This document shows, piece after piece, positions 1 through 64,000 of a stretch of 64,000 nucleotides of DNA. The translations under genes and the position numbers were made by a program. Where the stretch lies: the NCBI GenBank assembly GCA_011835815.1, contig GCA_011835815.1_3615.1. The stretch is one strand, 5' to 3'. Below the pieces are notes generated by a model, which worked only from the letters and a program-made list of their open reading frames with translations, searched no databases and was not told where the DNA came from. Numbering within the stretch: the first letter of the stretch is position 1; each line of letters opens with the position of its first letter. Origin of the DNA: a phage.

Positions 1-13
1 AGGAGAAAATATC

Positions 14-637
14 ATGACCACCGTTAACATTACCACAGGTTACAATTTATCTTTCGACGTGCTGACCGACGAACAAAAAGAAAAAGCCATTGAAATGGTA
101 CGCGAAAGAGAAGAACACAGCGGGGATAACTTTTTTGCAGAAAGTGTAATTGAGTACTATAAAGAATATGTTTTTCCAGAGTATGGCCTTGAAGATACCG
201 AAGTACATTGGTCCGGCTTTTGGTGTCAAGGCGACGGCGCATCAATTAGCGCTGAAAATGTAAACTTAGAAAAATTCTTGCGTAAGGTTAAAGCGCTTAC
301 AAAATTCCGCTTAATTAGACACTTGTTCGGCACAATGCATGATGGCGAACTGTCAGCCAGCGTTGAGCGTATCCCGTTTAGCCATTATCATCACGAAAAC
401 ACAATAGGCGGGTGCATCGATACCAATTGGCTAGACCTGACCACCAAGCAAGAGGATAAAGTTGAAGAGCTGGAAGAGCTGATCACCGAGACGGTACGGG
501 AGTTATCCCGCAAGGTTTACGTAGACCTGGAGCAAGCCTATCTTGAACAATTCACCACCGAAAACCTGATCGGCCTTATCGAAGCCAATGATTGGCGGTT
601 TGATGTGGATGAATATGGCGAGATGACTTTTTCATAA
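14..637 (+). CDS. hypothetical early protein
   Basis: 207-aa ORF; ATG with AGGAG SD upstream; no domain recognised. Confidence 0.6.
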   Translation: MTTVNITTGYNLSFDVLTDEQKEKAIEMVREREEHSGDNFFAESVIEYYKEYVFPEYGLEDTEVHWSGFWCQGDGASISAENVNLEKFLRKVKALTKFRLIRHLFGTMHDGELSASVERIPFSHYHHENTIGGCIDTNWLDLTTKQEDKVEELEELITETVRELSRKVYVDLEQAYLEQFTTENLIGLIEANDWRFDVDEYGEMTFS

Positions 638-726
638 ATAAAGTGTTGCAATAACCTAAAAACCTGCTATATTAAAACTCAAGGGGGCAAGACGTTTGCC
701 CCACACAAAACAAAGAGGAAAACATC

Positions 727-1107
727 ATGAAAAACACTACTAAAGCTATTGACACCGTTATGTTTAACCTGGTTACATTCCGTGAAGATATGAAAGATCT
801 TCCACGTGAAACAGTGTGCGACCATATCGAAAACTATCGCAAACTAATCAAAGAGTTGCCTTTAAAACGTGACCAGTATGCGGCTAACGCTATGCTCAAC
901 GCCATGATCAAAAAGATGATCCAGTGTGATTTAACTCTGGCCTACGATTATGCAGGTGGTCGTTTTGCAGTATACAATCAGCCCGTGCCTGGTATGGGCA
1001 CCACCGAAGAATTGCACGCGCTCAATCTAAAACAAGACGTGTGGGATAGTATGCCCCGCGTGGTGGTATGGGCAGAAAGCGGAAAGATTTACGGCGATAA
1101 TTTTTAA
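727..1107 (+). CDS. hypothetical early protein
   Basis: 126-aa ORF with AGAGGA SD; followed by hairpin terminator. Confidence 0.6.
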   Translation: MKNTTKAIDTVMFNLVTFREDMKDLPRETVCDHIENYRKLIKELPLKRDQYAANAMLNAMIKKMIQCDLTLAYDYAGGRFAVYNQPVPGMGTTEELHALNLKQDVWDSMPRVVVWAESGKIYGDNF

Positions 1108-1118
1108 TCAGGTAACAG

Positions 1119-1144
1119 GCGGCATATTTGCCGCCTTATTGTTA
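1119..1144 (+). terminator. rho-independent terminator
   Basis: GGCGGCA-TATTT-GCCGCC hairpin followed by T-rich run. Confidence 0.6.
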
Positions 1145-1171
1145 AACAGAACTGCAAAAGAGGTACATAGA

Positions 1172-1543
1172 ATGGAATTTATTATTTTGGCTGTATTGGT
1201 TTCCTTGTTTAACGCCTGGATCGCTGGCAAGATTGGCAGATCCGCCTTTTTATGGTTTATTATATCTATTTTCCTGGGGGTGGTTGCAACTATTGTATTG
1301 GTTATCCTTGCAATTGTTGACAAGGGGAATAATAGAAAGGGTAAAGTATTTTCAGACCTGTACGACGCTCAAACGTTTGTCAACGCCTATTATAGTGATC
1401 TTCCAGTCTCCCTACGCTGCAGCCTGGCACAACAGGTTTTTGATGAGGCTAAAACCAGAGATCAAGCCCATGAGATATGTTTAACTGAGGCGGATCGCCT
1501 ATTTGAGAGGAATAGAAAATATGTGGGCCAACCGTTTAAATAA
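1172..1543 (+). CDS. small membrane protein
   Basis: In-frame ATG at 1172 with AAGAGG SD (track ORF starts 1139); two hydrophobic segments. Confidence 0.55.
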   Translation: MEFIILAVLVSLFNAWIAGKIGRSAFLWFIISIFLGVVATIVLVILAIVDKGNNRKGKVFSDLYDAQTFVNAYYSDLPVSLRCSLAQQVFDEAKTRDQAHEICLTEADRLFERNRKYVGQPFK

Positions 1544-1926
1544 TGCCACGTTAATTAATCCCTTTAGTGAAGATTTGAAGCCAGCCGCCTGGCGTGACGG
1601 ATTCAATAACGAACGCTTTATTTTCAGGCCTGATCTTGAGGAATTTTATAACAATGGATCGAACAACAGCGGAGATAATTTTTCTTGTGGTGTGTGTCGT
1701 GATAGGACTCCTGGGGGCCATTGTAGATCGCGTCACTACTACCCGGAGGAAAGGGGGAGACGATGACAACCAAGGATAAGCCATGCGCTGATAAGGTGCG
1801 CCGTGTTATGGTATGGCTTGAGATTATCGCCCTTGAAATATTGTTAGGCGTAGGGATGTACTTTATCGCTGTAAGTAACTAAGAGCGGCCCCCGATCATG
1901 GGGGCCTATCTTTTAAAAAATTTTTC

Positions 1927-1955
1927 TTCCGGGGTGTTGCAATCCGGTCCGGAAT
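1927..1955 (+). promoter_or_regulatory. sigma70-like promoter
   Basis: TTGCAA-N17-ATAATA. Confidence 0.5.
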
Positions 1956-2021
1956 GTGGATAATAACAATCAACGGGGAGCTAATCCCCACCACCACAAA
2001 AAACCAGAAAGGAGAAACAAA

Positions 2022-2222
2022 ATGAGCAACAATATCCGCGTTATTAACTTCAAAAAAGAAGAAAAAATTGCCGTGCTGATTGACGGTCAAGAAATCTTCA
2101 AGGGCGACTATGAAGATCATCAAACGGCGATTAGTATCACTCGCGTGATTGGTTATCATAATTTCTACCCCCAAGGCGCTGAGGCAGCAGTTAAACGAAT
2201 CAAAGAGATTGTAGGCCTGTAA
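2022..2222 (+). CDS. hypothetical early protein
   Basis: ATG at 2022 with AGGAG SD, downstream of TTGCAA-N17-ATAATA promoter; 66 aa. Confidence 0.55.
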   Translation: MSNNIRVINFKKEEKIAVLIDGQEIFKGDYEDHQTAISITRVIGYHNFYPQGAEAAVKRIKEIVGL

Positions 2223-2316
2223 AATTTATTTTTTAGATGGCCTTGACTTCAGGGCCATCGATAAAGTAAATTTAAACCCTGTTAAAATACCACGCAGTTA
2301 ACAAGGAGTGATAGAC

Positions 2317-2616
2317 ATGTTTATCCAGGCTAATAATCTTTATTTCTTTGATGGTCAGATCGTAGATGGTGTGGAAGTGGAGATCACCGGGTGCCCTGGC
2401 GGTCAGGCTATGACTTTTCGGAATAATGCCTTTGATGATTCTCATATCGTTATGAGAATGGAAGTTACGAAGCTGGACGACAAGAAAACACTTATTGACT
2501 ATTCTGTGAAAGATCATCCAGACTACCGCATGATCCATGGTGATTTGTGCATTGTTGACCGTGACAAGGTGGGCGGCATTGTGATCGCTATTGTGAACGA
2601 TGTTTTCTCAAACTAA
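2317..2616 (+). CDS. hypothetical early protein
   Basis: ATG at 2317 with AAGGAG SD (track ORF starts at GTG 2308). Confidence 0.55.
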   Translation: MFIQANNLYFFDGQIVDGVEVEITGCPGGQAMTFRNNAFDDSHIVMRMEVTKLDDKKTLIDYSVKDHPDYRMIHGDLCIVDRDKVGGIVIAIVNDVFSN

Positions 2617-2633
2617 TTTCAGCAGGCGATTTT

Positions 2634-2984
2634 ATGAAAGTCAAACTATATTACCTTAATGAGCTTAACCCCCTTGCCCAGGTCCGCGCCCTAGCTAATA
2701 CCTTGATTTGTGAGAAATCTGTATATTGTGTTGAGCTTAACGCCATGCGTGAACGTCTCAAAGGTGGTTACTTTGACATCCATGCTGCAATCAACGGCCT
2801 GAATATGGAATTTATACGCTTACGTAACAGCCGCCGGAATCTGGCAAGAATGGAACAAGATCCGGCCCACCTTCGTAAGCTGGTTATTGAAAATCATCTG
2901 ATGTTTAATGCCGAGGGTGATTATTACCATTTTCACCGCAAACGCTGGTACCGTGGCGGCAATACAGGTAAGAATGCAAAATAA
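2634..2984 (+). CDS. hypothetical early protein
   Basis: 116-aa ORF followed by strong hairpin terminator. Confidence 0.5.
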   Translation: MKVKLYYLNELNPLAQVRALANTLICEKSVYCVELNAMRERLKGGYFDIHAAINGLNMEFIRLRNSRRNLARMEQDPAHLRKLVIENHLMFNAEGDYYHFHRKRWYRGGNTGKNAK

Positions 2985-3020
2985 GGCCCCTAGCAGGGCC
3001 TGCAGCAATATAATCACATA

Positions 3021-3055
3021 AAGGCCATGCAACCGCATGGCCTTTATTATTTTGG
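3021..3055 (+). terminator. rho-independent terminator
   Basis: AAGGCCATGC-AACC-GCATGGCCTT hairpin then TTATTATTTT. Confidence 0.65.
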
Positions 3056-3101
3056 CGTTACAACGGCATACGGGGCGCTTAAAAAATTTTTAAAGAAGTA
3101 C

Positions 3102-3130
3102 TTGCATCATTCCCGACAATATGGATAATA
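3102..3130 (+). promoter_or_regulatory. sigma70-like promoter
   Basis: TTGCAT-N17-ATAATA. Confidence 0.5.
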
Positions 3131-3186
3131 AGAGTTGTCGAGGGGGAGGCCCCCAATCGTTGACCAGATAGATAGGAGTTAAAATC

Positions 3187-3471
3187 ATGGCTATTGTTAC
3201 CGCTGGCGATGTAGTAGAAATGGAAGCAAAATACTTAAAAGCGGGTATGCACATCCTACGGAATGATCAAGAGTTATTATTAACGATGGTTGACTATAAT
3301 CACGGCCAGGATTATCCAAGCATCGACTACTTTTTTGAGTATGTTGATGAAGAGTTGAAAGAGGATGAGGCCTATTGCGGTGAGTTCTGCAACTTCTTTT
3401 GTCCTGATGAGGTTGTAAAGGTTATTTATCAACCTGGCGTAGCTTTCCCGCTGCACGCTATCAATAAATAA
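3187..3471 (+). CDS. hypothetical early protein
   Basis: 94-aa acidic ORF with AGGAG SD, promoter upstream, hairpin downstream. Confidence 0.55.
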   Translation: MAIVTAGDVVEMEAKYLKAGMHILRNDQELLLTMVDYNHGQDYPSIDYFFEYVDEELKEDEAYCGEFCNFFCPDEVVKVIYQPGVAFPLHAINK

Positions 3472-3526
3472 ACCTGGCGGGGCCGAAAAGGCCCCCAATT
3501 ATGAAAATAAAGAGAGGCAAATCATC

Positions 3527-3760
3527 ATGATGGAACAAATTAAACGCGCCGAGGCTATTAATGGCAACGTGATCTATTTTGTCAGCAAAAACGAAAAAGG
3601 CGTACCATATGCGGCAGTAATAGTACAACCTGACGGCGATTATTGGTTTACTGTGTACGGCGCTTATTCTTTTGGGCGTCCAGTGCATGATAAAATTTTG
3701 AAAGTAGCGAACCCTACCGGGAAGAATATCACAGCAGAAAAATTTTTTGAAAATAGTTGA
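3527..3760 (+). CDS. hypothetical early protein
   Basis: 77-aa ORF with AGAGAGG SD. Confidence 0.5.
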   Translation: MMEQIKRAEAINGNVIYFVSKNEKGVPYAAVIVQPDGDYWFTVYGAYSFGRPVHDKILKVANPTGKNITAEKFFENS

Positions 3761-3788
3761 CATGACCATATAAGACTGTAATATATAA
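3757..3788 (+). promoter_or_regulatory. sigma70-like promoter
   Basis: TTGACA-N17 then AT-rich -10 (AATATATAA). Confidence 0.5.
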
Positions 3789-3835
3789 ATCAAAGGGGGC
3801 AACGAACCCCACCAACTACAAAGAGGATAAAAATC

Positions 3836-4015
3836 ATGGCTATTATTGCAAAGACTGAGATCGTAGGCTTAGATTCTATTCTCCTCGCATATGAGGAAGC
3901 TATAGAAATGTATGTGGTTTCCTATGGTGAGTATATCCGTGAATATAAATCTATTGATCTGGCTTTTGAATGTTATATCCGCCAGGTTAATAAAGCGTAC
4001 GATGATTATCGTTAA
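3836..4015 (+). CDS. hypothetical small protein (59 aa, below ORF-track cutoff)
   Basis: ATG with AGAGGA SD downstream of a TTGACA promoter; translated by hand, in-frame stop at 4013. Confidence 0.45.
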   Translation: MAIIAKTEIVGLDSILLAYEEAIEMYVVSYGEYIREYKSIDLAFECYIRQVNKAYDDYR

Positions 4016-4021
4016 AATAGT

Positions 4022-4050
4022 TTGACAACAGCCATCTTACAAAGCATAAT
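4022..4050 (+). promoter_or_regulatory. sigma70-like promoter
   Basis: TTGACA-N17-CATAAT. Confidence 0.45.
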
Positions 4051-4102
4051 ACATAAGGCGGTGGAATGGTCCGCCACCTGGAACAAAGAAGAGGTAAACA
4101 CC

Positions 4103-4348
4103 ATGAAAAGCAATAAAGGTTATAACGGTTACAAAAACAAAACTCATTGGAATGTAAGCCTTTGGATTAATAACGATGAGTCATTGTACCGGTTGGCCCA
4201 AGGCTTTATTAACGCCAATGCTAATCGTAATGATGCGGCGCGGGATATGATGCTTTTTCTGGAGCTAACCGGACAAGATAAGACCCCGGACGGCTTCAAG
4301 TACAGCACTACGGCGATCCGTGCCGCGATGGTTGGAATGAAACACTAA
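4103..4348 (+). CDS. hypothetical early protein
   Basis: ATG at 4103 with GAGGT SD (track ORF starts at TTG 4022). Confidence 0.5.
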   Translation: MKSNKGYNGYKNKTHWNVSLWINNDESLYRLAQGFINANANRNDAARDMMLFLELTGQDKTPDGFKYSTTAIRAAMVGMKH

Positions 4349-4425
4349 AAGCACATAGCTGCCTTACCCTGGGGCTGTGGTAGCGGCCCCATGAATAAGG
4401 TTACTAACAGAAGAGAATAAACACC

Positions 4426-4530
4426 ATGAAACAGAAATTAATCGATGCAGTGATCTTGGTTATTGCCCTGGGTATTGGCCTGATTGCAACCATGTCTAAT
4501 ATGATCTTGTCTTCCAACGGTATCGGGTGA
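4426..4530 (+). CDS. small hydrophobic peptide (34 aa)
   Basis: ATG with GAGAA SD; single predicted TM helix; hand-translated. Confidence 0.35.
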   Translation: MKQKLIDAVILVIALGIGLIATMSNMILSSNGIG

Positions 4531-4539
4531 GGTTGGCAA

Positions 4540-4755
4540 ATGATCACTAACAAAACAGGCAAAACGGAATTTTTACGCAACTTACAGATCGGCAAGCCTG
4601 AGATCTGGTACTGCACTAAAACACCGCGTGACGAAATGAAAGACTTCACCGCCACGCTGCAACGGGTAAAGATATCTATCACGCAGAAAAAGGCCTTACT
4701 AGTGGTGGAAGGGGAGATCCCCCAAACCGTTGTTATAGTTGAGCGTACAGCATAG
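4540..4755 (+). CDS. hypothetical early protein
   Basis: 71-aa ORF directly after the small peptide. Confidence 0.4.
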   Translation: MITNKTGKTEFLRNLQIGKPEIWYCTKTPRDEMKDFTATLQRVKISITQKKALLVVEGEIPQTVVIVERTA

Positions 4756-4846
4756 TTTAATTTATACAGATACCTGAAAATTAACCAACAAAGCATAAAC
4801 AGGCGGTTACCGCCGCCTTAAACGTAGCAGAAAGAGGATAGACACA

Positions 4847-5131
4847 ATGAAAAAGATGATCGCAGTGGTTACCCTGGTTGTTGGACTTAATGCGCCTGTA
4901 ATGGCTAAAGAGCTGGCAAAAGAGGTTAATCTAACGGATATTCATGCCGTCAATCAAATCGGGGGTACTTATCGCTTATGCCTTGCCGCTAAAACTTTTA
5001 AGGACGGCACAACAGAGTACTACGGATTCGAGGGTATCCGGTGCGGTGAGCTTGCTCGCGACCTTAAGGAAGATCCAGACCTGGAGGATCTGCCCATAAC
5101 CGTGAACGGGAAAACTTACGTGAACCGTTAA
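4847..5131 (+). CDS. secreted small protein (signal peptide)
   Basis: N-terminal MKKMIAVVTLVVGLNAPVMA is signal-peptide-like; AGAGGA SD. Confidence 0.55.
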   Translation: MKKMIAVVTLVVGLNAPVMAKELAKEVNLTDIHAVNQIGGTYRLCLAAKTFKDGTTEYYGFEGIRCGELARDLKEDPDLEDLPITVNGKTYVNR

Positions 5132-5133
5132 CC

Positions 5134-5268
5134 ATGAGAAAGATAATTATTACCATGGGGATCGTGGCGGCAATGTTGGCGATCTTTCCCTTTATGGTTA
5201 GGTATGTGCTGATTAATGTTGTCCTGGTAGTCAGCGATCTGGTGTTATATATTAACTCATTGTTTTAG
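5134..5268 (+). CDS. small hydrophobic peptide (44 aa)
   Basis: ATG 2 nt after preceding stop; hydrophobic throughout; hand-translated. Confidence 0.3.
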   Translation: MRKIIITMGIVAAMLAIFPFMVRYVLINVVLVVSDLVLYINSLF

Positions 5269-5276
5269 GCGCGATA

Positions 5277-5468
5277 ATGACAGCGGAAGAAGTTAAAAAA
5301 GTACTGGCGGTACTGCGTTATCATAATCATTGCAAGGTGAAGAATGATCCTGATTATCTTGATTCATCCCTTGAAGAGGATACACTACAAGCCATAAGCA
5401 ACATGCAAGAATTGCTTAAGCGTATGACAGAGAAAAACCGACCGGACTACATAGGGGGTAAAATATGA
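5277..5468 (+). CDS. hypothetical early protein
   Basis: 63-aa ORF; stop overlaps next start (ATGA). Confidence 0.45.
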   Translation: MTAEEVKKVLAVLRYHNHCKVKNDPDYLDSSLEEDTLQAISNMQELLKRMTEKNRPDYIGGKI

Positions 5469-5776
5469 TCGCTATTACGCCAACCGTTTTAGATTGGTAT
5501 CGGCAACGCATAGCGCCTCCGCTGGCTATCTTCAAAGATGCGGAAGCAAAACAACGCCGGATCTCAATACATGAGATCATCAACCTTAACGCTGGAGGCA
5601 CACCATACCGCCCAGGACCTGGCCGTGAGATGGACAATACATTGGCGATCCTGAAGATACGCCGTAAACGGTCCTCCCTTACGCTGGATTCATTACACAC
5701 AATGCAGTCTCCGTTCCAGGTGACTGGGAAACGGATCGCCAGGTCCTGGACAAAGGCCAATGACCGGACCGTATAA
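5465..5776 (+). CDS. hypothetical early protein
   Basis: 103-aa basic ORF, translationally coupled to upstream ORF. Confidence 0.45.
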   Translation: MIAITPTVLDWYRQRIAPPLAIFKDAEAKQRRISIHEIINLNAGGTPYRPGPGREMDNTLAILKIRRKRSSLTLDSLHTMQSPFQVTGKRIARSWTKANDRTV

Positions 5777-5911
5777 ATAAAAAGTGTTTTGGTACTGATT
5801 TTGGGGTTGACTTGTTCGGCCCCTTTTGCTATTCTTATTAAACGGGCGGCACTTGGGAACAGGGGGAGACAATCACCAGGCCTGCCTGTCATATAAGAAC
5901 TATAAAAACCG

Positions 5912-5940
5912 TTGACATCTGCCGGGGGGTGGGGTAACAT
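5912..5940 (+). promoter_or_regulatory. sigma70-like promoter
   Basis: TTGACA-N17-TAACAT. Confidence 0.5.
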
Positions 5941-5994
5941 TTATCTTGAAGGGGCAAAGGTGCCCACACAACAACCAGAAGAGAGGAAAACACT

Positions 5995-6267
5995 ATGTCA
6001 GGCTGGATTAATCAAGAAGTCGAATCACGTTTTAATGCTATTTGGGATCTCATCGAAAAAGAAGACGGCACATCAAGCCCCTACCTCAACAATTTGGAAT
6101 TCCATTTTGTGGAAGCGATGAACGCAGAACATGATCACGAAGGTGGTGCGGACGAGTTCGCTAAAGGGTATGGCTTCAACAATGCCAACGAAATGATCGA
6201 GGCGGTTGTACTCCAGGCTGAGGAAGATTATCAATTAAAAACGCTTGAATTCTGCCGCCGTAAGTAA
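5995..6267 (+). CDS. hypothetical early protein
   Basis: 90-aa acidic ORF; AGAGAGGA SD; TTGACA-N17-TAACAT promoter upstream. Confidence 0.55.
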   Translation: MSGWINQEVESRFNAIWDLIEKEDGTSSPYLNNLEFHFVEAMNAEHDHEGGADEFAKGYGFNNANEMIEAVVLQAEEDYQLKTLEFCRRK

Positions 6268-6327
6268 TAAGATAATGACACGGGCCGGGAGGCCCACTAA
6301 TCAGAACCACACAAAGAGGTAAACATC

Positions 6328-6591
6328 ATGAAACGTCTTGATCAGCTTAAACTAGTTCAGTACATGGCCTACAAAGTTCTTGAAGTCCAAAAAGGTAGCA
6401 AAAAAGAGGTTTGCGAGAAAGCATATAAGATCTTTACCCGTAAAAAAGATGATTGGATGTTACGCCAGACCAAAAAAGCCGATATCCTGGGATATCTGGA
6501 AGAAGAGATCCGACTTGAAGAACAAGAAGAGATCCGCCGTAGTGAGGCAGATTATCAGGCAGCTTGGGAAAACTGGATGAGCAACAAATAA
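6328..6591 (+). CDS. hypothetical early protein
   Basis: 87-aa charged ORF with AGAGG SD. Confidence 0.55.
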   Translation: MKRLDQLKLVQYMAYKVLEVQKGSKKEVCEKAYKIFTRKKDDWMLRQTKKADILGYLEEEIRLEEQEEIRRSEADYQAAWENWMSNK

Positions 6592-6657
6592 TACAACAAG
6601 TTACATGGTCAGGGGCAATAAAGCCCCTTGATCGCATAAAAATTATGCTATCCTTGG

Positions 6658-6686
6658 TTGACAAGGATCGGCAGTTTTGCTATATT
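6658..6686 (+). promoter_or_regulatory. sigma70-like promoter
   Basis: TTGACA-N17-TATATT. Confidence 0.55.
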
Positions 6687-6734
6687 CTTTTTGAAGGGAA
6701 GTTGTAAGAAAATTAACTAAGAGGTAAAAACACC

Positions 6735-7154
6735 ATGAACATTAAATCTAATAATCCGGCATATAGCTTTGATAACGCTTTTTGTCACGGTCCGGCGGCG
6801 AAAGGTTTTGAAATTGATGGTAAACTAATTATTGTCAATGTTGACGGGGAAGAGGTTGCAGTATATCCGGTGGCAGACGTAAAAAGCCGTTTGCAATGCC
6901 GCATGGATGTTACCGCCTATCAGCTTGATCCGGTCCGCATAGTTGCCCTGGTCCTGGAAGAAGAAATTAAAGCCATGCACCATAGCAACAGGTTTATTGG
7001 TGACGCACAGGATAATATGAAGGTATGCCGCCATAAAGTTAATGAAGTGCTTAAAGAATATGGCTTTAAAGATCTGATGATCAAACGTGAGGAAAAATTC
7101 CGCTACCGTAACGACCTGGCAAATCGAATCTATGAAATATACGAATCATTATAA
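6735..7154 (+). CDS. hypothetical early protein
   Basis: 139-aa ORF with AGAGG SD; promoter upstream, terminator downstream; last + strand gene before the gene desert. Confidence 0.55.
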   Translation: MNIKSNNPAYSFDNAFCHGPAAKGFEIDGKLIIVNVDGEEVAVYPVADVKSRLQCRMDVTAYQLDPVRIVALVLEEEIKAMHHSNRFIGDAQDNMKVCRHKVNEVLKEYGFKDLMIKREEKFRYRNDLANRIYEIYESL

Positions 7155-7172
7155 TTTCTTAACTAAACTATC

Positions 7173-7202
7173 AGGGGCTTTAAAAGGCCCCTTTCTTTTT
7201 GT
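7173..7202 (+). terminator. rho-independent terminator
   Basis: AGGGGCTTT-AA-AAGGCCCCT hairpin then T-run. Confidence 0.65.
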
Positions 7203-7810
7203 CTGTATTTCTCCTACCACAAACGGCCCAGCCTGGCAAGTGGAATAATTGACTAGCCATCAATCCCACACACTGTACAAACATACATGTAAAATAACTA
7301 TTGCATAATTTTTCATTGTGTGGTAGCAGGTCCATTTTTACCCGTTTTCTCTCTCAAAATTGCACGTAATGCCGCTATTGCACAAAATTTAACCTGATGC
7401 ACATCTTCAATATCTTGTCAACAACTAAAAATCTTTATAAGTCATACACTTACACACTCACAAAAGCGTGTTCTACGTGAAAAATCGAGTATAACTATAG
7501 CCGCCAGATCTCAGAATTTACGTACGCTCACCATTCTATAGTCTGCTAAGTATTTATTCCAACCATGGAATAACGGAATAGTCAATACCTGCATAAAATA
7601 ATTATTCGTGTAAACTGCATAACATAAATCAGCTTATGTGTCAACATTCTTGGTAAACAGTCCGAAATTGTAACGGTAAGTTATAATAAACAGAGAAATC
7701 TTTAGTCGTCTAATGTTTACTGTACATAACTATACTGACTGGAATCATTAGATGACTAAGAGAAAGATAAGAAATAATTAACAATACAATTATTTTATCT
7801 GTAACAATAA

Positions 7811-7984
7811 GGCAACTATGCAAACGAATGGCATGGCGCGACGGAGTCGCGACATAATATAAAAGCAGTAACCATCACCCCCGTGATAGTTTGTCTGCAA
7901 TCTATTAATCAGATCATAGTTGCCTTGTATTCAGTTAATCATGACATAATAAGCAAGGCAACTATAGATCTGCTAATAGTTGCC
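7811..7984. repeat. four copies of GGCAACTAT in alternating orientation, including a perfect 12-bp inverted repeat
   Basis: Copies near 7811(+), 7916(-), 7957(+), 7976(-); ATAGTTGCCTTG...CAAGGCAACTAT arms; also a 19-bp direct repeat TGCAAACGAATG(G/T)CATGGC at about 7819 and 8047. Confidence 0.6.
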
Positions 7985-8075
7985 CTGCTTTTATATTATG
8001 TCATATATTATTAACTTGTTAATTGTTAACTTGCTAATTGTTTTCATGCAAACGAATGTCATGGCTTATCCTATC

Positions 8076-8147
8076 TGTGTAAACAGTTAAGGTGTAAACT
8101 ATCCAGGCGTAAACAGTCTATGCGGGAACAATCTATACGTGAACAGT
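8076..8147. repeat. three copies of GT(A/G)AACAGT at roughly 31-bp spacing
   Basis: GTAAACAGT near 8076 and 8108, GTGAACAGT near 8139; a related GTAAACTA between. Confidence 0.45.
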
Positions 8148-8759
8148 GAAACATGAAATAATAACAGTCGTTATTGTGTCGAAAGTGTATAAGGTGTCAG
8201 ACAAGTTTTTCTCCTCTTTGTCAAGTGCTGCATGAAAAATTTACAATCTGGTATGGTAGCATTTTTGCGGCCCGGTTTACATTCAGTTGTGTATGTATAA
8301 CCCTTGTTGTGTGGGCGTTTAGACGTCTGGACGGTCAGAAGTCCGCAGGTTAATATCTAATCTATTGGCTGCTAACTATATCCCACACAAATAGTAAGAA
8401 ATATAATTGTTATGTGCGTAAACGGTAACTCATGTTATCAATCCCTGTATGTATCGCCAGTGGTGCGCATAATAGGTATTATGTTAAATTGCCAGTAATG
8501 ATAACTATTCTCACAATGATAGGTATTCTCATTCACTCCCACAAGATAGGTTGCAAATGTTGTGCCACTGTGTGAACGGCCTCACCTATTAATTTGCCTC
8601 ACTGCCTCGATATTTGAGAATTGTTATAAGAATGAGAAGTATTCCCATTTCGTCCGCCTGGCAGCACTCCAGTCGCTACCGGCTCCTGACAGGGAGGCAC
8701 TCCTGTTGGTCAGGTCAAAATCGGGGTAGAACTGGGCCTGTTCAGATATTTCTGGCTGA

Positions 8760-9947
8760 CTCTTCAGGTCTGTGTGGGAAAAGCCAACCTCTCCGGCGGC
8801 GGGGAGGGGGTCAATTAAAAAATTTACGGGGTATATGAAGCGCTCTTCAGGTAAGGCATGTACTATGGGATGAGACCCTCTTCAGGCAATGATATTTGTG
8901 GGTGTGATATTTGCTGGAAAGCCAGATATGACGGGACTCCCGGCGGGGCAGGGGTAGTACAGACAGGGAAAATATGGGGATGTAGTTGGGTGAATTGATC
9001 GGGCAGGTAGAGTATGGAATATGTTACAAGTATGTTAAATATGGAGGGTGAATATCTGCAGGATTTGTGTGTAAAATCAAAGACTTAAGTAGTGTTGTGG
9101 TATTTTCTATAAATAATTCAAGTTTAATAGGTAATATTTGTCTCTATCCACTTTGTGTGGTAAACAAATTCAAATGAGATTGGTTTACAAGTGTATACAT
9201 AATATACAAATTAAAGATACAAGAAACCCCCCTCCCCCTTCGGCTACCATTCACCTTTTCCTCTGACTGGTACTTAAACACTTATTCAGACTCTTCAGGT
9301 TATCACCCATATACCATATGGCAGTGACTGGTGTCCTCCGGCCCCTCTTTCGTCACCCGTCCGCTTCGCCATGCTAATGCCATAGCTAATGGTTCGGTTG
9401 TTCACCCTGTTCACTCAGGTGTATCTCTATACCCCTTCAAACCGAAGAGAACAGAAAACCCGAATTACTCGGTAAAAGAAAAGAGAAGAACTTAATTTTA
9501 TCAGGATAGGCAAGAATGTCAAGGCATGACTGCTCACTAAACAAGCAAACAGTCATGTGTGGGAGGTAAGTGATTGTGGTGGTAGGAAATTTAGTTGAAA
9601 GATGTGTTATAGGTGCTTCCAGCACTTTAGCCTGGCAGCTAATTGTGTGTCAGTCCAGCGGTTCATCCTCTACTTCACTGAAATCAATGTTCATGGTCTC
9701 TTCCCAACCATCGATCTCAGCACAAGAGTGGAGTTCTTTAGGGTTTACTCCCAAAGCCTCAGCAACAGAGTCTATATTTAACACCCCTGGCAGGTATGAT
9801 TCATCGAATTCAAGGTAAATCAGGCCACGAGTGTTGTCAGCTCCACCAAATATCTCTATCTTCATAAAATCTCCTCTGGGAATGAAAGTGTGAACAGGGT
9901 TTTATACGTTCTAATGCACAGGAATTATACACGTTTGCCTCTTCAGG
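8760..9947. repeat. dispersed 9-mer CTCTTCAGG (5 copies)
   Basis: Exact copies near 8760, 8843, 8877, 9291 and 9939, all same orientation, all in non-coding DNA. Confidence 0.5.
9650..9865 (-). CDS. small highly acidic protein
   Basis: 71 aa, rich in D/E; most promoter-distal gene of the - strand block. Confidence 0.5.
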   Translation of the reverse strand: MKIEIFGGADNTRGLIYLEFDESYLPGVLNIDSVAEALGVNPKELHSCAEIDGWEETMNIDFSEVEDEPLD

Positions 9948-9986
9948 CCATGCTTTAGCATGAGGAACCTGTGTGGGCTCGGTGCT

Positions 9987-10199
9987 TCATAGTCTACCAC
10001 CTCTGAACTCTTCGTGCTCAGGCATAATAGAGAACCAGATATCTACGATGTCCTCCCACGTCAGGTCATCAGCCTCAGGATCTGTCTGGGACGAAGATGA
10101 AGAGTCCTCAGAATCTAAGTTTTCCTCTTTAACTGGCTCATCCAAGGGACATATGGCCACTCCTTCGGATGTCTCTTCAGATGCATGTGTGTTGATCAT
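9987..10199 (-). CDS. small highly acidic, Ser-rich protein
   Basis: 70 aa, D/E/S-rich; stop of upstream small ORF overlaps its start. Confidence 0.5.
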   Translation of the reverse strand: MINTHASEETSEGVAICPLDEPVKEENLDSEDSSSSSQTDPEADDLTWEDIVDIWFSIMPEHEEFRGGRL

Positions 10200-10297
10200 G
10201 TTCCACCCGTGAGTATTCCGGCAACAGCCGCTATGGAAGTAATGATCATCAGGATCACCACTAAAACTTCAGACAATGTTCTCATTGTGTATTCCAT
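10196..10297 (-). CDS. small hydrophobic peptide (33 aa)
   Basis: Hand-translated MEYTMRTLSEVLVVILMIITSIAAVAGILTGGT; GGAGA SD; ATGA overlap with downstream gene. Confidence 0.35.
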   Translation of the reverse strand: MEYTMRTLSEVLVVILMIITSIAAVAGILTGGT

Positions 10298-10559
10298 ATT
10301 CTCCAAACTGTGTGTGGATACTATCACGGTAGCGGTAATGTGTCAACAGCAACGCCGCGAGGGTTTGGTTAAAATCCGAGCGTATGGTGATTTGGGTCAA
10401 AACGGACGTGCGTTCTCGCTACGCTCGAAAAAGAGAGTTGTTTGTAGGAAGCTCTTAAACGCTCTGTAAGGAGATTATCTGTCCAAGGTATGCAATCGTG
10501 CACCAGATAAAGAAAAGGACGCCACAGAGCGTCCTAGGTGTCTTAAATTTGATATTTTG

Positions 10560-10871
10560 CTATACCCATGATGGCTTATCAAGGTTGGAGTAGCTGAAAG
10601 GTGTCAAAAGGTGACTGTCAAAATCTCTCAAACTATCCAGATCTTTTTCCTCGTCCTGACACCATCTGTGCCTGCATTTATTGTTGTAGTGCATAGAATG
10701 CATGGCGTTCTGCAACTTAACAGGCACAAGTGATTCCGGAGTAGATAGTATTGTTGGGTATGCCAGAACCACCTCAAACAGTGGAAACACATCGAAACTA
10801 AAATCTACCTCTGCAGAGGTTGATGGCATGTAGGAGTATTTAGCCGTCTTTGTAGACATAATCCACCTCAC
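10560..10871 (-). CDS. hypothetical protein
   Basis: 103-aa ORF, translationally coupled to upstream gene. Confidence 0.5.
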   Translation of the reverse strand: MRWIMSTKTAKYSYMPSTSAEVDFSFDVFPLFEVVLAYPTILSTPESLVPVKLQNAMHSMHYNNKCRHRWCQDEEKDLDSLRDFDSHLLTPFSYSNLDKPSWV

Positions 10872-11194
10872 ACAGGTTTGATAATACCTTCACCGAATAA
10901 CTCTTCATATCTAATCTTATCCGGATCCCACTCCTGGATAATTTCGAAGACAATATCCAACCCTGGGATAATCACTTCTCCAGTGTCAAGTTTGGCAAGA
11001 ACAAAACCAGAAGGCTGAATGGTTTCCCAGTTGCGCCGATTGGAATAGAAGACCTCGAAAATATCGCCGACCTTTATCTGTTGATCAAGATGTTCAAGAT
11101 TCTCTTTCATATAGACGCAGCGGATTTTTCGTGCAGGCCATAGACCACCTGCATCACGTTCATTTAGCTCTTTTACAGTAATCGGTATACCCAT
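10868..11194 (-). CDS. hypothetical protein
   Basis: 108-aa ORF. Confidence 0.5.
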   Translation of the reverse strand: MGIPITVKELNERDAGGLWPARKIRCVYMKENLEHLDQQIKVGDIFEVFYSNRRNWETIQPSGFVLAKLDTGEVIIPGLDIVFEIIQEWDPDKIRYEELFGEGIIKPV

Positions 11195-11212
11195 CTCAAA
11201 TCTCCTTCATAG

Positions 11213-11244
11213 ATAGTAAAAAGAGGGGCCCAAGCCCCCCTCTT
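11213..11244 (-). terminator. rho-independent terminator (- strand)
   Basis: AAAGAGGGGCC-CAAG-CCCCCCTCTTT hairpin just downstream of the 11250-11555 gene. Confidence 0.55.
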
Positions 11245-11249
11245 TGTCA

Positions 11250-11555
11250 TTATTCTACAGAGCGTTTGAACAGAATGTCTGCCTCGGACATGTGCTCAAC
11301 CTCTTCTTCGATTTTAGCTCGACGTTTTTCAGCCTCATATCGAATATCGAACTCGGTAGCCACCAGAGATTTGATGAATTTAGGAGAATACAGATGATCC
11401 TGCTTCTCAACAAGAATGATATCCTTGATGGCATCTTTCAGATCTTTAATCTGAAGTTGGAGTTCCACCAGTTCTTCGATTGTTTTGCGAAGGCGATCAC
11501 GCTCTGCAGTGTCAGAAGGAAGAGAGGTGAACAGTTCAACTTTAGATTTAGCCAT
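11250..11555 (-). CDS. hypothetical coiled-coil protein
   Basis: 101 aa, charged heptad-like sequence. Confidence 0.5.
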   Translation of the reverse strand: MAKSKVELFTSLPSDTAERDRLRKTIEELVELQLQIKDLKDAIKDIILVEKQDHLYSPKFIKSLVATEFDIRYEAEKRRAKIEEEVEHMSEADILFKRSVE

Positions 11556-11583
11556 AGTAAGAGTCTCCTTATGTTGTTTTAAA

Positions 11584-11835
11584 TTAACGTTCTACAAAAA
11601 TACCGTTCAGTTCAATAACCAGGAATTTCTGGTCTTCACTATCGTCTCGTGCCAGCACCTCACAGACGTATCGGTCATCCCCATCATCATCGCAGTCAAA
11701 TACAAGACTGAGGACTTTATCATGATAAACCTTCGCCACTACCGCCTCGTAAATATTGCCGATTGTGAATCCAAGATAATCTCCGATGCATTTGACAACA
11801 ACATGGTCGCCAGCATTCAAGTCAATCTTCGTCAT
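11584..11835 (-). CDS. hypothetical protein
   Basis: Start moved to in-frame ATG at 11835 with AAGGAG SD (track start 11901); acidic DDDGDD stretch. Confidence 0.5.
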   Translation of the reverse strand: MTKIDLNAGDHVVVKCIGDYLGFTIGNIYEAVVAKVYHDKVLSLVFDCDDDGDDRYVCEVLARDDSEDQKFLVIELNGIFVER

Positions 11836-11990
11836 TACTGCGCTCCTTGGGTAATAATACTGTATGTAAAACTTTAACCAGAGATGTGAATAACGCCCCA
11901 AAACACACCGATAGCGCTAAAACAGACAAGGCCATCATTAAAGCTTCAGTAAAATCTGTCATTCCTCACCTCTTGTTAGTCACTATACTA

Positions 11991-12254
11991 TCATTTATCC
12001 TTACCGTCAAGAACTTTTTTAAATCTTTCAGGGATATCTCCCGTTCTTAGATAGTTCATGACCTCACAAGGTTCCCACTTGAATTTCTTACAAAGCAGGG
12101 CGGCTGATATTGTCTCATTGCGAAAAGAAAGGATATTAATATCCCATTCTGAGAACCCCAACTTCCGAAGGGTAGCTACAGAAATCCTCACCGCAACCCA
12201 GCAGCAAAAACATGCAACAAACGCCACTGCTATAACCCACATCAGGATGTTCAT
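11991..12254 (-). CDS. small membrane-anchored protein
   Basis: 87 aa with N-terminal hydrophobic helix. Confidence 0.45.
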   Translation of the reverse strand: MNILMWVIAVAFVACFCCWVAVRISVATLRKLGFSEWDINILSFRNETISAALLCKKFKWEPCEVMNYLRTGDIPERFKKVLDGKDK

Positions 12255-12343
12255 ACAAGCACCTCACTGAAATACAAGACACAGTGTTAAGGTTACTGAC
12301 CAGCAAATAATTAACAGTGCCGTTGCAACCTTGGCAAGATTTA

Positions 12344-12631
12344 TCATAGTGCCTCTAAGATTTCATATCCTTCGGGTCGGAATACAAGCCACTCCGTGGC
12401 TCCGTTTGGTCGATACGCTTTATACAGAACAACCTGATCTCGGCACATGCACATAGCTACATAGTTTTCATCCACACCTGCAGCCTGCATTGCAGCTTCT
12501 TCTCCGGCAACTGCTTTGCTTACAACCTCCTTGGTAGGCAGGTGTGCGATCAGCTCGTCACCATCATTAATTCCAAAATGGCTGAGCTCTCCATTGGTAT
12601 CTTTAATCTTAATCTTAACCAGATCTTTCAT
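12344..12631 (-). CDS. hypothetical protein (paralog array)
   Basis: 95-aa ORF; stop/start overlap with neighbour. Confidence 0.5.
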   Translation of the reverse strand: MKDLVKIKIKDTNGELSHFGINDGDELIAHLPTKEVVSKAVAGEEAAMQAAGVDENYVAMCMCRDQVVLYKAYRPNGATEWLVFRPEGYEILEAL

Positions 12632-12960
12632 TAGTCTTCCTCCAGGTTCAAAGGCCCTAAGATTTCATATGCCAGATTAGAAGTTACCAGAGGGTCTTCT
12701 GCATCTTTAGTATTATACCACCCGTGAATAACCAGAGTCCCACTCTGTTTCATATCTAACTGGAACTGTTCTGCAGTTTCCTCATCCATCTCTAAGATCT
12801 CCATAAGGTACTTGATGTTAGGAAGGTATGCAGCTGTTACAGTTCCCTCTACCAGACCTTCGGGCCAACCTACATCCGGATGACAAGTAGGAACCAGGTT
12901 GGTCAGCTTAATGGTGTACGCTTTTTCTGCACGAGCCTTCAGTAACGGGTCAATCTTCAT
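12631..12960 (-). CDS. hypothetical protein (paralog array)
   Basis: 109-aa acidic ORF, coupled. Confidence 0.5.
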   Translation of the reverse strand: MKIDPLLKARAEKAYTIKLTNLVPTCHPDVGWPEGLVEGTVTAAYLPNIKYLMEILEMDEETAEQFQLDMKQSGTLVIHGWYNTKDAEDPLVTSNLAYEILGPLNLEED

Positions 12961-13310
12961 TATTCGTCCTCCTCTTCGGTGCCTGCTTCCAGTAATAAGT
13001 TAAGAATATCTTCTGCACAAGGCTCATAGAACTCTTGGCCTTCATTATCGATGATTTTGTAGTCATCTCCACGAATAATCAGAGGATCACTCTCAAAATT
13101 ATCGAGACCTTTAACAACGACAACACGATCGATTGCCATCATTGTAAGAACTTTATCGACATCTTCCTCTGCTACACCATACTGCAGCAGAATGTCTTTG
13201 GTAGGAGGAACAGCATCCACCACAACGCCGTTACCAAAACCTTCTGGAAGTTTAGCTAAAATATCTTCCGGAACCACATTCACATCAAAACCGGTAATTT
13301 CTACTTTCAT
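12960..13310 (-). CDS. hypothetical protein (paralog array, VVVVKGLD motif)
   Basis: 116 aa; starts MKVEITG like other array members; acidic C-terminus. Confidence 0.5.
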   Translation of the reverse strand: MKVEITGFDVNVVPEDILAKLPEGFGNGVVVDAVPPTKDILLQYGVAEEDVDKVLTMMAIDRVVVVKGLDNFESDPLIIRGDDYKIIDNEGQEFYEPCAEDILNLLLEAGTEEEDE

Positions 13311-13571
13311 TTACAGCACCTCTTCGTCAACTACTTCATAAAAATGGCCTGGGATTGCAATAGCGTTCTCACCTTCACCTACAAACACAGTTCCGTCAAG
13401 AATCAACATCATAAGAATTTCTGTAATATCCTCTTCCGGAACGTTGCCAAAACCTTTAATCAGCTCGTAGGTTGGAATATTTACCTCTAAGATGTCACCA
13501 TCTTTAGAACGGAAATCAACACCGTCCTGAATCTCTGCCGTTTCAAGGTTTTTCAATTTAATCTTCATCAA
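13311..13571 (-). CDS. hypothetical protein (paralog array)
   Basis: 86 aa; MKIKL start as in 14735-15004. Confidence 0.5.
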   Translation of the reverse strand: MMKIKLKNLETAEIQDGVDFRSKDGDILEVNIPTYELIKGFGNVPEEDITEILMMLILDGTVFVGEGENAIAIPGHFYEVVDEEVL

Positions 13572-13647
13572 TCGGTCCCCTGTCTTATTAAGATGAAGGT
13601 ATTATTTCACACAGGGTTGGCGTTGTCAACACCTGTGTGCAAGAAAA

Positions 13648-14043
13648 TTACTGAAACAGTGCGGATAAATTACCTTCTGGTGGGAACTTATCTGCCAAAA
13701 ACGGTGTTAGCACAGTAGCCTTCTGAAGATCTGGGGTCCACTCGTTGTTCAGAACATCCCAGTAGTACGCAATGTTGCTGTGTGGGTGCCGCATTACGAA
13801 CTTTTTCCCTTCGTAGTCATCTGAAACCTCTACAGAAGAAATAACAACAGAATCTTCAAGGGTTTCTTCATAGAAAGATCCACCTTCAAATTTCCAACGA
13901 GATGCAAGAGCCCCTGCCTTGAACGCTGCAGATAACGGACTGTCGGCAAGAACATACATTTCTTGCACTCTGTCGCTGCGATCTTTGCTTCTTACGTTGT
14001 ATACAGTATCTGAGCTATACTCAACACGGTATAGGCTTACCAT
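13648..14043 (-). CDS. hypothetical protein, paralog family B
   Basis: 131 aa; shares HPxS..YW.....WTP....T.L block with 15855-16253. Confidence 0.55.
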   Translation of the reverse strand: MVSLYRVEYSSDTVYNVRSKDRSDRVQEMYVLADSPLSAAFKAGALASRWKFEGGSFYEETLEDSVVISSVEVSDDYEGKKFVMRHPHSNIAYYWDVLNNEWTPDLQKATVLTPFLADKFPPEGNLSALFQ

Positions 14044-14402
14044 TACCGCACCTCCTCAATAACTTCCACATCTGAACCTACCACAAATGCAAAAGGACAG
14101 GTTTCATGAAAGATATCCGGATCGCCGCCAAGCTTGCTAACAATTTCTCCACCACTAATAAACACAAGCTCACCGATATTCATCAGATTGCTGAAATAGT
14201 ACCCATAATGATTAAAGAATGCAGCAGGGTCAGGTAGACTAGTAGCCTCAAGCACTACATCGGTTGAGGTTACTTTCTTATCATAACCTCTCGCCTTTTG
14301 AGATGCAAGATCTGCAGAATCCTCAGGCGACCGGAGATGCACAGGAATTGTTTCACCAATAAAGCGTACTTTCATATTATCACCCAACAACCATAGCTTC
14401 AA
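14043..14402 (-). CDS. hypothetical protein (paralog array)
   Basis: 119 aa; hydrophobic strand plus glycine motif LVFISGGEIV. Confidence 0.5.
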   Translation of the reverse strand: MKLWLLGDNMKVRFIGETIPVHLRSPEDSADLASQKARGYDKKVTSTDVVLEATSLPDPAAFFNHYGYYFSNLMNIGELVFISGGEIVSKLGGDPDIFHETCPFAFVVGSDVEVIEEVR

Positions 14403-14643
14403 AAGGAGTCATGAACGAATAAACGGCATCATCATCTGCTTCAGGGAATGCTCCCAAAGACTTCATATCTGAGCCCTTGACAAATACAAGGTTTTGATCA
14501 AAGGCTTCTTGGGGGTCAATCCGATACATATTTCGTAAAATATCGCTTACCTCCTCATCAAGAGGTGAGTATGCTGTGCACGTTTTTCCGATCAAGCTTT
14601 GAGAATCAGGGTATCCACCTGAAGTTTTAAAATAAACAATCAT
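14380..14643 (-). CDS. hypothetical protein, paralog family A
   Basis: 87 aa; NLVFVKGSDMKSLGA motif shared with 16266, 16510 and 20064 genes. Confidence 0.5.
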   Translation of the reverse strand: MIVYFKTSGGYPDSQSLIGKTCTAYSPLDEEVSDILRNMYRIDPQEAFDQNLVFVKGSDMKSLGAFPEADDDAVYSFMTPFEAMVVG

Positions 14644-14734
14644 ATAGTATCACCTCTGGTAAGAGATTGGGACTCCTTTCCCACAAATAATTACAAATCT
14701 TCCTTAGCGAGGAAGTATGCTAATCCAAGCAGGA

Positions 14735-15004
14735 TTATTCCTCTACAATCTCATACACATCAGGAGTTACAATCAACTCTTCTCCGTTACCCGGTGCAAC
14801 AAACACCACCAAACCTTCAGGTGTGTGCTTTTTAGCCATCTCGATAACATCTTCTCGCAGAGCTGGCTCCATCAGATCAAAACCTTCACCTAGGGCATCA
14901 CGAACCACCTTCATATAGTCCACTGGTTGTGCTTCAACAATCATGCCTTCAACCAGTCCACAATTTTTGTCTGCCAGCTCAGTTTGGAATAATTTAATTT
15001 TCAT
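14735..15004 (-). CDS. hypothetical protein (paralog array)
   Basis: 89 aa; MKIKLFQTELAD start similar to 13311-13571. Confidence 0.5.
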   Translation of the reverse strand: MKIKLFQTELADKNCGLVEGMIVEAQPVDYMKVVRDALGEGFDLMEPALREDVIEMAKKHTPEGLVVFVAPGNGEELIVTPDVYEIVEE

Positions 15005-15141
15005 TTAGAGGTCTCCTCAATTATTTGATATTAATAGCCGTAACCTAACACATTAACTACAACTGCGATTGCAAACATAATTTCAAAGCATGCAATCTCT
15101 ACATTTGGGACTAATTTCTTAATCACACCCATTGTAGCGCC

Positions 15142-15462
15142 TCATTCTCCAAAGTCAATCTTTACTTTGCCTTTCCCCTTACCTTTCTTTCCACCACATT
15201 TAGCCAGCTGACGTGCTGCAACATCTACCATACGGTCAGTTGCCTCGTAAGCATCACTGCCTTTAGCCTTGGCAATAACTTCTTTTCCAGAATTGTCAAA
15301 AATGAACGCCATAACTTCCTGGTGATCATTTTCAACTTTTACACTCACACGTGCATAGTTAACAGAGGGATGTAAACGCTCCAGCTTGGACATTTTGCGG
15401 GAAATAAAAGATACCATACCTTCTGTGATTTCTACATTGTTGCCAGTGATTTCAATTTGCAT
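15142..15462 (-). CDS. hpf: ribosome hibernation promoting factor (HPF/RaiA family) homolog
   Basis: 106 aa; MQIEITGNNVEITEGM...RVSVKVE...AKAKGSDAYEATDRMVDVAARQL lines up along its length with E. coli HPF as I recall it (MQLNITGNNVEITEALREF...YVVLKVEK...AEGQDMYAAIDGLIDKLARQL); extra Gly/Lys-rich C-terminal tail. Confidence 0.8.
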   Translation of the reverse strand: MQIEITGNNVEITEGMVSFISRKMSKLERLHPSVNYARVSVKVENDHQEVMAFIFDNSGKEVIAKAKGSDAYEATDRMVDVAARQLAKCGGKKGKGKGKVKIDFGE

Positions 15463-15546
15463 AACGTGTTCCTTTTAAGGAAGAGGGAATAACTATCTCT
15501 CTTTGAAAACAATGATACTAAATCTGAAGCGTTGTGTCAACAGTTT

Positions 15547-15837
15547 TTACAGCTTGTTGTCGATAGTTTTTAAAATATCCACAGCAAGATCTGCCATTTT
15601 TCGAACATACTCTGCAAACTCAACAGGATCCTTGATCAAAGAATTCACAGGGTCGTACCCTAGAGCGTTTAAAATGGCTGCAGCATCTACAACCTTCTCA
15701 TCATTTGCGAAGATCTCTCCGTCAAACTTGTAGGTCCATTTTGAGTCAACCTTAGCAGAGCAGGGTTTGTCCATGCTTGTTACACCATCGTCTTTAAACT
15801 CTCCTGCGTTATCAATATTTAGAATTAAATCCATCAT
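15547..15837 (-). CDS. hypothetical protein
   Basis: 96-aa acidic ORF. Confidence 0.5.
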   Translation of the reverse strand: MMDLILNIDNAGEFKDDGVTSMDKPCSAKVDSKWTYKFDGEIFANDEKVVDAAAILNALGYDPVNSLIKDPVEFAEYVRKMADLAVDILKTIDNKL

Positions 15838-15854
15838 GGTGACACCTCACTGTT

Positions 15855-16253
15855 TCAGTTTAGCTTTTCTTCAACAACCCCATAACTTGGGGCAGAGTCA
15901 AGAGCTTTCTGGTTTAAAAGTGGCGTAGCAGAATCTGCAAACGGTGTCCAAGTTTTTGTTCTGGCATTCCAGTAATGCTTCACTCTGGAATCTGGATGCA
16001 CTATAACAAAAACTTTTTCACTTGTCAACACATTAATTTCTTCTACACCCTTGCTGATAATTTCTCCGTCATAGCCCCCAGTCTGGTATCCTTCGTACCA
16101 GGTTCTTGCATAGGCATAGCCAGCCTGCCAGCATGCAGCCTCCTCCGAGGTGGAGACTACGTAGAAGTCTTTCTCAAATTCTGGAATACGCCCTTGCTTT
16201 ACGCTCCAAGCCCCGCGAATTTTCATTGTAACTTTAAACAGTTTATTTTTCAC
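15855..16253 (-). CDS. hypothetical protein, paralog family B
   Basis: 132 aa; paralog of 13648-14043. Confidence 0.55.
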   Translation of the reverse strand: MKNKLFKVTMKIRGAWSVKQGRIPEFEKDFYVVSTSEEAACWQAGYAYARTWYEGYQTGGYDGEIISKGVEEINVLTSEKVFVIVHPDSRVKHYWNARTKTWTPFADSATPLLNQKALDSAPSYGVVEEKLN

Positions 16254-16265
16254 AACGGTTACCCA

Positions 16266-16520
16266 TCACAGCTCTACAATATCTGCATCTGACCCTACCC
16301 CAAAGGCATAGTAGGACTCTTCCCCGAAATAATATTCAGGTGCACCAGCGGTGATCAGGTCTGATCCCAAGATAAACACCACGTTGTGGCCTACATAACT
16401 GTGATGTTGCCGCACAGGATCATCCCACGGCAACCCTTCAAAGTATACCGCAGGAACGACCTTTCCATTCAGGAAGGATTGTCCCAAGTAGACGTTAGAA
16501 TCAAGAATTTTAACCTTCAT
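16266..16520 (-). CDS. hypothetical protein, paralog family A
   Basis: 84 aa; MKVKILDS start and VVFILGSDLITAGA motif. Confidence 0.55.
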   Translation of the reverse strand: MKVKILDSNVYLGQSFLNGKVVPAVYFEGLPWDDPVRQHHSYVGHNVVFILGSDLITAGAPEYYFGEESYYAFGVGSDADIVEL

Positions 16521-16737
16521 GATCGTCCTCCACTACCTCTACATCCTCACCTAGGGCAAAGTTATAGGTCCACTGACTGTCAAAGCATTCCTGAGATGCA
16601 CCAGCGGCAATAAGATCTGCTCCTTTTATTTTTAAAAGGTCAGGGTAATCTTCGTTAGGGACAGCAGTAAACACTTTTCCTACTAAAGGCTCCTGACCAA
16701 TATAGAAGCTTGAATCTAAAACTTTAACTTTCATCAA
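16510..16737 (-). CDS. hypothetical protein, paralog family A
   Basis: 75 aa; MKVKVLDS start and KIKGADLIAAGA motif; tandem with 16266-16520. Confidence 0.55.
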   Translation of the reverse strand: MMKVKVLDSSFYIGQEPLVGKVFTAVPNEDYPDLLKIKGADLIAAGASQECFDSQWTYNFALGEDVEVVEDDHEG

Positions 16738-17021
16738 CGGTCTCCATCAGGTGGTTGTGGGACGTAAACACTGTTACGAATATCGTCAGCAGTGTAGTAA
16801 TAAGTGGTTCCAACCCTGTCTCGGGCTGCAATGTACTCTGCTATACCAATAAGTGCCATTGATTTGGTGGCGTATCTTCCCAACTCGTTAGCTCCCCAGT
16901 AGAATTTAGACCAGTAGGGAATAAGACCGAACAAATATACCTTTTGACGAACTTCCCAGTAAGTGCCTTTTCCGACAAGTTTAAACTCTACTTCACTACT
17001 GTTAATCTTTTTCATTATCAA
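16734..17021 (-). CDS. hypothetical protein
   Basis: 95-aa ORF, coupled. Confidence 0.5.
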   Translation of the reverse strand: MIMKKINSSEVEFKLVGKGTYWEVRQKVYLFGLIPYWSKFYWGANELGRYATKSMALIGIAEYIAARDRVGTTYYYTADDIRNSVYVPQPPDGDR

Positions 17022-17314
17022 TCTCCCTCTACCGTGGTCGGATTGTCAGTAAGAAATTGAGCATTGGCTGGAGGCACGCCTGACATTTTCCACACAACCA
17101 TAAGTTTGTAACCAGGCACTCTATTAAGTGCAGATCGAGTAGAGTTTGTGCACGTATACTTTCGCTTTCCAAACCCGTTCTCCATCATAATCCAGTACCC
17201 AGTATCTTTGTCACCAGGTATCGGTAGACCACCTTCATCAACCCACTGAATGGACCACGGCACGATGGCTACAGCTTTATATTTAAACTTTTTAAACCAC
17301 TCAAAAAGTTTCAT
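17018..17314 (-). CDS. hypothetical protein
   Basis: 98-aa ORF, coupled. Confidence 0.5.
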   Translation of the reverse strand: MKLFEWFKKFKYKAVAIVPWSIQWVDEGGLPIPGDKDTGYWIMMENGFGKRKYTCTNSTRSALNRVPGYKLMVVWKMSGVPPANAQFLTDNPTTVEGD

Positions 17315-17499
17315 AATTCAGCCTCGCTTGGCAACTCTTCTACCTTAACATGCCGAAAAGTGTTACCGTAATGGTTGATCCATGACATCAGCTCGCTTTC
17401 TTGCTCTTCCTCTGGGATGAACTCTCGAATGCTGACAAGTTTTAAGAAAACCCAATCACAATCTGCACCCATTCTACCAGACAGGCAATAGTGCTTCAT
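17311..17499 (-). CDS. hypothetical protein
   Basis: 62-aa ORF, coupled. Confidence 0.45.
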   Translation of the reverse strand: MKHYCLSGRMGADCDWVFLKLVSIREFIPEEEQESELMSWINHYGNTFRHVKVEELPSEAEL

Positions 17500-17517
17500 A
17501 AAACCCTCCTGCCTGGT

Positions 17518-17712
17518 TTAGAATATTGCTTCTTCCATTGCGCCTGAGAGCAACAAAGAGGTGATCTGGCTAACATTCATCTCAGACTCTACTTCCTCCC
17601 CTTTGAAAGGTTCGCGGCAGAATAGGACTGTTTCAGGACTTTTACTTCGAACAATATAATACAAATCATTCAATGTGTTGTAGTAATAAGTGTTAAAACG
17701 TAAGTTTTTCAT
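17518..17712 (-). CDS. hypothetical protein
   Basis: 64-aa ORF. Confidence 0.45.
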   Translation of the reverse strand: MKNLRFNTYYYNTLNDLYYIVRSKSPETVLFCREPFKGEEVESEMNVSQITSLLLSGAMEEAIF

Positions 17713-17996
17713 TTTCTAGTCCTCTTCTTAGATTTTTGGGGAGAAACGCTTTCTGCAATACGAGACAGACGTTCTTCTGAAGCCTTACCTACTCCAGGTT
17801 TTTTGAGTGGATTATCTTTATGACCACAATCCAACTGGATATTGGATACCTCTCCAACTTTGTAAGTCAATTCTAGCAAAAGGTTGTCGTCCTTGTCAAA
17901 TGTTTTTACGATAAATTTTTTATCGTTCTCCTGAACTTCATATCTGGTACCTGCAGTATACAGCATGGTGCCATCAGCATAGGATATCCAGATCAT
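17709..17996 (-). CDS. hypothetical protein
   Basis: 95-aa ORF with basic C-terminus. Confidence 0.5.
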   Translation of the reverse strand: MIWISYADGTMLYTAGTRYEVQENDKKFIVKTFDKDDNLLLELTYKVGEVSNIQLDCGHKDNPLKKPGVGKASEERLSRIAESVSPQKSKKRTRK

Positions 17997-18340
17997 TGAG
18001 CCTCCTTTTGCTGCAACAGCATTAACTCTTTGTTAGAGATCTTTACTGCTGTTTTTATTGTTCCATCTTCACGAAACCACGACCAGAACTCTACAGTGTC
18101 ACCACTATCAAGTAAAGCATGCCCATGGTAAAAATCTTTGTCCTTAGACAGTTTCTCATCTATATCTGCATCAACACATTCGTGATCCATAGCATTTTGC
18201 CTGAACGCATCGGTTATGCCAATGCACGCCTTGCTCTCAAGACTGGTATATCCGATATCTTTTAATTCAGTTTCCCAAGTCCAGTACCCTATAAAAGCTA
18301 AAACAGCTACCCACAGTAATAACGTTTTAATCTTTGGCAT
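17993..18340 (-). CDS. membrane-anchored or secreted protein
   Basis: 115 aa; N-terminal hydrophobic segment LLLWVAVLAFIGYWTW. Confidence 0.5.
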   Translation of the reverse strand: MPKIKTLLLWVAVLAFIGYWTWETELKDIGYTSLESKACIGITDAFRQNAMDHECVDADIDEKLSKDKDFYHGHALLDSGDTVEFWSWFREDGTIKTAVKISNKELMLLQQKEAQ

Positions 18341-18402
18341 TCTCTCTACCTCTTTCTTAGTTTATTTCACTATGGCACATCCTTTGTGCCATATCTCAAC
18401 TA

Positions 18403-18873
18403 CTACTTAAATAGTAGTTCAAAATAGTGCAAAATTAACAGAAGTTGAACTACACCTAGTGCAACGGCGAGTATGTTAATCTTAGAATCGAAAAACTTCT
18501 TAACTTTTACTCTAAAAGGTTCCTTAATGTCCTTTACGATCCTATCTATAGATGACCTCATATCTCTGATTACCATCCTGAACATTAAAGACGGATGCTC
18601 CCCCATCTCTGTAACGGAATCGAAAACATACTCTCTTCGGTCATAAGGGCCGCCAGCTCTGCGTATTAACCTCTCCACAGAGACCTCGAACGTCACACCT
18701 GTAACGTAATCATCTATAACAAGTCGTGACGGGTCTTTACCTTTACTATCAAGAGGTATCAAAGTTATCTTTCCAGATTTTGTTAAAATTTCCCCTTTTT
18801 CAAGCAAGGTGTACCAATGCTCTCTGCCAAGACTGTTGAGGCACGTTTTTACATATTTAACAAACATCGTCAC
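18403..18873 (-). CDS. hypothetical protein
   Basis: 156 aa; C-terminal hydrophobic segment. Confidence 0.5.
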   Translation of the reverse strand: MTMFVKYVKTCLNSLGREHWYTLLEKGEILTKSGKITLIPLDSKGKDPSRLVIDDYVTGVTFEVSVERLIRRAGGPYDRREYVFDSVTEMGEHPSLMFRMVIRDMRSSIDRIVKDIKEPFRVKVKKFFDSKINILAVALGVVQLLLILHYFELLFK

Positions 18874-19055
18874 CCCTCATCGCACGTCTGATATAACCAC
18901 TCTATAAAATCTTGATACCATTCGCCCTCTGAGCGCTCCGTAGGCCAATAATCTTCACCCTCTCGTGCATTAAAATCTGAGTATTCAACTTTCCACTCCT
19001 TTACCAGCTCGTGGAGAAGGTTTTCAGCCTGCTCTAAAGATTTATTTTTTACCAT
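18870..19055 (-). CDS. hypothetical small acidic protein
   Basis: Start moved to ATG at 19055 with AAGGAG SD (track uses TTG at 19073); Trp/Glu-rich. Confidence 0.45.
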   Translation of the reverse strand: MVKNKSLEQAENLLHELVKEWKVEYSDFNAREGEDYWPTERSEGEWYQDFIEWLYQTCDEG

Positions 19056-19274
19056 TGCTGTCTCCTTTTTCAAGATAGTTATACATCAGAACTGCACCAC
19101 CTAAGATGGCTACCAGTAACAATATCCCAGATAGCATCTCAATAAACATGGCTTGAAACACTGGAAGGTCTCCCTAAATTAACGCACCATTTTAAATACA
19201 TGCTCTTTTCCCATAAAGGTGCCTGGCTAAGATCTGCGTAGAACGCAATCTCTTTAAGAACAGTATAGATAGTT

Positions 19275-19502
19275 TTAGGTGCGGTCTCCATCCCTACTCT
19301 CCTTCCTGATATTCTTGTAGTAATCAACTAGGCACATTATTACGATGAAGATAACAACAGGCCAAAAAGGTGCAGCAGTGATGATGGTGATAAAATCATC
19401 AAACTTCACCCTTCGTCTGGACACGATGCATACACCTGTCAAGAATACCGCTGTTATAACGGACATTACCAGGTAACCTATTAGCACAACATTTATACTC
19501 AT
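19275..19502 (-). CDS. small membrane protein
   Basis: Start moved to in-frame ATG at 19502 with AAGGGGAGG SD; two hydrophobic helices. Confidence 0.45.
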   Translation of the reverse strand: MSINVVLIGYLVMSVITAVFLTGVCIVSRRRVKFDDFITIITAAPFWPVVIFIVIMCLVDYYKNIRKESRDGDRT

Positions 19503-19533
19503 TGGTCCTCCCCTTTGTAGGTTAAATTGTATA

Positions 19534-20067
19534 CTACAAATGGTCGCTGAGGGTGTCAAGAAAATTATCCCGTTCTTTCTCAGAGTTTTCATGTGTGTAG
19601 CTGAAAAACATATCGAGAATAACCTTATTGATATATTCCAGCTCCTCTGTGTTCAGATGCTTAGCAGGATCTACAATGACATCCCAAATATCATACAGAC
19701 CACACTCATGATACCCATAACGCCACTCAATTGTCAAGCTGAGCGGCAAATCTTTACCTTCACAAACAACCTTCCATCTACATATGTTGGTATCTGGTCG
19801 TACCTGTGCACGGTACACCTGCACAAAATCCAATTTGAATTTGAGGTACTCGTCATACAATTTAAGCACAAAGCTCTCGATTTGTGGAGACACTTTTGCA
19901 GCAAACTGTGCGTATTTGTACTTGCACTGGATGATCTTTCTGCGTTTTGCAGTTAAATTTTTTGCCGCCAGTTGTTCTTCAGTGTATCTCCACCTACGAT
20001 CAACAAACGCAACAGGGTCTTTGTCCCCATAGAGGTCTTCCCAGTTAATCAGAAGCATACCTGTCAC
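19534..20067 (-). CDS. hypothetical protein
   Basis: 177 aa; GTG start; Trp/Tyr-rich. Confidence 0.5.
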   Translation of the reverse strand: MTGMLLINWEDLYGDKDPVAFVDRRWRYTEEQLAAKNLTAKRRKIIQCKYKYAQFAAKVSPQIESFVLKLYDEYLKFKLDFVQVYRAQVRPDTNICRWKVVCEGKDLPLSLTIEWRYGYHECGLYDIWDVIVDPAKHLNTEELEYINKVILDMFFSYTHENSEKERDNFLDTLSDHL

Positions 20068-20297
20068 TCCTCCACAACTCCAAGGCCTTTACCGCCTCGC
20101 TCTGGCAGATTACTTAAAGATAGGTAATACATATAATCAGGAGAGATCCTGCCAGACTCTGCACCTGCAGCTAGTAAATCCTTCCCTTTAACCAGGACAA
20201 CATTCTCGTTTGCAGATAGCCGTTTTGCTTCCACAATTTTACCAACACAGTCAACCAAGGAAGGGTACCCTAAATCTGTAAGAAATTTAACTTTCAT
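20064..20297 (-). CDS. hypothetical protein, paralog family A
   Basis: 77 aa; MKVKFLTD start and VVLVKGKDLLAAGA motif. Confidence 0.55.
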   Translation of the reverse strand: MKVKFLTDLGYPSLVDCVGKIVEAKRLSANENVVLVKGKDLLAAGAESGRISPDYMYYLSLSNLPERGGKGLGVVEE

Positions 20298-20334
20298 GCT
20301 ACCTCCTACCTACCGTCCCTGGTAAGATAAATTA

Positions 20335-20733
20335 TTACTGAACAGAGCGCGGTGCTGGGAAGGATAACTCTTCTAAAGAGAAGATTTCATTTCCTACCAC
20401 CCAAGTTGCTGGGTCATCTGGATCAACAGGTTGGATAATCATTACTTCATCCGCCTCGCACACACGTTTCCCACCCATAGTAGCGTCAGCCACTAACATA
20501 CGCGGCTCTTCAGAAATGCACAGGTAGCCACCTCGGCCCACTGTTCCTTCCACGGGATCCTGCCCTTTGACCACAATGAATACCTTCTCTCCTGTGGAGA
20601 TATTACTTTTCACACTAACAGTTTGACCAACTTTAGATGTACCGATCTTGGTGGCTTCAAACATTAAATCCCGAATTACTGTTGCATAGTTGCCGGACAC
20701 TTTCTTACCTTCTTTAGTAATCTCAATCTTCAT
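20335..20733 (-). CDS. hypothetical protein (paralog array, KVFIVVKGQD motif)
   Basis: 132 aa; MKIEITK start. Confidence 0.5.
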   Translation of the reverse strand: MKIEITKEGKKVSGNYATVIRDLMFEATKIGTSKVGQTVSVKSNISTGEKVFIVVKGQDPVEGTVGRGGYLCISEEPRMLVADATMGGKRVCEADEVMIIQPVDPDDPATWVVGNEIFSLEELSFPAPRSVQ

Positions 20734-21005
20734 AATCTAGGCTCCTTAAATGAATCTATGTAATCAATTAAATCCCAAGCATCGCGATGGGCTGTCAGAG
20801 GGTATACTTCTCCGAGAGGGATCATAGCAATAAGTCTATCAAAAACCCAGTCTGGACGCAACATTTTATGGTGATATTCCCACTCACCTTCCACAGATTT
20901 TTTCTGAGTGATCAGGATCTCTGTGTAGTGTTTCGCCTGTCTTGAGTAGATTGAAAATGACTTGTACATAAATGACCCCCTCTTGTTGAAAACAACAATA
21001 CACAA
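20730..21005 (-). CDS. hypothetical protein
   Basis: 91-aa ORF, coupled. Confidence 0.5.
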   Translation of the reverse strand: MCIVVFNKRGSFMYKSFSIYSRQAKHYTEILITQKKSVEGEWEYHHKMLRPDWVFDRLIAMIPLGEVYPLTAHRDAWDLIDYIDSFKEPRL

Positions 21006-21320
21006 CTACCAGGTTACTGTCAAGTAGGCAACCGTATTATTTTTCTCTGGGGAGATGCCAACAACATCTACCTGCAGACCTCCTGCCCTTAAATCTCCAA
21101 CAATGTGCGGGAAGTAATCTGAGAGATGCGAGGGTAGATTTATCGAAAATCCGCACCCCAGAAAGCCTGCTAACGCTTTATTTTGTATCTCCCCTACAAT
21201 CGCATCATAAATGGAGTTAAGCTCGTCAGGGAGCGTTACAGGGCGTTTTAGCGCTAGCTGGTGTAATTTGTCCTTAGCACTCATTTTCATTTCAGGTCTA
21301 CCTCTGGGGGTGCCAACCAC
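21006..21320 (-). CDS. hypothetical protein
   Basis: 104-aa ORF. Confidence 0.5.
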   Translation of the reverse strand: MVGTPRGRPEMKMSAKDKLHQLALKRPVTLPDELNSIYDAIVGEIQNKALAGFLGCGFSINLPSHLSDYFPHIVGDLRAGGLQVDVVGISPEKNNTVAYLTVTW

Positions 21321-21820
21321 ATAAACGGCGGCAAGTCTAAACGGTTTTTCTTATCCCACACAAAATATGCATATGCTTGCCCGTCAGTTCTGCCGTTTGA
21401 TTGAAATGATGGACGCTTAGATATTGTGATCACAGTAGTAGGTGCATTATCAAGCCACCATTCAAATCTGGCTTTGCTTTCCAGAAAATTAAGACGCAAA
21501 AGCATAATAACTACGTCAGCATCTTTCAACGCCTTGTCTACAAACTCACGAGCCAGGCTGTATGGTGGGTTGGTGATAATACAGTCAACATGGTTGTATT
21601 CTGTATTCAGATAGTCAACACCTTCTTGTATTTCTCCCCATGCAGATCCTAACGGCATACGGGAGTAGAACACACCTGAGGCACTATTCCTGCAAGGCTC
21701 TAAGTAGGTCCAGTCTTCTGGGAACGGAATAAGGTCATACAGCCCTTCTGCACACCACTCCGGTGTCACATACTCATCGTAGGCGTTACGTTGTTCATCA
21801 GGTTTTCTAGCACAAGTCAT
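21287..21820 (-). CDS. DNA N6-adenine methyltransferase (small phage Dam-like type)
   Basis: 177 aa with DCIITNPPYS, the (D/N)PPY catalytic motif of amino-methyltransferases. Confidence 0.65.
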   Translation of the reverse strand: MTCARKPDEQRNAYDEYVTPEWCAEGLYDLIPFPEDWTYLEPCRNSASGVFYSRMPLGSAWGEIQEGVDYLNTEYNHVDCIITNPPYSLAREFVDKALKDADVVIMLLRLNFLESKARFEWWLDNAPTTVITISKRPSFQSNGRTDGQAYAYFVWDKKNRLDLPPFMWLAPPEVDLK

Positions 21821-21832
21821 GCAAATCTCCAG

Positions 21833-21859
21833 ATCATAAAAGCCCTCCGAAGAGGGCTT
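21833..21859 (-). terminator. rho-independent terminator (- strand)
   Basis: AGCCCTC-CGAA-GAGGGCT hairpin with U-run on the - strand transcript, just downstream of the ClpP-like gene. Confidence 0.6.
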
Positions 21860-21871
21860 TAGAATTAATGT

Positions 21872-22921
21872 TTAAGCTTCTTCGACAATTCCTGCACCCA
21901 GGATTTTTTCATTGAGCTCTTTTGCTGTTTTAATAATATTGTCCACCAGACGCTTGCGAGTCTTATCTTTCACCTTAACCTCTTCACCGCCGTTCAGAGT
22001 AGTCTTCAATTGAGACAGAATATCCTGAAGTTCAACGACAGAGAATCTCTGCAGATCTTCTGAAGTAATCTCACTCAGGGCAATTCTGACGGTCTCGCCA
22101 CTTTCCATCTGCAGATTCAGGAACACAGTGTGAACATCACCTTTCGAACCACCAGCTTTTGCAGATTCAACAGCATGAACTAACTCATCTAAAGATGTGC
22201 ACTGGTGAATCTCCGGAAGACCTGCTTCACCTAACACGCCTTCTTCATCACCTTTTGCCAGAAGCTTTTTCGGTTTTTGTCCGTTCTGGATGCGTTGTAT
22301 GTTGCCTTCATCCAGAATAATAGCTCCAGTGCGTGCTGCCAGCTCTTCTCCGTCCAACCACACTTCGCCACCAGCTGTGATGGATGCGATCTCATCTTCT
22401 GTCAGCACCCCACCGTAGTATTTTTCGATCAGGCGTTCAAAACGTTTTTTCCAGTAGCTGACCTGAGTATTCATGTTCACACCGTTACCATAAGTGCCAC
22501 CTTGATAGTAGTGGAACATAAACTCTGTGTCCGGAGCCACAGTACGTTCTTTACAACCAAGCCATAAGATTGTTCCAGCAGAGCAGCACATCCCTTCAGC
22601 ATGTGCAACAACGCTTGCCTGAGACTCTCGGAATGCCTGCAGATAAGCCATTGCAATGTGCACGCAACCCCCAGGGCTATTGATGATCACCCGAATGCTT
22701 TCTTCCGGCTGAGCCATACGGATCGTCTGCAGACGAGACATATGATCTTGTAAGTCTTCCAAATCGTCGATATAAAGAACGTGGTCAACAACAGGTGTTG
22801 GGTAGCTGTATGTTTCCATGATACCGCCTGGCATACCAAACATTTTATTACTCATAGGTTCGAAACCGTTCTGTTTTTCTTTCATGCCGTGTACCATGGT
22901 GCTGCGAGGTGTTAAATTCAT
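21872..22921 (-). CDS. ClpP-family (S14) serine peptidase with C-terminal extension
   Basis: 349 aa; IRVIINSPGGCVHIAMAYL and GMCCSAGTIL match the ClpP INSPGG and active-site Ser regions; His in MFHYYQGG; about 170 aa extra charged C-terminus. Confidence 0.75.
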   Translation of the reverse strand: MNLTPRSTMVHGMKEKQNGFEPMSNKMFGMPGGIMETYSYPTPVVDHVLYIDDLEDLQDHMSRLQTIRMAQPEESIRVIINSPGGCVHIAMAYLQAFRESQASVVAHAEGMCCSAGTILWLGCKERTVAPDTEFMFHYYQGGTYGNGVNMNTQVSYWKKRFERLIEKYYGGVLTEDEIASITAGGEVWLDGEELAARTGAIILDEGNIQRIQNGQKPKKLLAKGDEEGVLGEAGLPEIHQCTSLDELVHAVESAKAGGSKGDVHTVFLNLQMESGETVRIALSEITSEDLQRFSVVELQDILSQLKTTLNGGEEVKVKDKTRKRLVDNIIKTAKELNEKILGAGIVEEA

Positions 22922-22981
22922 GAGAAATCCTTAATATTGGAAGTTGAAAGCTATTTATTTAAACCTGATTCACATTTACCT

Positions 22982-23293
22982 TTATTTAGCAATCACTATG
23001 GAATACTTACGATTGTCAGAAGCATCACAGCTCAATGATTGCCAGTCTACCACATACCACGTATCATTGTCAACAATTACTTTATCGCCTGTTCTGTAGC
23101 AGGTGCTGCTTTCAATAATCCGAGACTCGATAAAGAATCTGTGTCGGCGCTCACGTAGCAACGCTAAGTTGATTATATTACCACCACTGTCCTTGATCCA
23201 CACATTCTTGGATCCTTTATTTGCCAAAATTGTCTCGCCGTTATAGACAAACAGGCAGTATATTTTATTCAGTCTCTCTTGTATTGTAGCCAT
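22982..23293 (-). CDS. hypothetical protein
   Basis: 103-aa ORF; TTGACA-N17-TATTAT promoter on - strand just upstream. Confidence 0.5.
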   Translation of the reverse strand: MATIQERLNKIYCLFVYNGETILANKGSKNVWIKDSGGNIINLALLRERRHRFFIESRIIESSTCYRTGDKVIVDNDTWYVVDWQSLSCDASDNRKYSIVIAK

Positions 23294-23323
23294 ACTATCT
23301 CCTTCTCCTTGTCTTGTCCGATA

Positions 23324-23352
23324 ATAATATCTAAAGCTTACCTGTTTGTCAA
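23324..23352 (-). promoter_or_regulatory. sigma70-like promoter (- strand)
   Basis: Reverse complement reads TTGACA-N17-TATTAT, upstream of 22982-23293. Confidence 0.45.
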
Positions 23353-23396
23353 CAACTGTTTTAGATATTTAAGGGTGGAATAACCACCCTTCTGTA

Positions 23397-24185
23397 TTAC
23401 TCGGAAACAGGGGTCCAAATATGATTTGCACGATCCTCAATAAGATTGAGTGCAATCTGACGACCCAACCCGGAACGAACAACATCGTCTGGACTATCAA
23501 AGCTGATCATTCCAACCTCAGGGTCTGGATGACGAGTAAAGAAATCCGTCACCCATGCAAGGCCAGATTTACCAGGGATGTCACGTTGGCTATTATCGCC
23601 CATAATTACAAGGGTGGCCTGATCAGAGATCCTTGTGATAATTGACAACATTTCTTCAGGGTTAGTTTGCTGTGCCTCGTCAATCAGGACAAAGCATCGC
23701 TCATCGAAACTACGACCACGAATGCTTTCAACCTCACAAATCTCGATACGGCTGTTCTGACCGTCTCCCAGCATTGCGGCAAAAGCACCTTTGCCAACAC
23801 GACGACAAATCGTGTCCATCATGCTTCGAAGATAGGGCCACAGTTTCTGCATTGCATTTCCAGGTTTAAATCCTGAAGTCTTTCCTGTCTGAACGTAAGG
23901 ACGTGCAACAATGATCTTATCAATCTCGTTCTTACGCAGAAGATCACCTGCATATGCAGATGCCATGAATGTCTTACCGGATCCAAACACACCGTTTACA
24001 ATGATAATCTTACGTGACCCTAGATAATCAAGATACTTTTGCTGCTTCTTATTCATTGGTCGGAGAGCTGGAGCGGTGTGCTCTCTTTCGTCAGCAAATT
24101 TCTCAGCAGCCTTGCGCAGGCGATCAGATTTGCGAGCCTCTCTAGCTTCATCACGCATGCGTTTTGTTTCTTTAGCTCGACCCAT
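23397..24185 (-). CDS. phoH: PhoH-like ATPase
   Basis: 262 aa; Walker A GVFGSGKTF and Walker B VLIDEAQ in PhoH-typical context. Confidence 0.8.
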   Translation of the reverse strand: MGRAKETKRMRDEAREARKSDRLRKAAEKFADEREHTAPALRPMNKKQQKYLDYLGSRKIIIVNGVFGSGKTFMASAYAGDLLRKNEIDKIIVARPYVQTGKTSGFKPGNAMQKLWPYLRSMMDTICRRVGKGAFAAMLGDGQNSRIEICEVESIRGRSFDERCFVLIDEAQQTNPEEMLSIITRISDQATLVIMGDNSQRDIPGKSGLAWVTDFFTRHPDPEVGMISFDSPDDVVRSGLGRQIALNLIEDRANHIWTPVSE

Positions 24186-24223
24186 GTTGGGACTCCTTTC
24201 AGATTGAGATGTGCCAAGTACTT

Positions 24224-24574
24224 TTACTGCAACAGTTTTTCAATAGCCGCTTCCATGCTGCTTGCAACAGCCTGAACTCGGATATTCATCTCTTCTTGGT
24301 GGATCAGCTCCTTAAGCTCTTTAATGGTAAATTCTTTAGAGAAACCTTCCACCATAATCTTGTGTAAGGCTTCTTGCGTATCTACTTGCAAGAACTTTTC
24401 CAGTTTGTTGGCAGAGGCTTCTAAATCAGCCCGAATGCGAGGGTCATCTGTGCGATTCAGCATTAGGCGTAAGCCATCAAGATTAGTAGAAATAGCGTCT
24501 GCATGTTGAGTAACTAACCGTGGCAAAATGAGATCTACAAACTTATTAGCCAAATCGATACGTTCTTGTGTCAC
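24224..24574 (-). CDS. hypothetical protein
   Basis: 116-aa ORF; GTG start overlapped by upstream small ORF stop. Confidence 0.5.
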   Translation of the reverse strand: MTQERIDLANKFVDLILPRLVTQHADAISTNLDGLRLMLNRTDDPRIRADLEASANKLEKFLQVDTQEALHKIMVEGFSKEFTIKELKELIHQEEMNIRVQAVASSMEAAIEKLLQ

Positions 24575-24684
24575 TGTTGCACCCCCTCTTCATCCTCATG
24601 ATGTTTCTTTTCACGCTTGTGTTTTTTCTTGAGCTCAAGCGCAATTTCTTTTTTGTACGCCTTCTTCAAGGCTTTTTTAGCCAT
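24571..24684 (-). CDS. small lysine-rich basic peptide (37 aa)
   Basis: Hand-translated MAKKALKKAYKKEIALELKKKHKREKKHHEDEEGVQQ; GGAGGTG SD; stop overlaps next start. Confidence 0.35.
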   Translation of the reverse strand: MAKKALKKAYKKEIALELKKKHKREKKHHEDEEGVQQ

Positions 24685-24748
24685 TTGGCACCTCCTCTGC
24701 TTTCATTTTACGATAATTATACCTATCTAAACAAAGCTTTGTCAACAG

Positions 24749-25222
24749 CTAGTCTACCTGAACCCAACCGCCTGATACTTTTTTAAACATTCTTTGGTTA
24801 TCACTGCCTCGGAACGGTTTCTTGGTTGGTAAATCTTTTACATACTTACCGTCAATGATGATATCAGCCAGTTTAAGAACATCACTAGAGATATGGTCAA
24901 ATGTGAACCCAGTATATACAAGAATAGTTTTCTTGTCACCAAATTTTTCCTTAATTTTCTCCATCAGGCTAATAATATCTGGCTCATTATAGTATGCTAA
25001 GGGTTCTCCACCCAGCAGAGAGATACCGCACACAGACGGGTTATCTAAATCTGACAAGATTTTTTGCAAGTCTTCTTCAGTAAACTCTCTCCCCTTATCT
25101 TTTGACCAAAATGCCTGATTAAAGCAACCAGGGCAAGCGTGTGGGCACCCAGATACCCATAAGGCAGTTCTAATACCTGGCCCTTCGGTGTAAGATATTT
25201 CTGTGTATCCGGCAATATTCAT
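24749..25222 (-). CDS. nrdG: anaerobic ribonucleotide reductase activating protein (radical SAM)
   Basis: 157 aa; GCPHACPGCFN radical-SAM cysteine motif; adjacent to nrdD. Confidence 0.8.
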   Translation of the reverse strand: MNIAGYTEISYTEGPGIRTALWVSGCPHACPGCFNQAFWSKDKGREFTEEDLQKILSDLDNPSVCGISLLGGEPLAYYNEPDIISLMEKIKEKFGDKKTILVYTGFTFDHISSDVLKLADIIIDGKYVKDLPTKKPFRGSDNQRMFKKVSGGWVQVD

Positions 25223-25335
25223 AGATACTCCGCATCACATTTAGGGCAATGCCAAATAAAATCGTCCAGTGCCTTGCACCAACGAAGATTGCAACGACAA
25301 CCACACTTGCAAATTTTATAAATACCTGTAGACAT
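25219..25335 (-). CDS. small Cys-rich peptide (38 aa, 7 Cys), putative zinc-binding
   Basis: Hand-translated MSTGIYKICKCGCRCNLRWCKALDDFIWHCPKCDAEYL; perfect AGGAGG SD; stop overlaps nrdG start (ATGA); lies between nrdD and nrdG. Confidence 0.5.
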   Translation of the reverse strand: MSTGIYKICKCGCRCNLRWCKALDDFIWHCPKCDAEYL

Positions 25336-25398
25336 ACTGTACCTCCTAGCTCACTGTGTGTCAATAATATGCCACATCCTTGTGGCTTTTGTCAAGTA

Positions 25399-27522
25399 TC
25401 AGCAACCACAACTTCCGTAGTGCTTAACCCGTTCTATAACTTCCGCTTGCTTACCTTTATTGTAAGGACGGGAGTTTGGACTAGACAGGTACCCGGATAC
25501 ACGTCTGATCACACTGATCGTTCCCTCTTCATGGTTTCCACACTCTGGGCATACAAAGCCTTTAGCTGTTGCACTAAACTCACCAGAGAAACCACACTTG
25601 AGACATTTATCCACAGGTTGGTTAATACCAAAATACATAATGTGTTTATACCCGAAGTCAACAAGAGCCTCTAAAGCATCCAGGTTGTTTTTCAGATTTG
25701 GTGTCTCTACGTATCCGATGTTGCCACCAGAGGAGATCATAGCAAAACCTTCTTCATACTTCCACTTATCAAAAGGAGAGCTATTGATCCATACTGGCTG
25801 ATGGAAACTGTTGGTGAGATATTCATGCTCGTGCTTCAACACTTCAGGATATTCACGATCCAGACAGGTTGCAGCTTTATAGCATAGGCTCTCAGAAGGG
25901 GTGCCGTACAAGCTAAATGCTAGTCTACTTTCCTTCTTGTATCGCTCACAAGCATCTCTCATGTGCTGAAGGATTCCAAGAGCTAAAGCCTTGTCACCCT
26001 CTCTGCCCAAAATCTGACAGGTTTCATACACACCAATATACCCAATACTGATGGAAGCGTACCCGTCATAGAAGAGTTTATCAATACTCTCTTCAGGATC
26101 CAGGCGAGCAAGAGCGCCTTCACACCACATGATAGGGTTCTGCCCTGCCTTGGTGCCTTTCAGACGGTTAACCCTTACAAGGTGAGCCTCGTATGCAAGA
26201 TCCAGATACTCGTCAAGAACGGCAAAGAAATCAACACCTTCCGTCTTAGCTTTTGCCGCAATCATTGGCAGGTTAAGACTAACAACACCCAAGTTGAATC
26301 TGCCTAGGTATTTCTCCTCGCCTGTTTCCAAGTCATTGTATTTGCTAAGAAAACTCCGGCAACCCATGCTCGTTACTTTACCATCTGTCGAGCCTGTCAC
26401 TTTACGATTTAGTGGAACAGAAACAAAGTCAGGATAAATCCGCTCTGCAGAGCATTCCAGAGCTAATCGTTTCAAATCATAGTTAGGATCTCCAGGGTTC
26501 ATGTTGACACCCTCTTCTAGGAAGAACAGCACTTTAGGGAACACAGGTGTGATACGTTCTTCACCAAGACCCATTTTGTGGACTTTCAAGTAATTTTTGG
26601 TAATCATTCTACCAAAGACCGAGGTATCCAGTCCTAAACTTAATGTGATGAATGGAGTTTGCCCGTTGACAGAAGTTAACGTATTGATTTGATAGAGCAA
26701 AGTCTGCATGCTGTCAAATACGTCTTTATCTGTCATTTGCATTGCAACAGTCTCAGCATCTGGCAACCAATGTTCCTGGCAAAATTTAAGGTTCTTCTCA
26801 TAGGTCGCTTCAGCATACTGTGCCAGATAATGATCAATATGGCTCATAGTCTGACCACCATATTGAGCACTAGCTACTGCACTAGAGATTTGGCTAAGGA
26901 TTGTTGTTGCAACCCCTATTGACTTCGGCTTACTGACATGGGCGTTACCAATGTTGAATCCGTTTTCCAACATATCTGGATAATTTACCAAACAACAGTT
27001 TGTTAACGGACTGATCAAGTAGTCAAGATCATGCACATGGATGAAGCCTCTATTGTGCTCTTCTGAGACACGGTCTGGCAGGATCTGTGTTGATGCAAGG
27101 TGTTTGCTAAGGATGCCTGCAAGCAGGTCACGATGAGTGTGTACATGATTGGTAGGCTTATTTGCGTTTTCTTTTGTAAATTCATCACAAGTGCGATCCA
27201 AGAAGCCACTAATATCTGCAAGCAGTTTTCCACCTGCCTCTCTATTATTATCTCTTGTCTGCCTATACTGGATGTATTCTCTGGCTGCACATTTTAAACC
27301 CATATCCATAAGAGCGTCTTCAACAAGGATATGGATATTTTTTACAGAGATCGTGCACTGGTCGGTTGGTAGAGTGTTAGCAACAACTTCATTAACCGCG
27401 CAGGCGATCCGGTAAGCTTCTTCTTCAGTATGTCCAGACTCAAGTAAGGCGGACTCTGCCGCCTTGATCACCTTAATTCCGTTATATACCTCTTCTCTAC
27501 CGTCCCGTTTTACAACTTTCAC
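25399..27522 (-). CDS. nrdD: anaerobic (class III) ribonucleoside-triphosphate reductase
   Basis: 707 aa; C-terminal glycyl-radical region (RRVSGYL) and C-terminal Cys-rich motif CLKCG...CPECG. Confidence 0.85.
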   Translation of the reverse strand: MKVVKRDGREEVYNGIKVIKAAESALLESGHTEEEAYRIACAVNEVVANTLPTDQCTISVKNIHILVEDALMDMGLKCAAREYIQYRQTRDNNREAGGKLLADISGFLDRTCDEFTKENANKPTNHVHTHRDLLAGILSKHLASTQILPDRVSEEHNRGFIHVHDLDYLISPLTNCCLVNYPDMLENGFNIGNAHVSKPKSIGVATTILSQISSAVASAQYGGQTMSHIDHYLAQYAEATYEKNLKFCQEHWLPDAETVAMQMTDKDVFDSMQTLLYQINTLTSVNGQTPFITLSLGLDTSVFGRMITKNYLKVHKMGLGEERITPVFPKVLFFLEEGVNMNPGDPNYDLKRLALECSAERIYPDFVSVPLNRKVTGSTDGKVTSMGCRSFLSKYNDLETGEEKYLGRFNLGVVSLNLPMIAAKAKTEGVDFFAVLDEYLDLAYEAHLVRVNRLKGTKAGQNPIMWCEGALARLDPEESIDKLFYDGYASISIGYIGVYETCQILGREGDKALALGILQHMRDACERYKKESRLAFSLYGTPSESLCYKAATCLDREYPEVLKHEHEYLTNSFHQPVWINSSPFDKWKYEEGFAMISSGGNIGYVETPNLKNNLDALEALVDFGYKHIMYFGINQPVDKCLKCGFSGEFSATAKGFVCPECGNHEEGTISVIRRVSGYLSSPNSRPYNKGKQAEVIERVKHYGSCGC

Positions 27523-27797
27523 TTTTTCTCTCCAAAACCATTCTTAACAAAAGAGATGAAATCGTCGGCACCGCCTATATGGACACTTTCAAGATTACTT
27601 TCTAAGAAGATCTGCGGCAACGTTCTGGGTACGATTGGACTGCACTTCTCAATAAGCTCTTCTTTTGTGTAACCCTCGCCAAGTGTCTTATATACAAAAG
27701 GCAGACCCTTACTGACTGCAAATTCTTTTGCTCTTACACAATGTGGGCAGTTATCTTTACCGTAAATAATAAAGAAAAAAGATTTTTCACAGCTCAT
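27519..27797 (-). CDS. glutaredoxin-like redoxin (NrdH/Grx type)
   Basis: 92 aa; active site CPHC near N-terminus; coupled to nrdD and nrdB. Confidence 0.75.
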   Translation of the reverse strand: MSCEKSFFFIIYGKDNCPHCVRAKEFAVSKGLPFVYKTLGEGYTKEELIEKCSPIVPRTLPQIFLESNLESVHIGGADDFISFVKNGFGEKK

Positions 27798-27800
27798 GTA

Positions 27801-28889
27801 TTAAAACTCCCAAATTTCTTCTTCAGCGTCGTTAACAGTTGTGTTGACGCGGTAGTCAGTGTTCGACATTTCTTGGTTCGCCGTCTGTTGCAATGAAGGT
27901 TTCATCCACACCTGCATAAACGGTAGAGGGTCCTTTGTTGGCGGCACAAAGTCTTTGTCGATGTCGTAGTAATCATAAATCGGTGAGCAGTTATAGTCAA
28001 CCCATTCTTTAAGCAACGGTGAGTTAAGACCTATAATCGCTCTTCCTTCGCTGAAAATATAGTCACTCCAACCGTACTCTTTGGTTCGTACTTCATCAAG
28101 AATCTCTTTTAACTCCCCTTTTATCTCAAGGAAGCTTTTCTCCCATGCGGGATCATTAAGCAGGATATCAATGATGGCAAAATCACCTTTCGAATGTAGC
28201 ATTTCGTCAAGCATGATTTTTTGAACAAGCTGCGCCACCTGAACAAAGATACCCTGCTCAGCTACTGCGAAAGTGCATGCAAAACTTGCAATAAACTCAA
28301 TACTTTCCAGAGCTAAAAGTGCAAAAAGCGCTCTAAGAATGCATTTCCGCACAACATCTTCTTCAACACTAGAAGGATCCAGTCGGTATTTTGCACCAAT
28401 AACCTCAAGCTCTTGCATGTATTTGACAATAACGCCGGATCTGCTCAGAACGTTTTGGTTTTCCTGAATCTCTTCTATAATCTCACGGGCATTGGGGAGG
28501 CATTGTCTAACAATCTCTGAGTAAGTTAGTGCGTGAAGAACTTCAATCTCTGACTGTTTCATCAATAGAGTGAAAAGCTCACTATTGGTGATAAATGGTG
28601 AAAACAGACAAATGATAGATCTTGCCGCAACGCTATCAGCCTCCCATTGCCACATCAAGGTCTGCACCATCACGTCATAAGTTGACTTTGAGCATGTTAC
28701 AAAATCTGAAATAGATTGCGACAAATCCACTTCATCCTCTGCCCAGTCTTGTTCTTTTTGTTTTTTGTATAGTTCAAACAGTTGTGGATATTTTTTGTTG
28801 ATAGAGTCGTACATACCCATTTGCTGTCCTAGAAACAGCGGATAGTCACCAGTTTTATGAGCGGTGTTCTCAGCATTAAATACAGCCAT
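27801..28889 (-). CDS. nrdB: ribonucleotide reductase small (beta) subunit, class I
   Basis: 362 aa; size, ferritin-like character and position directly downstream of nrdA. Confidence 0.8.
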   Translation of the reverse strand: MAVFNAENTAHKTGDYPLFLGQQMGMYDSINKKYPQLFELYKKQKEQDWAEDEVDLSQSISDFVTCSKSTYDVMVQTLMWQWEADSVAARSIICLFSPFITNSELFTLLMKQSEIEVLHALTYSEIVRQCLPNAREIIEEIQENQNVLSRSGVIVKYMQELEVIGAKYRLDPSSVEEDVVRKCILRALFALLALESIEFIASFACTFAVAEQGIFVQVAQLVQKIMLDEMLHSKGDFAIIDILLNDPAWEKSFLEIKGELKEILDEVRTKEYGWSDYIFSEGRAIIGLNSPLLKEWVDYNCSPIYDYYDIDKDFVPPTKDPLPFMQVWMKPSLQQTANQEMSNTDYRVNTTVNDAEEEIWEF

Positions 28890-28928
28890 TATTCTAACCT
28901 CTAAAATGGGGCCGAAGCCCCTTTAAAA

Positions 28929-31244
28929 TTATAGTGCACAACTTTCGCAATACTGATCTTCAACTGAACTATCTGCATTCAAAGGATAGTTCTTTCTGGT
29001 TTCATCTTCAGCCTGTTTCTTGGCATGAAGTTCCTCTGCCAAGGAGTCGCCAGCACCAACCCTAGAGTTTAAATAATACCATGTCTTCATTCCGAATTTA
29101 GTGGCACGGATAAGGTACCCTAGCTGCTCCTTCATTGAAATTTTACCATCTTTCAACTTGGTGTAGTCTATGTATAAATCCGCGCTGATTGCCTGACCTG
29201 TGAATTTTTGAATCACGGCATACATATCGATCATGTCGTTAGTATCAACGTCCCAAGCCGAGGTGTAATACTCTTTCAACTCATCATAGTCAGGAACGAT
29301 AAACAGCACCTGCCCTTGTGGCGACTTTTTAAAGATAATGTGCTCACGGACAGGATAAACCCCGTTAGTGGTGTTTGTTGCCAGCGAAGAGCTTTCATTA
29401 GGCATATATGCTTCAAGAACGCTATTACGTAGCCCACCATTCTCAATGATTTCTTTACGTAACCCTTCCCAATCCTGTTTAAGAGAAGGATCTTTCACCA
29501 CGCTATCGACCTCTTTGTTATAGGTGTCGATTGGTAACCAACCTTCTGGATATTTTGTTTTATGCATCCACTCGCAGACACCACGCTCTTTTGCCAACCG
29601 TAAACTTGCCTTATGCAAGCTGTAGCTATGAAGTTCTGCAAGATCGTGAACGAGCTGTTTACTTTCAGGAGACCCGTAAGTAACCTTGTGGCTGGCAATA
29701 AAATGTGCAACATTGGTAAGGCCAACCCCGATGGATCTGCGTTTTTTAACTGTGCTTTCCATATTTTCATACGGATATGTCATGATTTCCATAACATTGT
29801 CAATCATAAGCACCGTATAGTATGCAACATCCTCATACTCCTCTGGAGTAACCCTCCCAGCTACAAGAGATGACAGGAAGCACAATGCAACCTCTCCATC
29901 ATCAGCATCGTACTTGAAGATATTACGCATATCTGAATAGCCTTTTGTCGGGAGGGCTATTTCTGCACACAGGTTGCTTGAATAGATCACATCTTTAAAA
30001 GGTGTATGTCTATTCATCTCATCTGTCCAGTATACGTACAGCCTTCCCACCTCAGTGCGCTGCGTGATCAGTTCAACAGCAAGATCTCTAGCTCGGATCC
30101 ATGTTTTAGGAATACTGTCATCTTTAGCAATACGATCAACCTCTGCATCAAACTCCTCCATAGACATGGTGAAGATACCCTCATGCAGTTGAGGCGCGTG
30201 CTTATAAGAAACAAGCATCCAATCTAAATTCTTAGCCACACGGTTGATAAACGACCTATTAATACCGATGGAGTAGTCCATGGTGTTGATTCTTTTTGAA
30301 GCAACAGTCATAGGGTTTCTCAAACGGATTAGCTCATCAATCTGCGGGTCCAGTGCAAGGAATGATACTGTTGCAGAACCACCACGTGATTGTTGTCTGT
30401 TCTCCTTAACCCCAGCATCAATACCTCGATAATATGGAATCTTACCCATATGTTTAATAGTGTTACCACGAACACCATCGCCTGCAGATCTTGAGGATAA
30501 GTAGTAGCCGATACCTGCTTGGTTAACCGTCATTGTGTACGCAACTTCACGTGCCACACCAATAGATTTTGCTGTATCGTCAGCTTTTATTACACAACAA
30601 GATGCATACCCTGTCTTACCTGTGCGCAGCCCGTTTAAGTACGGTGTTGGGGCATTGATCTTTAAGTCGGACAGATAAGTGTATAATTTTACAACATCGT
30701 TGATACGACGTTCTTTCGGCATATTCTTCATGACAGCCATTGCTATCCCCATAAACATCATCTGGGGAGATTCAAACAAGGTGTCTTTAAGAGTATCCTT
30801 GATCCCGTATTTGTCGCGAAACTGTTTAAGGACTGCATAGCCATAACCGAGATCTTTACTGTGGTCAATAACAGCGTCTAAAGTGTTTAGCTCGGTAAAG
30901 CTATAACCCATATCCTCCCAATAACCTTTCTCAACCATGTCATTGTAAAATGATGGTAAGGAAGGGATCTTTGTAAACCCTCCAAAAGCCTCTTTATAGA
31001 TCTGACCAATAAGAACACGACCAGCCATACGGGAATGTGCTTCGTCTTTACGGCTAACACAAGAGTCTATAATAGCTTGGTTAACTTCTTTGGTTGTACA
31101 TCCATCATACAACCGCTTGTAGGCATCCAGTGCAATATGTGACCAATTGCCGTTACCATCGTCACCGAAAATAGCTGCCTTATTTAAACGTTCTGGATCG
31201 AATGCCACTTCACATCCGTTGCTTTTAATTACCTTGGTGATCAA
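28929..31244 (-). CDS. nrdA: ribonucleotide reductase large (alpha) subunit, class I
   Basis: 771 aa; NLCAEIALP active-site region; C-terminal CxxC tail (YCESCAL). Confidence 0.85.
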   Translation of the reverse strand: MITKVIKSNGCEVAFDPERLNKAAIFGDDGNGNWSHIALDAYKRLYDGCTTKEVNQAIIDSCVSRKDEAHSRMAGRVLIGQIYKEAFGGFTKIPSLPSFYNDMVEKGYWEDMGYSFTELNTLDAVIDHSKDLGYGYAVLKQFRDKYGIKDTLKDTLFESPQMMFMGIAMAVMKNMPKERRINDVVKLYTYLSDLKINAPTPYLNGLRTGKTGYASCCVIKADDTAKSIGVAREVAYTMTVNQAGIGYYLSSRSAGDGVRGNTIKHMGKIPYYRGIDAGVKENRQQSRGGSATVSFLALDPQIDELIRLRNPMTVASKRINTMDYSIGINRSFINRVAKNLDWMLVSYKHAPQLHEGIFTMSMEEFDAEVDRIAKDDSIPKTWIRARDLAVELITQRTEVGRLYVYWTDEMNRHTPFKDVIYSSNLCAEIALPTKGYSDMRNIFKYDADDGEVALCFLSSLVAGRVTPEEYEDVAYYTVLMIDNVMEIMTYPYENMESTVKKRRSIGVGLTNVAHFIASHKVTYGSPESKQLVHDLAELHSYSLHKASLRLAKERGVCEWMHKTKYPEGWLPIDTYNKEVDSVVKDPSLKQDWEGLRKEIIENGGLRNSVLEAYMPNESSSLATNTTNGVYPVREHIIFKKSPQGQVLFIVPDYDELKEYYTSAWDVDTNDMIDMYAVIQKFTGQAISADLYIDYTKLKDGKISMKEQLGYLIRATKFGMKTWYYLNSRVGAGDSLAEELHAKKQAEDETRKNYPLNADSSVEDQYCESCAL

Positions 31245-31471
31245 TTTGCTTCCTCCACTTCACTAACGTATTTATCAAGGCAGGTATCAGTATCTTGCTG
31301 GATAAAAGTATCCTCTTCTACAGAGATATTTATAATTTTACCTGTATACTCGTCATAATAGACATCATCATACATTTTAATATCGTTTGTCAGGCCATTG
31401 AACCAAAGCCAACCAACATACTCTGCCCGACTTGCAAAACCAAGATCCTTCCACTTGGAGTTATGACTCAT
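31241..31471 (-). CDS. hypothetical protein
   Basis: Start moved to in-frame ATG at 31471 with AAGGTGG SD; 76 aa. Confidence 0.45.
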   Translation of the reverse strand: MSHNSKWKDLGFASRAEYVGWLWFNGLTNDIKMYDDVYYDEYTGKIINISVEEDTFIQQDTDTCLDKYVSEVEEAN

Positions 31472-31481
31472 CTTCACCACC

Positions 31482-31982
31482 TTAGCTTTCAATACCGAAT
31501 AATTTTTCCAGGCGATGCAGATCTTCAAAATTGAAAGGTTCATCAACAATATGAATATCTTCAGCCTTTTCAGATTGTTTTGTATACTTTCTTACATTAA
31601 CACGATCCTCTACAGGGATATCATACGGGAGATCTTGAACAAGCATTGCCTCACCAGGTGCTTTATCTACATCTAAAATATCTACACCGTTATACATTTG
31701 TGGGTATCTAAAGTCTGCACGCATGACACCAGCAAATACATCTGCCTTTCGATAATGTGTTGGCTTATTTTTGCATCGAACGTTTTTTCCACGAAGAACA
31801 TCAATACTTTTTAAATCAAACCCTACGGCAAAGAGTGCAGCTCGGAGACCGTTTCGTGTGCGAACGTTAAACCCGGGGACGGTAGATAGAAAATCTAAAG
31901 TAACTGAAATAAATGTCTTTTTAGGAATCATAACATTACTCATATCTGTCTCCATTTCTGGCTCACCAACAAAGTGAGCCAT
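31482..31982 (-). CDS. hypothetical protein
   Basis: 166-aa ORF. Confidence 0.5.
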   Translation of the reverse strand: MAHFVGEPEMETDMSNVMIPKKTFISVTLDFLSTVPGFNVRTRNGLRAALFAVGFDLKSIDVLRGKNVRCKNKPTHYRKADVFAGVMRADFRYPQMYNGVDILDVDKAPGEAMLVQDLPYDIPVEDRVNVRKYTKQSEKAEDIHIVDEPFNFEDLHRLEKLFGIES

Positions 31983-32041
31983 TATTATAGATTATCTAAT
32001 ACTATTAGTCAACACAAAAGTTACCTATCGCTGTGATAGGA

Positions 32042-33025
32042 TTAACCTTTCACGAAGTGGTTATTAAGCAGTTGTCTGTGCTGAACCCACCCACAAAAGT
32101 TGGCAGACCAGAATTTACCATCACGGTCTTGATGGGTTACACCTTCCTGCCAAGTACTGATGTCTTGTGTGATTTCACATGAAGACAGGTAGTAGTTTAA
32201 ACGTTCCATTGCGTTATCGTGATCCATAGGTGTTGCCTGGTGCTCGTAAGGGCTTGCATGAATACGATCCCCACCAATCAATTTTTTAGCCACACTATCT
32301 GCCTTTTCAAACGTGCTGTCAATATTTCGATAAGATACTTGTGCACAGCAACTAGCACTGATAGACAGAGCTTCTTTAGTATCGAGAATGCAGAGCTTTC
32401 CTTCTGTGTCACGTACAGCGTAGTTAAACTCTCCGTCCAAATAAACGTGCTCTACATATGGGGTGTGCCATTGACCCGGTTTAAGGATTTCAGGAGTGCT
32501 ATTCTCAAGAGCCTCCCACATACAATTAGCTAACATCTGAATCGTAGGATCCGCATCGTGCCAGCAACGGAGGTGGAAAAAATTATTCCACTCGGTGCTT
32601 GTTACAACTGTTTTCATGCGCTGGAACGGCTCCACTAAGCGGTTACATACTTGCTTATGGTAACCAGCAAGGGCGAACTTCTCTGCATGCCAAGCGGCGT
32701 TTTTTGCAGCTTCTTTCCAAAACTCTTCAGGAGTTAGCTCCATGTCAGTGTACTCTACACGGATCTTTTGATCGTGTTCCCCACCATCTTCCATTCCTCG
32801 CTTATTTACACCGAAGCGAACTGGCATTGCCGGATTCTCCACAATCTGTTGCAGCATCTTGCCGACAGGTACTGCACGGGAAGACATGGCGTTTCGGCTG
32901 AACACTCGGTGCGTCATAAGCTCTGAGTGAATAATTCGAGGATACTCTAGTTCAAAAGTGGTGATACGCTTACCTTTCTCGGAAATGCTGTCAGCAATAA
33001 TCTTTGCAGTGCACAGTTTTAGCAT
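32042..33025 (-). CDS. thyX: putative flavin-dependent thymidylate synthase (ThyX-like)
   Basis: 327 aa; THRVFSRNAMSS resembles the ThyX RHR-x7-S signature with T in place of the first R; sits in the nucleotide-metabolism module. Confidence 0.5.
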   Translation of the reverse strand: MLKLCTAKIIADSISEKGKRITTFELEYPRIIHSELMTHRVFSRNAMSSRAVPVGKMLQQIVENPAMPVRFGVNKRGMEDGGEHDQKIRVEYTDMELTPEEFWKEAAKNAAWHAEKFALAGYHKQVCNRLVEPFQRMKTVVTSTEWNNFFHLRCWHDADPTIQMLANCMWEALENSTPEILKPGQWHTPYVEHVYLDGEFNYAVRDTEGKLCILDTKEALSISASCCAQVSYRNIDSTFEKADSVAKKLIGGDRIHASPYEHQATPMDHDNAMERLNYYLSSCEITQDISTWQEGVTHQDRDGKFWSANFCGWVQHRQLLNNHFVKG

Positions 33026-33225
33026 TATTTAGCTCTCCTTGTTTTAATTTTGGAAATTTCGTCTGGGTTTATGTTGGCCTTAAATGCAAGGTATCTGTTG
33101 AACATGTCAGAGCACATATCTTGGGTGATCCTAGAGGCATACACTAGCTTACCTCCTAGATCATACACCTCTAGCCAGTCACCGTATCTGACTACAGGAT
33201 CGCCACCTTTAGAACATCTGCCCAT
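33025..33225 (-). CDS. hypothetical protein
   Basis: 66-aa ORF, coupled. Confidence 0.45.
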   Translation of the reverse strand: MGRCSKGGDPVVRYGDWLEVYDLGGKLVYASRITQDMCSDMFNRYLAFKANINPDEISKIKTRRAK

Positions 33226-33226
33226 T

Positions 33227-33820
33227 TCAAATACCTTCTAAAAATTTTCCTATTTTATACCAGCTATTAGCGGTATAGTCAACACTGACCTTTAACTCCT
33301 CGAATTGCTCATAAGGTGTATCTTTTAGGATTTTAATAACTTCAGGTCGTGAAGCGAATTGGTTCAGGTATTCATGCCTGTCGTCAATTATAACATCTAC
33401 AGCCACATTCCCTTTGAAATGTGTGGCGTAGAAGCCGTGGCCCTGGGTGTGATCGTCCAGATCCATAAAATCACTGGTCCAACGCTTTAAGAACCTTGAT
33501 TTAGATGCAAGGTGACCTTTCTTGCATACCGAGATAAATGCAAGCTTGTGACCACGAGCCACCAAATCTTTCATAACCTCAATAGCCCCCTCTTCAGGCT
33601 TAAGGAAGTCGTAGAGGAACGGATCACTCCAGAAATCAAAAGGTCCTATGATGTTTTCTTTGGGACGATCAGGCCAATACTTTGACAGATCGTAATACAT
33701 TAGCCCATTAGAAGGTTTAGCTACTGTCTTACTGGCTGGACCATACAAACGCTCCAACCACTCCCACCATGCTGTTCCTGAATCTACCAGTGTCAGATCT
33801 ACATCAATTCCGATTAACAT
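33227..33820 (-). CDS. HAD-superfamily hydrolase, possible 5'-deoxynucleotidase
   Basis: 197 aa; N-terminal IGIDVDLTLVDSG matches the HAD DxDxT motif. Confidence 0.55.
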   Translation of the reverse strand: MLIGIDVDLTLVDSGTAWWEWLERLYGPASKTVAKPSNGLMYYDLSKYWPDRPKENIIGPFDFWSDPFLYDFLKPEEGAIEVMKDLVARGHKLAFISVCKKGHLASKSRFLKRWTSDFMDLDDHTQGHGFYATHFKGNVAVDVIIDDRHEYLNQFASRPEVIKILKDTPYEQFEELKVSVDYTANSWYKIGKFLEGI

Positions 33821-34428
33821 TCTTCTTGGGCCTCTTTAGCATCAATATACTTGCACACAATCTCCGATGCACACTCCCAAGGTGCACCTTCAGGGTTTAC
33901 AACATCAAACTCAACCCCTTTTATTCCGTTCTTTTCCAGACTTAGATAGGTTCTGGAATCATTTCCCCAGTCATATCCTACACGGTGAATACGGAACAAC
34001 AACAGATCTCCACCTGTGCTGTATGCGTACTCGCTAAGGCATGCCAGCTCCTCTTTGAATCCCCCATCGGAGTAAACAATAACCCCTTTACCTTCAGGGA
34101 AATCTTTCTTCAAAGATGCGACTGCGGCTTTACCGAAAGCATCTTCACCAAAGATAGGTTTAATCAGATTTTCACTACAATGGATCATCCATTCTCGCGG
34201 AGAAACATGCTTGCCGTCTATCATTAAGAAAGGGCAAGGCTCTTCTTTGTAGTGGCGGTCATAAAGTGCATTCCAGAGTTGAGGAGTTACACCAGCTGCC
34301 TTAATTGCCACACTGAAGAGCATTTCCTTAACCTCACGGTGGTGTGAGTTAGGAATAGCTTCCAACAAGAGATCTGCAATGTGATCCTTACCACTGCTGG
34401 GTGGGGCGTTAAGAACAATAATATCCAT
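33814..34428 (-). CDS. deoxynucleoside monophosphate kinase-like P-loop kinase
   Basis: 204 aa; N-terminal IIVLNAPPSSGKDHIADLL P-loop resembles T4 gene 1 dNMP kinase. Confidence 0.55.
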   Translation of the reverse strand: MDIIVLNAPPSSGKDHIADLLLEAIPNSHHREVKEMLFSVAIKAAGVTPQLWNALYDRHYKEEPCPFLMIDGKHVSPREWMIHCSENLIKPIFGEDAFGKAAVASLKKDFPEGKGVIVYSDGGFKEELACLSEYAYSTGGDLLLFRIHRVGYDWGNDSRTYLSLEKNGIKGVEFDVVNPEGAPWECASEIVCKYIDAKEAQEEC

Positions 34429-34631
34429 TAAAAACCTCCGTGGTATTCTTCAACTGCATCAATAATACTTTTACACTTATCTACCAGCTCGTTAGCCACT
34501 ACAGCATCGTCTTCCCAAACAGCCTCCTCAATCTGATCAAGCAATGATCGCATCTTACTCATCATTTCTGGGATAAAGTTTTCTGAAAAGCTGTCTGGAA
34601 TTGTTAACTCTAGTGTCATTTCGGTCTCCAA
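34428..34631 (-). CDS. hypothetical small acidic protein
   Basis: 67-aa ORF, coupled. Confidence 0.45.
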   Translation of the reverse strand: METEMTLELTIPDSFSENFIPEMMSKMRSLLDQIEEAVWEDDAVVANELVDKCKSIIDAVEEYHGGF

Positions 34632-34646
34632 TCATACTATGCGTTA

Positions 34647-35105
34647 TTAGAAGTTTGTTTTTACACGTCCCTTCTCATCAACCTCGTTGTTAGCTAAAAG
34701 CGTTACAAAGTCTGTGAAACGAACATGAAGAACCCTTTTCTTATCAAGGTATCCTAAAGCCACCCCTGAGAAATTTAGCATCAAAGGGGCTAAAGAAGCT
34801 CTGGCACTGAAATGCTGTTGTTCTACCCTTCCAACACCCTTAGTGTAGGATGGGTTAAGATTGTAAGTTCTGAATCCCAGTTTTGTTGGAGCTTTAGAAT
34901 TAAAAACGACTTTATAGCGTTTCTTACTCAACTTATGCTCCAGGATAAGCATTCCCTTATCACCTTTGATAAGTTGAAAATCTGTAAAGTGCTCTTTTAA
35001 GACGAAAGGTAGTGCCAGTCCCATCGCCTGTCCTCTTTGTACCGCTGTCTCACCAAAAGCTTTTGCATCAGTAAGTTCTTTGGTCAAGTCTATGCTTTTG
35101 ATCAT
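34647..35105 (-). CDS. hypothetical protein
   Basis: 152-aa ORF. Confidence 0.5.
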   Translation of the reverse strand: MIKSIDLTKELTDAKAFGETAVQRGQAMGLALPFVLKEHFTDFQLIKGDKGMLILEHKLSKKRYKVVFNSKAPTKLGFRTYNLNPSYTKGVGRVEQQHFSARASLAPLMLNFSGVALGYLDKKRVLHVRFTDFVTLLANNEVDEKGRVKTNF

Positions 35106-35916
35106 ACCTGGTCTCCAAAATGTATTGTAGTTCTTTCTTACCTATACTCTTCATTCCAGCAGTCTTACCTGCTTCTTCTTGAAAAGAAGAATAGCATTCA
35201 GCAAACACTCTGTCAACACCGTTAACTAAAGATTTTATGAAATATGTTGATTCTTCAGATTTTGGGTCATCATCCCCCAATACTTTTCCAGCATTATACC
35301 CAACACGTCTTACACAGAAGTCGTAGTCATCTGGTGTGCTAAAAGAAAATAACTTATTCTCTCCAATCTCTACAGGATCCCTATTGCACGCCTTTTTCTC
35401 CCAAATTTGGAAAACACATGGCACGTCATAAGGTTTGCCATTAAGTAAAAACGAATTCTTAGGGCACCTTTCGCTGTAGACAAGGTGCATCGACATGTCC
35501 AGTTTGTTTGCAAAAAATATTTTTTCAAATGTCCGTGGCAAGATGAAGGCTATAGCCCCTCCAAGCTCTAGCAATGATGCACAATGGTTAAAGAATTTGC
35601 AAGCTAAGGATGAATTCTTGCCAAATGGTGGGTTACCTATGAAGACATCTGCCTTGGGATGCACCTCCAAGAAGTTTGCCTGAATGCACGGTGTTGGTCC
35701 TTCAAATTCAGGATCTGGTACTAAATCGTACGACAGTATCTCTGAAAATAGTTTTGAAAAAGAACCCCTTCCAGCAGAAGGCTCAACGTATGCACAATTC
35801 CCATACTTATCTTTTACTTTACCAACAAGATATTCTGCATACTCAGGGTTTGTGTAGTATTTGTCGTTGGACTCTTTCTTGCTCAAAGTGCCTCCAAAAG
35901 GAAAAGGGAGGCGCAA
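35068..35916 (-). CDS. DNA N6-adenine methyltransferase
   Basis: 282 aa; SAM-binding-like VEPSAGRGSF followed by catalytic FIGNPPFG. Confidence 0.7.
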   Translation of the reverse strand: MRLPFPFGGTLSKKESNDKYYTNPEYAEYLVGKVKDKYGNCAYVEPSAGRGSFSKLFSEILSYDLVPDPEFEGPTPCIQANFLEVHPKADVFIGNPPFGKNSSLACKFFNHCASLLELGGAIAFILPRTFEKIFFANKLDMSMHLVYSERCPKNSFLLNGKPYDVPCVFQIWEKKACNRDPVEIGENKLFSFSTPDDYDFCVRRVGYNAGKVLGDDDPKSEESTYFIKSLVNGVDRVFAECYSSFQEEAGKTAGMKSIGKKELQYILETRYDQKHRLDQRTY

Positions 35917-35923
35917 GCCTCCC
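35893..35923 (-). terminator. rho-independent terminator (- strand)
   Basis: GGGAGGC-GCAA-GCCTCCC hairpin with U-run on - strand, downstream of 35932-36915. Confidence 0.55.
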
Positions 35924-35931
35924 TATAATTG

Positions 35932-36915
35932 TTAGATTATCTGAATCAGGGTATTTTTCATTTCTTCTCTGGTGCGGATGTTGTTACGGTCACGAACAAC
36001 AGATCCACAACCTTCGCAGCGGTATGTTTTAAATGCACTCAGTTGAGTATACGCCAAAGCTTCTTCCTCGTGAAGGTGTTCTCCACCACAGCGTGGGCAA
36101 CGAACTTTTGGCTCCTCATCCTGGTAGTACAATGACATGTTGGGGTGCTGCTTAGCAAACGGGCGAGCCAGCAAATACAGGCCTTCCAGAGATAGGATAT
36201 CGCCAACATTGTACTCCCGCATCTGTTTAAACGCCTCAAGATCACCGTGAACACACTTGATCCACATTTCAAATGTGTGGTCAATCAGTTTCTGTCGGGC
36301 AAGTTGGAAGTATTTGCATGCATACTCCAAAGTGTTTGCATTCAAACGGAATGCCTTCTTGATCATTTTAAGGGTGTCAACCTCTTTGTAGGGGCTTGTT
36401 GGAGGCAATCCGTGAAATGCAAATCGTTGGTTGGCCCACCCACAGTCAAAACCTGAATTGTGGGCTACTGCGACATCACATTTATCCAGATAATACCACA
36501 AATCCTGAATCAATTCGAGATCATTGTGAATATCCTCATCCCACATTTTGTAATCAGGAAGAGCGCAGTCAACCACACTAGGACTGTCTAACCACTTACC
36601 TGCGAAAGTTAGCATGTAGGGCATAATTTCAATACCGCAGGTTTGAATGTTGGTCTTATAGTGCCCAAAGAACCAGCCGTTTGTTGGGGATGTCTCTGTA
36701 TCATACACCCAAACTTTAGCACCTTTGTGCTCTTCAAGGAAGCGCTCCGTTGCTTCTCCTACAATCTCTGACATATTCTCTTGTGCACGTTTAAGCTGTA
36801 GTCGGATCCAGCTCTCACGTGACTCACGGCCTAAAAATTCACGAGCAATTTGTCTATTAGTGTATCCTTGTTGCTTTAGTGTTAAAATTTGCTCAAGAGT
36901 TAACTTTGTCATCAT
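35932..36915 (-). CDS. DnaQ-like (DEDD) 3'-5' exonuclease with N-terminal HTH and C-terminal zinc ribbon
   Basis: 327 aa; VYDTETS (Exo I-like), AVAHNSGFDCGW (Exo II-like), C-terminal CPRCG...CEGCG. Confidence 0.5.
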   Translation of the reverse strand: MMTKLTLEQILTLKQQGYTNRQIAREFLGRESRESWIRLQLKRAQENMSEIVGEATERFLEEHKGAKVWVYDTETSPTNGWFFGHYKTNIQTCGIEIMPYMLTFAGKWLDSPSVVDCALPDYKMWDEDIHNDLELIQDLWYYLDKCDVAVAHNSGFDCGWANQRFAFHGLPPTSPYKEVDTLKMIKKAFRLNANTLEYACKYFQLARQKLIDHTFEMWIKCVHGDLEAFKQMREYNVGDILSLEGLYLLARPFAKQHPNMSLYYQDEEPKVRCPRCGGEHLHEEEALAYTQLSAFKTYRCEGCGSVVRDRNNIRTREEMKNTLIQII

Positions 36916-36927
36916 CGTTAAGATTCC

Positions 36928-37149
36928 TTAGTAAAACTGAAGAATGTCTTTTAAAGCGAAGTCACGATATTCGCCCTTGTCTACATCGAAGGCACGCATC
37001 AACCACTGCTCTTCTTTATGATACTCTGTAGAGCCAAACCATAAATTAGGCTCAGTAACGCAGCGATCTGCAACAACACCTTTCCAGTTACGGTATTTCA
37101 TCCTGATCAGGACTGAGTCGCAAGGATTGAATACCTTTTTCATCCCCAT
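36928..37149 (-). CDS. hypothetical protein
   Basis: 73-aa ORF. Confidence 0.45.
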   Translation of the reverse strand: MGMKKVFNPCDSVLIRMKYRNWKGVVADRCVTEPNLWFGSTEYHKEEQWLMRAFDVDKGEYRDFALKDILQFY

Positions 37150-37693
37150 AGAAATCTCTCTCCTCAGTTTTCTTTATAAACTCCTGCATGTAGAGCTCAA
37201 TAGCCTCATGCTTGGTGCACTCTGGATTAATGACAAGATTGAGATCTGATTCTGCTCGTGCAATAATCGTAGCTTTAGAGCATCTCCTCAAGAACTTTGT
37301 CATATCATCTCTGTAGTTTTTGTGGAGCGGGAAGTCGCTGTAGTCTTTCTCCAAATAGTCAGCCATCCGGCGCAACGCCTCTGATAAACTGCAATCTGTA
37401 TACTCGTTACAGTATTTCATCCAGTATTTAAGCACATACCCCTCAAAGGTATTAGTGCATTGAGACAAAACACCCCTGCAACGACCAGTCAGATGATCAT
37501 GATCTAAACAAGGCTTACGAAGTGGCTCGCACAAGATCGGATCAAGACCATCCTGCTCCTCTGACAATTCTTTTCGAAAGTTGGCTATGTCCTTAGAATC
37601 TTTTAACCACCCGTTATGAACTGGGGCTTTGACAGCTTTCTTTCTTATTTTACGCTTTGCGATAATCCCTCCAGATGAGCCCTGCCTATCCAA
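37088..37693 (-). CDS. recombination endonuclease VII (T4 gp49-like)
   Basis: 201 aa; CLDHDHLTGRCRGVLSQCTN matches the endo VII LDHDH...RGLLC..CN zinc/catalytic motif. Confidence 0.75.
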   Translation of the reverse strand: MDRQGSSGGIIAKRKIRKKAVKAPVHNGWLKDSKDIANFRKELSEEQDGLDPILCEPLRKPCLDHDHLTGRCRGVLSQCTNTFEGYVLKYWMKYCNEYTDCSLSEALRRMADYLEKDYSDFPLHKNYRDDMTKFLRRCSKATIIARAESDLNLVINPECTKHEAIELYMQEFIKKTEERDFYGDEKGIQSLRLSPDQDEIP

Positions 37694-38274
37694 TAAGCAT
37701 CTGCGAGATCGGCCTTACCTTGTACCAAATTGATCCCGTCTAGGAACCCAGGTTCAGATACTTCGCAGGCCTTAACCATCAACTTTTTATCCATTGTAAC
37801 AGGTTTCTTCACAGTATGCTCTTTACCTGTCTTTTTGTCAAGCTTTTTCTTCTCCTCAAAAGCAAGTTCTTCAGGAAGATGACTACGAGCAAACTTTTTG
37901 GCAGTTGTTGGTGTCACTGTGTGGACCTTAAACAGGCCGTCATTTTCACAATCAGCTAAGGCATCCCAAAGCATAATTTCAAGACCGTAAAACAACCCAG
38001 CCAGTTCACGTGTGGCATCCCCGCGTGATCCAAAGGAAAGCCCTTCCATAACCACGGTGTCAACGTGATGCGTGTGGATATGATATCTGACCTGTTTGCA
38101 GATCCAGTCAATACGCTCAGCAGCTGTTGCAAAAGAAACCGTCCCTGGTTTCTTCTCTTTTGCAGATGAGCTTTGAGTTCGTAACACAACCTTATGAACA
38201 GGCTTTCCATCGTCCCATACAACGCAAGCTGTGTGTGTCAACGACTGGTCTATGGATAATAGACGCTCTCTCAT
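37645..38274 (-). CDS. RuvC-like Holliday junction resolvase (putative)
   Basis: 209 aa; SIDQSLTHTACVV, VVMEG and GKADLADAYWIGRAHL lie where RuvC has its conserved acidic residues. Confidence 0.5.
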   Translation of the reverse strand: MRERLLSIDQSLTHTACVVWDDGKPVHKVVLRTQSSSAKEKKPGTVSFATAAERIDWICKQVRYHIHTHHVDTVVMEGLSFGSRGDATRELAGLFYGLEIMLWDALADCENDGLFKVHTVTPTTAKKFARSHLPEELAFEEKKKLDKKTGKEHTVKKPVTMDKKLMVKACEVSEPGFLDGINLVQGKADLADAYWIGRAHLEGLSQSVK

Positions 38275-38606
38275 GCTTCCTCATCCTCCTCTCCTTCATC
38301 AGGAGCATAAGCCTTATCTTTGAACAAGACGAGAGAGCAAAGCTTAACATCTGTTTCCACACTGGTGAACATGCATAACCGCTCGCCCTCAATCAACTCA
38401 CAATCCTCTTTTAAAACAGCAGACCATACACGGTCATCTGCGTAATCATCTGTGTACAGGATGTATGAAATAGTGTCATCTTCATACAACCGCCACATAC
38501 CTGTGGCAACAACGAATGTATTTTTTGTTTTAAGTGTCCCTGTTGTGTGATCATCCTCAAAAACAGCTTCCATAATTGCGTTATCTACAGAATTTTTAGT
38601 CATCAA
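38271..38606 (-). CDS. hypothetical protein
   Basis: 111-aa acidic ORF, coupled. Confidence 0.5.
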   Translation of the reverse strand: MMTKNSVDNAIMEAVFEDDHTTGTLKTKNTFVVATGMWRLYEDDTISYILYTDDYADDRVWSAVLKEDCELIEGERLCMFTSVETDVKLCSLVLFKDKAYAPDEGEEDEEA

Positions 38607-39742
38607 ATTGCTCCAACATTTCTAAGAACGTTAACAAGTTTTGTTTGATCATTGAATGTTCGCTTCATATACAAACAGTCAAAAATTATACTCATCCATT
38701 GACCTACGGAGATTCTACGATCAATACCATTGAAGTCAGTATACTTAACAACACCTTTCGGGAACCACTTCTTGTACTGATCAATAATAGCCACCCACAT
38801 CTCCTTTGGAGTGCTGCACTGAGACAGTAGGTAGAATGCTGAGGCATCTCCGAACTTACCCTTACCGATAAGTCCTTGATACGGCTTGATGTTGTCAGCA
38901 GAGTCACCACACAGCATTTGGTATCCGAAGAACAGCATTCCGTAACCACCAACCTCTCCATTAGGCTTCATGAAGATGTTCCCCATACCGTTATCGATCA
39001 GCATAGGGGTTTCCCTTACAAAATCTCCCTTATCGTTTCGCATGGGATCGAACACAAGCCCCGGTAGTGTTCTTTGGTCCTTATCAATAGAGATAATAAA
39101 CTTGTTGAACTTACCTGTTTTTTGGTAGTGGTTCCAACCTTCAAATTGCTGGATAGCTAACCAGTCATCAGCCTCGATACCGTTGATCACTTGAGCATTA
39201 TACTGCTTTTGGAGATACTGTCTTGCATCTCCAAGCAGCAGTGGTCGAAGAGTATTGTTACGGTTGGCTTTATATCTTTCCGGCATGGGAAGATCTAGTC
39301 TGAAATTACCTGTGCCTCCAAGTACCCCCACGCACCGATCTTCCGGAATACCGAGGTAATTAAGGACTGCATTAGCTTTACACTTAATTGTGTGCAAGCA
39401 ATTCTCTACAGGATCAGGGGTTTGGATATCCAAGACATCGAAATCTTCTCGTGTCCACGGAATAAACTCCTTGCCAGCCTTTTTACATGCAGCTTCACGG
39501 TTGGTATTCTCAGCTTTTAACCAACCACCAACGGTGTTCTTCTGCCGCCCCCAGAACTCTGTTCGTGTTTTAAACATCTTCTTACGTCCGGAGGCTTTGT
39601 GTGTTACCTCAATTGTCCTTTTTTCACAACTTGCTGCAGCTTGATATGCAACCTGATCGAAGTCATAATAAACTATAGCGTCAGGTTCAAGAAGATCAGC
39701 CAGACAATCTATGGACTCAATAAGTGGATATTCTCTACTCAA
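38603..39742 (-). CDS. FEN-family 5'-3' exonuclease (flap endonuclease / RNase H-like)
   Basis: 379 aa; INGIEADDWLA, IISIDKDQ and LCGDSADNIKP match FEN motifs; roughly 190-aa N-terminal extension. Confidence 0.65.
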   Translation of the reverse strand: MSREYPLIESIDCLADLLEPDAIVYYDFDQVAYQAAASCEKRTIEVTHKASGRKKMFKTRTEFWGRQKNTVGGWLKAENTNREAACKKAGKEFIPWTREDFDVLDIQTPDPVENCLHTIKCKANAVLNYLGIPEDRCVGVLGGTGNFRLDLPMPERYKANRNNTLRPLLLGDARQYLQKQYNAQVINGIEADDWLAIQQFEGWNHYQKTGKFNKFIISIDKDQRTLPGLVFDPMRNDKGDFVRETPMLIDNGMGNIFMKPNGEVGGYGMLFFGYQMLCGDSADNIKPYQGLIGKGKFGDASAFYLLSQCSTPKEMWVAIIDQYKKWFPKGVVKYTDFNGIDRRISVGQWMSIIFDCLYMKRTFNDQTKLVNVLRNVGAI

Positions 39743-40043
39743 AGACCCTCCTGTTAGTTATTCTGCAAGATGGTTGGATGCTGTAATGGAATGCATCATC
39801 ACTCTCTGCAATAAGTGACTCAACATCCCAATACTTTTCAAAAAGGAACGGATTAGACCCCCAGTGGTGGGTTATTTTCATCAAGGAGTCTGGTATCATA
39901 TAACCACAGATCTTAATTACATCGCCAGGTTGAATTGTGTTTTCATGAAGGTTACTTGCCTTCTTCAGAATCATACCTTTATGATTCTCGTTTGCATACA
40001 ACTGGACAATATCTTTATCTTCAATAATAAAAATTTTAAGCAT
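39735..40043 (-). CDS. hypothetical protein
   Basis: 102-aa ORF. Confidence 0.5.
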   Translation of the reverse strand: MLKIFIIEDKDIVQLYANENHKGMILKKASNLHENTIQPGDVIKICGYMIPDSLMKITHHWGSNPFLFEKYWDVESLIAESDDAFHYSIQPSCRITNRRVFE

Positions 40044-40102
40044 ATCTGGTTCTCCTAGTTTATAGATATCTGACCGATAATATCAGATTAATAACACTTT
40101 TG

Positions 40103-40396
40103 TCAAGACTTTTTAGTCTTTCTTGGAGAGCTTTTTGTTGATCTTTTCCTTTTGTGGTAGATTCCAAGTGCAGCGTTTTCTTGGGCGCACGTTTTAACAG
40201 TTCTCAGACAAGAACTTTCAGCTTTAGGCAGGTTTAACTCCCACCAACCAAGCCAGTAAAGTTCTGATTCAGACAACTGCTCAGATTCAGCCTTCCGATA
40301 CAAGGCTTGCATACCTCTGATGATATCGTCCAGAGGTGTATCGAATACAAAAGCTGTCTTATCGAATTTCTCTTTTACAGGTCTCTTAGCCATCAA
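40103..40396 (-). CDS. hypothetical protein
   Basis: 97-aa ORF with basic C-terminus. Confidence 0.5.
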   Translation of the reverse strand: MMAKRPVKEKFDKTAFVFDTPLDDIIRGMQALYRKAESEQLSESELYWLGWWELNLPKAESSCLRTVKTCAQENAALGIYHKRKRSTKSSPRKTKKS

Positions 40397-40850
40397 GGTA
40401 ACCCTCTATCCACGAAAAGTCAGTCTTCCATTCTGGAACTTTACTAAGCTCACGCCACTCTGCAAAGCAGTCTCGGTAATACGCCTCTGCCATACCTTTG
40501 GTGATCTTATTCACCTTAGCCAACTGATTAACTGCCTGAGCATACTTTCCACGGATATTTGCTAACCCAGGGTGCACCGATGTGTGACAATCTGGGCACA
40601 ACGCTATCAGTCCGACAAGCCGGATCACTCCCTCTTCGAAAGTGTAAAGTTCATGACACTCCACTGGGTGTTTGCTGCCTTTACCGCCGCACACCTCACA
40701 GGTGTAGTTGGCTTCTCTATAGCACTTCTTGCGGATCTTATCCCACTCACTCTTCTTTACAGCGTTTCGGAGGTTATTATACCAAGCTGTTTCTGGGATC
40801 AGTTGCACAATAAGCCTGCGTTCAGACTTCATTAAACGTCCGTCTTCCAC
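40386..40850 (-). CDS. HNH-family endonuclease-like protein
   Basis: 154 aa; CEVCGGKGS...HPVECHELY...CPDCHTSVH fits a zinc-bound HNH motif. Confidence 0.55.
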   Translation of the reverse strand: MEDGRLMKSERRLIVQLIPETAWYNNLRNAVKKSEWDKIRKKCYREANYTCEVCGGKGSKHPVECHELYTFEEGVIRLVGLIALCPDCHTSVHPGLANIRGKYAQAVNQLAKVNKITKGMAEAYYRDCFAEWRELSKVPEWKTDFSWIEGYLDG

Positions 40851-40859
40851 GTATTCTCC

Positions 40860-41066
40860 TCATTCAAAGAAATGGGTGCGAGGGCAGGAACCTGCCTCTC
40901 CTTGTTTCACAAGTTCGTAGAGCTCACCTTGGCTTGTCTCATAAAGGCAAATACGTTTACCATTGTCCCGATATACATCGACAAGATACGCTGTTTCACC
41001 TGCAGACACGACACCACAGGCCAGACATGCCGCCATGAACAAAATTGCCAACAGAAAATCTTTCAT
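40860..41066 (-). CDS. small secreted protein or lipoprotein
   Basis: 68 aa; N-terminal MKDFLLAILFMAACLACGVVSAG is signal/lipobox-like; directly downstream of endolysin. Confidence 0.5.
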   Translation of the reverse strand: MKDFLLAILFMAACLACGVVSAGETAYLVDVYRDNGKRICLYETSQGELYELVKQGEAGSCPRTHFFE

Positions 41067-41129
41067 GGTTAAACCCTCTCAAACATTTTATGAGGTGACA
41101 ATACCACGTCCGTGTGGTTATGTCAATGA

Positions 41130-41600
41130 TCAATCCAGGACAACACCGCCTGCCTTTTTAAACACCTCGATCAACTTCTCGATCTTCTGTTCATGCTGAC
41201 CATATCCAGCGCCGGGTAACGAAGCCCAGCGGGAACGGCATTTGCGGATAGCTTCGTGGATACGCCCTTCGTCAATGTCGGCGAGAGCCTTGCACTCACG
41301 GATCAGTTGCAACGCAATCTTGTCCTGACTGGCAGGGCCAAAATCTGGTAATCCTAACTGTTTCATGTAGTGTTTAGCAAACTTCTCCAAAACCTGGTAA
41401 CGCCCAGCAGCGGAGGAGGTAAGTTTAGCATTTAGCTTAACGTAAACACCTGGATGCTTGCTGTAATCGCTGAACAGCTTGCCGCCGACTATGACATCGT
41501 ACCCCCGATCCTTGGTAGGTTGTCTACCATTATCTGTTCCTTCCGAATATGCGATCATATCCAAGAAAGCTTTTCGTTGAACATTTTTATCAAGTTTCAT
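41130..41600 (-). CDS. endolysin, lambda R-type lytic transglycosylase
   Basis: 156 aa; QRKAFLDMIAYSEGTDNGRQ...GYDVIVGG...AGRYQ...WASLPGAGYGQHE matches lambda R closely, including the catalytic Glu in YSEGT. Confidence 0.85.
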   Translation of the reverse strand: MKLDKNVQRKAFLDMIAYSEGTDNGRQPTKDRGYDVIVGGKLFSDYSKHPGVYVKLNAKLTSSAAGRYQVLEKFAKHYMKQLGLPDFGPASQDKIALQLIRECKALADIDEGRIHEAIRKCRSRWASLPGAGYGQHEQKIEKLIEVFKKAGGVVLD

Positions 41601-41724
41601 TTTTCATACTCTCCAGTTTACTCATAACTAACCCGATCAACAACACTGCATAGTGTGGTTATGTAGGTGCCAATTGAAAAACCATCATTCAATTGGCTAC
41701 CGTTACCTACTAAACCATCCTACA

Positions 41725-43008
41725 TCATTCCAGAACCTCCCAAGTGTCTGGGTTAACATTTCGGACGCAGATACCGACAGGGAATTGGTAGTTGTTGTCT
41801 TCTGTCCTTGCTTGATATTTGAAGGTGACAAACTTGCCGATCATTTCCTGCATCCTGTCATAGCTACGCTCCTCGTGCGTGCCTTTCATCTTCATTTTAA
41901 CAACAACACCTTCCTTGTCAACACAGATAAGAACACCTTCATCATTCTTATCTTTCTCAACGTCAATAACTTTCACCTCTGCGTCGTTGAACTTTTTCCA
42001 TTTCAATGCTTCAGATGTTCGCTGACCATACTCATATTTACCACAGAAGTTACGCATAATGGTACCTTCATATCCCTCAGACATAAATATACCAACAGAC
42101 TCTTCGCACCGATCAACTGTGTATGCAATCTCTGCATCAACAACCTTAATATGATCAAGCATCAAAGAAGCAATAGCACCATTTGCCTCCATAAGATCCT
42201 TACAGCGTCCAGACTCTGTTTCAGGATCCCACCACACCTTATCGCTAGGAATATCGAAAATATGATACTCTAAGTCGTAGCTGCAGTACCCTCCGTAACG
42301 CAAATCATCACGAACAGGCTCAACATCAACAGGAATGTCCATCTTGTTGAAGTTTTTGTATGTTGCTAAACCTGCTTTAATCGCAGCCTGACGGCGTTTT
42401 TTATCTGCCTTGTAGTCTTTATCGATCTCGGCCTGAATTTCTTCCTGTGTGCGCCACCGTTTAGCAAGAGACACTATTTTCTGCAGAGGCAGACCATGAA
42501 TATAGAGCTCTCCGTCGAGCTGTTTAATCCCGGTGGTTAGGTGGAAAGAGCGAAGTTGCTCCAGAAGCTTCCCTTGAATAGGGTAGGACTTATTACCACG
42601 GGAAATAAATTTAGGCTCACCATTCTGGAAAACAACAAGTAGACGAAGGCCATCTAACTTACGCAAGATCCAGCAAGGTAATTTAAGTGCCTTGCCACGC
42701 TTCAGGTAGTCATGCACCAACATGGGTAAAAGATCAACACCTTGCTCACAATCTTCCATACTCTCCACGTACCCGAGTCGGACCTGTTTTTCCCACTTAC
42801 TGATCGCTTCCAGCTCGGCCTGTTGCTCAGCTGTAGTTTCATTAGCGCGACCCACGTTCTTAGGTGTGCAGATCGTCTCTTTGTATTGCAGTTTACCATC
42901 AAGCTTGCCAAACTCTACGATAACCTTATCACCATCCGTGAATACTTTCCACTGTTGGTGGCTGCCATCTTTGTTCAGTGCGTACAGTGTTGTTTTGATC
43001 TGATGCAT
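41725..43008 (-). CDS. DNA ligase (nucleotidyltransferase superfamily)
   Basis: 427 aa; KxDG motif I (RKLDGLR), motif III (LDGELYIHG), motif IV (YEGTIMRN); cofactor not determined. Confidence 0.7.
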   Translation of the reverse strand: MHQIKTTLYALNKDGSHQQWKVFTDGDKVIVEFGKLDGKLQYKETICTPKNVGRANETTAEQQAELEAISKWEKQVRLGYVESMEDCEQGVDLLPMLVHDYLKRGKALKLPCWILRKLDGLRLLVVFQNGEPKFISRGNKSYPIQGKLLEQLRSFHLTTGIKQLDGELYIHGLPLQKIVSLAKRWRTQEEIQAEIDKDYKADKKRRQAAIKAGLATYKNFNKMDIPVDVEPVRDDLRYGGYCSYDLEYHIFDIPSDKVWWDPETESGRCKDLMEANGAIASLMLDHIKVVDAEIAYTVDRCEESVGIFMSEGYEGTIMRNFCGKYEYGQRTSEALKWKKFNDAEVKVIDVEKDKNDEGVLICVDKEGVVVKMKMKGTHEERSYDRMQEMIGKFVTFKYQARTEDNNYQFPVGICVRNVNPDTWEVLE

Positions 43009-43277
43009 TACTCGGCCTCTTCCTTAAAAATGTTAAACATCTCTTCTTTACTCATTACCAGCCAGTCCCCCATAAAATCAACAAGCCAGTCACCCTGGTA
43101 CAAGACTAGGTTACCAAACGGCTCTACAAGCTCACACATGCGACGAAGATCTCTGGTCCGAACAGGTGACGATGTAAACACACCTGTATCAATCCACCGT
43201 TGCAGATCAGATACTGATGAAGAGCTTCCGTCAAACTGGTGTGCTTCTACAGGTTTAGCAAGATTAAATAATGGCAT
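43008..43277 (-). CDS. hypothetical protein
   Basis: 89-aa ORF, coupled. Confidence 0.5.
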   Translation of the reverse strand: MPLFNLAKPVEAHQFDGSSSSVSDLQRWIDTGVFTSSPVRTRDLRRMCELVEPFGNLVLYQGDWLVDFMGDWLVMSKEEMFNIFKEEAE

Positions 43278-43572
43278 TGCAGTCCTCCTTATCTAATAGG
43301 TCTTTTATCGGGTAAACAAGCAGATGTGGATCGTAATAATTTATAGTTTTATTCTGCCACACTATGAACTTAATTACAACTAAATTTACCACATCTTTAT
43401 CTCCATGTAGTCCAACACACAGATTTGTCCATATTTTGTGGTTGAATACTTTGCTGTCGATGTAGATTTTAGTGTCAAACTTATCCTCTATCCTGCCTAT
43501 GAGTTTAACCAACTCTTTCATCTGATCCCCAAACACAGCATCGTTTTCAAGATCTCTAGAGTGCTTGTACAT
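43264..43572 (-). CDS. hypothetical protein
   Basis: 102-aa ORF. Confidence 0.5.
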   Translation of the reverse strand: MYKHSRDLENDAVFGDQMKELVKLIGRIEDKFDTKIYIDSKVFNHKIWTNLCVGLHGDKDVVNLVVIKFIVWQNKTINYYDPHLLVYPIKDLLDKEDCNAII

Positions 43573-43599
43573 AACTAACTACCTCACTGCATACTTTCC

Positions 43600-43628
43600 A
43601 TAATAAGTAAAGCCGGGTAATCCCGGCT
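43600..43628 (-). terminator. rho-independent terminator (- strand)
   Basis: AGCCGGG-TAAT-CCCGGCT hairpin downstream of 43635-44348. Confidence 0.5.
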
Positions 43629-43634
43629 ATGTTG

Positions 43635-44348
43635 TTAAATATACTCTGTTACATCCTTGAAGCTCGAAGGCTTCATGATCTTACCTTTACTGTCAAGGAA
43701 TATAATAACTTTATTGCCGTTGTAGAACTCCTCTTTAGCAACGAAACCTTCGTAGCGACCACCAAAACGACGCTCAAGATCTTTAATCTCCAACTCGATG
43801 AGTTGTTCAGCAGGCATATCTGCACTGGCACCGTGTGAATGCCGTAGATGGTTGATCCGTGCAAACTTACTGTCATTAGATTTTAGAACCTTCCGCATCA
43901 TCCCACACACATCCCCGCTAAGCTGGAACAGCAAAGCTGTTGATAACTCCGCTAGTCGGTAAGCTGACGCTCTTTGCTTGGATGTGTTTTTCGCAGCGAT
44001 CAGTGTATCATAGAACTCACCGATCTTGAACTTAAGACCTCGCGGATTATCAAACAGGTTTGACCACTTTTCGTGGTTATCATTAACAAGATAAGCTGCA
44101 TAACTTGTGACAACGTGAAGATCGCAGGCCTCTTTTAGCAGGTGATCTCCACCATCACCTTTCTCCAGCTCTTCCAAAACCTCATTGAACTCTTCCTCAA
44201 TGAAGCTAAGCTGTAATTCGAATGGTGTGTATGATTTTTTCACTTTAGCTGCCACACGGTTCCAGTTTTCCACCCAGTTGGCAGACCAAAGGTAGTTTTC
44301 AGGCTGGGACAGTTTTTCCAGGTTGTCGATCAGTTTAGTATTCAGCAT
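43635..44348 (-). CDS. hypothetical protein, possibly MazG-like NTP pyrophosphohydrolase
   Basis: 237 aa; acidic cluster FIEEEFNEVLEELEKGD is reminiscent of MazG; weak. Confidence 0.3.
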   Translation of the reverse strand: MLNTKLIDNLEKLSQPENYLWSANWVENWNRVAAKVKKSYTPFELQLSFIEEEFNEVLEELEKGDGGDHLLKEACDLHVVTSYAAYLVNDNHEKWSNLFDNPRGLKFKIGEFYDTLIAAKNTSKQRASAYRLAELSTALLFQLSGDVCGMMRKVLKSNDSKFARINHLRHSHGASADMPAEQLIELEIKDLERRFGGRYEGFVAKEEFYNGNKVIIFLDSKGKIMKPSSFKDVTEYI

Positions 44349-44361
44349 TAAAGGTCTCCTT

Positions 44362-45123
44362 TTAAAGTTCCATAAAGTTTTCTACAGTTTCAATAAATGC
44401 TTTATCAGAGAAAGCGTCAACAGCACCGTTAAACCATACAGGGATCCCGCGATCCTCATATTGATAAAGGTCGCTACGTGGAATGCCACTTCCATCTGCA
44501 CTCTGCGAATCATACTTGTTTACAATCAGCAGTTTTGTGCCTTTACAAGTAGCAGGAAACAATTCCCAGTTAAAATTAATAACTGTGTTAGAACAACCTA
44601 CCAGGATCACCATATCATTGCTTGTGAGAGATGTCAACAGGTCATACATGTCTGTATACTTAGGAGCAACCTCACCGAAGAACACTACATTGGGCTTAAC
44701 CCAGGTATACTTGCCTGTATCTACCTCCGTGTATCCGATATTTTTAATTACATCATTACCTTCAGCATCTTCGTAGGTGATTTCAGGCAAATACCCGTGG
44801 ACATGTAAAATATCTTCATGTTTTACACCAGCACGCTCCAGCAAATCATCTACATTGGTAGTAAGGTTGATCACACGACCAGACCAGCGGGAATACCACT
44901 CAGAGATCCGAAGATGTGCAAGGTTAGGATCAACACTGCCCAGAGCTACACGACGTGCATTGTAAAAGTCATGCACCTTATAGTAGTTCTTGGCAAAGGT
45001 GTGGATGTTGCACACCTCATCGATGCTGAAATTCTCCCACATTGCAGTGCTACCAGATCGGAAAGTGGGAATACCAGATTCAGCGCTCAAACCAGCACCG
45101 GAGATAATAATCAGTCGTCGCAT
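44362..45123 (-). CDS. Sir2-family (sirtuin-like) NAD-dependent protein
   Basis: 253 aa; N-terminal IIISGAGLSAESGIPTFRS matches the Sir2 GAG(I/V)S...GIP.FR NAD-binding signature. Confidence 0.75.
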   Translation of the reverse strand: MRRLIIISGAGLSAESGIPTFRSGSTAMWENFSIDEVCNIHTFAKNYYKVHDFYNARRVALGSVDPNLAHLRISEWYSRWSGRVINLTTNVDDLLERAGVKHEDILHVHGYLPEITYEDAEGNDVIKNIGYTEVDTGKYTWVKPNVVFFGEVAPKYTDMYDLLTSLTSNDMVILVGCSNTVINFNWELFPATCKGTKLLIVNKYDSQSADGSGIPRSDLYQYEDRGIPVWFNGAVDAFSDKAFIETVENFMEL

Positions 45124-45131
45124 AAGTGTCC

Positions 45132-45512
45132 TCAGTAGATGTTTTGTTTAATCTCTATTCCAAACTTCTTGAATGAGTCAGCAGCAAGCATAAATTTACG
45201 AGCTGCCGATGGATTAGAAGTATGCACGAAAATAATCACGTTGTCAATAAGTGGTGGCTTTCCGAATACAAGTTTCTCCTCTAGCGCAGAGAAGCAGTCG
45301 TACCCTTCAAGCACTTCACCTAGATCATTGTCAAAATGCCACTCAGAAACGCGCCTGTAGAGCTTTCTATTATCGTTAATAAAATCCATGAACTCAGAAG
45401 AGTTCTTCAGCCAAAGAGCATCTTGGATTCCGTAATTTGACGGATCTCTCAAGTCATCTAGCCACACAATCAACTTCTTCATTGCATATAGTCCTCGTTG
45501 TGAAAATAGCAA
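45132..45512 (-). CDS. hypothetical protein
   Basis: 126-aa ORF directly upstream of the Sir2-like gene. Confidence 0.5.
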   Translation of the reverse strand: MLFSQRGLYAMKKLIVWLDDLRDPSNYGIQDALWLKNSSEFMDFINDNRKLYRRVSEWHFDNDLGEVLEGYDCFSALEEKLVFGKPPLIDNVIIFVHTSNPSAARKFMLAADSFKKFGIEIKQNIY

Positions 45513-46414
45513 TCAAGTATCTCACGGCGTTCCTGCTCCAGGAGGCAGTTCCACACATCTTCTGTGTAATTGCTACGAATGAAGTTTACCATGCCATAAA
45601 ACTCTTCGTCAATACGTTTAAAGATATCATCATCCCAAATCTTCCAAGCTTTACCCCTCATTACGGCCTTCCGTGCCAAATAGTATGGAGACTTGATCTT
45701 CAGCTGCAGGTCATAAGGGTAGTAAGGCTTACGGATCATATACCCTTCGCCCCTTGTTTCTGCAGCTAATTCTTTTGCATAGCTGAACGGGATTTCACGC
45801 ACAGTGTGAGGACGTTTTGCACCAAGGTATTTGGCAATCCCATCTAAAGCTGCTTCTGGTAGCATTATTCCAGAATCATTATATCTGCAACCTATCAAAT
45901 ATGCGCCATGGTCTTCTTGAACAATATGCGGATCTGAAGGGTGACAAATTTCAAACATGAATGTCATGTTTTCATTGCCCATAACCTTCTTGATAAGATC
46001 TAAATTACCACATTGCTCTTGGATGGTTTCCTTTGCAAGGTTACAATATGGAGAATCAAGAGACCCGGTTGTTGAGAACAATAGGTCACCTTTATGAGAT
46101 GATACCACACCAAGGAATCCGTTCTTTTTCTCTACCGCAGTCACAAGCTTATTGTCAGGCAGGTTGGTGGAGTTTTCTCCCAAGTTAAACACTTTTGTGA
46201 AGGGCCATGCCACAACATTTCCTTCATTACCTACAACAATGCCTCGGCACTCCAGTAAACGAGGGGACAAATGCCATAAATTGTTGTAAAATACTTTTCT
46301 AGCATATTTATAGATCTTTAACCCGAGATCTGGGTAATACCTACTGGTTACAAGACCTTTGTCAACTAGGTCGTCTGCATTAAAATACTTCATCATACGT
46401 TCCTCATTTGTCAT
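45479..46414 (-). CDS. RNA ligase, T4 Rnl1 (RnlA) family
   Basis: 311 aa; LECRGIVVGN, KVFNLGEN, AVEKKNGFLGVVS (KxxG lysine motif), FMFEICHPSDPHIV and GYMIRKP...LKIKSPYY are collinear with T4 RnlA blocks as I recall them. Confidence 0.8.
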   Translation of the reverse strand: MTNEERMMKYFNADDLVDKGLVTSRYYPDLGLKIYKYARKVFYNNLWHLSPRLLECRGIVVGNEGNVVAWPFTKVFNLGENSTNLPDNKLVTAVEKKNGFLGVVSSHKGDLLFSTTGSLDSPYCNLAKETIQEQCGNLDLIKKVMGNENMTFMFEICHPSDPHIVQEDHGAYLIGCRYNDSGIMLPEAALDGIAKYLGAKRPHTVREIPFSYAKELAAETRGEGYMIRKPYYPYDLQLKIKSPYYLARKAVMRGKAWKIWDDDIFKRIDEEFYGMVNFIRSNYTEDVWNCLLEQERREILDCYFHNEDYMQ

Positions 46415-46514
46415 TTTGTCAGTCTATCCTGCCACACAAATAACCTAGTGTCAACACTTGAAATTAACAAAACAGTTAGATATACTATCGTTGAAATTAA
46501 AACGGAGGGTCACT

Positions 46515-46925
46515 ATGTCTAAAATGCTATATATCGTGCGTGGTCTACCAGGGTCTGGCAAATCAACACTGGCAAATGCGCTATCTTTAGAGGGTCTGTA
46601 TCCACATTTTGAGAACGACATGTTCTGGTATGACGATGACGGCAATTACAACTGGGATGCAAGTAAAGTAACACTCGCAGCGAAATGGTGCAAAGATAAC
46701 GTAGAAGATATGATGCGTATGGGATACGACCGTATCGTGGTAAGTAATACGTTTACAAAAGAAAAACATGTGCAGGAATATGTTGACATGGCAATCAGTC
46801 ATGGGTATAGTTATACCGTGATCGTGGTTGAAAACCGCCACGGTAATAAAAGCATTCATGATGTTCCAGACAGGGTTGTGGATCGTATGGAACGCCAGCT
46901 TAAAAACTGCATTAAACTTAAATGA
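46515..46925 (+). CDS. P-loop kinase, candidate polynucleotide 5'-kinase
   Basis: ATG at 46515 with GGAGGG SD (track ORF starts 46458); MLYIVRGLPGSGKSTLA Walker A; divergent from the RNA ligase. Confidence 0.6.
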   Translation: MSKMLYIVRGLPGSGKSTLANALSLEGLYPHFENDMFWYDDDGNYNWDASKVTLAAKWCKDNVEDMMRMGYDRIVVSNTFTKEKHVQEYVDMAISHGYSYTVIVVENRHGNKSIHDVPDRVVDRMERQLKNCIKLK

Positions 46926-46932
46926 GGAATGT

Positions 46933-47487
46933 ATGAAATACTTTGTAACAAGCGACACACACTTTCTCCACCAGCGGGTCATGGAGTTCGATTCATGTCA
47001 AAAACACAGATCTCAGTATGATCACAATCTTGACAGTATGAATGCGGGAATCATCACCAAGTGGAACTCTGTTGTGTCACCTGCAGACACTGTGTTTCAC
47101 TTGGGAGATATTGCGTGCACTAATGATAAGAATATCAACAAATTGCTCCCAGATATTCTAAATATGTTGAACGGACATATTATTCTTGTTCGTGGTAACC
47201 ATGACACAAGGACGACTGTCAGAATTATGAAAGAGTTCGGTCATGAGGTTGTAGATTATTACGAGCTTCGCCACAACAAGAATTTGATCTGTATGAGCCA
47301 TTACCAGTTTGCAAAGTGGAACAGAAAGCCTCACGGATCAGTCCAACTGTTCGGTCATGCTCACGGAACCACACAGCAGTTGTTTGGCAGGCAGTTTGAT
47401 GTCGGTTGGGATGTGTGGGGGAGACTCTTACCATTAGAAGAGGCATACCGTATTGCAATGAGTCTTGCTATTGACAGCGGGGAGTAA
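46933..47487 (+). CDS. calcineurin-like metallophosphoesterase, candidate 2',3'-phosphatase
   Basis: ATG at 46933 with GAGGA SD; VTSDTHF, GDIACTN and VRGNHD metallophosphatase motifs. Confidence 0.65.
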   Translation: MKYFVTSDTHFLHQRVMEFDSCQKHRSQYDHNLDSMNAGIITKWNSVVSPADTVFHLGDIACTNDKNINKLLPDILNMLNGHIILVRGNHDTRTTVRIMKEFGHEVVDYYELRHNKNLICMSHYQFAKWNRKPHGSVQLFGHAHGTTQQLFGRQFDVGWDVWGRLLPLEEAYRIAMSLAIDSGE

Positions 47488-47534
47488 TCCCTGCTATTTT
47501 AAAGAAAATTGCCACACAAGGAGAATCAGGAGAT

Positions 47535-47885
47535 ATGAAAGATGGGGATAAGCTGCTATATCTTAAAGTCCCCCTTGAAATACTGTCTATGTCAAAAGTT
47601 TTGAATGACACAACTGGGGAGGTTGTTGTTCTTGACTTATATGACAAGATCGTATACTGCTACCTGCACAACTGGTATAAGCTTGGAGGAAATTCACGCT
47701 TCACACCCAGCACAAGGAAAATTGCAGCAGATGTTGGGATAAAGAAAACAAAAGCAGCAGCGTGCGTTAAAACTTTAGAATGTGCAGGAGTGGTTGAAAT
47801 ATCCACACAAGGGAGAGGTAAAAGATGTACATTTTCCAAAGTTTTGCCACCAGAAGAGGTTATTCGAATGTCAACAACTGGTTAG
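47535..47885 (+). CDS. putative winged-helix DNA-binding protein
   Basis: 116 aa; TRKIAADVGIKKTKAAACVKTLECAGVV is HTH-like; directly upstream of the iteron array. Confidence 0.45.
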   Translation: MKDGDKLLYLKVPLEILSMSKVLNDTTGEVVVLDLYDKIVYCYLHNWYKLGGNSRFTPSTRKIAADVGIKKTKAAACVKTLECAGVVEISTQGRGKRCTFSKVLPPEEVIRMSTTG

Positions 47886-47959
47886 ACCAGTAAAAACTTA
47901 AATATCTGTACTATAAGGATTCGTATGTTTTATGTTCGCTCTGGAACAGAGGTCAGTAA

Positions 47960-48042
47960 CTGTCCGTGATACGGACACTACTGTCCGTCACGCGGACACA
48001 TCTGCCCGTAATACGGACACTAACTGTCCGTGATACGGACAC
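47960..48042. repeat. four 19-bp palindromic iterons CTGTCCGTGATACGGACAC at 21-22 bp spacing
   Basis: Copies near 47960, 47981, 48002, 48024 (two exact, two with 1-3 changes); each holds GTCCG-N5-CGGAC; AT-rich tract with ATAACTAAA x2 and GTAC-rich palindromes follows. Confidence 0.7.
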
Positions 48043-48180
48043 ATAAAGAATATAACTAAAATAACTAAATAATAAAAAATAAAAGATCTAGTACTTATGG
48101 TACTAAGTACATATACTTAACTTATGTAGAATATACTAGATCCTAAGTACCATGTTTTAAAATTATTACTTACTATAGGT

Positions 48181-48430
48181 AGTGTCGGCCCTTCATTGGC
48201 ACTCGCCTACGAGGGGCGAGATGCCGGGCCTCCTTGGTGCACACAATAACAGAAGTGCATACATGCAGGTCTGTTAACATGTGTGGGAGCGAAGCGATAG
48301 CGCAGGCCAAAGGCCGAGCACTGATGTGGACCACCGACGAAAGCTTGCCAGCGCCGTAAGGAGTCGGTTGAGAGTCTCCCGCGCGAGCTTGGATGAAGTT
48401 TATGTGTGGAAACTGACAAGAAGGCCCCTA
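48181..48430. other. GC-rich structured island, candidate ncRNA
   Basis: About 250 bp with much higher GC than surroundings, no + strand ORF, nested hairpins such as CTCGCC-UACGAGG-GGCGAG and GGCC-AAA-GGCC. Confidence 0.35.
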
Positions 48431-48545
48431 AATCGCTCCACAGCTATATAAACTATACCAGGTAATGCAATCGCACCAGTTTGATAGAAAAGCTCGTTAC
48501 AAAGTGATACAGTGAGTTTTTCTATAACTTGAAGAGGAGGCAGCT

Positions 48546-49124
48546 ATGGGTTCACGCAAAGATGACCGTGAAAAGATTGCAAAACGTTATCAGAATGAAG
48601 AACAGATGGAGAAAACTTTCAAGTGGAAGCCAGGTTTCCAGCGTAATCATTCTAACGCTCGTGATCGTAAGCATCCGGATAAGTGGTTAACACCGCCAAA
48701 TGATGGCATGCAGGTTGGTGATGAGAAGGAGCTGTCACCTGGAAAAGATGGCAACTACATTCGCACTAAGGAAGCAGGTCCAAAGGATGACAGCTATCTT
48801 GTAGATAAGGTTCTTGATGGTATTGATGTAGATGTTGACACTGCACGAAACCTTTTTCTTGGTTGGTATCGTACAGGGTTTTTCGACATCAAGGCTATTC
48901 GTCGTGTTTGTGATATTAAAAAGTCTGCCTATGATGATGACTCTCTACATCGCACTCTGAGACAATACTCAGAGAGATACGGTCATCCAGTTATCACTCT
49001 TGACGATATTAACGAAGTGATGTATCATGCAGAGGTTGTTGCAGGTAGATTCGGTGATGCATATCTCGGTATTCTTTCTGCAAAAGATGAGGTAATGTTA
49101 AATAAAATTTACTATGAACGCTGA
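48546..49124 (+). CDS. hypothetical protein
   Basis: 192-aa ORF with GAGGAGG SD. Confidence 0.6.
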   Translation: MGSRKDDREKIAKRYQNEEQMEKTFKWKPGFQRNHSNARDRKHPDKWLTPPNDGMQVGDEKELSPGKDGNYIRTKEAGPKDDSYLVDKVLDGIDVDVDTARNLFLGWYRTGFFDIKAIRRVCDIKKSAYDDDSLHRTLRQYSERYGHPVITLDDINEVMYHAEVVAGRFGDAYLGILSAKDEVMLNKIYYER

Positions 49125-49323
49125 GGAGCGCTTAATGAACAACCCGGTAGCAAAGAACTGTAATAAGTTCAACAAGTCTGCAATTCACACTGACAGGAAA
49201 AAGAGCTGGTCTCCTGACATTGACGAGGAGCTTGAGAGTTACTTTGAAGACCTGGTCACTAATGCAGATGAGGTTGCGATTAAAGAATACGCAGACAGGA
49301 AGGATAAGGCCGGAATCTGTTGA
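49114..49323 (+). CDS. hypothetical protein
   Basis: 69-aa ORF overlapping preceding stop. Confidence 0.45.
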   Translation: MNAEERLMNNPVAKNCNKFNKSAIHTDRKKSWSPDIDEELESYFEDLVTNADEVAIKEYADRKDKAGIC

Positions 49324-49399
49324 CAAAAATAGTGTTACCTGATAAGATCTGCAATATGATGTGATGCAATTTTAACTTACGAGGTCTACAGGTAATGCT

Positions 49400-49642
49400 A
49401 TGTTTAAGGTTAAGCTCGTTTTTCGTTCCATGAATGAGGATTATTTAGAAGATGAAGGTGAATTTCGTGCACTGGATGATGCAATAGATTTTGCCAACGA
49501 CTTAGCTTGTATGAATACAGGTTATGGGCTATGTTGTTGGGATGGTGGTGTTCAGATCGGTGATAGCAAGATCTTCTACTTCTACCCTGAGCCTGATAAC
49601 AAACAAATTAAGTATGTTTTATTTATTTGTGCTTTACAATGA
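49400..49642 (+). CDS. hypothetical protein
   Basis: 80-aa ORF. Confidence 0.45.
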   Translation: MFKVKLVFRSMNEDYLEDEGEFRALDDAIDFANDLACMNTGYGLCCWDGGVQIGDSKIFYFYPEPDNKQIKYVLFICALQ

Positions 49643-49699
49643 GGTTGTTTTCGTGTATCATGATGAATATCCAATTTAAAGATGAATTTGATGGCTTTA

Positions 49700-49930
49700 T
49701 CTCTGGATGCTTTGAAACAGGGTTCGGAGAAGGCTGAGTTCCCTTAGAGGGCTTGATAGTGCACCACACTTAAAATGGTAGGGGCAGCCAGCACATGACG
49801 ATGTGACCCCAGCCAACCTGTAATAAGGTCGAGCCTGAGCGCGGTAATGGGTATAGCTGGAAAACCCACTTGTTGGGTCTTGCTGGTCCAGGACGCTGGA
49901 CAAGTCGCAGGGAATACCACCCTGCGGCGA
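49700..49930. other. second GC-rich structured island, candidate ncRNA
   Basis: About 230 bp GC-rich, no + strand ORF; all three - strand frames stay open (few stops), as expected for GC-rich non-coding sequence. Confidence 0.3.
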
Positions 49931-49932
49931 AC

Positions 49933-49961
49933 TTGACAATCAGTATTTGCTGTGATAAAAT
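49933..49961 (+). promoter_or_regulatory. sigma70-like promoter
   Basis: TTGACA-N17-TAAAAT upstream of the 49990 gene. Confidence 0.55.
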
Positions 49962-49989
49962 CCACCTATCACGTGATAATGGAGGAAAC

Positions 49990-50328
49990 ATGGCGGATAC
50001 AACTAAAAAGCGTCGCCGTAGAGGCAGACCTCTGAAAGAGGAGTCCAACGCCATTCAGCTAGAGAAGAACATCCTTGATATGAAGGAATCTTTTATAGCG
50101 ATGGTTCCAGAAGCTCATAAAGTTTTAAGAGAGCTGATGTTGGACCCGAAAACCAAACAAAATATTCGTCAAAGCATTGCAGAGTATGTTCTTGATAAGG
50201 CAGACCGAATGCAGGAAGAATATGATGAGATGTTTGGTGAAGAGGAAGAGGTGGTAGTAGAAGAGGCTGAAAAACCAGCACCTTTTATGCCGTTTACCAC
50301 AGAAATACAGCCTGTTAGCAATAGCTAA
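49990..50328 (+). CDS. hypothetical protein with basic N-terminus and acidic C-terminus
   Basis: ATG at 49990 with GGAGGA SD (track ORF starts 49870); MADTTKKRRRRGRPLKEE. Confidence 0.55.
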   Translation: MADTTKKRRRRGRPLKEESNAIQLEKNILDMKESFIAMVPEAHKVLRELMLDPKTKQNIRQSIAEYVLDKADRMQEEYDEMFGEEEEVVVEEAEKPAPFMPFTTEIQPVSNS

Positions 50329-50337
50329 AATATTTTC

Positions 50338-50366
50338 TTGACAAACTTTGCTTAACAGTGTAATAT
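50338..50366 (+). promoter_or_regulatory. sigma70-like promoter for the tRNA cluster
   Basis: TTGACA-N17-TAATAT about 60 bp upstream of the first tRNA. Confidence 0.55.
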
Positions 50367-50424
50367 TGTAAACATGGTCTCCCACCTTTTCTGGCGGCTA
50401 AGGTGTAAAAGAAAGCCACCCAGT

Positions 50425-50499
50425 GCCCTGTTAGCTTAGTGGATAAAGCAGCGGCCTTCTAAGCCGTTGACACTGGTTCGAGTCCAGTACGGGGTGCCA
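50425..50499 (+). tRNA. tRNA-Arg (anticodon UCU)
   Basis: Hand-folded cloverleaf: acceptor GCCCTGT/ACGGGGT, anticodon loop CTTCTAA, T-loop GGTTCGAGTCC, encoded CCA. Confidence 0.75.
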
Positions 50500-50629
50500 A
50501 GTTCTTTTTAATGTAGCTTACTTTAGCAGAGTAAATCTTCGGCAAGTGGCGGTAACCACTTTACCGATACCTCATAGTTAGTGGTGAGAACACTAGCTAT
50601 TTTAAAAAGAATTTAAATATTAGTATTTA

Positions 50630-50717
50630 GGTGAGTTAATTCCGTAGGGGTAGCGGGGCAGACTGTAAATCTGTTATCATTGCGATTCGGGTGGTTCGAC
50701 TCCATCACTCACCACCA
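50630..50717 (+). tRNA. tRNA-Tyr (anticodon GUA), class II
   Basis: Acceptor GGTGAGT/ACTCACC, anticodon arm GCAGA-CTGTAAA-TCTGT, long variable arm, T-loop GGTTCGACTCC, CCA; D-arm register uncertain. Confidence 0.65.
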
Positions 50718-50821
50718 AATTTATATTTTTAAATGCATAAATCATACAGATAATGGCATTGATATTTATCGTCGTTTATACTAGTCACTAACTGCTCGAA
50801 AATCAGTGTCATTATCAGTAT

Positions 50822-50912
50822 AATTTATAAAGGAGGGTAGGGAGCAATGGTGCTCAAGCGGTCTTGAAAACCGCCCCGTTGAGGATGACTCGATGATGGT
50901 TCGATTCCATTA
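50822..50912 (+). tRNA. tRNA-Ser (anticodon UGA), class II
   Basis: Acceptor GGAGGGT/ACTCTCC, anticodon arm GCGGT-CTTGAAA-ACCGC, long variable arm, T-loop GGTTCGATTCC, CCA. Confidence 0.65.
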
Positions 50913-51020
50913 CTCTCCGCCACATTGTTGACCTTGTAATTAAGCGAAAGCCGGAAGCAGAACCGGATTATCAAATGTTACAGTCGTCATCGCCGACTAG
51001 CAACATGGTCAACATACTGA

Positions 51021-51119
51021 GCTAGGTAAGCCCTTTGGCAAGGGCGAGGATTTTTAATCCTGAAAATAGACGAGGTAGTCGTTGAATACATAGGTGGTTC
51101 GATTCCATCGCCTAGCACC
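51021..51119 (+). tRNA. atypical tRNA-like gene (about 97 nt), anticodon possibly UUU (Lys)
   Basis: Perfect acceptor GCTAGGT/GCCTAGC, D-arm GCCC-TTTGGCAA-GGGC, anticodon-like hairpin GAGGA-TTTTTAA-TCCTG, canonical T-arm; but about 30 nt inserted between anticodon stem and T-stem. Confidence 0.4.
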
Positions 51120-51124
51120 TTTTT

Positions 51125-51200
51125 GCTGATGTAGCACAATCGGTAGTGCAATTGATTTGTAATCAATAGGTTGTAGGTTCAAGTCCTGCCATCAGCACCA
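51125..51200 (+). tRNA. tRNA-Thr (anticodon UGU)
   Basis: Acceptor GCTGATG/CATCAGC, D-stem GCAC/GTGC, anticodon arm ATTGA-TTTGTAA-TCAAT, T-loop GGTTCAAGTCC, CCA. Confidence 0.75.
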
Positions 51201-51201
51201 A

Positions 51202-51276
51202 GGCCCTGTAGCTGGAAGGTTCAAGCAAGCGACTCATAATCGCCAGACGGTGGTTCAATTCCACCCAGGGCCACCA
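51202..51276 (+). tRNA. tRNA-Met or Ile2 (anticodon CAU)
   Basis: Acceptor GGCCCTG/CAGGGCC, anticodon loop CTCATAA, T-loop GGTTCAATTCC, CCA; not initiator-like. Confidence 0.7.
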
Positions 51277-51287
51277 AATAGTAAATA

Positions 51288-51364
51288 CTCCGCGTAGCTC
51301 AGCTTGGTAGAGCGCCTGATTTGGGATCAGGAGGTCGAGTGTTCGAATCACTCCGTGGAGACCA
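51288..51364 (+). tRNA. tRNA-Pro (anticodon UGG)
   Basis: Acceptor CTCCGCG/CGTGGAG, D-stem GCTC/GAGC, anticodon arm CCTGA-TTTGGGA-TCAGG, T-loop GTTCGAATC, CCA. Confidence 0.75.
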
Positions 51365-51410
51365 CTTTCAGTTATACTTTAAACATATACAAACAAAAGG
51401 AACCTTTAAA

Positions 51411-51680
51411 ATGTATACACTTAAAATTGTAGAGCGTGTAAATCCAACCCATACCGTAGATTTTCGTGACGATTTCAATCCTCTGGCTGTAAATCTTCGA
51501 GAGTCATATCATGAACTCAGCTGCGATGCAGTGGTGGTCTTTTTTGAAGACAACTCTGAAGGGGCAGTAGCTTGTGTTGTTGATAGTGAGCAGAAGTTTT
51601 ATATTTACAGAGATGTAGATGCATACTTGATGAATGAAAATGCAGTTACTGTTAGAATCATCCACCGAGTGCCTCGATAA
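51411..51680 (+). CDS. hypothetical protein
   Basis: ATG at 51411 (track ORF starts at TTG inside tRNA-Pro); 89 aa; terminator follows. Confidence 0.5.
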   Translation: MYTLKIVERVNPTHTVDFRDDFNPLAVNLRESYHELSCDAVVVFFEDNSEGAVACVVDSEQKFYIYRDVDAYLMNENAVTVRIIHRVPR

Positions 51681-51732
51681 GTATTAGTCTCCTTTTAGTT
51701 AGTTTCGATCTATTTAGGTTACTCAATTTTAA

Positions 51733-51768
51733 CCCGCCCCGTTAGCTGCATAGCTGCGGGGTTTTTTC
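51733..51768 (+). terminator. rho-independent terminator
   Basis: GC-rich hairpin ending CGGGG followed by TTTTTT. Confidence 0.55.
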
Positions 51769-51785
51769 GTTTCTGGAGCCTTAAA

Positions 51786-52184
51786 ATGATTTCAGTTTTA
51801 ACATGGCTGAGTAGGTATAAAGGGATCATAAAAGGTTTAGTTTTTGCAGCTGCGATAGGTACAGCTTATCTTGGGGCCGTGTATTGGTTTAACTCTAAGC
51901 TTAATGATGCCTACCAGGAGGGTGTGTCAGCAACAGAGTTAAAGTGGGAACGGATCCTTGATCAGCAACAAAAGCAGGCCGACAAGATTAAAATGGGCCA
52001 CGCAGAGGAGGTTAAAAACCTTGAAAAATCTCTTTCTGATCTGCAGGATAAATTAAATATAGCTGAGAGGGCAGGTAGAGAAAAGCAGATTATCTACCTC
52101 CAATCACCTGAAGGTAAGAAGTCAACACTCCCTGATCAGCTTATAGATATTTATAATGAGAGTATCAATCAGGAGGATCGATGA
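51786..52184 (+). CDS. i-spanin (Rz-like inner membrane spanin subunit)
   Basis: 132 aa; N-terminal TM helix then charged coiled-coil-like periplasmic domain; followed by overlapping lipoprotein gene. Confidence 0.6.
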   Translation: MISVLTWLSRYKGIIKGLVFAAAIGTAYLGAVYWFNSKLNDAYQEGVSATELKWERILDQQQKQADKIKMGHAEEVKNLEKSLSDLQDKLNIAERAGREKQIIYLQSPEGKKSTLPDQLIDIYNESINQEDR

Positions 52185-52468
52185 GAGTTGCTGCACTGTT
52201 TATTGTGTGCTTTTTATTATGTGGGTGTGCAACCAGCGTTGAGAGAGAATACAAGATTGACCCTCCAGATGTAGGAAGGTTGATTGTTAAACCCCCGGAA
52301 GGTGCCATGAAACCACCTGCTAAAGCTATACCTTTGAAGAAAGGTGCTCCAGATGCAGTAAATTCTGGCATTATGAGGGATAATAATTTGTCTTGTAGCA
52401 ATGATAGAGCTAAATTGATCATTTTGCAAGACTATATTAGAACACTGTTTCCAAAGGAGAGAGGTTAA
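52181..52468 (+). CDS. o-spanin (Rz1-like outer membrane lipoprotein)
   Basis: 95 aa; signal peptide with lipobox-like LLCGC, Pro-rich mature region; start overlaps i-spanin stop (ATGA). Confidence 0.6.
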   Translation: MRVAALFIVCFLLCGCATSVEREYKIDPPDVGRLIVKPPEGAMKPPAKAIPLKKGAPDAVNSGIMRDNNLSCSNDRAKLIILQDYIRTLFPKERG

Positions 52469-52893
52469 TGTCTAAGATTTACGGACCGTGTTCTGAAAAG
52501 CAGAAGATGATCCTCGAAAACGATGCAGATATTTTGGTAATCGGCGGTGCCGCAGGGTCTGGCAAGTCGTTCCTCTTGCAGTTGATGCCGCTTAAAATTA
52601 TTGATGACCCCCACAGCTCTGTGGTTATGTTCCGAAGAACAACCCCACAGTTGGAAGGTGAGGGTGGGCTATGGCCTAAAGCAGTAGCTATTTATAGTGA
52701 TCTGCCTGAAAACATTAAGCCAAAGTTCAGAGAGAAGGATCATAAGTTCATTTTCCCACGGTTTGATCCGAGCACTGGCAAGTGGGATAGAAGCAAAAAG
52801 GGAGCTGTTGTAAAATACTGCCACATGGAGTATGTCCAAGATAAGCTTAACCATCAAGGTCTTGAGTACACCATGGTTTGCTTCGATGAGGGT
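52468..52893 (+). CDS. terL: terminase large subunit, exon 1 (ATPase N-terminus)
   Basis: Walker A VIGGAAGSGKS and Walker B-like MVCFDEG; reading frame is broken by a stop just after FDEG where the intron begins. Confidence 0.8.
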
Positions 52894-53213
52894 TAATTTG
52901 TAGCTCTCGTAAAACCTCCCTAATTGCGGGGAAATCTTTACTATTAATACCACCAACCTGTCATGGTAACATGATAGAGGCTTCGAAGAGAGATCGAAGG
53001 TATGGTAACAGTGTGTTAATTTAGATAATCCGCAGCGAAGCATCCGAGAGGATGAACGTTCAACGACTAGTCGAAAGACGTAGAATCAAGCGATTCGAAA
53101 CGGGAGGGTAAGCGGTTGTTGTCGCTTATAAGATATAGTCTGGTCTGCATGGAGACATGCAGCTGCCTGAAAAATGGCGGGGCAAGACTAGCGACCTTGC
53201 CCGAACATAGACG
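52894..53213 (+). other. group I self-splicing intron (no ORF) within terL
   Basis: Conserved core elements in order: P AATTGCGGGGAAA, Q AATCCGCAGC, R GTTCAACGACTA, S AAGATATAGTC; exon ends in U that can pair with internal guide GCTCTC; intron ends in G; P9-like hairpins; boundaries +/- 3 nt. Confidence 0.8.
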
Positions 53214-54335
53214 ACACAATTCGAATGGGAGCAGATAGACTATCTGATGTCTCGTCTGCGATCTCAGTCAAAGTATCCATCAAGAATGGTTATCAGCTGT
53301 AACCCCGATTCAGAACACATGCTTGCCAAACTGGTTAGATGGTGGTTGGACGATGAAGGGTATCCAGATCCGGAGAAATGCGGTAAGAAAAGATATTTTA
53401 TCCGACGCGACGGTGAATTTATATGGGGAGATTCTAAAGAAGAGTTGATAGAGAAATACACCACGGTTAACGGACTGGGTGTGGAGATCAAGCCAAGACC
53501 GTTGTCATTCTCGTTTATAGGCGCAACAATATTCGATAATCCTGTTTGCTTAAGAGACAACCCAGAATATCTTGCTTTCCTTGAAGGTCTGCCGGAACTG
53601 GAAAAAGCTCAGCTTCTTCATGGTAACTGGTTTGCAAAGCCTGAGGGTGCAAACTATTTTCAAAGATCTTTCCTTCGTGATGCCGATAGAGTACCCCTTG
53701 GATCAGTATCTTGCAGGGCATGGGATAAGGCAGGAACCGAGAGAACTTCCGGTAATAAATTTCCTGACTTTACCGCCAGTATTAAGGTAAGTAAAGATAG
53801 CGACGGCTTTTATTACCTGTCCGGTGATTATTGTCCTGAGAACGTGGATGACGGGAGGTATTCCACAGGTCTGGAAGGCAAGTTCTGTAAAAAGGCTGGT
53901 GAACGAGATGTGATCATCAGGAAACAGGCGCAGTTTGATGGTGATGATTGCATAATCGTATTCTCTGTGGACCCTGGTCAGGCAGGTAAGAGTGAGTTCT
54001 TAACCTCATCCAGATCCTTGCTCGCCGAAGGGTTCAGGGTTGAAGAAGACCCAATGCCTTCCAACAAATCTAAACTGACAAGGTTCTCACCTTTTGCCAA
54101 TCTTGCACAACAAGGAATGGTGAGGATTGTAAAATCCAGTTTCCATCCTGATACTCTGGAAGCATTTCTGACTGAACTTGAAAAATTCAACGGGGAAAGA
54201 TCAACATTTAACAGAAAAGACGACTGGGCAGACTGTGTAGCTTCTGCGATTAATTTCCTGGAGAAAGAGGAGGTAGCACTTCCTTGTGTGATTCCATCAA
54301 TCTCATCACCTTCTATGTTCAAGCGTTTTATCTAA
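53214..54335 (+). CDS. terL: terminase large subunit, exon 2 (remainder incl. nuclease domain)
   Basis: In-frame continuation TQFEWEQIDYLMSRLRS... after the intron; track ORF starts at internal Met 53247. Confidence 0.75.
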   Translation, partial: TQFEWEQIDYLMSRLRSQSKYPSRMVISCNPDSEHMLAKLVRWWLDDEGYPDPEKCGKKRYFIRRDGEFIWGDSKEELIEKYTTVNGLGVEIKPRPLSFSFIGATIFDNPVCLRDNPEYLAFLEGLPELEKAQLLHGNWFAKPEGANYFQRSFLRDADRVPLGSVSCRAWDKAGTERTSGNKFPDFTASIKVSKDSDGFYYLSGDYCPENVDDGRYSTGLEGKFCKKAGERDVIIRKQAQFDGDDCIIVFSVDPGQAGKSEFLTSSRSLLAEGFRVEEDPMPSNKSKLTRFSPFANLAQQGMVRIVKSSFHPDTLEAFLTELEKFNGERSTFNRKDDWADCVASAINFLEKEEVALPCVIPSISSPSMFKRFI

Positions 54336-54437
54336 GTGTTGCCAATCTTAATTAGATGTGGTAGAATAGAGTAATCGGAGATACTAGCCCTCTAACACGA
54401 GGGCTATTTTGTTATACTGTTTTGAGGGGTAAAGCTT

Positions 54438-55994
54438 GTGTCCAAAAAGAACCGCAGGAAACACAACGCCACAGCCAAAACTGTGAATAAATCTGGGAAC
54501 GCAGGCGCACCAACTCATAATGTTCGTATGAGTGAGATCGGTTCTGGCGCACTTTCCCAAATTATGGCAGAATCGCAATCTATGATGGTTGAGGAATTGC
54601 GTTGGCCTCAGCTGATTGCCACAGTGGAGACTATGAAATGTGATTCCACAGTTGCTACTGCCTTAGATACAAAATATGTTTTCATCACGAAAGCATTCAA
54701 TGATTTTAAGATCCTTTATAATGTTAAAAGTGAAGACTCTAAGAAAGCTGCCGAGCTTATAGAGTATTCTTTGCGTAATTTGGCAAACCAACAAACTCTT
54801 CGAGATATTGCAAGAAGCGCAGCTACCTTTAACGAGTATGGTTTTTCACTGTTTGAGAAAGTATACCGCAGAGAAAAAGAAGGTAAATATGCCGGGATGC
54901 TCCTTATCGATAAAATTGCATTCCGACCTCAGGCCAGCCTGTCCAGATCAGAGCCGTTTGTTTTTGATAAGAATAGCAGAACACTGACAGGTATTTATCA
55001 GTCACCTAATGCATTTCTAAACACTCAGAATGCACGCTGGGCTGGACCTCTTGCTGCAATGCCTTCAAAAGGCTTTAATGAGCCTGAAATTTTCATCCCT
55101 GCTAAAAAGCTTATGCTCATGACCCTGTCAGGAACAGAATCTAACCCTGCAGGTGTGTCACCTATGATAGGTTGCTACAGATCTTTCCGTGAGAAAGTTC
55201 TGATTGAAAACCTTGAGGTTGTTGGCTGTTCCAAAGACCTTGGTGGCGTGCTTGAGCTGAAAATTCCTTCCAATATTTTGAACAAGGCCAGCATTGACCC
55301 GAATTCAATGGAAGGGAGAATGGTTGCAGACCTTATGCTTGACGCAGCAAACGCCCATAGTGGTGAGCAAAGTTTCTTTATACTTCCGTCTGATAGAGAT
55401 AAGTCTGGTAAAGAGCTTTACTCCATGACCCTGAAGGGGGTTGACGGTATGGGTAAGCAGTATTCCACTAAAGATTTGATTGATGCCCGTAAGAAGGCGA
55501 TTCTTGACCGTTTCGGTGCTGGCTTTATTAACCTCGGTAACGATAACGTTGGATCCTTCTCTCTGTCTGAGTCAAAACAGTCTATCCATGGTCATTTTGT
55601 TCAGCGTGATATAGATATTATCACTGAGGCCTTCAATAAAGATCTTATTCCACAGCTTCTGGCATTGAATGGTATCATCCTTGAAGATGATGATATGCCT
55701 AAACTGAAACCTGGTCTGATTGAAGAAGTGGACATGGAGAGCTTCTCCAAGTTTGTCCAGAGGATCGGTGCTGTAGGTTACTTGCCAAAAACTCCTGCAG
55801 TAATTAATAAGATTCTTGAAGTAGGCGGGTTTGATGAAAGATTTGACGAGGACATGGATCAGGAAGAGCTGATGAAGCTCTTGGGCCAGGACATCAGTAG
55901 GGCTGGTGATGGAATGGCTGCAGGATCCACTGGTAACGGCACTTCTAAGATGTCATCAACCAGAGATAATTCCATATCCAACATGGAAAATTAA
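54438..55994 (+). CDS. portal protein (putative)
   Basis: 518 aa; GTG start with GAGGGG SD; directly downstream of terL; size and position typical of portal. Confidence 0.6.
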   Translation: MSKKNRRKHNATAKTVNKSGNAGAPTHNVRMSEIGSGALSQIMAESQSMMVEELRWPQLIATVETMKCDSTVATALDTKYVFITKAFNDFKILYNVKSEDSKKAAELIEYSLRNLANQQTLRDIARSAATFNEYGFSLFEKVYRREKEGKYAGMLLIDKIAFRPQASLSRSEPFVFDKNSRTLTGIYQSPNAFLNTQNARWAGPLAAMPSKGFNEPEIFIPAKKLMLMTLSGTESNPAGVSPMIGCYRSFREKVLIENLEVVGCSKDLGGVLELKIPSNILNKASIDPNSMEGRMVADLMLDAANAHSGEQSFFILPSDRDKSGKELYSMTLKGVDGMGKQYSTKDLIDARKKAILDRFGAGFINLGNDNVGSFSLSESKQSIHGHFVQRDIDIITEAFNKDLIPQLLALNGIILEDDDMPKLKPGLIEEVDMESFSKFVQRIGAVGYLPKTPAVINKILEVGGFDERFDEDMDQEELMKLLGQDISRAGDGMAAGSTGNGTSKMSSTRDNSISNMEN

Positions 55995-56061
55995 AAATTA
56001 TCAACACAGGGGGTTGCAAAACCTCCTTTGGCGTGATAAAATAATCCACATGGGGAATAAT

Positions 56062-56481
56062 ATGCCACAGGAAGAAATGATTTCCTACGAAATCATCTAC
56101 GAGCCTGACACTAAAGATGCTCACGGTGAGTGGATGAGTAAAGACACCATCAAAAAGGCTAAAGATAACTGGGACGCAGCATACGCCGCAGGCCTAGTTT
56201 CTGAGAACCTTTTCCACTTGACCTCTACAGATGCTTTCACCATTGAAAAAACGTGGATTCAAGAAGAGTTTGATGTTGTAGTAATTGGCACTGAGCAGGT
56301 CATCAAGGCTGGCTCTTGGGTTGCTAAAGTTAAATACAATAATCCTGAACTATGGGAAGCTAAGAAGGCTGGCATTGTTGGTGGCCTAAGCATTCAGGCA
56401 ACAGGTAATGTTGATGAAGAAACTGGTGAAATTACCAACGTAAACTTCGGGATCAGTGTTGTAGAAGAGGGCAATGAATAA
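56062..56481 (+). CDS. head morphogenesis protein (function unknown)
   Basis: ATG at 56062 with GGGGA SD; 139 aa; between portal and scaffold. Confidence 0.45.
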   Translation: MPQEEMISYEIIYEPDTKDAHGEWMSKDTIKKAKDNWDAAYAAGLVSENLFHLTSTDAFTIEKTWIQEEFDVVVIGTEQVIKAGSWVAKVKYNNPELWEAKKAGIVGGLSIQATGNVDEETGEITNVNFGISVVEEGNE

Positions 56482-57458
56482 TGTCTGAAAAAACGATTAC
56501 TATTAAAGAGAAGGGGATTGCCCTGTGCCACAAGGCGCAAGGCTATAGCGCTAACAATAGACCTGTATCTCTTTTGATGAAGAGTGATCTTAAGCCTGAG
56601 CAGTTAACAGACGATATTGTTAAGGCACTTCGCCAAGTTACTGTGGAGCTTAGTTTTGAAGAATACCTGCGTCGTTTCTTCGATATGTGGTATGATGATG
56701 CTAAAGCACTTGCACACATGCTTGGTTTTGAGATTGAAGAGGAGGCTTGGGCTAAAGAGCATCCTGATTGGGAATGGGCGCAAGCTGACGCAGAGTCTTG
56801 TATTGCATGGCTGGAAGAGCGTTGTGATAACGTGACCATTCATAAGGCTGCAAAAGAAGGCAAGCAGCTTAGTGTGGTAGATCAGTACAGCCTGTTAAAA
56901 ACACAACAGATTTTTGAACAAGTAACCGCTGATCTCTTCGATAAAGAAGGGAACCTGATCAAGGCGGTACAGGAACCTGCTGAGGTGGATAAAACTACCG
57001 AGGTGGATGATGTTGCAAAATCCGCAAATACCGAGGAGAATCCGGTGGACGTAACCAAAACTAAAGAGTATCTGGATCTGCTGAAGCAAGTAGAAGAGCT
57101 GAAAGCAACCCAGAGTAAAGCTGAAGAAATCATCAAGGCCCAGGTTGAAGTTGAAAAAGCTAAAATGCTGACTAAGGCTCAAGCTTTAAGCTTTGTTGGT
57201 GAAGAAGATCACGCAACCCTGGTTGACTTCATGCTGGAAAAAGCTAACGAACCTATCGTAGCTATGCTGGAGAAAGCTCAAGCAAAAATTGAAGAGCTGG
57301 AAGCAGAGGTGCATAAAACTAAAGAAGAGTTTGCCACCACTGAACATGGTAATGATGGCGAACCTGTTGTGGATGATATTGCAAAATCCGCAGAAGAAAT
57401 TCTTGCTGAAAACGTTGCAAAAGCACTTGCTCGTGCACGTGCAGAATCTAACAAATAA
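56481..57458 (+). CDS. scaffolding protein (putative)
   Basis: 325 aa; acidic, long coiled-coil-like C-terminal half with repeated DD(V/I)AKSA; lies between portal and capsid genes. Confidence 0.55.
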   Translation: MSEKTITIKEKGIALCHKAQGYSANNRPVSLLMKSDLKPEQLTDDIVKALRQVTVELSFEEYLRRFFDMWYDDAKALAHMLGFEIEEEAWAKEHPDWEWAQADAESCIAWLEERCDNVTIHKAAKEGKQLSVVDQYSLLKTQQIFEQVTADLFDKEGNLIKAVQEPAEVDKTTEVDDVAKSANTEENPVDVTKTKEYLDLLKQVEELKATQSKAEEIIKAQVEVEKAKMLTKAQALSFVGEEDHATLVDFMLEKANEPIVAMLEKAQAKIEELEAEVHKTKEEFATTEHGNDGEPVVDDIAKSAEEILAENVAKALARARAESNK

Positions 57459-57478
57459 GACATTAACGGGGGAAATAA

Positions 57479-57868
57479 ATGATTACCGCTCAATATTCTG
57501 ATATCGTGCTCGGCAAAGTTGATTCTAGCGATGCTGGCTACAATTTTAAAGAGATGGAAATTACACTGACAGAGCACCATCATGCTGGTACTGTTGTAAC
57601 AAAAACTGGCACTATCGCTAACGATGATGGCTCAGACGTTTATGGCGTTCTCGTAGACCGAGCTCTGGTAAAAGATGCAGGAAAAGTTCATCTCGCTGAG
57701 CCTCTGCAAACAGGTCAGAAATATAAACTGGTTGTTGCAGTTCATGGTGTTACCTTTGCAAAAGATAAGCTGCTGGGGTCTAACGGTGAAGCAGCTAAGC
57801 AGGCTGTTCTTGAAAAGCTGGAAGCTCTGGGTAACAAAGTTCACGTCCAGACTCTTGGTGAAGAGTAA
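57479..57868 (+). CDS. head decoration protein (putative)
   Basis: 129 aa; sits immediately upstream of the capsid gene, as lambda gpD does upstream of gpE; by position only. Confidence 0.35.
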   Translation: MITAQYSDIVLGKVDSSDAGYNFKEMEITLTEHHHAGTVVTKTGTIANDDGSDVYGVLVDRALVKDAGKVHLAEPLQTGQKYKLVVAVHGVTFAKDKLLGSNGEAAKQAVLEKLEALGNKVHVQTLGEE

Positions 57869-57916
57869 GTCCTAAATTGTTCGGGAAAATATTTAAGTTT
57901 TACTTTGGAGAAATAA

Positions 57917-58927
57917 ATGATTACTCGTAAAGATGAATTTGGCATTGTTGATTTAGGTGCTACTCTGGACCTTGTTCCGCGTCAATTCCGCCTGATTACT
58001 GGTATGGATCTGTTCGAAACTCGTCTCGGCACCTCAACAATTGCTCAGATCGAGCGTGTTGATGAAGTTGTAACAGACATTCCGGCACGCCGTCGTGGTG
58101 GTGAGCGTAACTACGTTGGTAATGAACGTGCTCAGGTTAAAAACCTGAACATCCCGTTCTTCCCTCTGGATAAAGGCATCACTGCTGCAGATGTTCAGAA
58201 CTTCCGTCGTTACTTCACTCCTGATGCTCCGAAAACTGTTCAGGACGTAGTAACCCGCGTTGTTCGCCGTATCCGTGTTTCCCATGAAGCACTGCGTGAG
58301 AAAGCGCTGTTCCAGGCTATTCTGGGTAAATCCTATGCACCTGGTGACGCTACCTGCCAGTATGACTACTACACTCTGTGGGGTGTGGATCAGAAGTCTG
58401 TTGAGATTGACCCTGCAAAAGCAGATCAGGACCCCATGGAGGTTCTGGAAGAAGCTCGTCTGCACATCGCACTGCAAGCTGGTGATAACGCAGCTGGCTA
58501 TCGCATCGTAGCCCTGTGCTCACCGGAGTTCTTCAGTGCTGTTACCCATCACCCGCTGGTAGAACTGGCATACACCTATTACGGCTCTGCTCAGGAACCT
58601 CTGCGTCGCCGTCTGGGTGCGGGTGGTCAAGACAGCGTATACCGTGTGTTTGAGCATAAAGGTATCACCTTTATCGAAGATATCTCTGGCAATATTCCTA
58701 AGAAAGAGGCTCGCATCCTGCCGATGGGTATTGATCAGATGTTCCAGCTGCACTTTGCTCCGGCAGACGATGTTAACGAAGCAAACACTCCAGCACAGGA
58801 ACTGTATATGTGGTATAAACACTCTGCATACCTGCGTGAAGAGAAGATTGAATCTGAAACTTCCATGCTGGCAGTTAACACCCGTCCAGAGCTGGTTGTT
58901 AAAGCAACTCTGAAAGGTGGTGAATAA
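57917..58927 (+). CDS. major capsid protein (putative)
   Basis: 336 aa; strong SD; followed by a very strong hairpin terminator typical of highly expressed capsid genes. Confidence 0.6.
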   Translation: MITRKDEFGIVDLGATLDLVPRQFRLITGMDLFETRLGTSTIAQIERVDEVVTDIPARRRGGERNYVGNERAQVKNLNIPFFPLDKGITAADVQNFRRYFTPDAPKTVQDVVTRVVRRIRVSHEALREKALFQAILGKSYAPGDATCQYDYYTLWGVDQKSVEIDPAKADQDPMEVLEEARLHIALQAGDNAAGYRIVALCSPEFFSAVTHHPLVELAYTYYGSAQEPLRRRLGAGGQDSVYRVFEHKGITFIEDISGNIPKKEARILPMGIDQMFQLHFAPADDVNEANTPAQELYMWYKHSAYLREEKIESETSMLAVNTRPELVVKATLKGGE

Positions 58928-58951
58928 TCACTGAGGTGATTCATCCCATAT

Positions 58952-58983
58952 GGGGAGGGGGTTCTCCCCCTCCCCTTTTTATT
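58952..58983 (+). terminator. rho-independent terminator
   Basis: GGGGAGGGGG-TTCT-CCCCCTCCCC hairpin followed by TTTTTATTT. Confidence 0.75.
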
Positions 58984-59008
58984 TATTAGGGTTTAACAGG
59001 AGTGTCCC

Positions 59009-59836
59009 GTGAAGCGAACCGTCTACCCAGTCGAGTATGATCCTCTATTAAGAGTTTTCAACAATCAGTTAAGTTTTTATCAATTTTTAGCACAATATAA
59101 CCCAGAAATCAATGTTGGTTTATCAGCCCTGCTGCCACCAACAGAATTCGTTATTGGCAGTGTTCACTATCCGTGCAGAACGATTGTAGACTTCTTCGAG
59201 AAGATTGCAAAACATACAGGCCTGCCAATTGATACTGGTATTTCAACTATCCGTATGGGTGTTATTCTTCTGTTCTTCACAGAGAACCTTGATGAAAGCA
59301 CTTTAACACTGCAAAGCGGGGATGTCAATATCACACTCACTCCGTCAGTGTTTAAAGAGGTAGATGCTGCTTTCAAGGTTTCCGTGGCAGAAGGTCATCT
59401 GTGGGATCCTGCAGGGATGCCTAAAAAAGTGACCATAAACGATGAGCAATGCAACATTGTTTATGAAGAAGATACCCAAACTTTCACCATTGAGTGGCCT
59501 AAGAAACGTTCTCAGGTTGTAAATCTTGGACTGGTCTCTACGATAGCTCCACCGCCTGAACCAGAGCCGGAGCCGCCTGTAGGTCCTACTGAACCTGGTG
59601 GTGACGGTGAAGTTACTGTAGCAGATCCGCAAGATGTGACTGTATTCTCTTCCTCATTTGTAGCCATTGAGAATAAGGATGAAATCCTTAAACAGGCCGC
59701 AGCTCTTAACAACGAAGATGACAAAAGTGGTTCAAAAGATGCACTCCAAACCTTCGCTAAAGAGTACGGTGTTACCTTAAGTAAGGCAAAAACTTTCCAA
59801 AATATGATGAAAGATTTTGAGGCTGCACTGGCATAA
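59009..59836 (+). CDS. structural protein with Pro/Glu-rich linker
   Basis: 275 aa; PPPEPEPEPPVGPTEPGG linker between two domains; terminator follows. Confidence 0.5.
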   Translation: MKRTVYPVEYDPLLRVFNNQLSFYQFLAQYNPEINVGLSALLPPTEFVIGSVHYPCRTIVDFFEKIAKHTGLPIDTGISTIRMGVILLFFTENLDESTLTLQSGDVNITLTPSVFKEVDAAFKVSVAEGHLWDPAGMPKKVTINDEQCNIVYEEDTQTFTIEWPKKRSQVVNLGLVSTIAPPPEPEPEPPVGPTEPGGDGEVTVADPQDVTVFSSSFVAIENKDEILKQAAALNNEDDKSGSKDALQTFAKEYGVTLSKAKTFQNMMKDFEAALA

Positions 59837-59895
59837 TTTTGTTAAGGCCCCTTCCAAATCAGGAATGGGGCTTTATTTTTACGAGGTATTTTCAA

Positions 59896-60516
59896 ATGGC
59901 ATGGTATGAAGATGAAGAGATTATCCCGTCACCGCCTAACCATGATGGTGTGGTCGATACCCCAGAAGAACCACCAAAAGAAGATCCTGTACTTCCGGAA
60001 CCTGATCCAGACCAACCTCTTATTAATATTATGAGGTTGTTGCTCGGCAATGTTGATGAGGAAACTCTCCCTGATGAGGTAATTAAAACATTCCTTGACA
60101 TGGAGAAGTTGAAACTAAATTATCCGGCAGACCCTGATAAGCTACCTCTGCTTAAGTACAATGTGCTTGTGCAGCTTGTGCGGTGGCTAATGATGCAGGA
60201 AGTGTCCAGCGGTAATGCAAGTATAACTTCCCGTCTGGAAAAAATAGGTGATGAGACTATAGAGATTCGTGGTGGATCTTCCTACGCTCAATGGAAAGAT
60301 TTCCTTGATTGGCTGCTGGCACACCCCGACTATGTAGATTCTGAGCTAGATGCTTACAGTAGAATGATTATCATTGGTGGTGTTCGTGTAGATGAAGGAA
60401 TTCGGGTTAAATTTAATGAAAACAGCAACGGGCCGTTCGATGTCCAGGGTATTACACCTATCAGTGGTCTAAATAACCAACCTCCTCGCCACCCAAGACG
60501 CAAACGCAGTTTTTAA
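59896..60516 (+). CDS. head-tail joining / neck protein (putative)
   Basis: ATG at 59896 with GAGG SD (track ORF starts 59839); 206 aa. Confidence 0.45.
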   Translation: MAWYEDEEIIPSPPNHDGVVDTPEEPPKEDPVLPEPDPDQPLINIMRLLLGNVDEETLPDEVIKTFLDMEKLKLNYPADPDKLPLLKYNVLVQLVRWLMMQEVSSGNASITSRLEKIGDETIEIRGGSSYAQWKDFLDWLLAHPDYVDSELDAYSRMIIIGGVRVDEGIRVKFNENSNGPFDVQGITPISGLNNQPPRHPRRKRSF

Positions 60517-60569
60517 AAATTGTTGCTTTTGATGTATCTTTGTGGTAAAATACATTAGTGAGGGATATA

Positions 60570-61028
60570 ATGCTAAAGGTTAAATGTCAAACAAGGTTCA
60601 ACCTAAAGCGTTTAGATCGCTTCTACAAAGAACTTGTGAGACTTGAAAGTAAAACAATAACCTACGGCTTTTATGACGAACCTCACCCGTCAGGCTTAAA
60701 TATGGCAACATTGGCAGCCATTCACAACTTCGGTTGGAACGGGCTGCCTGTTCGCAATTTCATGGAGACAGCTTTTGCATTTCACAGCACTCAACTACAG
60801 ACCTTGACAGAAAAATTGTTGAGAGCTATGGCTAGGGGATCAAGTGCAGAGGCTATTCTTAAGCAGATGGGGGACACAGGGGCCAAAGCTATCCAGTTTG
60901 TTATTGAGGCTGGGCAGTTTAGTAATCCTACTGTTAGCGAGCAGTGGGCACAAGAGAAAGGCTTCAACGAGGCTATGCGGCATTACGATGTGCTGCTTGA
61001 ATCTGCAACCTTTAAAATCGGACAGTAA
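60570..61028 (+). CDS. head-tail joining / neck protein (putative)
   Basis: ATG at 60570 with GAGGGA SD; 152 aa. Confidence 0.45.
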   Translation: MLKVKCQTRFNLKRLDRFYKELVRLESKTITYGFYDEPHPSGLNMATLAAIHNFGWNGLPVRNFMETAFAFHSTQLQTLTEKLLRAMARGSSAEAILKQMGDTGAKAIQFVIEAGQFSNPTVSEQWAQEKGFNEAMRHYDVLLESATFKIGQ

Positions 61029-61043
61029 AAATAAGGGGGTTGA

Positions 61044-61469
61044 GTGGCAGCAGGTTATAAGCTGATAGGAAAGAACAGACTAATACCTCGTAAAACATTC
61101 AAAGGTCGCCACAGAGTGTATAACAAAACAGTTGGTGGCCCTTTTGCCAACGAGGGGTTAGAACTTGAGTATGAAGAGTTTGATGTCTTAGATTGTGTTG
61201 TGCAGCCGTTGACAGGAAGGGCAGCTAAAGATTACTCCTCTCAAATAAACCCTGAAGGTGACAGACAGTACGAGGCTTTTACAGTTTACTCCTCAACCAA
61301 GTTGTATAGTCCGGACGAAGGAACATATGCAATGGCTGACCAAATTCAGCTGCCTGACATCCGTGGTGACTTGAAATGGTTTACTGTTTTAAAATGCGAT
61401 GCATATGTTACCTCTGGTGGTGGGAGATATAGATTTTTTGTGGTAGAAGAGCCTGAAGGAGAAAACTGA
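61044..61469 (+). CDS. tail completion / neck protein (putative)
   Basis: 141 aa; GTG start with AAGGGGG SD. Confidence 0.45.
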   Translation: MAAGYKLIGKNRLIPRKTFKGRHRVYNKTVGGPFANEGLELEYEEFDVLDCVVQPLTGRAAKDYSSQINPEGDRQYEAFTVYSSTKLYSPDEGTYAMADQIQLPDIRGDLKWFTVLKCDAYVTSGGGRYRFFVVEEPEGEN

Positions 61470-62020
61470 TGGAAGATTTCGAAAAAGTTTTTTCTGATCT
61501 TGAAACAACCATTGCTAAGCTCGTCAAGGTTGCCACAGGAAGAACTGTAGTTCTGGCAGAAAGCTCTACCATACCGAAGCCGGAAGGTGAGTTTGTACTT
61601 TTACAAACCTTGGCGATCAATCCCACCACTTGGGAAGATAATGAGTTTCAAGATGCGGAGGGTAATGCTTACGTCACCCACAGTTACACTGTTACTTATC
61701 TGTTAACAGCTTATCGTGGCAGGGCATATGCTGCACTTAGCAGAGTATTGCAAGCAATAAACCTTCCAATGTTTTATGACAAGTATTTCCCTCTGGGATC
61801 GTGCTTTGCCTACTCTAACAATTCAACAATCTCACCTCAAAGAGTGCCGTTGAATAAGCAGACGTATGAAAATAGAGCCACTGTGATGCTGACATTTAAC
61901 GTAAGGTTTGTTGAAACAGACATTGGGGCTTTTGAGGATCTTGAGGGAATTAAGGCTGAAATAACCACACACTTCCCTTCACCCAATTCTGGTAAAGCGG
62001 TTACAGACAGTGGTCAGTAA
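61469..62020 (+). CDS. tail completion / neck protein (putative)
   Basis: 183 aa; start overlaps preceding stop. Confidence 0.45.
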   Translation: MEDFEKVFSDLETTIAKLVKVATGRTVVLAESSTIPKPEGEFVLLQTLAINPTTWEDNEFQDAEGNAYVTHSYTVTYLLTAYRGRAYAALSRVLQAINLPMFYDKYFPLGSCFAYSNNSTISPQRVPLNKQTYENRATVMLTFNVRFVETDIGAFEDLEGIKAEITTHFPSPNSGKAVTDSGQ

Positions 62021-62092
62021 TCGTTATAATTGTGTAGTGTAATGATTACACTGCGTGTTTGATATCCGTGCACAGATATTAAGAGGAAACAA

Positions 62093-63469
62093 ATGCCATA
62101 TTTAGATAAAGTGGTAGATGTTACAGTTAACCTCGGAACCCAGCCTATTGACACTGTAGGTTTCGAAACTCCCCTGTTCATCGCTATCCACAACAACTTT
62201 ACTGAGCGAGCTCGCGTATATGCAGAGCTGGATCAGATGGTGGAAGATGGTTTCGCACAAGGCTCTGCAGCGTATGAGTTTGCAGCAAAAGCTTTTGGTG
62301 GTGTATTCCCTCCACAATACGTTATGATCGGCAGACAGGCCAAAGAAAAGACAACTGTAGATTTTAAAGGTATTGCTGCCGCAGCTGATACCGATGTCGT
62401 AATGACTATTGCAAAAGGTAGCTACAATACTTCTTTGATAGTACCTATCTCTGGTGGAACAGGTGCAACTCAGATTGCAGAGTCAATGAAGACTAAGATC
62501 GAAGCAGATGATAACTTGGACGATATCACTGTAGAGGCTGCCGATGGTGTTATCACCATCACTGGTGACTGCACTGTTGGTTATCATACTGGTAACTATA
62601 CAATCAAAAATATCGCCAATGCTGAAAAACCTTCTACAGTAGTTGATAAGATCAATGCTGAGCGTGACAATTGGTACTTCCTGTGCCATGAAGACCACAC
62701 CGACATTGAAGCATGTGCGAAGTGGGCTCAGGCTAACTACAAGCTGCATGTCTACTCTACTGCAGAAGATGTGACTGGTAAAGATAATAACATCGCCACC
62801 AAACTGATGGCTGCACAATATGACAGTGTTGGCATGTACGATCCTCGTGCTGATAAAGATTTTCCAGAGGGTGGTATCGTAGGCGCTATGGCATCCAACG
62901 ATCCGTCTTACGGTGACAGCTTGCATTTAAAACAGATGCCTGGTGTGATTGCACCATCTATGACTTTAACTCAGCGTATGGCGATTTGGGAAAACCACGT
63001 TAACTTCTACAGAATGATTAACGGTGTTGGCGCTTTCTGGGAAGGCAAGTGTGCTTCAGGTCAGTATGCAGACGCTATTCGTTTTGCGCACTGGATCAAG
63101 TTCAGATCTGAAGAATCCATGTTTGGGTACATGCATCGTCGCTCTAATATGGGTTTAAGCATGAAGATGTCTGATGATGATCTTCCGGTTATCAAGTCTG
63201 TTCTGATGAACAACCCGATCAATACTGGCATTAAGAATGGCGCGATCCTGACAGGTTTTGACGAAGACAACAATGTGTTCTACGACCCGATCATCACAGT
63301 TCCTAAACGTGCAGAGATCCCAACCAATCAGTTGGCTGCTCGTGTTCTGGAAGGTGTGAAAGTAGAACTGGTGTATAATAACGCCCTGCACTTCGTTCGT
63401 ATCCGGATCAACGTCCTTCTGGACAAAGTTGGTTCTAAATCCACCAATGCTGTTGCAATGACTGAATAA
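62093..63469 (+). CDS. tail sheath protein (putative)
   Basis: 458 aa; large structural ORF immediately followed by a tube-sized ORF; by size and order only. Confidence 0.5.
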   Translation: MPYLDKVVDVTVNLGTQPIDTVGFETPLFIAIHNNFTERARVYAELDQMVEDGFAQGSAAYEFAAKAFGGVFPPQYVMIGRQAKEKTTVDFKGIAAAADTDVVMTIAKGSYNTSLIVPISGGTGATQIAESMKTKIEADDNLDDITVEAADGVITITGDCTVGYHTGNYTIKNIANAEKPSTVVDKINAERDNWYFLCHEDHTDIEACAKWAQANYKLHVYSTAEDVTGKDNNIATKLMAAQYDSVGMYDPRADKDFPEGGIVGAMASNDPSYGDSLHLKQMPGVIAPSMTLTQRMAIWENHVNFYRMINGVGAFWEGKCASGQYADAIRFAHWIKFRSEESMFGYMHRRSNMGLSMKMSDDDLPVIKSVLMNNPINTGIKNGAILTGFDEDNNVFYDPIITVPKRAEIPTNQLAARVLEGVKVELVYNNALHFVRIRINVLLDKVGSKSTNAVAMTE

Positions 63470-63479
63470 GGAAGACTAG

Positions 63480-63953
63480 ATGGAAACTCAAATTTTAACT
63501 CCTTATGCGTATGACCCTAAAAAGGTCAAACTGTACCTGATGCAGCAGCGTGTCACTGGCTTCGCTGCTGACACCAAGATCGTTGTTTCAAGAAACGAAG
63601 ACAACATCTACCCTCACGTTGGTGTGGATGGCGAAATGTCTGCGGCCCTGTCTCGTAACCAATCTGGTGTTATGACTGTATCTTTGCAGAACACTTCTGT
63701 ATGGAACGCTTACCTTTCTGACTGGCAGAAACAGGCATCGATTACTGGTCTGGTATTCTTCCCAGTTCTGCTGGAAGGTAGCCAGGGTCCTGGTATTTCC
63801 ACAATCGGTTGGATCCAGAAACAGCCTGACCTGACTTACGGAACCGAAGTAGGTCAACTGGACTGGGATATCGGTATTCTGGATGCATGGCTCAACCGTG
63901 ATAACATCACTGGTGCTCTTACTGGCCTCGCAGGTCTTGCAGGTATTATCTAA
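63480..63953 (+). CDS. tail tube protein (putative)
   Basis: 157 aa; directly downstream of the sheath candidate; terminator follows. Confidence 0.5.
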   Translation: METQILTPYAYDPKKVKLYLMQQRVTGFAADTKIVVSRNEDNIYPHVGVDGEMSAALSRNQSGVMTVSLQNTSVWNAYLSDWQKQASITGLVFFPVLLEGSQGPGISTIGWIQKQPDLTYGTEVGQLDWDIGILDAWLNRDNITGALTGLAGLAGII

Positions 63954-63971
63954 GGGCGCACTTTAGCATAA

Positions 63972-63997
63972 GCCTCACCTTCGGGTGGGGCTTTTTG
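63972..63997 (+). terminator. rho-independent terminator
   Basis: GCCTCACC-TTCG-GGTGGGGC hairpin followed by TTTTT. Confidence 0.7.
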
Positions 63998-64000
63998 CTT

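Follow-up and report, generated by a model that had tools for sequence, protein, structure and literature searches.

In plasmid RSF1010, the iterons and AT-rich segment of oriV are followed by hairpins, ssiA and ssiB, that work as single-stranded DNA, and ssiA contains a CCGAAGG mini-hairpin (PMC13037366; PMC8567376). The plasmid's own RepB' primase reads both signals, each of which is a 40-nt inverted repeat, one per strand. The DnaG-dependent origins of phages G4, St-1, and alpha3 comprise a hairpin cluster on single-stranded DNA in which mini-hairpins of the GCGAAAGC type exclude single-strand binding protein (PMC13037366). Mini-hairpin motifs of the form GCG-N(N)-AGC or CCG-N(N)-AGG are reported, in a 2026 review, for these complementary-strand origins as well as for RSF1010 ssiA and the N4 hairpin promoter, and the RNA counterpart of GCGAAAGC is reported to be much less stable than the DNA (39 versus 76.5 degrees C; PMC13037366). 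At the transcription-primed origins of ColE1 (RNA II) and of phages T4 and T7, a long structured transcript or R-loop adjoins the site of initiation, and these origins have neither iterons nor an initiator. Beyond origins, REP/BIME elements are intergenic mosaics of short GC-rich hairpins with few conserved linker types and variable copy number and order, and P2/P4 cos and the PLE/ICP1 pair offer examples of a non-coding element in which a phage and a small dependent element resemble each other more than in any of their proteins.

The window analysed here (the whole stretch of 64,000 nucleotides) belongs to an rV5-like Vequintavirus. A 661-nt query around the island that is our subject matched 119 phage records at 90–100% identity, all of them rV5-like Vequintavirus genomes of about 130–143 kb. 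Phages of this kind are used in the typing and biocontrol of E. coli O157. Eighteen GenBank records (MG0656xx) are named "Campylobacter phage" with C. jejuni as host; their locus is 98–100% identical to that of E. coli rV5-like phages, and the host assignment of these records looks doubtful. An initiator-like gene, four repeats, and an AT-rich spacer immediately precede the island, and an ORF on the + strand (48546–49124) follows it, in an arrangement that makes the locus a candidate origin:

47535–47885, + strand: 116-aa winged-helix protein, a probable origin-binding initiator from its Pfam and PHROG matches (rV5 ORF79)
47951–48042, no strand: four 17-bp palindromic repeats TGTCCGT-NNN-ACGGACA at spacings of 21, 21, and 22 bp (iterons or operators; repeat search)
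48046–48180, no strand: AT-rich spacer of 135 bp with about 30% G+C, inverted repeats, and two GATC sites; candidate DNA unwinding element (composition and repeat search)
48187–48230, + strand: 5' hairpin P1, with GGCCC/GGGCC, a 6-nt bulge, GGCA/TGCC, CTCGCC/GGCGAG, and the loop TACGAGG
48240–48285, + strand: central hairpin P2 (predicted fold), with the closing helix CACACA/TGTGTG, then TAACAG/CTGTTA and TGCA-TACA-TGCA; apex variable
48280–48323, + strand: TGTGTGGG box and block E with GCGAAGC (48289–48295) and GGCC-AAA-GGCC (48305–48315)
48324–48386, + strand: ATGTGGA box, F hairpin, and tail GAGNCTCCCGCGCG (48372–48385)
48387–48480, no strand: fast-evolving 3' flank with a third TGTGTGG (48403–48409), a AAGGCCCCTAAATCGC box (48421–48436), and a 20-nt box (48458–48477); boxes aligned with satellites

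The initiator-like protein matches Pfam HTH_36 and DUF6945, both just under the curated cut-off, and PHROG 12838 "replication initiation protein" (2.5e-80); it is confined to the same 119 Vequintavirus records as the island, with no relatives outside those. No replication origin has been mapped in rV5, which encodes a T7-like Pol A and a gp4-type primase-helicase (PMC3606486). Initiator, four repeats, AT-rich spacer, and hairpin block together would provide a concrete candidate origin for rV5-like phages.

The island shares with RSF1010 oriV the succession of iterons, AT-rich segment, and hairpins, and the motif class of ssiA is represented here by CCGTAAGG and GCGAAGC in the island and by CCGAAGG in satellite-like plasmids described below. 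It differs from the RSF1010 signals in having no sequence homology to them and in forming a 200-nt block of several hairpins on one strand, with putative activity and no known primase of the RepB' type. The satellite cassettes often consist of three hairpins followed by CTG and in this respect recall the G4-type origins; in the phage island, however, CTG is not conserved, the genome is double-stranded with its own T7-type primase-helicase, and there is no sequence similarity. The replication proteins of rV5 are likewise of the T7 type (PMC3606486), but no promoter is evident at the island that would align it with the transcription-primed origins. Like REP/BIME elements, the region is a mosaic of hairpin cassettes, but it shows no sequence similarity to them and no match to E. 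coli chromosomes, and its E/F core (block E and the F hairpin) is single-copy and strongly constrained. As for P2/P4 cos and PLE/ICP1, the non-coding element is more similar between phage and small, dependent-looking element than any proteins, except that the element does not lie at genome termini and that helper dependence is suggested by gene content. In our comparison, the island is closest in layout and loop chemistry to RSF1010 oriV or the G4-type origins, and it is a member of neither by sequence or by a conserved primase start site.

The sequence-only reading had singled out the island for its high G+C content, and this amounts to 0.568 (48181–48430) against 0.429 in the whole window, with a peak of 0.585 over the 200 nt at 48200–48399 and flanks of 0.30–0.43. 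The hairpins it had named are all present at the positions given: GGCCC (48187–48191) pairs with GGGCC (48226–48230), CTCGCC (48202–48207) pairs with GGCGAG (48215–48220), and GGCC-AAA-GGCC is found at 48305–48315. Folding of the island is more stable than that of 200 dinucleotide shuffles, with z = -2.59 (+ strand) and -2.38 (- strand) under RNA parameters and z = -3.16 for the + strand under DNA parameters. The same reading had seen no + strand ORF, which is literally incorrect (ORFs of 31, 41, and 56 aa exist), but none of them is conserved; the minus-strand ORF that it had noted exists (70 aa, 48207–48419) and is not conserved either. Its proposal of a structured RNA gene was borne out as to structure, by two helices with compensatory changes and three constrained blocks, but not as to an RNA gene, for which Rfam match, promoter, and terminator were all missing. 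A horizontal connection, which it had read from composition, does exist in that the core is shared with plasmid-like elements at 84–85% identity (the protein common to both is only 45% identical), but the high G+C is a consequence of the hairpins and not a signature of foreign DNA, because the satellites have 44% G+C overall and their arrays 50–55%. A fragment of a host gene, finally, is ruled out, with no chromosomal match by blastn among 5,426 complete E. coli genomes. The island is thus a real, conserved feature that is mostly unannotated; rV5 annotates part of it as "hypothetical protein ORF 78", and most other genomes leave it without annotation.

Selective constraint was measured by comparing the window with a metagenome relative (L025). 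Across five flanking genes, third codon positions differ at 145 of 749 sites (19%) and first and second positions at about 5%, against which the parts of the island diverge as follows:

48181–48233, 5' hairpin: 1.9%
48234–48279, central part: 17%
48280–48323, block E: 4.5%
48324–48386, F plus tail: 3.2%
48387–48430, first part of the 3' flank: 11%
48431–48480, 3' flank with boxes: 18%

Three blocks diverge at or below the level of first and second codon positions, and because divergence is low only there, we take the conserved feature to consist of three sub-elements within 48182–48386; from 48387 on, the sequence evolves at a near-neutral rate. P1 is preceded by an invariant GTGTC (48182–48186), and the last ~15 nt of the spacer before it vary freely among phages.

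Two of the helices, F and P1, are supported by compensatory changes, which the sequence-only reading had proposed to look for in related phages. The F hairpin pairs ACCGAC (48333–48338) with GTCGGT (48363–48368) and encloses GCT-TGCC-AGC and CC-GTAA-GG. Over 12 distinct sequences, 95.5% of cells in the F domain are paired and 6 pairs have changed on both sides. In 500 shuffles, the observed percentage of pairing, the numbers of pairs and of cells with two-sided changes, and the covariation score were never reached; additional pair types, by contrast, were no more numerous than chance allows (158 of 500 shuffles, not significant). When the partner strand was slid by 1–3 columns, pairing fell to 14–57%. 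At one F position, most phages have an A:T pair, phage Aya (L038) has G.T, and the satellites have G:C, a series that fits folding of the + strand only, and in type II satellites the 6-bp stem is replaced by an unrelated 8-bp stem, GTCCGGAT/ATCCGGAC. The F loop is conserved while its stem covaries. P1 comprises 15 base pairs that are 100% paired in 8 distinct sequences, and the only two stem differences, both in satellite L002, are both compensatory. In P2, rV5 and Murica delete 18 nt of the apex (48243–48260) and leave an 8-bp closing helix CACACATG/CATGTGTG, and phages B9-1 and SYGMH1 change an A:T pair to G.T. For block E, RNAalifold found no stable consensus structure in 12 phage sequences; this block cannot be aligned between phage, type I, and type II satellites, and each version carries a GCG-N(N)-AGC motif.

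The plasmid-like elements emerged from the blastn comparison with the 5,426 complete E. coli genomes, in which partial island matches (84–85%) were found on four small plasmids. PLSDB yielded three further records (two small plasmids and one phage-sized record of 137.6 kb), and one metagenome pattern scan added three satellite contigs of circular size and two phage contigs; exact-pattern scans for wider homologues returned none in IMG/VR viral contigs and chance matches only in GTDB genomes. Altogether, about ten circular E. coli plasmids or metagenome contigs of 13–15 kb have the E/F core, each of them in one copy (L002–L008, L013, L015, and L017: NZ_CP020521.1, NZ_CP035869.1, NZ_CP178698.1, CP148565.1, CP134895.1, NZ_CP043822.1, and three metagenome contigs), and a 39.6 kb record holds three copies of the satellite element. 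These elements are non-mobilizable by PLSDB prediction, carry about 2.9 kb of non-coding DNA each, and encode a major capsid protein, a tape measure, a "baseplate" protein, and a tail-completion/Neck1 protein, with no terminase or portal annotated. The Neck1 protein is 45% identical to the one encoded at 60576–60998 of the window, and the major capsid protein is only 22% identical to those of ~145 kb myoviruses. The 13–15 kb plasmids look like undescribed satellites of rV5-like phages, and their gene content suggests dependence on a Vequintavirus helper. Neither the island nor the satellites were found described in the literature searched on rV5, Vequintavirus, or phage satellites. Through the island, a genus of virulent phages is connected with satellite-like plasmids that make up an undescribed set.

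Each satellite has its own set of palindromic repeats and its own HTH protein downstream, both of which differ between satellites, and the E/F core is kept. The repeats are followed by an array of hairpin cassettes and then by the ATGTGGA box, the F hairpin, and the GAGTCTCCCGCGC tail that the phage has too; relative to the repeats, the core has the side and orientation that it has in the phage. Cassettes each end in (C/T)TGTGTGGG and vary between elements in number, presence, and order; paralogous three-hairpin cassettes keep their structure with different sequence, one hairpin is found in opposite orientations in different satellites, and L002 carries a 5' hairpin of the phage type as well. 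Searches with an F covariance model find exactly one copy per replicon, with scores of 91.5 bits for the window (48325–48385), 86–89 for type I satellites, 51 for type II, and about 20 for loci that match by pattern only. Single-strand structure and position are thus conserved, and the element is present as one copy per replicon that phages share with satellites.

Our leading, tentative reading is that the island is an origin-flanking hairpin signal of plus-strand DNA, of the ssi type, that may serve as a site of priming or helicase loading. The origin status of the locus, the DNA nature of the folded molecule, and a role of the site in priming or loading are all inferred. In such a scheme, the 116-aa winged-helix protein would bind the four palindromic repeats and open the adjoining AT-rich spacer. 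Unwinding would then move rightward, and the + strand, as lagging-strand template of the rightward fork, would turn single-stranded and fold into small hairpins of high stability, namely P1, the mini-hairpins GCGAAGC and CCGTAAGG, and the three-way F element. Free of single-strand binding protein, these hairpins would mark the site of replisome loading or of the first primer, for either the phage's T7-type helicase-primase or the host primase, and so act as an ssi-like signal. Satellites could use the same machinery, because they have the same E/F core despite having their own repeats and initiator. If replisome recruitment is indeed the function, the block would be a point of competition between helper and satellite and an engineering handle for either.

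Several observations are consistent with this proposal. Initiator-like gene, four repeats at 21–22 bp, AT-rich spacer, and island follow one another in this order; P1, E, and F diverge far less (1.9–4.5%) than third codon positions (about 19%); and the compensatory changes in F and P1 include the A:T/G.T/G:C series that is compatible with + strand folding alone. The mini-hairpin DNA motif S-C-G-N1-2-A-G-S occurs 4 times on the + strand of 48181–48395, compared with 0.57 in dinucleotide shuffles (P = 0.0014), and not at all on the - strand, so that stable one-strand hairpins with mini-hairpin motifs, as known from ssi signals, are present here, and folding with DNA parameters gave the strongest z score (-3.16). 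The single F copy per replicon, the matching side and orientation of the satellite core, and the T7-like Pol A and gp4-type primase-helicase of rV5, for which no origin is mapped (PMC3606486), also fit.

Other observations weigh against the origin-flank signal. The palindromic repeats could be repressor operators, with the origin itself a candidate, and the same covariation would be expected for RNA, since the region is probably transcribed, with no terminator before 48546. A conserved primase start site, be it CTG as for DnaG and G4-type origins or GTC, the start triplet of T7-type primases, was not found in the phage island: CTG at 48321–48323 is CTA in 9 of the 12 phages, the GTC in the tail has T, C, or A at its middle position, and the invariant GTGTC at 48182–48186 offers one site, which is not above chance. 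With at least 200 nt of hairpins, the block exceeds known ssi signals in length; a cassette of the same style lies away from the repeats (9607–9650), behind a possible minus-strand gene; some satellite cassettes carry their GNA-loop hairpins on the other strand; and a crude count over all possible stems revealed no strand bias of G.T versus A.C mismatches (23 versus 21).

The main competitor, possible though doubtful in our view, is a structured RNA on the + strand, either a cis-acting part of an early read-through transcript (with a role in processing, stability, or expression) or an RNA processed from it. Such a transcript would span the initiator-like gene, the island, the ORF at 48546–49124, and the tRNA cluster. 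The neighbouring genes and the downstream tRNAs all share the + strand, a sigma-70 promoter is annotated ahead of the HTH gene in rV5, and no sigma-70-like promoter or intrinsic terminator is predicted on either strand in 47800–48900 (nor any terminator-like site in 47800–49000), because of which the island is probably read through from that upstream promoter. Covariation with G.U intermediates on the + strand, an apical deletion in P2 that preserves the closing helix in a manner typical of RNA evolution, the conserved F loop on a covarying stem, and GNRA-type loops (GTAA, GGAA, GCGA) would all suit an RNA. In 17 of 21 arrays, moreover, folding is better for the + than for the - strand, an advantage that is confounded by G/T-rich composition.

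Against an RNA, no Rfam family matched in phage or satellites, no promoter-like site lies directly upstream of the island (the 15 nt before P1 are variable), and no terminator follows it. At gathering thresholds, Rfam 15 recovered only tRNAs and a group I intron from the whole window; even at E<=10 nothing credible covered the island within 47800–50500 (rli43, 22.9 bits against a threshold of 100), and three whole satellites gave no match at E<=0.5. Rfam holds RNAI, a plasmid copy-control RNA, and families of plasmid copy-control RNAs had no match at the island. A known RNA family is rejected on these results, as is an independent small-RNA gene, for which neither promoter nor terminator of its own was found flanking the island and whose sequence just upstream of P1 is not conserved. 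Most loops of the island are either GAA/GTA triloops with a closing C:G pair or G-N-N-A tetraloops that sit on two G-C pairs; the triloops and the GNNA loops outside the GNRA type, which account for many of the loops, are typical of DNA (PMC13037366). Across the phage island and the satellite E/F blocks, by our reading, 7 of 7 G...A loops fit the DNA motif and 3 of 7 the RNA GNRA motif, and the loop types thus appear to fit DNA mini-hairpins better than RNA. The satellite arrays, too, show an enrichment of c(GNA)g-loop hairpins, on a strand that depends on the cassette. If the element acts as RNA instead, it would form a new family absent from Rfam.

In the satellites, the strong sigma-70-like promoters are found beyond the downstream end of the array and face away from it, which speaks against the RNA reading. 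Two satellite hairpins, the one furthest left in the array (GCCTAAAGAG..CTCTTTAGGC) and one with a C/G run (for example L008 1328–1356 and 1243–1265), are terminator-like on the minus strand, a hint that the arrays may be transcribed leftward, towards the repeats.

A further proposal, speculative and rather unlikely as it stands, is that the E/F core is an undescribed single-stranded nucleic-acid "handle" that would link plasmid-borne satellites to the replication or expression machinery of rV5-like phages, with phage and parasites competing for it.

It is unlikely that the island is simply a mosaic of small palindromic cassettes, akin to REP/BIME, that spread and shuffle in non-coding regions and have a generic role (3' end protection, insulation, or absorption of supercoils) or none. 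Cassettes of the satellite arrays do differ in presence, absence, and order, each ending (C/T)TGTGTGGG, their three-hairpin paralogs keep structure despite different sequence, and one hairpin occurs in both orientations. In the window, a two-hairpin cassette (GGTGCTTCCAGCAC and TTAGC..GCTAA, followed by TTGTGTGT) lies at 9607–9650, just past what by eye is the apparent end of a possible minus-strand gene. It matches satellite L015 (12769–12788) at 20 of 20 nt, because of which the cassette family must be taken to occur outside the origin flank as well. The E/F core, however, is single-copy, and its divergence far below neutral in phages and its same relative place in every satellite point to a specific function. 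No similarity to E. coli chromosomal repeats was found in the 5,426 genomes, and membership in REP/BIME proper is rejected for this reason and for the single copy of F.

More improbable still is a site for protein binding to duplex DNA, such as a packaging signal shared between helper and satellite, a site for recombination or multimer resolution, or an operator array. In P2/P4, the cis element common to helper and satellite is the packaging site, and the invariant boxes ATGTGGA, GAGNCTCCCGCGCG, and CCCCTAAAT as well as the invertible 20-nt box resemble protein sites. This box, CCAGGTAATGCAATCGCACC at 48458–48477, is the reverse complement of the satellite box GGTGCAATTGCATTACCTG, and its inversion relative to the E/F core between phage and satellites suggests a duplex protein-binding site there. 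Stems covary with pairing kept, however, although a protein site in duplex DNA would have no need of this. Nor are the genome termini at the island: the terminal repeat of phage Gotham, 459 bp long and annotated as repeat_region, corresponds to window ~8200–8658, where five records start or end. A pac, cos, or terminal-repeat function of the island is rejected on this basis.

That the island encodes a small protein can be dismissed as scarcely credible: rV5, ECML-10, and some BASEL genomes do list the 56-aa ORF78 of rV5 (window 48281–48451, + strand) as a hypothetical protein, and the indels among phages (18 and 3 nt) preserve the frame, but neither it nor the 70-aa minus-strand ORF has a Pfam or PHROG match, its GTG start has no preceding Shine-Dalgarno sequence, compensatory stem changes alter its residues, and the frame is not conserved in satellites, where type I elements have 1-nt indels just upstream of the hairpin and type II elements (L007, L015) keep the hairpin with stops in all frames, the equivalent frame ending after four codons.

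A few other candidate signals were rejected. By eye, 48159–48181 matches the T7 promoter consensus at 16 of 23 positions, but its core CTATAGG varies among phages (CTATGGG, CCATAGG, TTGTTGG, and others). No single-subunit RNA polymerase of the T7/SP6 type has been reported for rV5 (PMC3606486). An SP6-like ATTTAGG-N4-CTATAGG on the satellite minus strand proved to be one of three repeated CYTAAAT boxes. The sequence TGTGGAAAC at 48405–48413 agrees at 8 of 9 positions with the DnaA box consensus; it has no equivalent in satellites, and the TGTGTGGG boxes miss the critical A. By eye, the GGTGCAATTGC box agrees with a dif/cer-like Xer site at no more than 6 of 11 and 5 of 7 positions. TGTGTGG is no special signal of the island, being over-represented across the window (31 versus 9 expected). 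Several of its copies are antisense, with the gene-sense strand then reading CCACACA(A) 5–20 nt upstream of a ribosome-binding site and often right after a GC-rich hairpin (for example at 701–707, 5964–5970, 6307–6313, and 47512–47518); this looks like a conserved 5' leader motif, of which the sense strand of the island has the complementary orientation (UGUGUGG).

Elsewhere in the window, 8200–8658 lies inside a largely ORF-poor region (7900–9400) and is a probable direct terminal repeat or genome end of this phage. Within it, a 24-nt stretch, GATATTTGAGAATTGTTATAAGAA (8609–8632), is 23/24 identical in every satellite checked; this match, separate from the E/F core and inside the Gotham terminal repeat, is a candidate shared packaging signal. 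In the large non-coding region beside the terminal repeat, 8078–8150 contains a second set of short direct repeats (about 5 copies of GTAAACAG / GTGAACAG variants). A second G+C-rich stretch (51–54%) without annotated gene spans 49700–49935 (RNA fold z = -1.85); it has no match in Rfam or E. coli and is absent from the satellites. Just downstream of it, a near-consensus promoter (49933–49961, 11 of 12 matches) precedes an ORF (49987–50328) and the tRNA cluster (50425–51364). Rfam places a tRNA at 50630–50714 that is absent from the ARAGORN calls, which for their part include a 99-nt gene with a four-base anticodon (51021–51119), and a group I intron lies at 52884–53162 (84 bits).

Follow-up and report, generated by a model that had tools for sequence, protein, structure and literature searches.

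The window (the whole 64,000-nucleotide stretch of phage DNA that was analysed) comes from an rV5-like phage of the genus Vequintavirus. Its 701 bases around the locus studied here share 98-99% identity with rV5-like Escherichia phages of that genus, such as HdK5, and all genes neighbouring the locus lie on the + strand. A small 32-codon ORF (49639-49737, +), annotated as a CDS in HdK5 and differing only synonymously in the related locus L216, runs into a G+C-rich island (49700-49930). At the end of the island lies a near-consensus predicted sigma-70 promoter (TTGACA-17-TAAAAT, 49933-49961, +; 11 of 12 positions plus a TG extension), as had been claimed in the initial annotation of this DNA. 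This site is the best promoter match across 47500-51500 and is predicted to be serving the 112-aa gene that follows (49990-50328, +; phrog_3330), a gene found inside the tRNA cluster throughout the Vequintavirinae. The phage tRNA cluster of the window (50425-51364, +) comes next, with its first tRNA, Arg-UCU, beginning 578 nt past the conserved core described below. Within this cluster ARAGORN reports, at 51021-51119, a tRNA-like gene of 99 nt whose anticodon has four bases (atcc) and which is annotated as tRNA-OTHER in HdK5. The HdK5 equivalent of 49738-49991 carries no annotation and is found between small hypothetical genes and the 112-aa gene.

The initial annotation had described the island as differing in composition from its surroundings, as having no + strand ORF and as open in all three - strand frames. 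Its composition was confirmed, with a G+C content of 54.5% over 49700-49930 (231 bases) compared to a mean of 42.8 ± 3.7% (sd) for the window's 230-nt windows, 0.24% of which match or exceed the island. The description of its frames needed adjustment. Each + strand frame contains several stops, but the first ~38 bases are coding; because 49700-49737 is the 3' end of the 32-codon ORF, the non-coding stretch, which would form the body of a structured RNA, was taken to be 49738-49932 (195 nt, +). One - strand frame is fully open and the other two each have a single stop near one end. The ORFs called mechanically on the - strand across the island (80, 73 and 94 aa) matched no PHROG family, and their frames are broken in close relatives, where 1 nt is inserted at 49741-49745 and 3 nt are deleted at scattered places within 49854-49862; the protein-coding frame that had been named as evidence against an RNA was thus not found. 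The nearest candidate transcript start for the RNA is a promoter-like site (TTTACA-17-TATCAT, 49633-49661, +; 10 of 12 positions) about 75 nt upstream of it in the window, a weak candidate because it lies inside coding sequence. No intrinsic terminator follows the island in the window.

The Rfam scan that had been proposed as a check matched the island to no family. With Rfam 15 at the gathering threshold, the whole window gave five tRNAs and one group I intron, all elsewhere, and at E-values up to 10 over 47900-50500 nothing was reported on the island. Homologous loci of 5-6 other lineages gave only tRNAs and an intron, with nothing on the motif. No tRNA cloverleaf was found in 49700-49930 by ARAGORN or by RF00005, both of which detect the neighbouring tRNAs. 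The group I intron of the window (52884-53162; Rfam 84 bits) starts at the 3' end of a terminase-large-subunit-like ORF fragment (52468-52896), an arrangement also present in L218, one of the type D loci introduced below.

The island had also been likened to a first G+C-rich island at 48180-48440. This kinship was rejected, as the first island is confined to Vequintavirus (119 records), a different distribution from that of the island studied here, and the model of the conserved core finds one copy only in the window. The first island reaches a G+C of 0.585, has a fold z-score of -2.85 and lies directly after origin-like repeats. A replication-initiator-like HTH gene (47535-47885; phrog_12838) is followed there by four iteron-like direct repeats (47951-48042; spacing 21-22 nt, core CTGTCCGTGATACGGACAC) and then by ~130 nt of AT-rich DNA; the region 47535-48170 looks like a replication origin.

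A core shared by unrelated phages

When the island was compared with GenBank phages by sensitive blastn, 996 records were matched. The 119 Vequintavirus records among them match at full length, whereas the other ~880 match only ~45 nt (49809-49853; 84-98% identity) and are overwhelmingly T4-like (Tequatrovirus, Mosigvirus, and Klebsiella, Citrobacter and Shigella relatives), with one Vibrio phage also present. Eighteen records named 'Campylobacter phage' (MG0656xx) share ~98% identity with this E. coli rV5-like sequence and so would seem to be mislabelled or contaminant genomes.

To assemble the family, viral, metagenome and genome collections were scanned with exact and degenerate patterns and the matches filtered by script, which gave at least 49 distinct cores, 42 of which were aligned; looser patterns applied to viral contigs matched mostly by chance. 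Its carriers comprise T4-type A phages (T4, T2 and relatives); T4-type B phages (Mosigvirus, Jiaodavirus and others), some genomes of which hold two copies; rV5 type C (the window, L001, L023, L066 and L216); type D, an uncultivated rV5 sister group of 117-141 kb (L029, L031, L036, L079, L107, L146 and L217-220); ~46-kb Klebsiella/Aeromonas siphophages near BUCT541 and pIS4-A (L128, L329, L360, L380 and L423); L230, a 104-kb contig distantly related to Pseudomonas phage phiPMW; Vibrio phage F101 (L004); and the contigs L026, L405 and L432. Searches reaching 3.5 kb to either side of the orthologous gene did not detect the motif in Mydovirus, Seunavirus, Henunavirus, Certrevirus or phage W70. 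Host origin or mimicry was considered and rejected, as blastn gave no match to the motif in 5,426 complete E. coli genomes, and at 56 bacterial-genome loci with its most conserved 17-mer the rest of the motif is missing (26 bits or less, compared to 48-69 for members of the family).

The core that defines the family is 42 nt long (49811-49852, +; 66.6 bits, E 7e-20 with model R1) and is the sole copy in the window, where the next R1 match scores 12 bits. Together with a variable hairpin, Pa, it makes up the centre of the island (49781-49852). Its formula reads CC-N-ACC, UGUAAUAAGGUCGA, a short hairpin (G-C, C-G, x-x) and GGUAA-N'-GG, and it holds roughly 25 near-invariant bases. On the + strand of the window, helix P2 (49813-49815 paired with 49848-49850) encloses Px, ACCU-GUAAUA-AGGU (49816-49829), followed by CGA (49830-49832), the short hairpin Pc (49833-49842) and GGUAA (49843-49847). 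The alignment favours a predicted three-way junction P2/Px/Pc joined by CGA and GGUAA, because the Px hexaloop varies (GUAAUA, GUAACA, GUAGCA, GUAAAA, GUGAAA, GUAGAA and AUAACA) while its ACCU/AGGU stem is near-constant; the counts fit an alternative long bulged helix, in which ACC pairs with GGU, equally well.

As most core bases never vary, covariation within the core rests on few variable positions. Among the 42 distinct cores, the N-N' junction pair is AU in 26, UA in 6, CG in 5, UG in 4 and unpaired in 1, and the P2 pair next outward from it is CG in 25, GC in 2 and GU in 1. The second pair of Pc is CG in 35, UA in 3 and GC in 2, and the first pair of Px is AU in 41 and GC in 1. None of 500 shuffles attained either the covariation score or the observed number of doubly changed cells, and the covariation collapses if partner columns are shifted by one to three. 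Covariation in relatives, which had been suggested as a test for a structured RNA, was therefore found, with double compensatory changes in the junction-closing helix P2, in Pc and in three rV5-specific hairpins.

Some T4-like contigs carry two tandem copies of the motif ~110 nt apart (L412 5101-5243 and L429 9028-9171); in the second copy CGA is shortened to CA and Pc is fully Watson-Crick. The sole double change seen in the Px stem, from ACCU/AGGU to GCCU/AGGC, is in L412. The hexaloop had raised the ideas of a tRNA-Tyr anticodon-loop mimic and of a GUAAUA loop-to-tail pseudoknot, both of which are weakened by its variation. The motif also resembles the SRP Alu UGUNR motif and the 23S rRNA 1095 hexaloop; these resemblances were discarded, as the topology differs and no model matches.

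The hairpin Pa (49781-49810, +) consists in the window of an outer GGGG/CCCC stem, a 7-nt 5' internal loop and an inner CACAU/AUGUG stem. Pa lies directly upstream of the core in every lineage, with sequences that are unrelated between at least seven lineages. Its outer stem has 4-6 bp, its 5' internal loop 7-9 nt (longer in T4-type B, about 13 nt) and its inner stem 4-7 bp; Pa in L128-like siphophages is a single 5-6-bp stem with a 13-15-nt loop. Pa reads GGGAAU...AUUCCC in T4, AAAGG...CCUUU or AAAGCU...AGCUUU in T4-type B, GGGG...CCCC in the window, GGAAC...GUUCC in type D, GUACC...GGUAC in F101 and GCGU...ACGC in L026, and compensatory changes are also seen within types.

The anatomy of the window's version was drawn from the consensus fold of five type C sequences. 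An rV5-specific 5' module (49741-49770, +), present in types C and D and repeated in type D, runs from a hairpin CCCU-UAG-AGGG through CUUGAUAGUGC to a hairpin AGUG-CACCA-CACU. Its part CCCUUAGAGGGCUUGAUAGUGC (49741-49762) occurs once in type C and twice in type D, for example at about 52-75 and 175-200 in L029, with the second copy reading CCCAUAGAGGGCUUGAAAGUGC. Three hairpins follow the core on the + strand. H5, (A)CCCA-CUUGU-UGGG(U) (49864-49878), has its closing pair changed from AU to UA in L216; H6, GUCCAG-GACG-CUGGAC (49886-49901), covaries in L216, where two adjacent pairs are changed on both sides (UA to CG and CG to UA); and H7, a 9-bp hairpin GUCGCAGGG-AAUACCA-CCCUGCGGC (49904-49928), ends five bases before the start of the strong promoter and is no intrinsic terminator, as it has no U-tract after it. 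A further hairpin, H0 (49700-49730), corresponds to the 3' end of the 32-codon ORF and is kept despite the changes in L216. The + strand was taken as the functional one because the G-U pairs would turn into A-C in the complementary strand. Single-sequence folding gave modest z-scores (-2.3 on the + strand, -1.1 on the - strand) and the minimum-energy folds disagree between lineages, so that the structure rests on comparison and not on energy.

This comparison has shown the core to be conserved across unrelated phage families, with the predicted helices surrounding it covarying. On these comparative grounds we consider it firmly shown that the island is a conserved, strand-specific element with a predicted RNA structure, belonging to a family outside the curated library.

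Genomic settings of the motif

The T4 copy (NC_000866, about 64860-64939; L214 3860-3940) starts directly after the denV stop and is covered by the annotated N-terminus of Vs.8, with the annotated vs.8 start codon falling within the Pa loop. The resulting 40-codon N-terminal extension of Vs.8 is probably an annotation artefact, the T4 gene model being too long, because the frame has an in-frame stop in T2 and CrRp10. In T4-likes the motif occupies an unannotated gap that has an internal-protein or denV gene on one side and, on the other, a vs.8-like gene, the product of which is a P-loop-like protein (phrog_1488). The element is situated inside a polycistronic early region, 30-45 nt ahead of the start codon and with no promoter of its own; between it and the ribosome-binding site of the vs.8-like gene lies a second conserved hairpin, GCCA-NGGAA-UGGC. 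Phage PKO111 has two copies, each preceding a gene. As no vs.8 homologue is present in the window, vs.8 was rejected as a shared partner gene of the motif.

T4-type loci (e.g. L008, L006 and L005) also contain a conserved (A/U)UGGA(C/U) downstream of the core, with the hairpin lying shortly before the vs.8 start. GGA within a hairpin loop resembles CsrA-binding sites; CsrA-type GGA hairpins were set aside as a feature of the family, since they are found only in the T4-type 3' extension and not in the core.

Wherever a tRNA gene is present in the locus as well, motif and tRNA share the same strand. The core and the tRNA are 518-578 nt apart in rV5 types C and D, 132-719 nt in the siphophages, 343 nt in L026 and 1163 nt in F101 (132-1163 nt for loci outside the T4-likes, with the covered sequence of L230, L405 and L432 containing no tRNA), and about 6-10 kb apart in T4-likes. 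A consensus promoter (TTGACA-17-TATACT) ends ~8 nt before the RNA in type D, and its 39 bases are replaced in the window by the end of the 32-codon ORF; -35/-10 elements were read by eye just upstream in L432 and L405. Past the core of L230, at a distance of 25 nt, lies a textbook intrinsic terminator (GCCCGC-CACGA-GCGGGC-UUUUU), with an ORF 35 nt further on that depends on read-through, since this interval is too short to contain a promoter. L405 has a terminator-like element ~120 nt downstream, read by eye only. In the window, L230 and L405, the terminase module lies 1.2-2.7 kb downstream of the RNA.

The siphophage unit is closed by a GUUGUGAC/GUCACAAC stem and lies within an ORF-free tRNA region, which also holds other bracketed structured units, UGCUCUUA-containing repeats and tRNAs. 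Neither in the siphophages, including L128, nor in F101 does an ORF follow the motif, and tRNAs or other non-coding DNA are found there instead. Before the tRNAs of L423 (1920-2335), structured units are bracketed by GUUGUG.../...CACAAC stems, and the repeats AAGAGCAUU/AGUGCUCUU contain a boxA-like UGCUCUUA; this layout suggests that processing and antitermination in the style of an rRNA operon may take place here.

Possible functions of the RNA

The reading we prefer, at a probability of roughly 0.45, is that the motif is a discrete stable non-coding RNA, made and processed like tRNAs, with an invariant junction that recognises a conserved partner. Such an RNA would be transcribed from an early sigma-70-type promoter as a discrete stable non-coding species, and would be co-transcribed with the tRNA operon. 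Host RNases may excise it, as they do for tRNAs and for T4 RNA C and RNA D, and the invariant junction could then serve as the recognition surface for one highly conserved gamma-proteobacterial host partner, candidates being a component of transcription, translation or tRNA handling, or a small ligand. The stable-RNA reading is favoured because it alone is compatible with all of the contexts: the dedicated promoter, the intervening promoter, the L230 terminator, the bracketing stems and the missing downstream ORF in several lineages. Signals that would fit a terminator-ended small RNA gene are the terminator in L230 and promoters in type D and, as read by eye, in L405 and L432, whereas the window offers only the 10-of-12 promoter-like site and no terminator. 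Counted against it are the T4-likes, in which the motif, without its own promoter and so close ahead of a start codon, resembles a cis-acting leader, as well as the copy ahead of each of two genes in PKO111 and the read-through dependence of the L230 ORF. It is a more speculative and doubtful proposition that the core represents a new functional RNA class with a defined biochemical activity, whether it senses a ligand as an aptamer, binds and modulates polymerase or ribosome, or acts as a small ribozyme; unrelated virulent gamma-proteobacterial phages, T4 among them, would then have retained it nearly base for base because it engages an invariant host target. If true, no such RNA would have been defined in T4 before this one, which would have been overlooked there because it was annotated as the start of vs.8.

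The features of the T4-likes bring up the main rival reading, a cis-acting leader, either a riboswitch aptamer or a put-like processive antiterminator controlling read-through or translation, a possibility that we regard as unlikely on balance. Invariant junction nucleotides (~25 here) with freely varying stems are typical of aptamers, and an aptamer-like core is present, but in both rV5 types the near-consensus promoter intervenes between the RNA and the next gene. Downstream modules differ by lineage, with a terminator and then an ORF in L230 and maybe a similar order in L405, a conserved hairpin ahead of the ribosome-binding site in T4-likes, and tandem or double copies each ahead of a gene; a leader is further suggested by the terminase module that lies downstream of the RNA in three lineages (the window, L230 and L405). 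Against it, the siphophages, L128 and F101 have no following ORF, the genes downstream of the motif are elsewhere unrelated and without a common function, and the L230 terminator showed no alternative pairing with the core of the kind that an expression platform would need. The put RNA of HK022 is an example of a phage RNA that modifies polymerase unaided (PMC9378689), and the placement of the motif is of the put type, promoter-proximal, in type D and L432 but not in T4-likes; compared by description, the put RNA, two stem-loops of ~70 nt, is unlike the motif's junction. A role of the RNA as leader of the gene at 49990-50328 is not supported, because the strong promoter lies between the two. 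The original suggestion that the island may encode a structured RNA or be a regulatory leader is therefore supported in its first part, by the covariation and the Pa architecture, but not in its second as far as the 112-aa gene is concerned.

A self-cleaving ribozyme or processing signal that would cut polycistronic or tRNA-operon transcripts seems improbable to us. The motif is a small junction with many invariant unpaired or junction bases, is restricted to phages and lies between genes or between tRNAs, and several small ribozyme classes were found in such contexts, but no Rfam ribozyme family matched it even at E up to 10. Little credence can be given to a DNA-level element, such as a promoter upstream region, a protein-binding site, a recombination hot-spot or a mobile cassette. 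The element does abut a strong promoter in the rV5 types, and the T4-type regions are plastic and adjoin variable internal-protein genes; however, no promoter comes after the motif in T4-likes or siphophages, and the covariation of the helices, with its G-U pairs, fits one strand only. A core near-identical across families is what would be expected of a mobile sequence, yet no terminal repeats or target duplications were seen, and Pa and the 3' parts have fully diverged, which argues against a recent cassette transfer. A protein-coding origin, whether as a - strand ORF (80, 73 or 94 aa) or as a short + strand peptide, is the least credible explanation of all: open - frames exist and T4 annotates the motif as the N-terminus of Vs.8, but the three - strand ORFs have no PHROG match, the neighbouring genes are all on the + strand, close relatives differ by indels of 1 nt and 3 nt, the T4 frame is stopped in T2 and CrRp10, and type B phages have no AUG. 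Both DNA-level and coding explanations are thus disfavoured by the sequence comparison, through the one-strand covariation, the indels and the stops.

For a stable RNA of this kind, the nearest known counterparts are T4 RNA C and RNA D (rnaC/rnaD, species 1 and 2), which are small stable orphan non-tRNA RNAs of a virulent coliphage, transcribed and processed with its tRNA cluster (PMC3014915). The motif has no sequence or model similarity to them; when R1 was run with filters off over T4 61000-74000, 13 kb in which rnaC and rnaD are included, it matched only 64860-64901, and the T4 motif is ~6 kb from the tRNA genes. The nearest mechanistic precedent is provided by HK022 putL/putR, folded phage RNAs just downstream of sigma-70 promoters, which act without phage proteins on a universally conserved host machine (PMC9378689); a put-like action on such a machine would explain the invariant core of the motif. 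The put RNAs are ~70 nt, with two long stem-loops and a triplex, and are known only from HK022-like lambdoid phages, whereas the motif is a hairpin plus a junction, is often not promoter-proximal and is duplicated in some genomes. It shares with purine-type riboswitch aptamers a closing helix, two hairpins, conserved junction strands and variable stems, and like these riboswitches it precedes terminators or ribosome-binding sites in some lineages. Unlike them, it has an invariant ACCU/AGGU stem, no consistent gene class and no evident switching helix, and no Rfam riboswitch model matches it. ROOL and GOLLD are, like the motif, orphan structured RNAs mainly of phages and prophages, and they often adjoin tRNA genes. 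They differ in being 500-800 nt long, in occurring in Gram-positive and lake metagenome phages and in being represented in Rfam, compared to 90-250 nt, gamma-proteobacterial phages and no Rfam match for the motif.

No description of the motif was found in the literature on its sequence, on T4 or rV5 non-coding RNAs or on vs.8. The screen of Fremin et al. (2023; PMC10690425) clustered conserved intergenic regions from IMG/VR and reported 8,495 unnamed candidates, some of them near tRNAs; a search of its main text gave no passage on a T4 or rV5 motif, and the motif may be among the unnamed candidates. The RNA fold is new at the family level in comparison with Rfam 15. T4 ranks among the most thoroughly studied viruses, yet by 2010 none of its RNAs had been functionally characterised as a riboswitch or as a small trans-acting RNA, according to a review of that year (PMC3014915).

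These findings call for corrections to gene models, both of the T4 vs.8 start and of the spurious small ORFs annotated over the motif. They also reveal one RNA fold common to T4-like and rV5-like myoviruses, ~46-kb siphophages, and Pseudomonas and Vibrio phages. That families with hardly any DNA similarity have conserved it so deeply implies that a common host target exerts strong selection. The motif is a concrete target for study in genetically tractable phages and, lying next to tRNA clusters, gives a clue as to why phages retain RNAs other than tRNAs in such places.

Follow-up and report, generated by a model that had tools for sequence, protein, structure and literature searches.

Six tRNAs, a putative non-decoding tRNA-like RNA and a four-way-junction RNA in the tRNA operon of an rV5-like Vequintavirus

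Introduction

Phage rV5 encodes six tRNAs, and a codon-usage argument for their presence was made when its genome was described (Kropinski et al. 2013, PMC3606486). In T4, the tRNA region comprises eight tRNAs, two stable RNAs (rnaC and rnaD) and a homing endonuclease, segB. Release of T4 tRNAs from their cluster by RNase P and 3' trimming enzymes is established, and the T4 tRNA set is usually explained by codon compensation. In T5 (AY543070), RNAI, RNAIII, RNAIV, RNA1, RNA2, RNA2H, RNA3 and RNAX are listed as "stable RNAs with unknown functions"; they are interspersed with tRNA genes behind strong early promoters, several HNH endonuclease genes are nearby, and some of the RNAs are described as tRNA-like. 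What these T4 and T5 RNAs do has been asked since the 1970s, and our searches returned no relevant literature on them or on tRNA-like phage RNAs.

Host nucleases that attack tRNAs are also part of the picture. The loop of tRNA-Lys(UUU) is the target of PrrC, RloC and PARIS; T4 counters PrrC with Rnl1 and Pnkp, and T5 tRNA-Lys evades PARIS. When expressed from a strong promoter, T5 and SP15 tRNA-Tyr rescue infection from retron-Eco7, and tRNA-Lys rescues it from PrrC170 (PMC11555353).

The window analysed here, a stretch of 64,000 nucleotides of phage DNA (assembly GCA_011835815.1, contig GCA_011835815.1_3615.1), is from an rV5-like Vequintavirus, and its tRNA region (positions 50300-51420) is 99.3% identical to that of phage BP9. 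rV5 itself (DQ832317/NC_011041) belongs to the same genus and has the same gene order, P(tRNA) and six tRNAs, with ca. 98% identity outside one insertion. For rV5, publication and annotation already cover the cluster together with its promoter and the codon-usage rationale, and the tRNA cluster itself is nothing new; the weight of the present analysis lies in a correction and its by-products. New here are the Ile2 identity of the CAU tRNA, a family of apparently non-decoding tRNA-like RNAs, and a four-way-junction RNA that we call element 1.

Results

Six elongator tRNAs

Transfer RNA genes were sought with ARAGORN and with Rfam family RF00005 at its gathering score (29 bits), the latter in a scan of the whole window and in a small-region scan. 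The initial annotation described a cluster of seven tRNAs between positions 50425 and 51364. Seven elements are indeed present there, all on the plus strand (Table 1), and they comprise six tRNAs plus one RNA that is tRNA-like and, we argue below, non-decoding. The Arg, Thr, CAU and Pro genes were called by both ARAGORN and RF00005. ARAGORN missed tRNA-Tyr(GUA); over 61 nt, this gene and T5 tRNA-Tyr are 87% identical. The best Rfam match of tRNA-Ser(UGA) was tRNA-Sec (42 bits, under the threshold of 47); its identity, however, is 88% with the tRNA-Ser(UGA) annotated in phage D6 and 75% with T5 tRNA-Ser1. The ARAGORN and RF00005 calls, with the D6 and T5 homologies, bear out the isotypes originally assigned, namely Arg(UCU), Tyr(GUA), Ser(UGA), Thr(UGU) and Pro(UGG). 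The genes were checked against the identity elements that are established for each isotype, and all six have the features of canonical elongators: a 7-nt anticodon loop, U33, a purine at position 37, a discriminator that fits the isotype, and an encoded CCA. tRNA-Arg(UCU) reads AGA and probably AGG as well.

Table 1. Features of the tRNA operon, in window coordinates
Feature	Position	Strand	Evidence or remark
Sigma-70-type promoter TTGACA-N17-TAATAT	50338..50366	+	score 10/12; -35 hexamer perfect
Operon 5' leader, 58 nt	50367..50424	+	no significant structure; fold z-score +0.86
tRNA-Arg(UCU), CCA encoded	50425..50499	+	ARAGORN; Rfam 67.8 bits
Element 1 (Arg-Tyr spacer), four-way-junction RNA with 13-bp closing stem and three hairpins	50500..50615	+	fold z-score -3.4
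tRNA-Tyr(GUA), type II, A73, CCA encoded	50630..50717 (Rfam match 50630-50714)	+	Rfam 39 bits
Spacer 2, long imperfect hairpin of ca. 30 bp	50718..50831	+	z-score -4.9; 0/200 shuffles as stable
tRNA-Ser(UGA), type II, G73, CCA encoded	50832..50922	+	ARAGORN only
Spacer 3, cloverleaf-like	50923..51020	+	fold z-score -2.6
tRNA-like RNA, predicted non-decoding	51021..51119	+	ARAGORN "tRNA-??? (atcc)"; RF00005 29.4 bits
tRNA-Thr(UGU), CCA encoded	51125..51200	+	ARAGORN; Rfam 76.8 bits
CAU tRNA, most likely tRNA-Ile2	51202..51276	+	ARAGORN as Met(cat); Rfam 60 bits
tRNA-Pro(UGG), CCA encoded	51288..51364	+	ARAGORN; Rfam 66.4 bits
89-aa ORF, rV5 ORF68 homolog	51411..51680	+	PHROG 8729 (unknown function)

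The CAU tRNA, called Met in the rV5 record and left as Met/Ile in the initial annotation, is most likely tRNA-Ile2 and not Met; after a predicted lysidine modification it would read AUA. Its acceptor sequence GGCCCUG is the same as that of T4 tRNA-Ile and includes C4-G69 and C5-G68, which are determinants for TilS. The D6 CAU tRNA has the identical anticodon arm, GCGACUCAUAAUCGC, and E. coli ileX presumably has it too. Since G1 and C72 are paired, the tRNA is not an initiator. In BASEL phage JeffSchatz, the homolog is annotated as tRNA-Ile ATA (a tRNAscan-based annotation). Thus, the CAU anticodon stands, while acceptor stem, anticodon arm and the BASEL annotation resolve the ambiguity in favour of Ile2.

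Promoter and transcription unit

The strong promoter first noted upstream of the cluster is confirmed: it is near consensus, the window has three copies of the motif TTGACA-N17-TAWWAT where chance predicts 0.02, and the homologous site in the rV5 record is annotated "Sigma70-type promoter; P(tRNA)". The 89-aa ORF downstream of tRNA-Pro is probably co-transcribed with the operon, because no terminator separates the two. A terminator-like hairpin at 51746-51759 lies 3' of this ORF, in agreement with a terminator annotated in phage Murica. The 89-aa ORF had no Pfam match, and the idea that the flanking ORFs encode tRNA-related proteins was rejected, their only matches being to PHROGs of unknown function, with none in Pfam. 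In the scheme that we propose, host sigma-70 RNA polymerase would initiate at the promoter, and a single polycistronic precursor would span all the RNA modules, and probably the ORF too, before transcription stops at the terminator around position 51750. By analogy with the T4 cluster, the products would be released by host RNase P and 3' trimming enzymes.

Codon usage

Codon usage in 82 window ORFs was compared with assumed E. coli codon frequencies; published rV5 figures agree in direction. AGA is the most phage-enriched codon (5.2-fold, rank 1 of 61), and the six cognate codons together (AGA 1, ACA 4, AUA 9, UAC 15, UCA 19 and CCA 25) rank above chance (Mann-Whitney p = 0.002). AGG (rank 2), CCU (5), UCU (8) and ACU (10) would also be read if U34 were modified for wobble. 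In rV5, the corresponding values for host and phage are 5.1% versus 26% for AGA, 14.6% versus 35% for ACA, and 19.1% versus 29% for CCA (PMC3606486). The initial suggestion that the tRNAs offset codon bias, which had been published for rV5, is thus supported by the top position of AGA and by the rank test. By reading A-ending codons, rare in E. coli and common in a phage of 43% GC, the tRNAs would increase decoding capacity. The enrichment of UCA (1.4-fold) and CCA (1.3-fold) is modest and that of UAC/UAU barely visible; codon compensation alone therefore fits Arg, Thr and Ile2 far better than Tyr, Ser and Pro.

Element 1 and the tRNA-Tyr cassette

The three long spacers between tRNAs of the cluster are structured RNAs themselves. 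Element 1, in the first of them, was found in 182 phage records, from Vequintavirus, Phapecoctavirus, Justusliebigvirus, T5-like, Certrevirus and Klebsiella phages, and in phi92-like phages too; in other phages it is located in tRNA operons, as the leader of tRNA-Tyr or tRNA-Lys. Its helices are supported by pairing in 97.5% of alignment cells (at most 53% in slid controls) and by compensatory changes in four pairs (13 cells). The element carries no annotation in GenBank, and no Rfam 15 covariance model matched it at E up to 10. A known ribozyme, riboswitch or Y-RNA-like RNA was considered and rejected, with no Rfam support beyond a weak YrlA match (25 bits against a threshold of 69) that spans two ordinary tRNAs and is spurious. 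A repeated mobile element was rejected as well, the core occurring once in the window. A scan of IMG/VR with a 17-mer core gave 18 loci; the element was present in three of these, the others matching by chance.

rV5 lacks element 1. Compared with it, the window has an insertion of ca. 130 nt, made up of element 1 and a short linker, and another allele of tRNA-Tyr; the rV5 allele differs at many positions, compensatory ones included. Both the insertion and the window's allele are shared with Phapecoctavirus ESCO5, where tRNA-Tyr is 100% and element 1 98.5% identical. We conclude that element 1 and this tRNA-Tyr allele appear to be a cassette exchanged with Phapecoctavirus-like phages. An HNH endonuclease gene is present within the cluster of phage 241Ecol014PP, and the mosaic of operon modules is in keeping with what is known of homing-endonuclease traffic in the tRNA regions of phages. 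A deposited phage genome, variant V18, has no intact tRNA-Tyr, tRNA-Ser(UGA), tRNA-like RNA or tRNA-Pro; these modules must therefore be dispensable on at least some hosts.

Spacers 2 and 3

The hairpin in spacer 2 is a candidate RNase III or other processing site. A weak promoter-like sequence, TCGAAA-N17-TATAAT, is found at 50796-50824 and ends 7 nt upstream of tRNA-Ser. Spacer 2 was seen in Vequintavirus only, at 95% identity or more, which is too uniform for covariation analysis, and its matches in Rfam 15 were chance-level ones to miRNA precursors. A 68-nt core of spacer 3 (50938-51005) is 87% identical to an unannotated sequence of lambda (44866-44934), between orf-64 and S, and 88% identical to the sequence that directly follows tRNA-Ser(UGA) in the P1-like phage D6. 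The core also occurs, unannotated, in 426 of 5426 E. coli genomes, and spacer 3 had no Rfam 15 match at E up to 10. As judged by these identities, tRNA-Ser(UGA) plus spacer 3 appears to be a unit common to P1-like and lambdoid phages.

A conserved tRNA-like RNA that probably does not decode

The element between spacer 3 and tRNA-Thr reached 29.4 bits with RF00005, against the gathering score of 29, in the small-region scan only, and was not listed in the whole-window scan at gathering score. Its 5' half consists of a 7-bp acceptor stem, A8, and a 6-bp D stem with a 4-nt loop. The "anticodon" arm has a 5-bp stem and a 5-nt loop, UUUUA. The 3' half contains a variable region of ca. 30 nt with a hairpin, a canonical T arm (loop UUCGAUU), and the 3' end A73-CC-U. 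Homologs were found in ca. 173 phage records, covering six Vequintavirinae genera, phi92-like phages and one Schitoviridae phage; GenBank labels on them include tRNA-Lys, tRNA-OTHER and tRNA-TERM, and the rV5 record leaves its copy unannotated. Compensatory changes are seen in 10 of the 23 cloverleaf pairs, and 99.2% of cells are paired, compared with no more than 48% in slid controls. Covariance model R2 gives members of the family at least 79 bits and ordinary tRNAs at most 37.

Depending on the genus, the loop reads UUUUA, UUAUA, CAUCA, CAUCCA, CCUCAA or CAUCAAA, its length ranging from 5 to 8 nt. The element had been counted as the seventh tRNA of the cluster, which is contradicted by this variation of the anticodon-like loop in both length and sequence across homologs. 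Other departures from a canonical decoding tRNA are an invariant A8 and, in versions with a 7-nt loop, A33. Based on these comparisons, we conclude that the element is a conserved tRNA-shaped RNA that is under structural selection and appears not to decode. In other genera, it begins 2 nt past the 3' end of a tRNA and in most of them encodes U73-CCA, which suggests tRNA-type processing. Probably it would be excised like a tRNA and accumulate in stable form, in the manner of the T4 and T5 small stable RNAs.

Discussion

Most probably, the cluster is the rV5-type tRNA operon of Vequintavirus, whose six tRNAs chiefly raise decoding capacity for phage mRNAs. It is possible, though we rather doubt it, that the main selected role of the operon is anti-defence, the tRNAs replacing those cleaved or depleted by retron-Eco7 PtuAB, PrrC/RloC, PARIS, Schlafen-type nucleases or OLD, and acting alongside nearby RNA ligase and end-healing enzymes; codon compensation would be compatible with such a role. 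The RNA repair enzymes noted at the outset are present 3-5 kb upstream (an Rnl1-family RNA ligase, an AAA_33 kinase-like protein and a metallophosphoesterase), which favours this explanation; the HPF homolog noted with them has a counterpart in the close relative Murica, where an HPF-like gene is annotated. The best case for anti-defence is tRNA-Tyr, the isotype that is a nuclease target: it is the homolog of the T5 tRNA that rescues infection from retron-Eco7, it lies below a near-consensus promoter that is predicted to be strong, and its barely enriched codons mean that codon bias does not explain it. The isoacceptor set as a whole, however, is largely that of T4, the Arg and Tyr anticodon loops are what we take to be the E. 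coli sequences, and the operon contains no bona fide tRNA-Lys, the commonest nuclease target. Judging from sequence, replacement of tRNAs lost to defence nucleases is plausible for tRNA-Tyr only.

Our tentative suggestion for the tRNA-like RNA is a role in binding or decoying some factor that recognises tRNAs. That it is a decoding tRNA after all, tRNA-Lys(UUU) in Vequintavirus and a suppressor in relatives, with an unusual body that might resist anticodon nucleases, is very improbable. If the anticodon stem is drawn with 4 bp, the window loop becomes UUUUUAA, close to the tRNA-Lys loop of E. coli, which we take to be CUUUUAA. A73 is the LysRS discriminator, several records (BASEL phages) carry the tRNA-Lys label and an Erwinia phage the tRNA-TERM label, relatives encode CCA, and the Rfam tRNA score can be added to the list. 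Yet closely related genera place differing putative anticodons (UUU, UAU, AUC and UCA), some of them in 8-nt loops, on one conserved scaffold, and the fifth stem pair covaries from U-A to C-G, which leaves most members with a loop of 5-6 nt. A nuclease-resistant tRNA-Lys(UUU) defined by the UUUUUAA loop and A73 was rejected on these two grounds. A decoding role is further opposed by A33 in the 7-nt-loop versions, by A instead of U at position 8, by the ACC-U 3' end in Vequintavirus, and by the variable region of ca. 30 nt, whose single-stranded flanks are invariant; we know of no such flanks in any tRNA-Lys. An ochre or opal suppressor and a tRNA-Sec were rejected as well for the window: the triplet in a 7-nt frame is neither UCA nor UUA, relatives have A33, and tRNA-Sec is not the family of the Rfam tRNA clan that scores best for the element.

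The tRNA-like RNA and element 1 might also have no function of their own, being processing scaffolds or decaying tRNA remnants that help tRNA excision or hitch-hike. We regard this as a minority possibility. Both RNAs always adjoin tRNAs, one is lost in V18 and the other absent in rV5, and T5 has an unrelated leader in the place of element 1. Across at least seven genera and three families, every helix of the tRNA-like RNA shows compensatory changes, which is at odds with decay. A mere spacer needs no conserved unpaired sequence, whereas the tRNA-like RNA has invariant single-stranded motifs, such as AAUACAUAGG, and the loops and junctions of element 1 are near-invariant across phage families. 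At the other extreme, the operon could carry two undescribed families of trans-acting structured RNAs. The tRNA-shaped one, with a fast-evolving mimic of an anticodon loop, would inhibit or decoy tRNA-targeting immunity or some other factor that binds tRNAs; its Vequintavirus loop resembles that of tRNA-Lys(UUU). Element 1 would be a cassette moving between unrelated coliphage families and modulating the expression, processing or protection of tRNA-Tyr or tRNA-Lys. We put this forward as a speculative and rather unlikely proposal. Should either of the two prove to interfere with tRNA-targeting immunity, a new class of RNA-based counter-defence would have been found.

Ca. 170 GenBank phage records label a conserved RNA that we consider non-decoding as tRNA-Lys, tRNA-OTHER, tRNA-TERM/suppressor or nothing, and element 1 is a second conserved structured RNA, in ca. 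180 records, that has neither annotation nor an Rfam family. Both families come with covariation support and with natural presence/absence variants (rV5 versus the window for element 1, V18 for the tRNA-like RNA), and are therefore testable. The BASEL collection and O157 biocontrol both make wide use of this phage group.

Compared with T4, the operon is likewise a polycistronic cluster with tightly spaced tRNAs. The two have in common Arg(UCU), Ile(CAU), Thr(UGU), Ser(UGA) and Pro(UGG), tRNA-Pro being 85% identical; T4 lacks Tyr, whereas the window lacks Gln, Leu and Gly. Neither rnaC/rnaD of T4 nor the T5 stable RNAs matched the tRNA-like RNA or element 1 by blastn or with covariance models R1 and R2, and homology of these RNAs was rejected; the likeness is one of kind, not of family. 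Within 25-50 kb of the T5 record, which covers the tRNA region, there is no element 1, and the unrelated leader found there is 96 nt long; the T5-like phage HildyBeyeler has element 1 as the leader of tRNA-Tyr. The tRNA-like RNA, for its part, resembles tRNA-Sec (RF01852) in its long variable arm and in a D stem of 6 bp with a loop of 4 nt, and differs from it in a 7/5 rather than 8/5 acceptor/T arrangement, in A33 instead of U33, in a discriminator that is A or U and not G, and, in the window, in an anticodon-like triplet other than UCA. Its best family in clan CL00001, where only the best match is listed, is RF00005. The closest approach to tRNA-Sec is seen in Henunavirus, Ithacavirus and phi92-like phages, whose loop, CAUCAAA, is one base away from the tRNA-Sec loop, which we take to be CUUCAAA.

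Six tRNAs of a known cluster

In a sequence search, 729 phage records matched the region 50300-51420, the best being Vequintavirus (rV5-like) E. coli myophages, with BP9 at the top (99.3%, full length). The homologous stretch of rV5 (DQ832317) is annotated 'Sigma70-type promoter; P(tRNA)' with trnR, trnY, trnS, trnT, trnM, and trnP, and the publication on rV5 reported 'six tRNAs' and made the codon-usage argument (PMC3606486). The tRNA cluster itself, the core of the finding, is therefore not new; what is added are two conserved structured RNA families within it, unannotated or mis-annotated, and a spacer shared with lambda. Across the same region, some 18 'Campylobacter phage' records (MG0656xx; stated host Campylobacter jejuni) are 98-100% identical to rV5-like coliphages, and their host labels look doubtful.

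Features of the tRNA cluster and neighboring genes
Feature	Position	Strand	Remarks
Sir2-family protein	44362-45123		adjoins the next three genes
Rnl1-family RNA ligase	45479-46414	-	upstream of cluster
AAA_33 kinase-like P-loop protein	46458-46925		upstream of cluster
Metallophosphoesterase	46828-47487		upstream of cluster
Promoter TTGACA-N17-TAATAT	50338-50366		motif match
Element 1	50500-50615		four-way junction, 13-bp closing stem; z = -3.4
tRNA-Tyr(GUA)	50630-50714		39 bits (Rfam, gathering threshold)
Spacer 2	50718-50831		long hairpin; z = -4.9
Spacer 3	50923-51020		68-nt core at 50938-51005
tRNA-like RNA	51021-51119		cloverleaf fold, z = -3.4; Rfam tRNA 29.4 bits
89-aa ORF	51411-51680		unknown function; between tRNA-Pro and hairpin
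Terminator-like hairpin	~51746-51759		downstream of 89-aa ORF
Group I catalytic intron	52884-53162	+	Rfam RF00028, 84.1 bits, full-length model; within terminase large-subunit gene

The initial annotation had proposed seven tRNAs behind a strong promoter. The promoter was found, its pattern (TTGACA-N17-TAWWAT) occurring three times in the window versus 0.02 expected, and six tRNAs were confirmed. ARAGORN called five tRNAs, for Arg(UCU), Ser(UGA), Thr(UGU), Met(CAU), and Pro(UGG), and between Ser and Thr a 'tRNA-??? (atcc)' that could not be interpreted; with Rfam gathering thresholds, the Arg, Thr, CAU, and Pro tRNAs scored 60-77 bits. The type II tRNA-Ser scored best in Rfam as tRNA-Sec (42 bits, below the threshold of 47); it shares 88% identity with the Ser(UGA) gene annotated in phage D6 and 75% with T5 tRNA-Ser1. 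CCA is encoded in all six. No terminator was found directly after tRNA-Pro and the terminator-like hairpin lies only past the 89-aa ORF, so that this ORF is likely co-transcribed with the tRNAs.

The CAU tRNA had been assigned to either Met or Ile. Its acceptor stem, GGCCCUG, is that of T4 tRNA-Ile and yields C4-G69 and C5-G68, while its anticodon arm, GCGACUCAUAAUCGC, is identical in the D6 CAU tRNA and in E. coli ileX. Identity to elongator and initiator Met tRNAs is only 61-66%, and the homolog in BASEL phage JeffSchatz is annotated tRNA-Ile (ATA). On these grounds we conclude that it is most likely tRNA-Ile2, whose CAU anticodon would carry lysidine, rather than a Met tRNA.

Codon usage

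Codons of 82 non-overlapping window ORFs (44,952 nt; window GC 42.9%) were compared with an E. coli K-12 codon table. Against this table, AGA showed the strongest enrichment among 61 codons (5.2-fold; it makes up 23% of Arg codons versus 4% in the host), with ACA ranking 4th, AUA 9th, UAC 15th, UCA 19th, and CCA 25th, and enrichment of cognate codons was significant (rank-sum test, p=0.002). If U34 bears the usual modifications that extend wobble, AGG (2nd), CCU (5th), UCU (8th), and ACU (10th) would be read as well. The window figures agree with those published for rV5 (PMC3606486). Together, these results support the proposal that the tRNAs offset codon bias. Codon compensation accounts well for Arg, Thr, and Ile2, weakly for Ser and Pro, and hardly for Tyr.

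A tRNA-like RNA family

The interpretation offered initially is supported in part: the codon-bias proposal holds, replacement of tRNAs depleted by defense nucleases is a plausible further role, and the supposed seventh tRNA is not one. In GenBank, this RNA is labeled tRNA-OTHER (Asp|Gly), tRNA-Lys (AAA), tRNA-???(atcc), tRNA-TERM, or nothing. BLAST with the window and Seunavirus copies found it in ca. 173 records, from Vequintavirus, Avunavirus, Seunavirus, Henunavirus (Erwinia phage), Mydovirus (Klebsiella phage), Cronobacter and Proteus phages, and one Schitoviridae phage; a covariance model found it in phi92-like contigs as well.

In an 11-sequence alignment, 99.2% of cells were paired, versus at most 48% in slid-partner controls, and 10 of 23 pairs had changes on both sides, with compensatory changes in the acceptor, D, 'anticodon', and T helices. 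The RNA is under strong structural selection. Its D stem of 6 bp closes a 4-nt loop, and an A is invariant at position 8. The variable region (ca. 30 nt) contains a hairpin that varies from genus to genus, between nearly invariant single-stranded flanks, UGAAAAUA and AAUACAUAGG. The 3' end is U73-CCA in most genera and A73-CC-U in Vequintavirus; outside Vequintavirus, the RNA begins 2 nt past the 3' end of a tRNA. It is tRNA-shaped and probably undergoes tRNA-type processing.

It cannot be a conserved decoder, because its loop varies in length and sequence among homologs. 'Anticodon' stem pair 5 covaries (U-A to C-G), which leaves a 5-6-nt loop in most members (UUUUA, UUAUA, CAUCA, CAUCCA, CCUCAA); members with a 4-bp stem have CAUCAAA, with A33. 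Covariance model R2, built for this RNA, gave true members at least 79 bits and ordinary tRNAs at most 37, and did not match T4 rnaC and rnaD or T5 RNA1, RNA2, and RNA3. The RNA is therefore a family of its own, similar in general kind to these T4 and T5 stable RNAs. An annotated 'hypothetical tRNA' upstream of tRNA-Leu in phi92 (locus L008, 1248-1334), without support from R2 or from ARAGORN-type calls in relatives, may be another odd tRNA-like module.

Element 1 and the Tyr cassette

The Arg-Tyr gap, 4 nt in rV5, is about 130 nt longer in the window, owing to element 1 and a 14-nt linker. Element 1 has no Rfam match. A sequence search found it in 182 phage records, including Phapecoctavirus ESCO5 (98.5% identity), Justusliebigvirus (phi92-like; 71-83%), T5-like Tequintavirus (ca. 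80%), Certrevirus PBES02, a Klebsiella phage, and, diverged, Avunavirus Av-05. Every copy whose context was checked sits within a tRNA cluster, starting at the CCA of the upstream tRNA or after a promoter and ending where tRNA-Tyr or tRNA-Lys begins. The sequence is strongly conserved (e.g., invariant CUUACUUUAGCAGAGUAAA); 97.5% of cells were paired, versus at most 53% in slid controls, with compensatory change in four pairs (13 cells). Were element 1 or the tRNA-like RNA to act in trans, the finding would be of greater interest.

The window tRNA-Tyr has exactly the sequence of the ESCO5 allele (100% identity) and differs from that of rV5 at many positions, some compensatory, which marks segment ~50499-50720 as a cassette exchanged with Phapecoctavirus-like phages. 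A strong promoter upstream of tRNA-Tyr is common to T5-like phages (HildyBeyeler locus L007, 2420-2620, versus T5 AY543070 locus L036, 10429-10610, minus strand). In HildyBeyeler, element 1 is the leader between this promoter and tRNA-Tyr; in T5 itself, an unrelated leader of 96 nt takes its place. Depending on the phage, such a leader may therefore be part of the 'tRNA-Tyr promoter' fragment used in published work on retron evasion.

Spacers and mosaicism

Spacer 2, found by sequence search in Vequintavirus only, is a plausible candidate site for RNase III; just upstream of tRNA-Ser, it also has a weak promoter-like site, possibly a promoter. The spacer 3 core matches lambda (J02459) 44866-44934, an unannotated part of the late leader that lies between orf-64 and S, at 87% identity, and the sequence directly 3' of tRNA-Ser(UGA) in P1-like D6 (NC_050154; locus L006, 1201-1266) at 88%. 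Of 5426 complete E. coli genomes, 426 carry this core without annotation, on prophages and P1-like plasmids. It forms two small hairpins, one with a compensatory change.

In phage 241Ecol014PP (OR062943; locus L052, 1324-1665), the position of tRNA-Pro in an otherwise near-identical cluster is occupied by a gene for an HNH endonuclease of 113 aa, a sign of homing-endonuclease traffic across the tRNA regions of Vequintavirus; the T4 tRNA region has segB, and that of T5 several HNH genes. In phage V18 (NC_041937; locus L040, ~951-1047), a deletion runs from the middle of a Tyr gene into the tRNA-like RNA, joining the 5' half of the former to the 3' half of the latter and taking out Ser(UGA) and both spacers; tRNA-Pro was not detected in V18, and only the Arg, Thr, and CAU tRNAs are kept. 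Thus, the modules of the cluster can be exchanged, and single ones can be dispensed with on some hosts; V18 is a ready natural mutant for function tests. Downstream of the cluster, the rV5 record joins the terminase large-subunit gene, intron-containing in the window, from three pieces (ORF64ABC).

RNA repair and comparison with T4

T5-type tRNA-Tyr, of which the window tRNA-Tyr is a close homolog, counters retron-Eco7 (PMC11555353), and published work shows that tRNA-Lys counters PrrC and PARIS. The RNA repair enzymes expected in the window were located: the ligase, AAA_33, and metallophosphoesterase genes, arranged divergently, look by sequence like a split set for healing and sealing RNA ends. 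In the close relative Murica, an HPF-like gene has been annotated. The repair genes and the HPF-like gene fit a putative investment against tRNA-targeting immunity. The repair group resembles the heal-and-seal set of T4, which, with CAU counted as Ile2, also carries five of the six window isoacceptors (Arg-UCU, Ile-CAU, Thr-UGU, Ser-UGA, and Pro-UGG).
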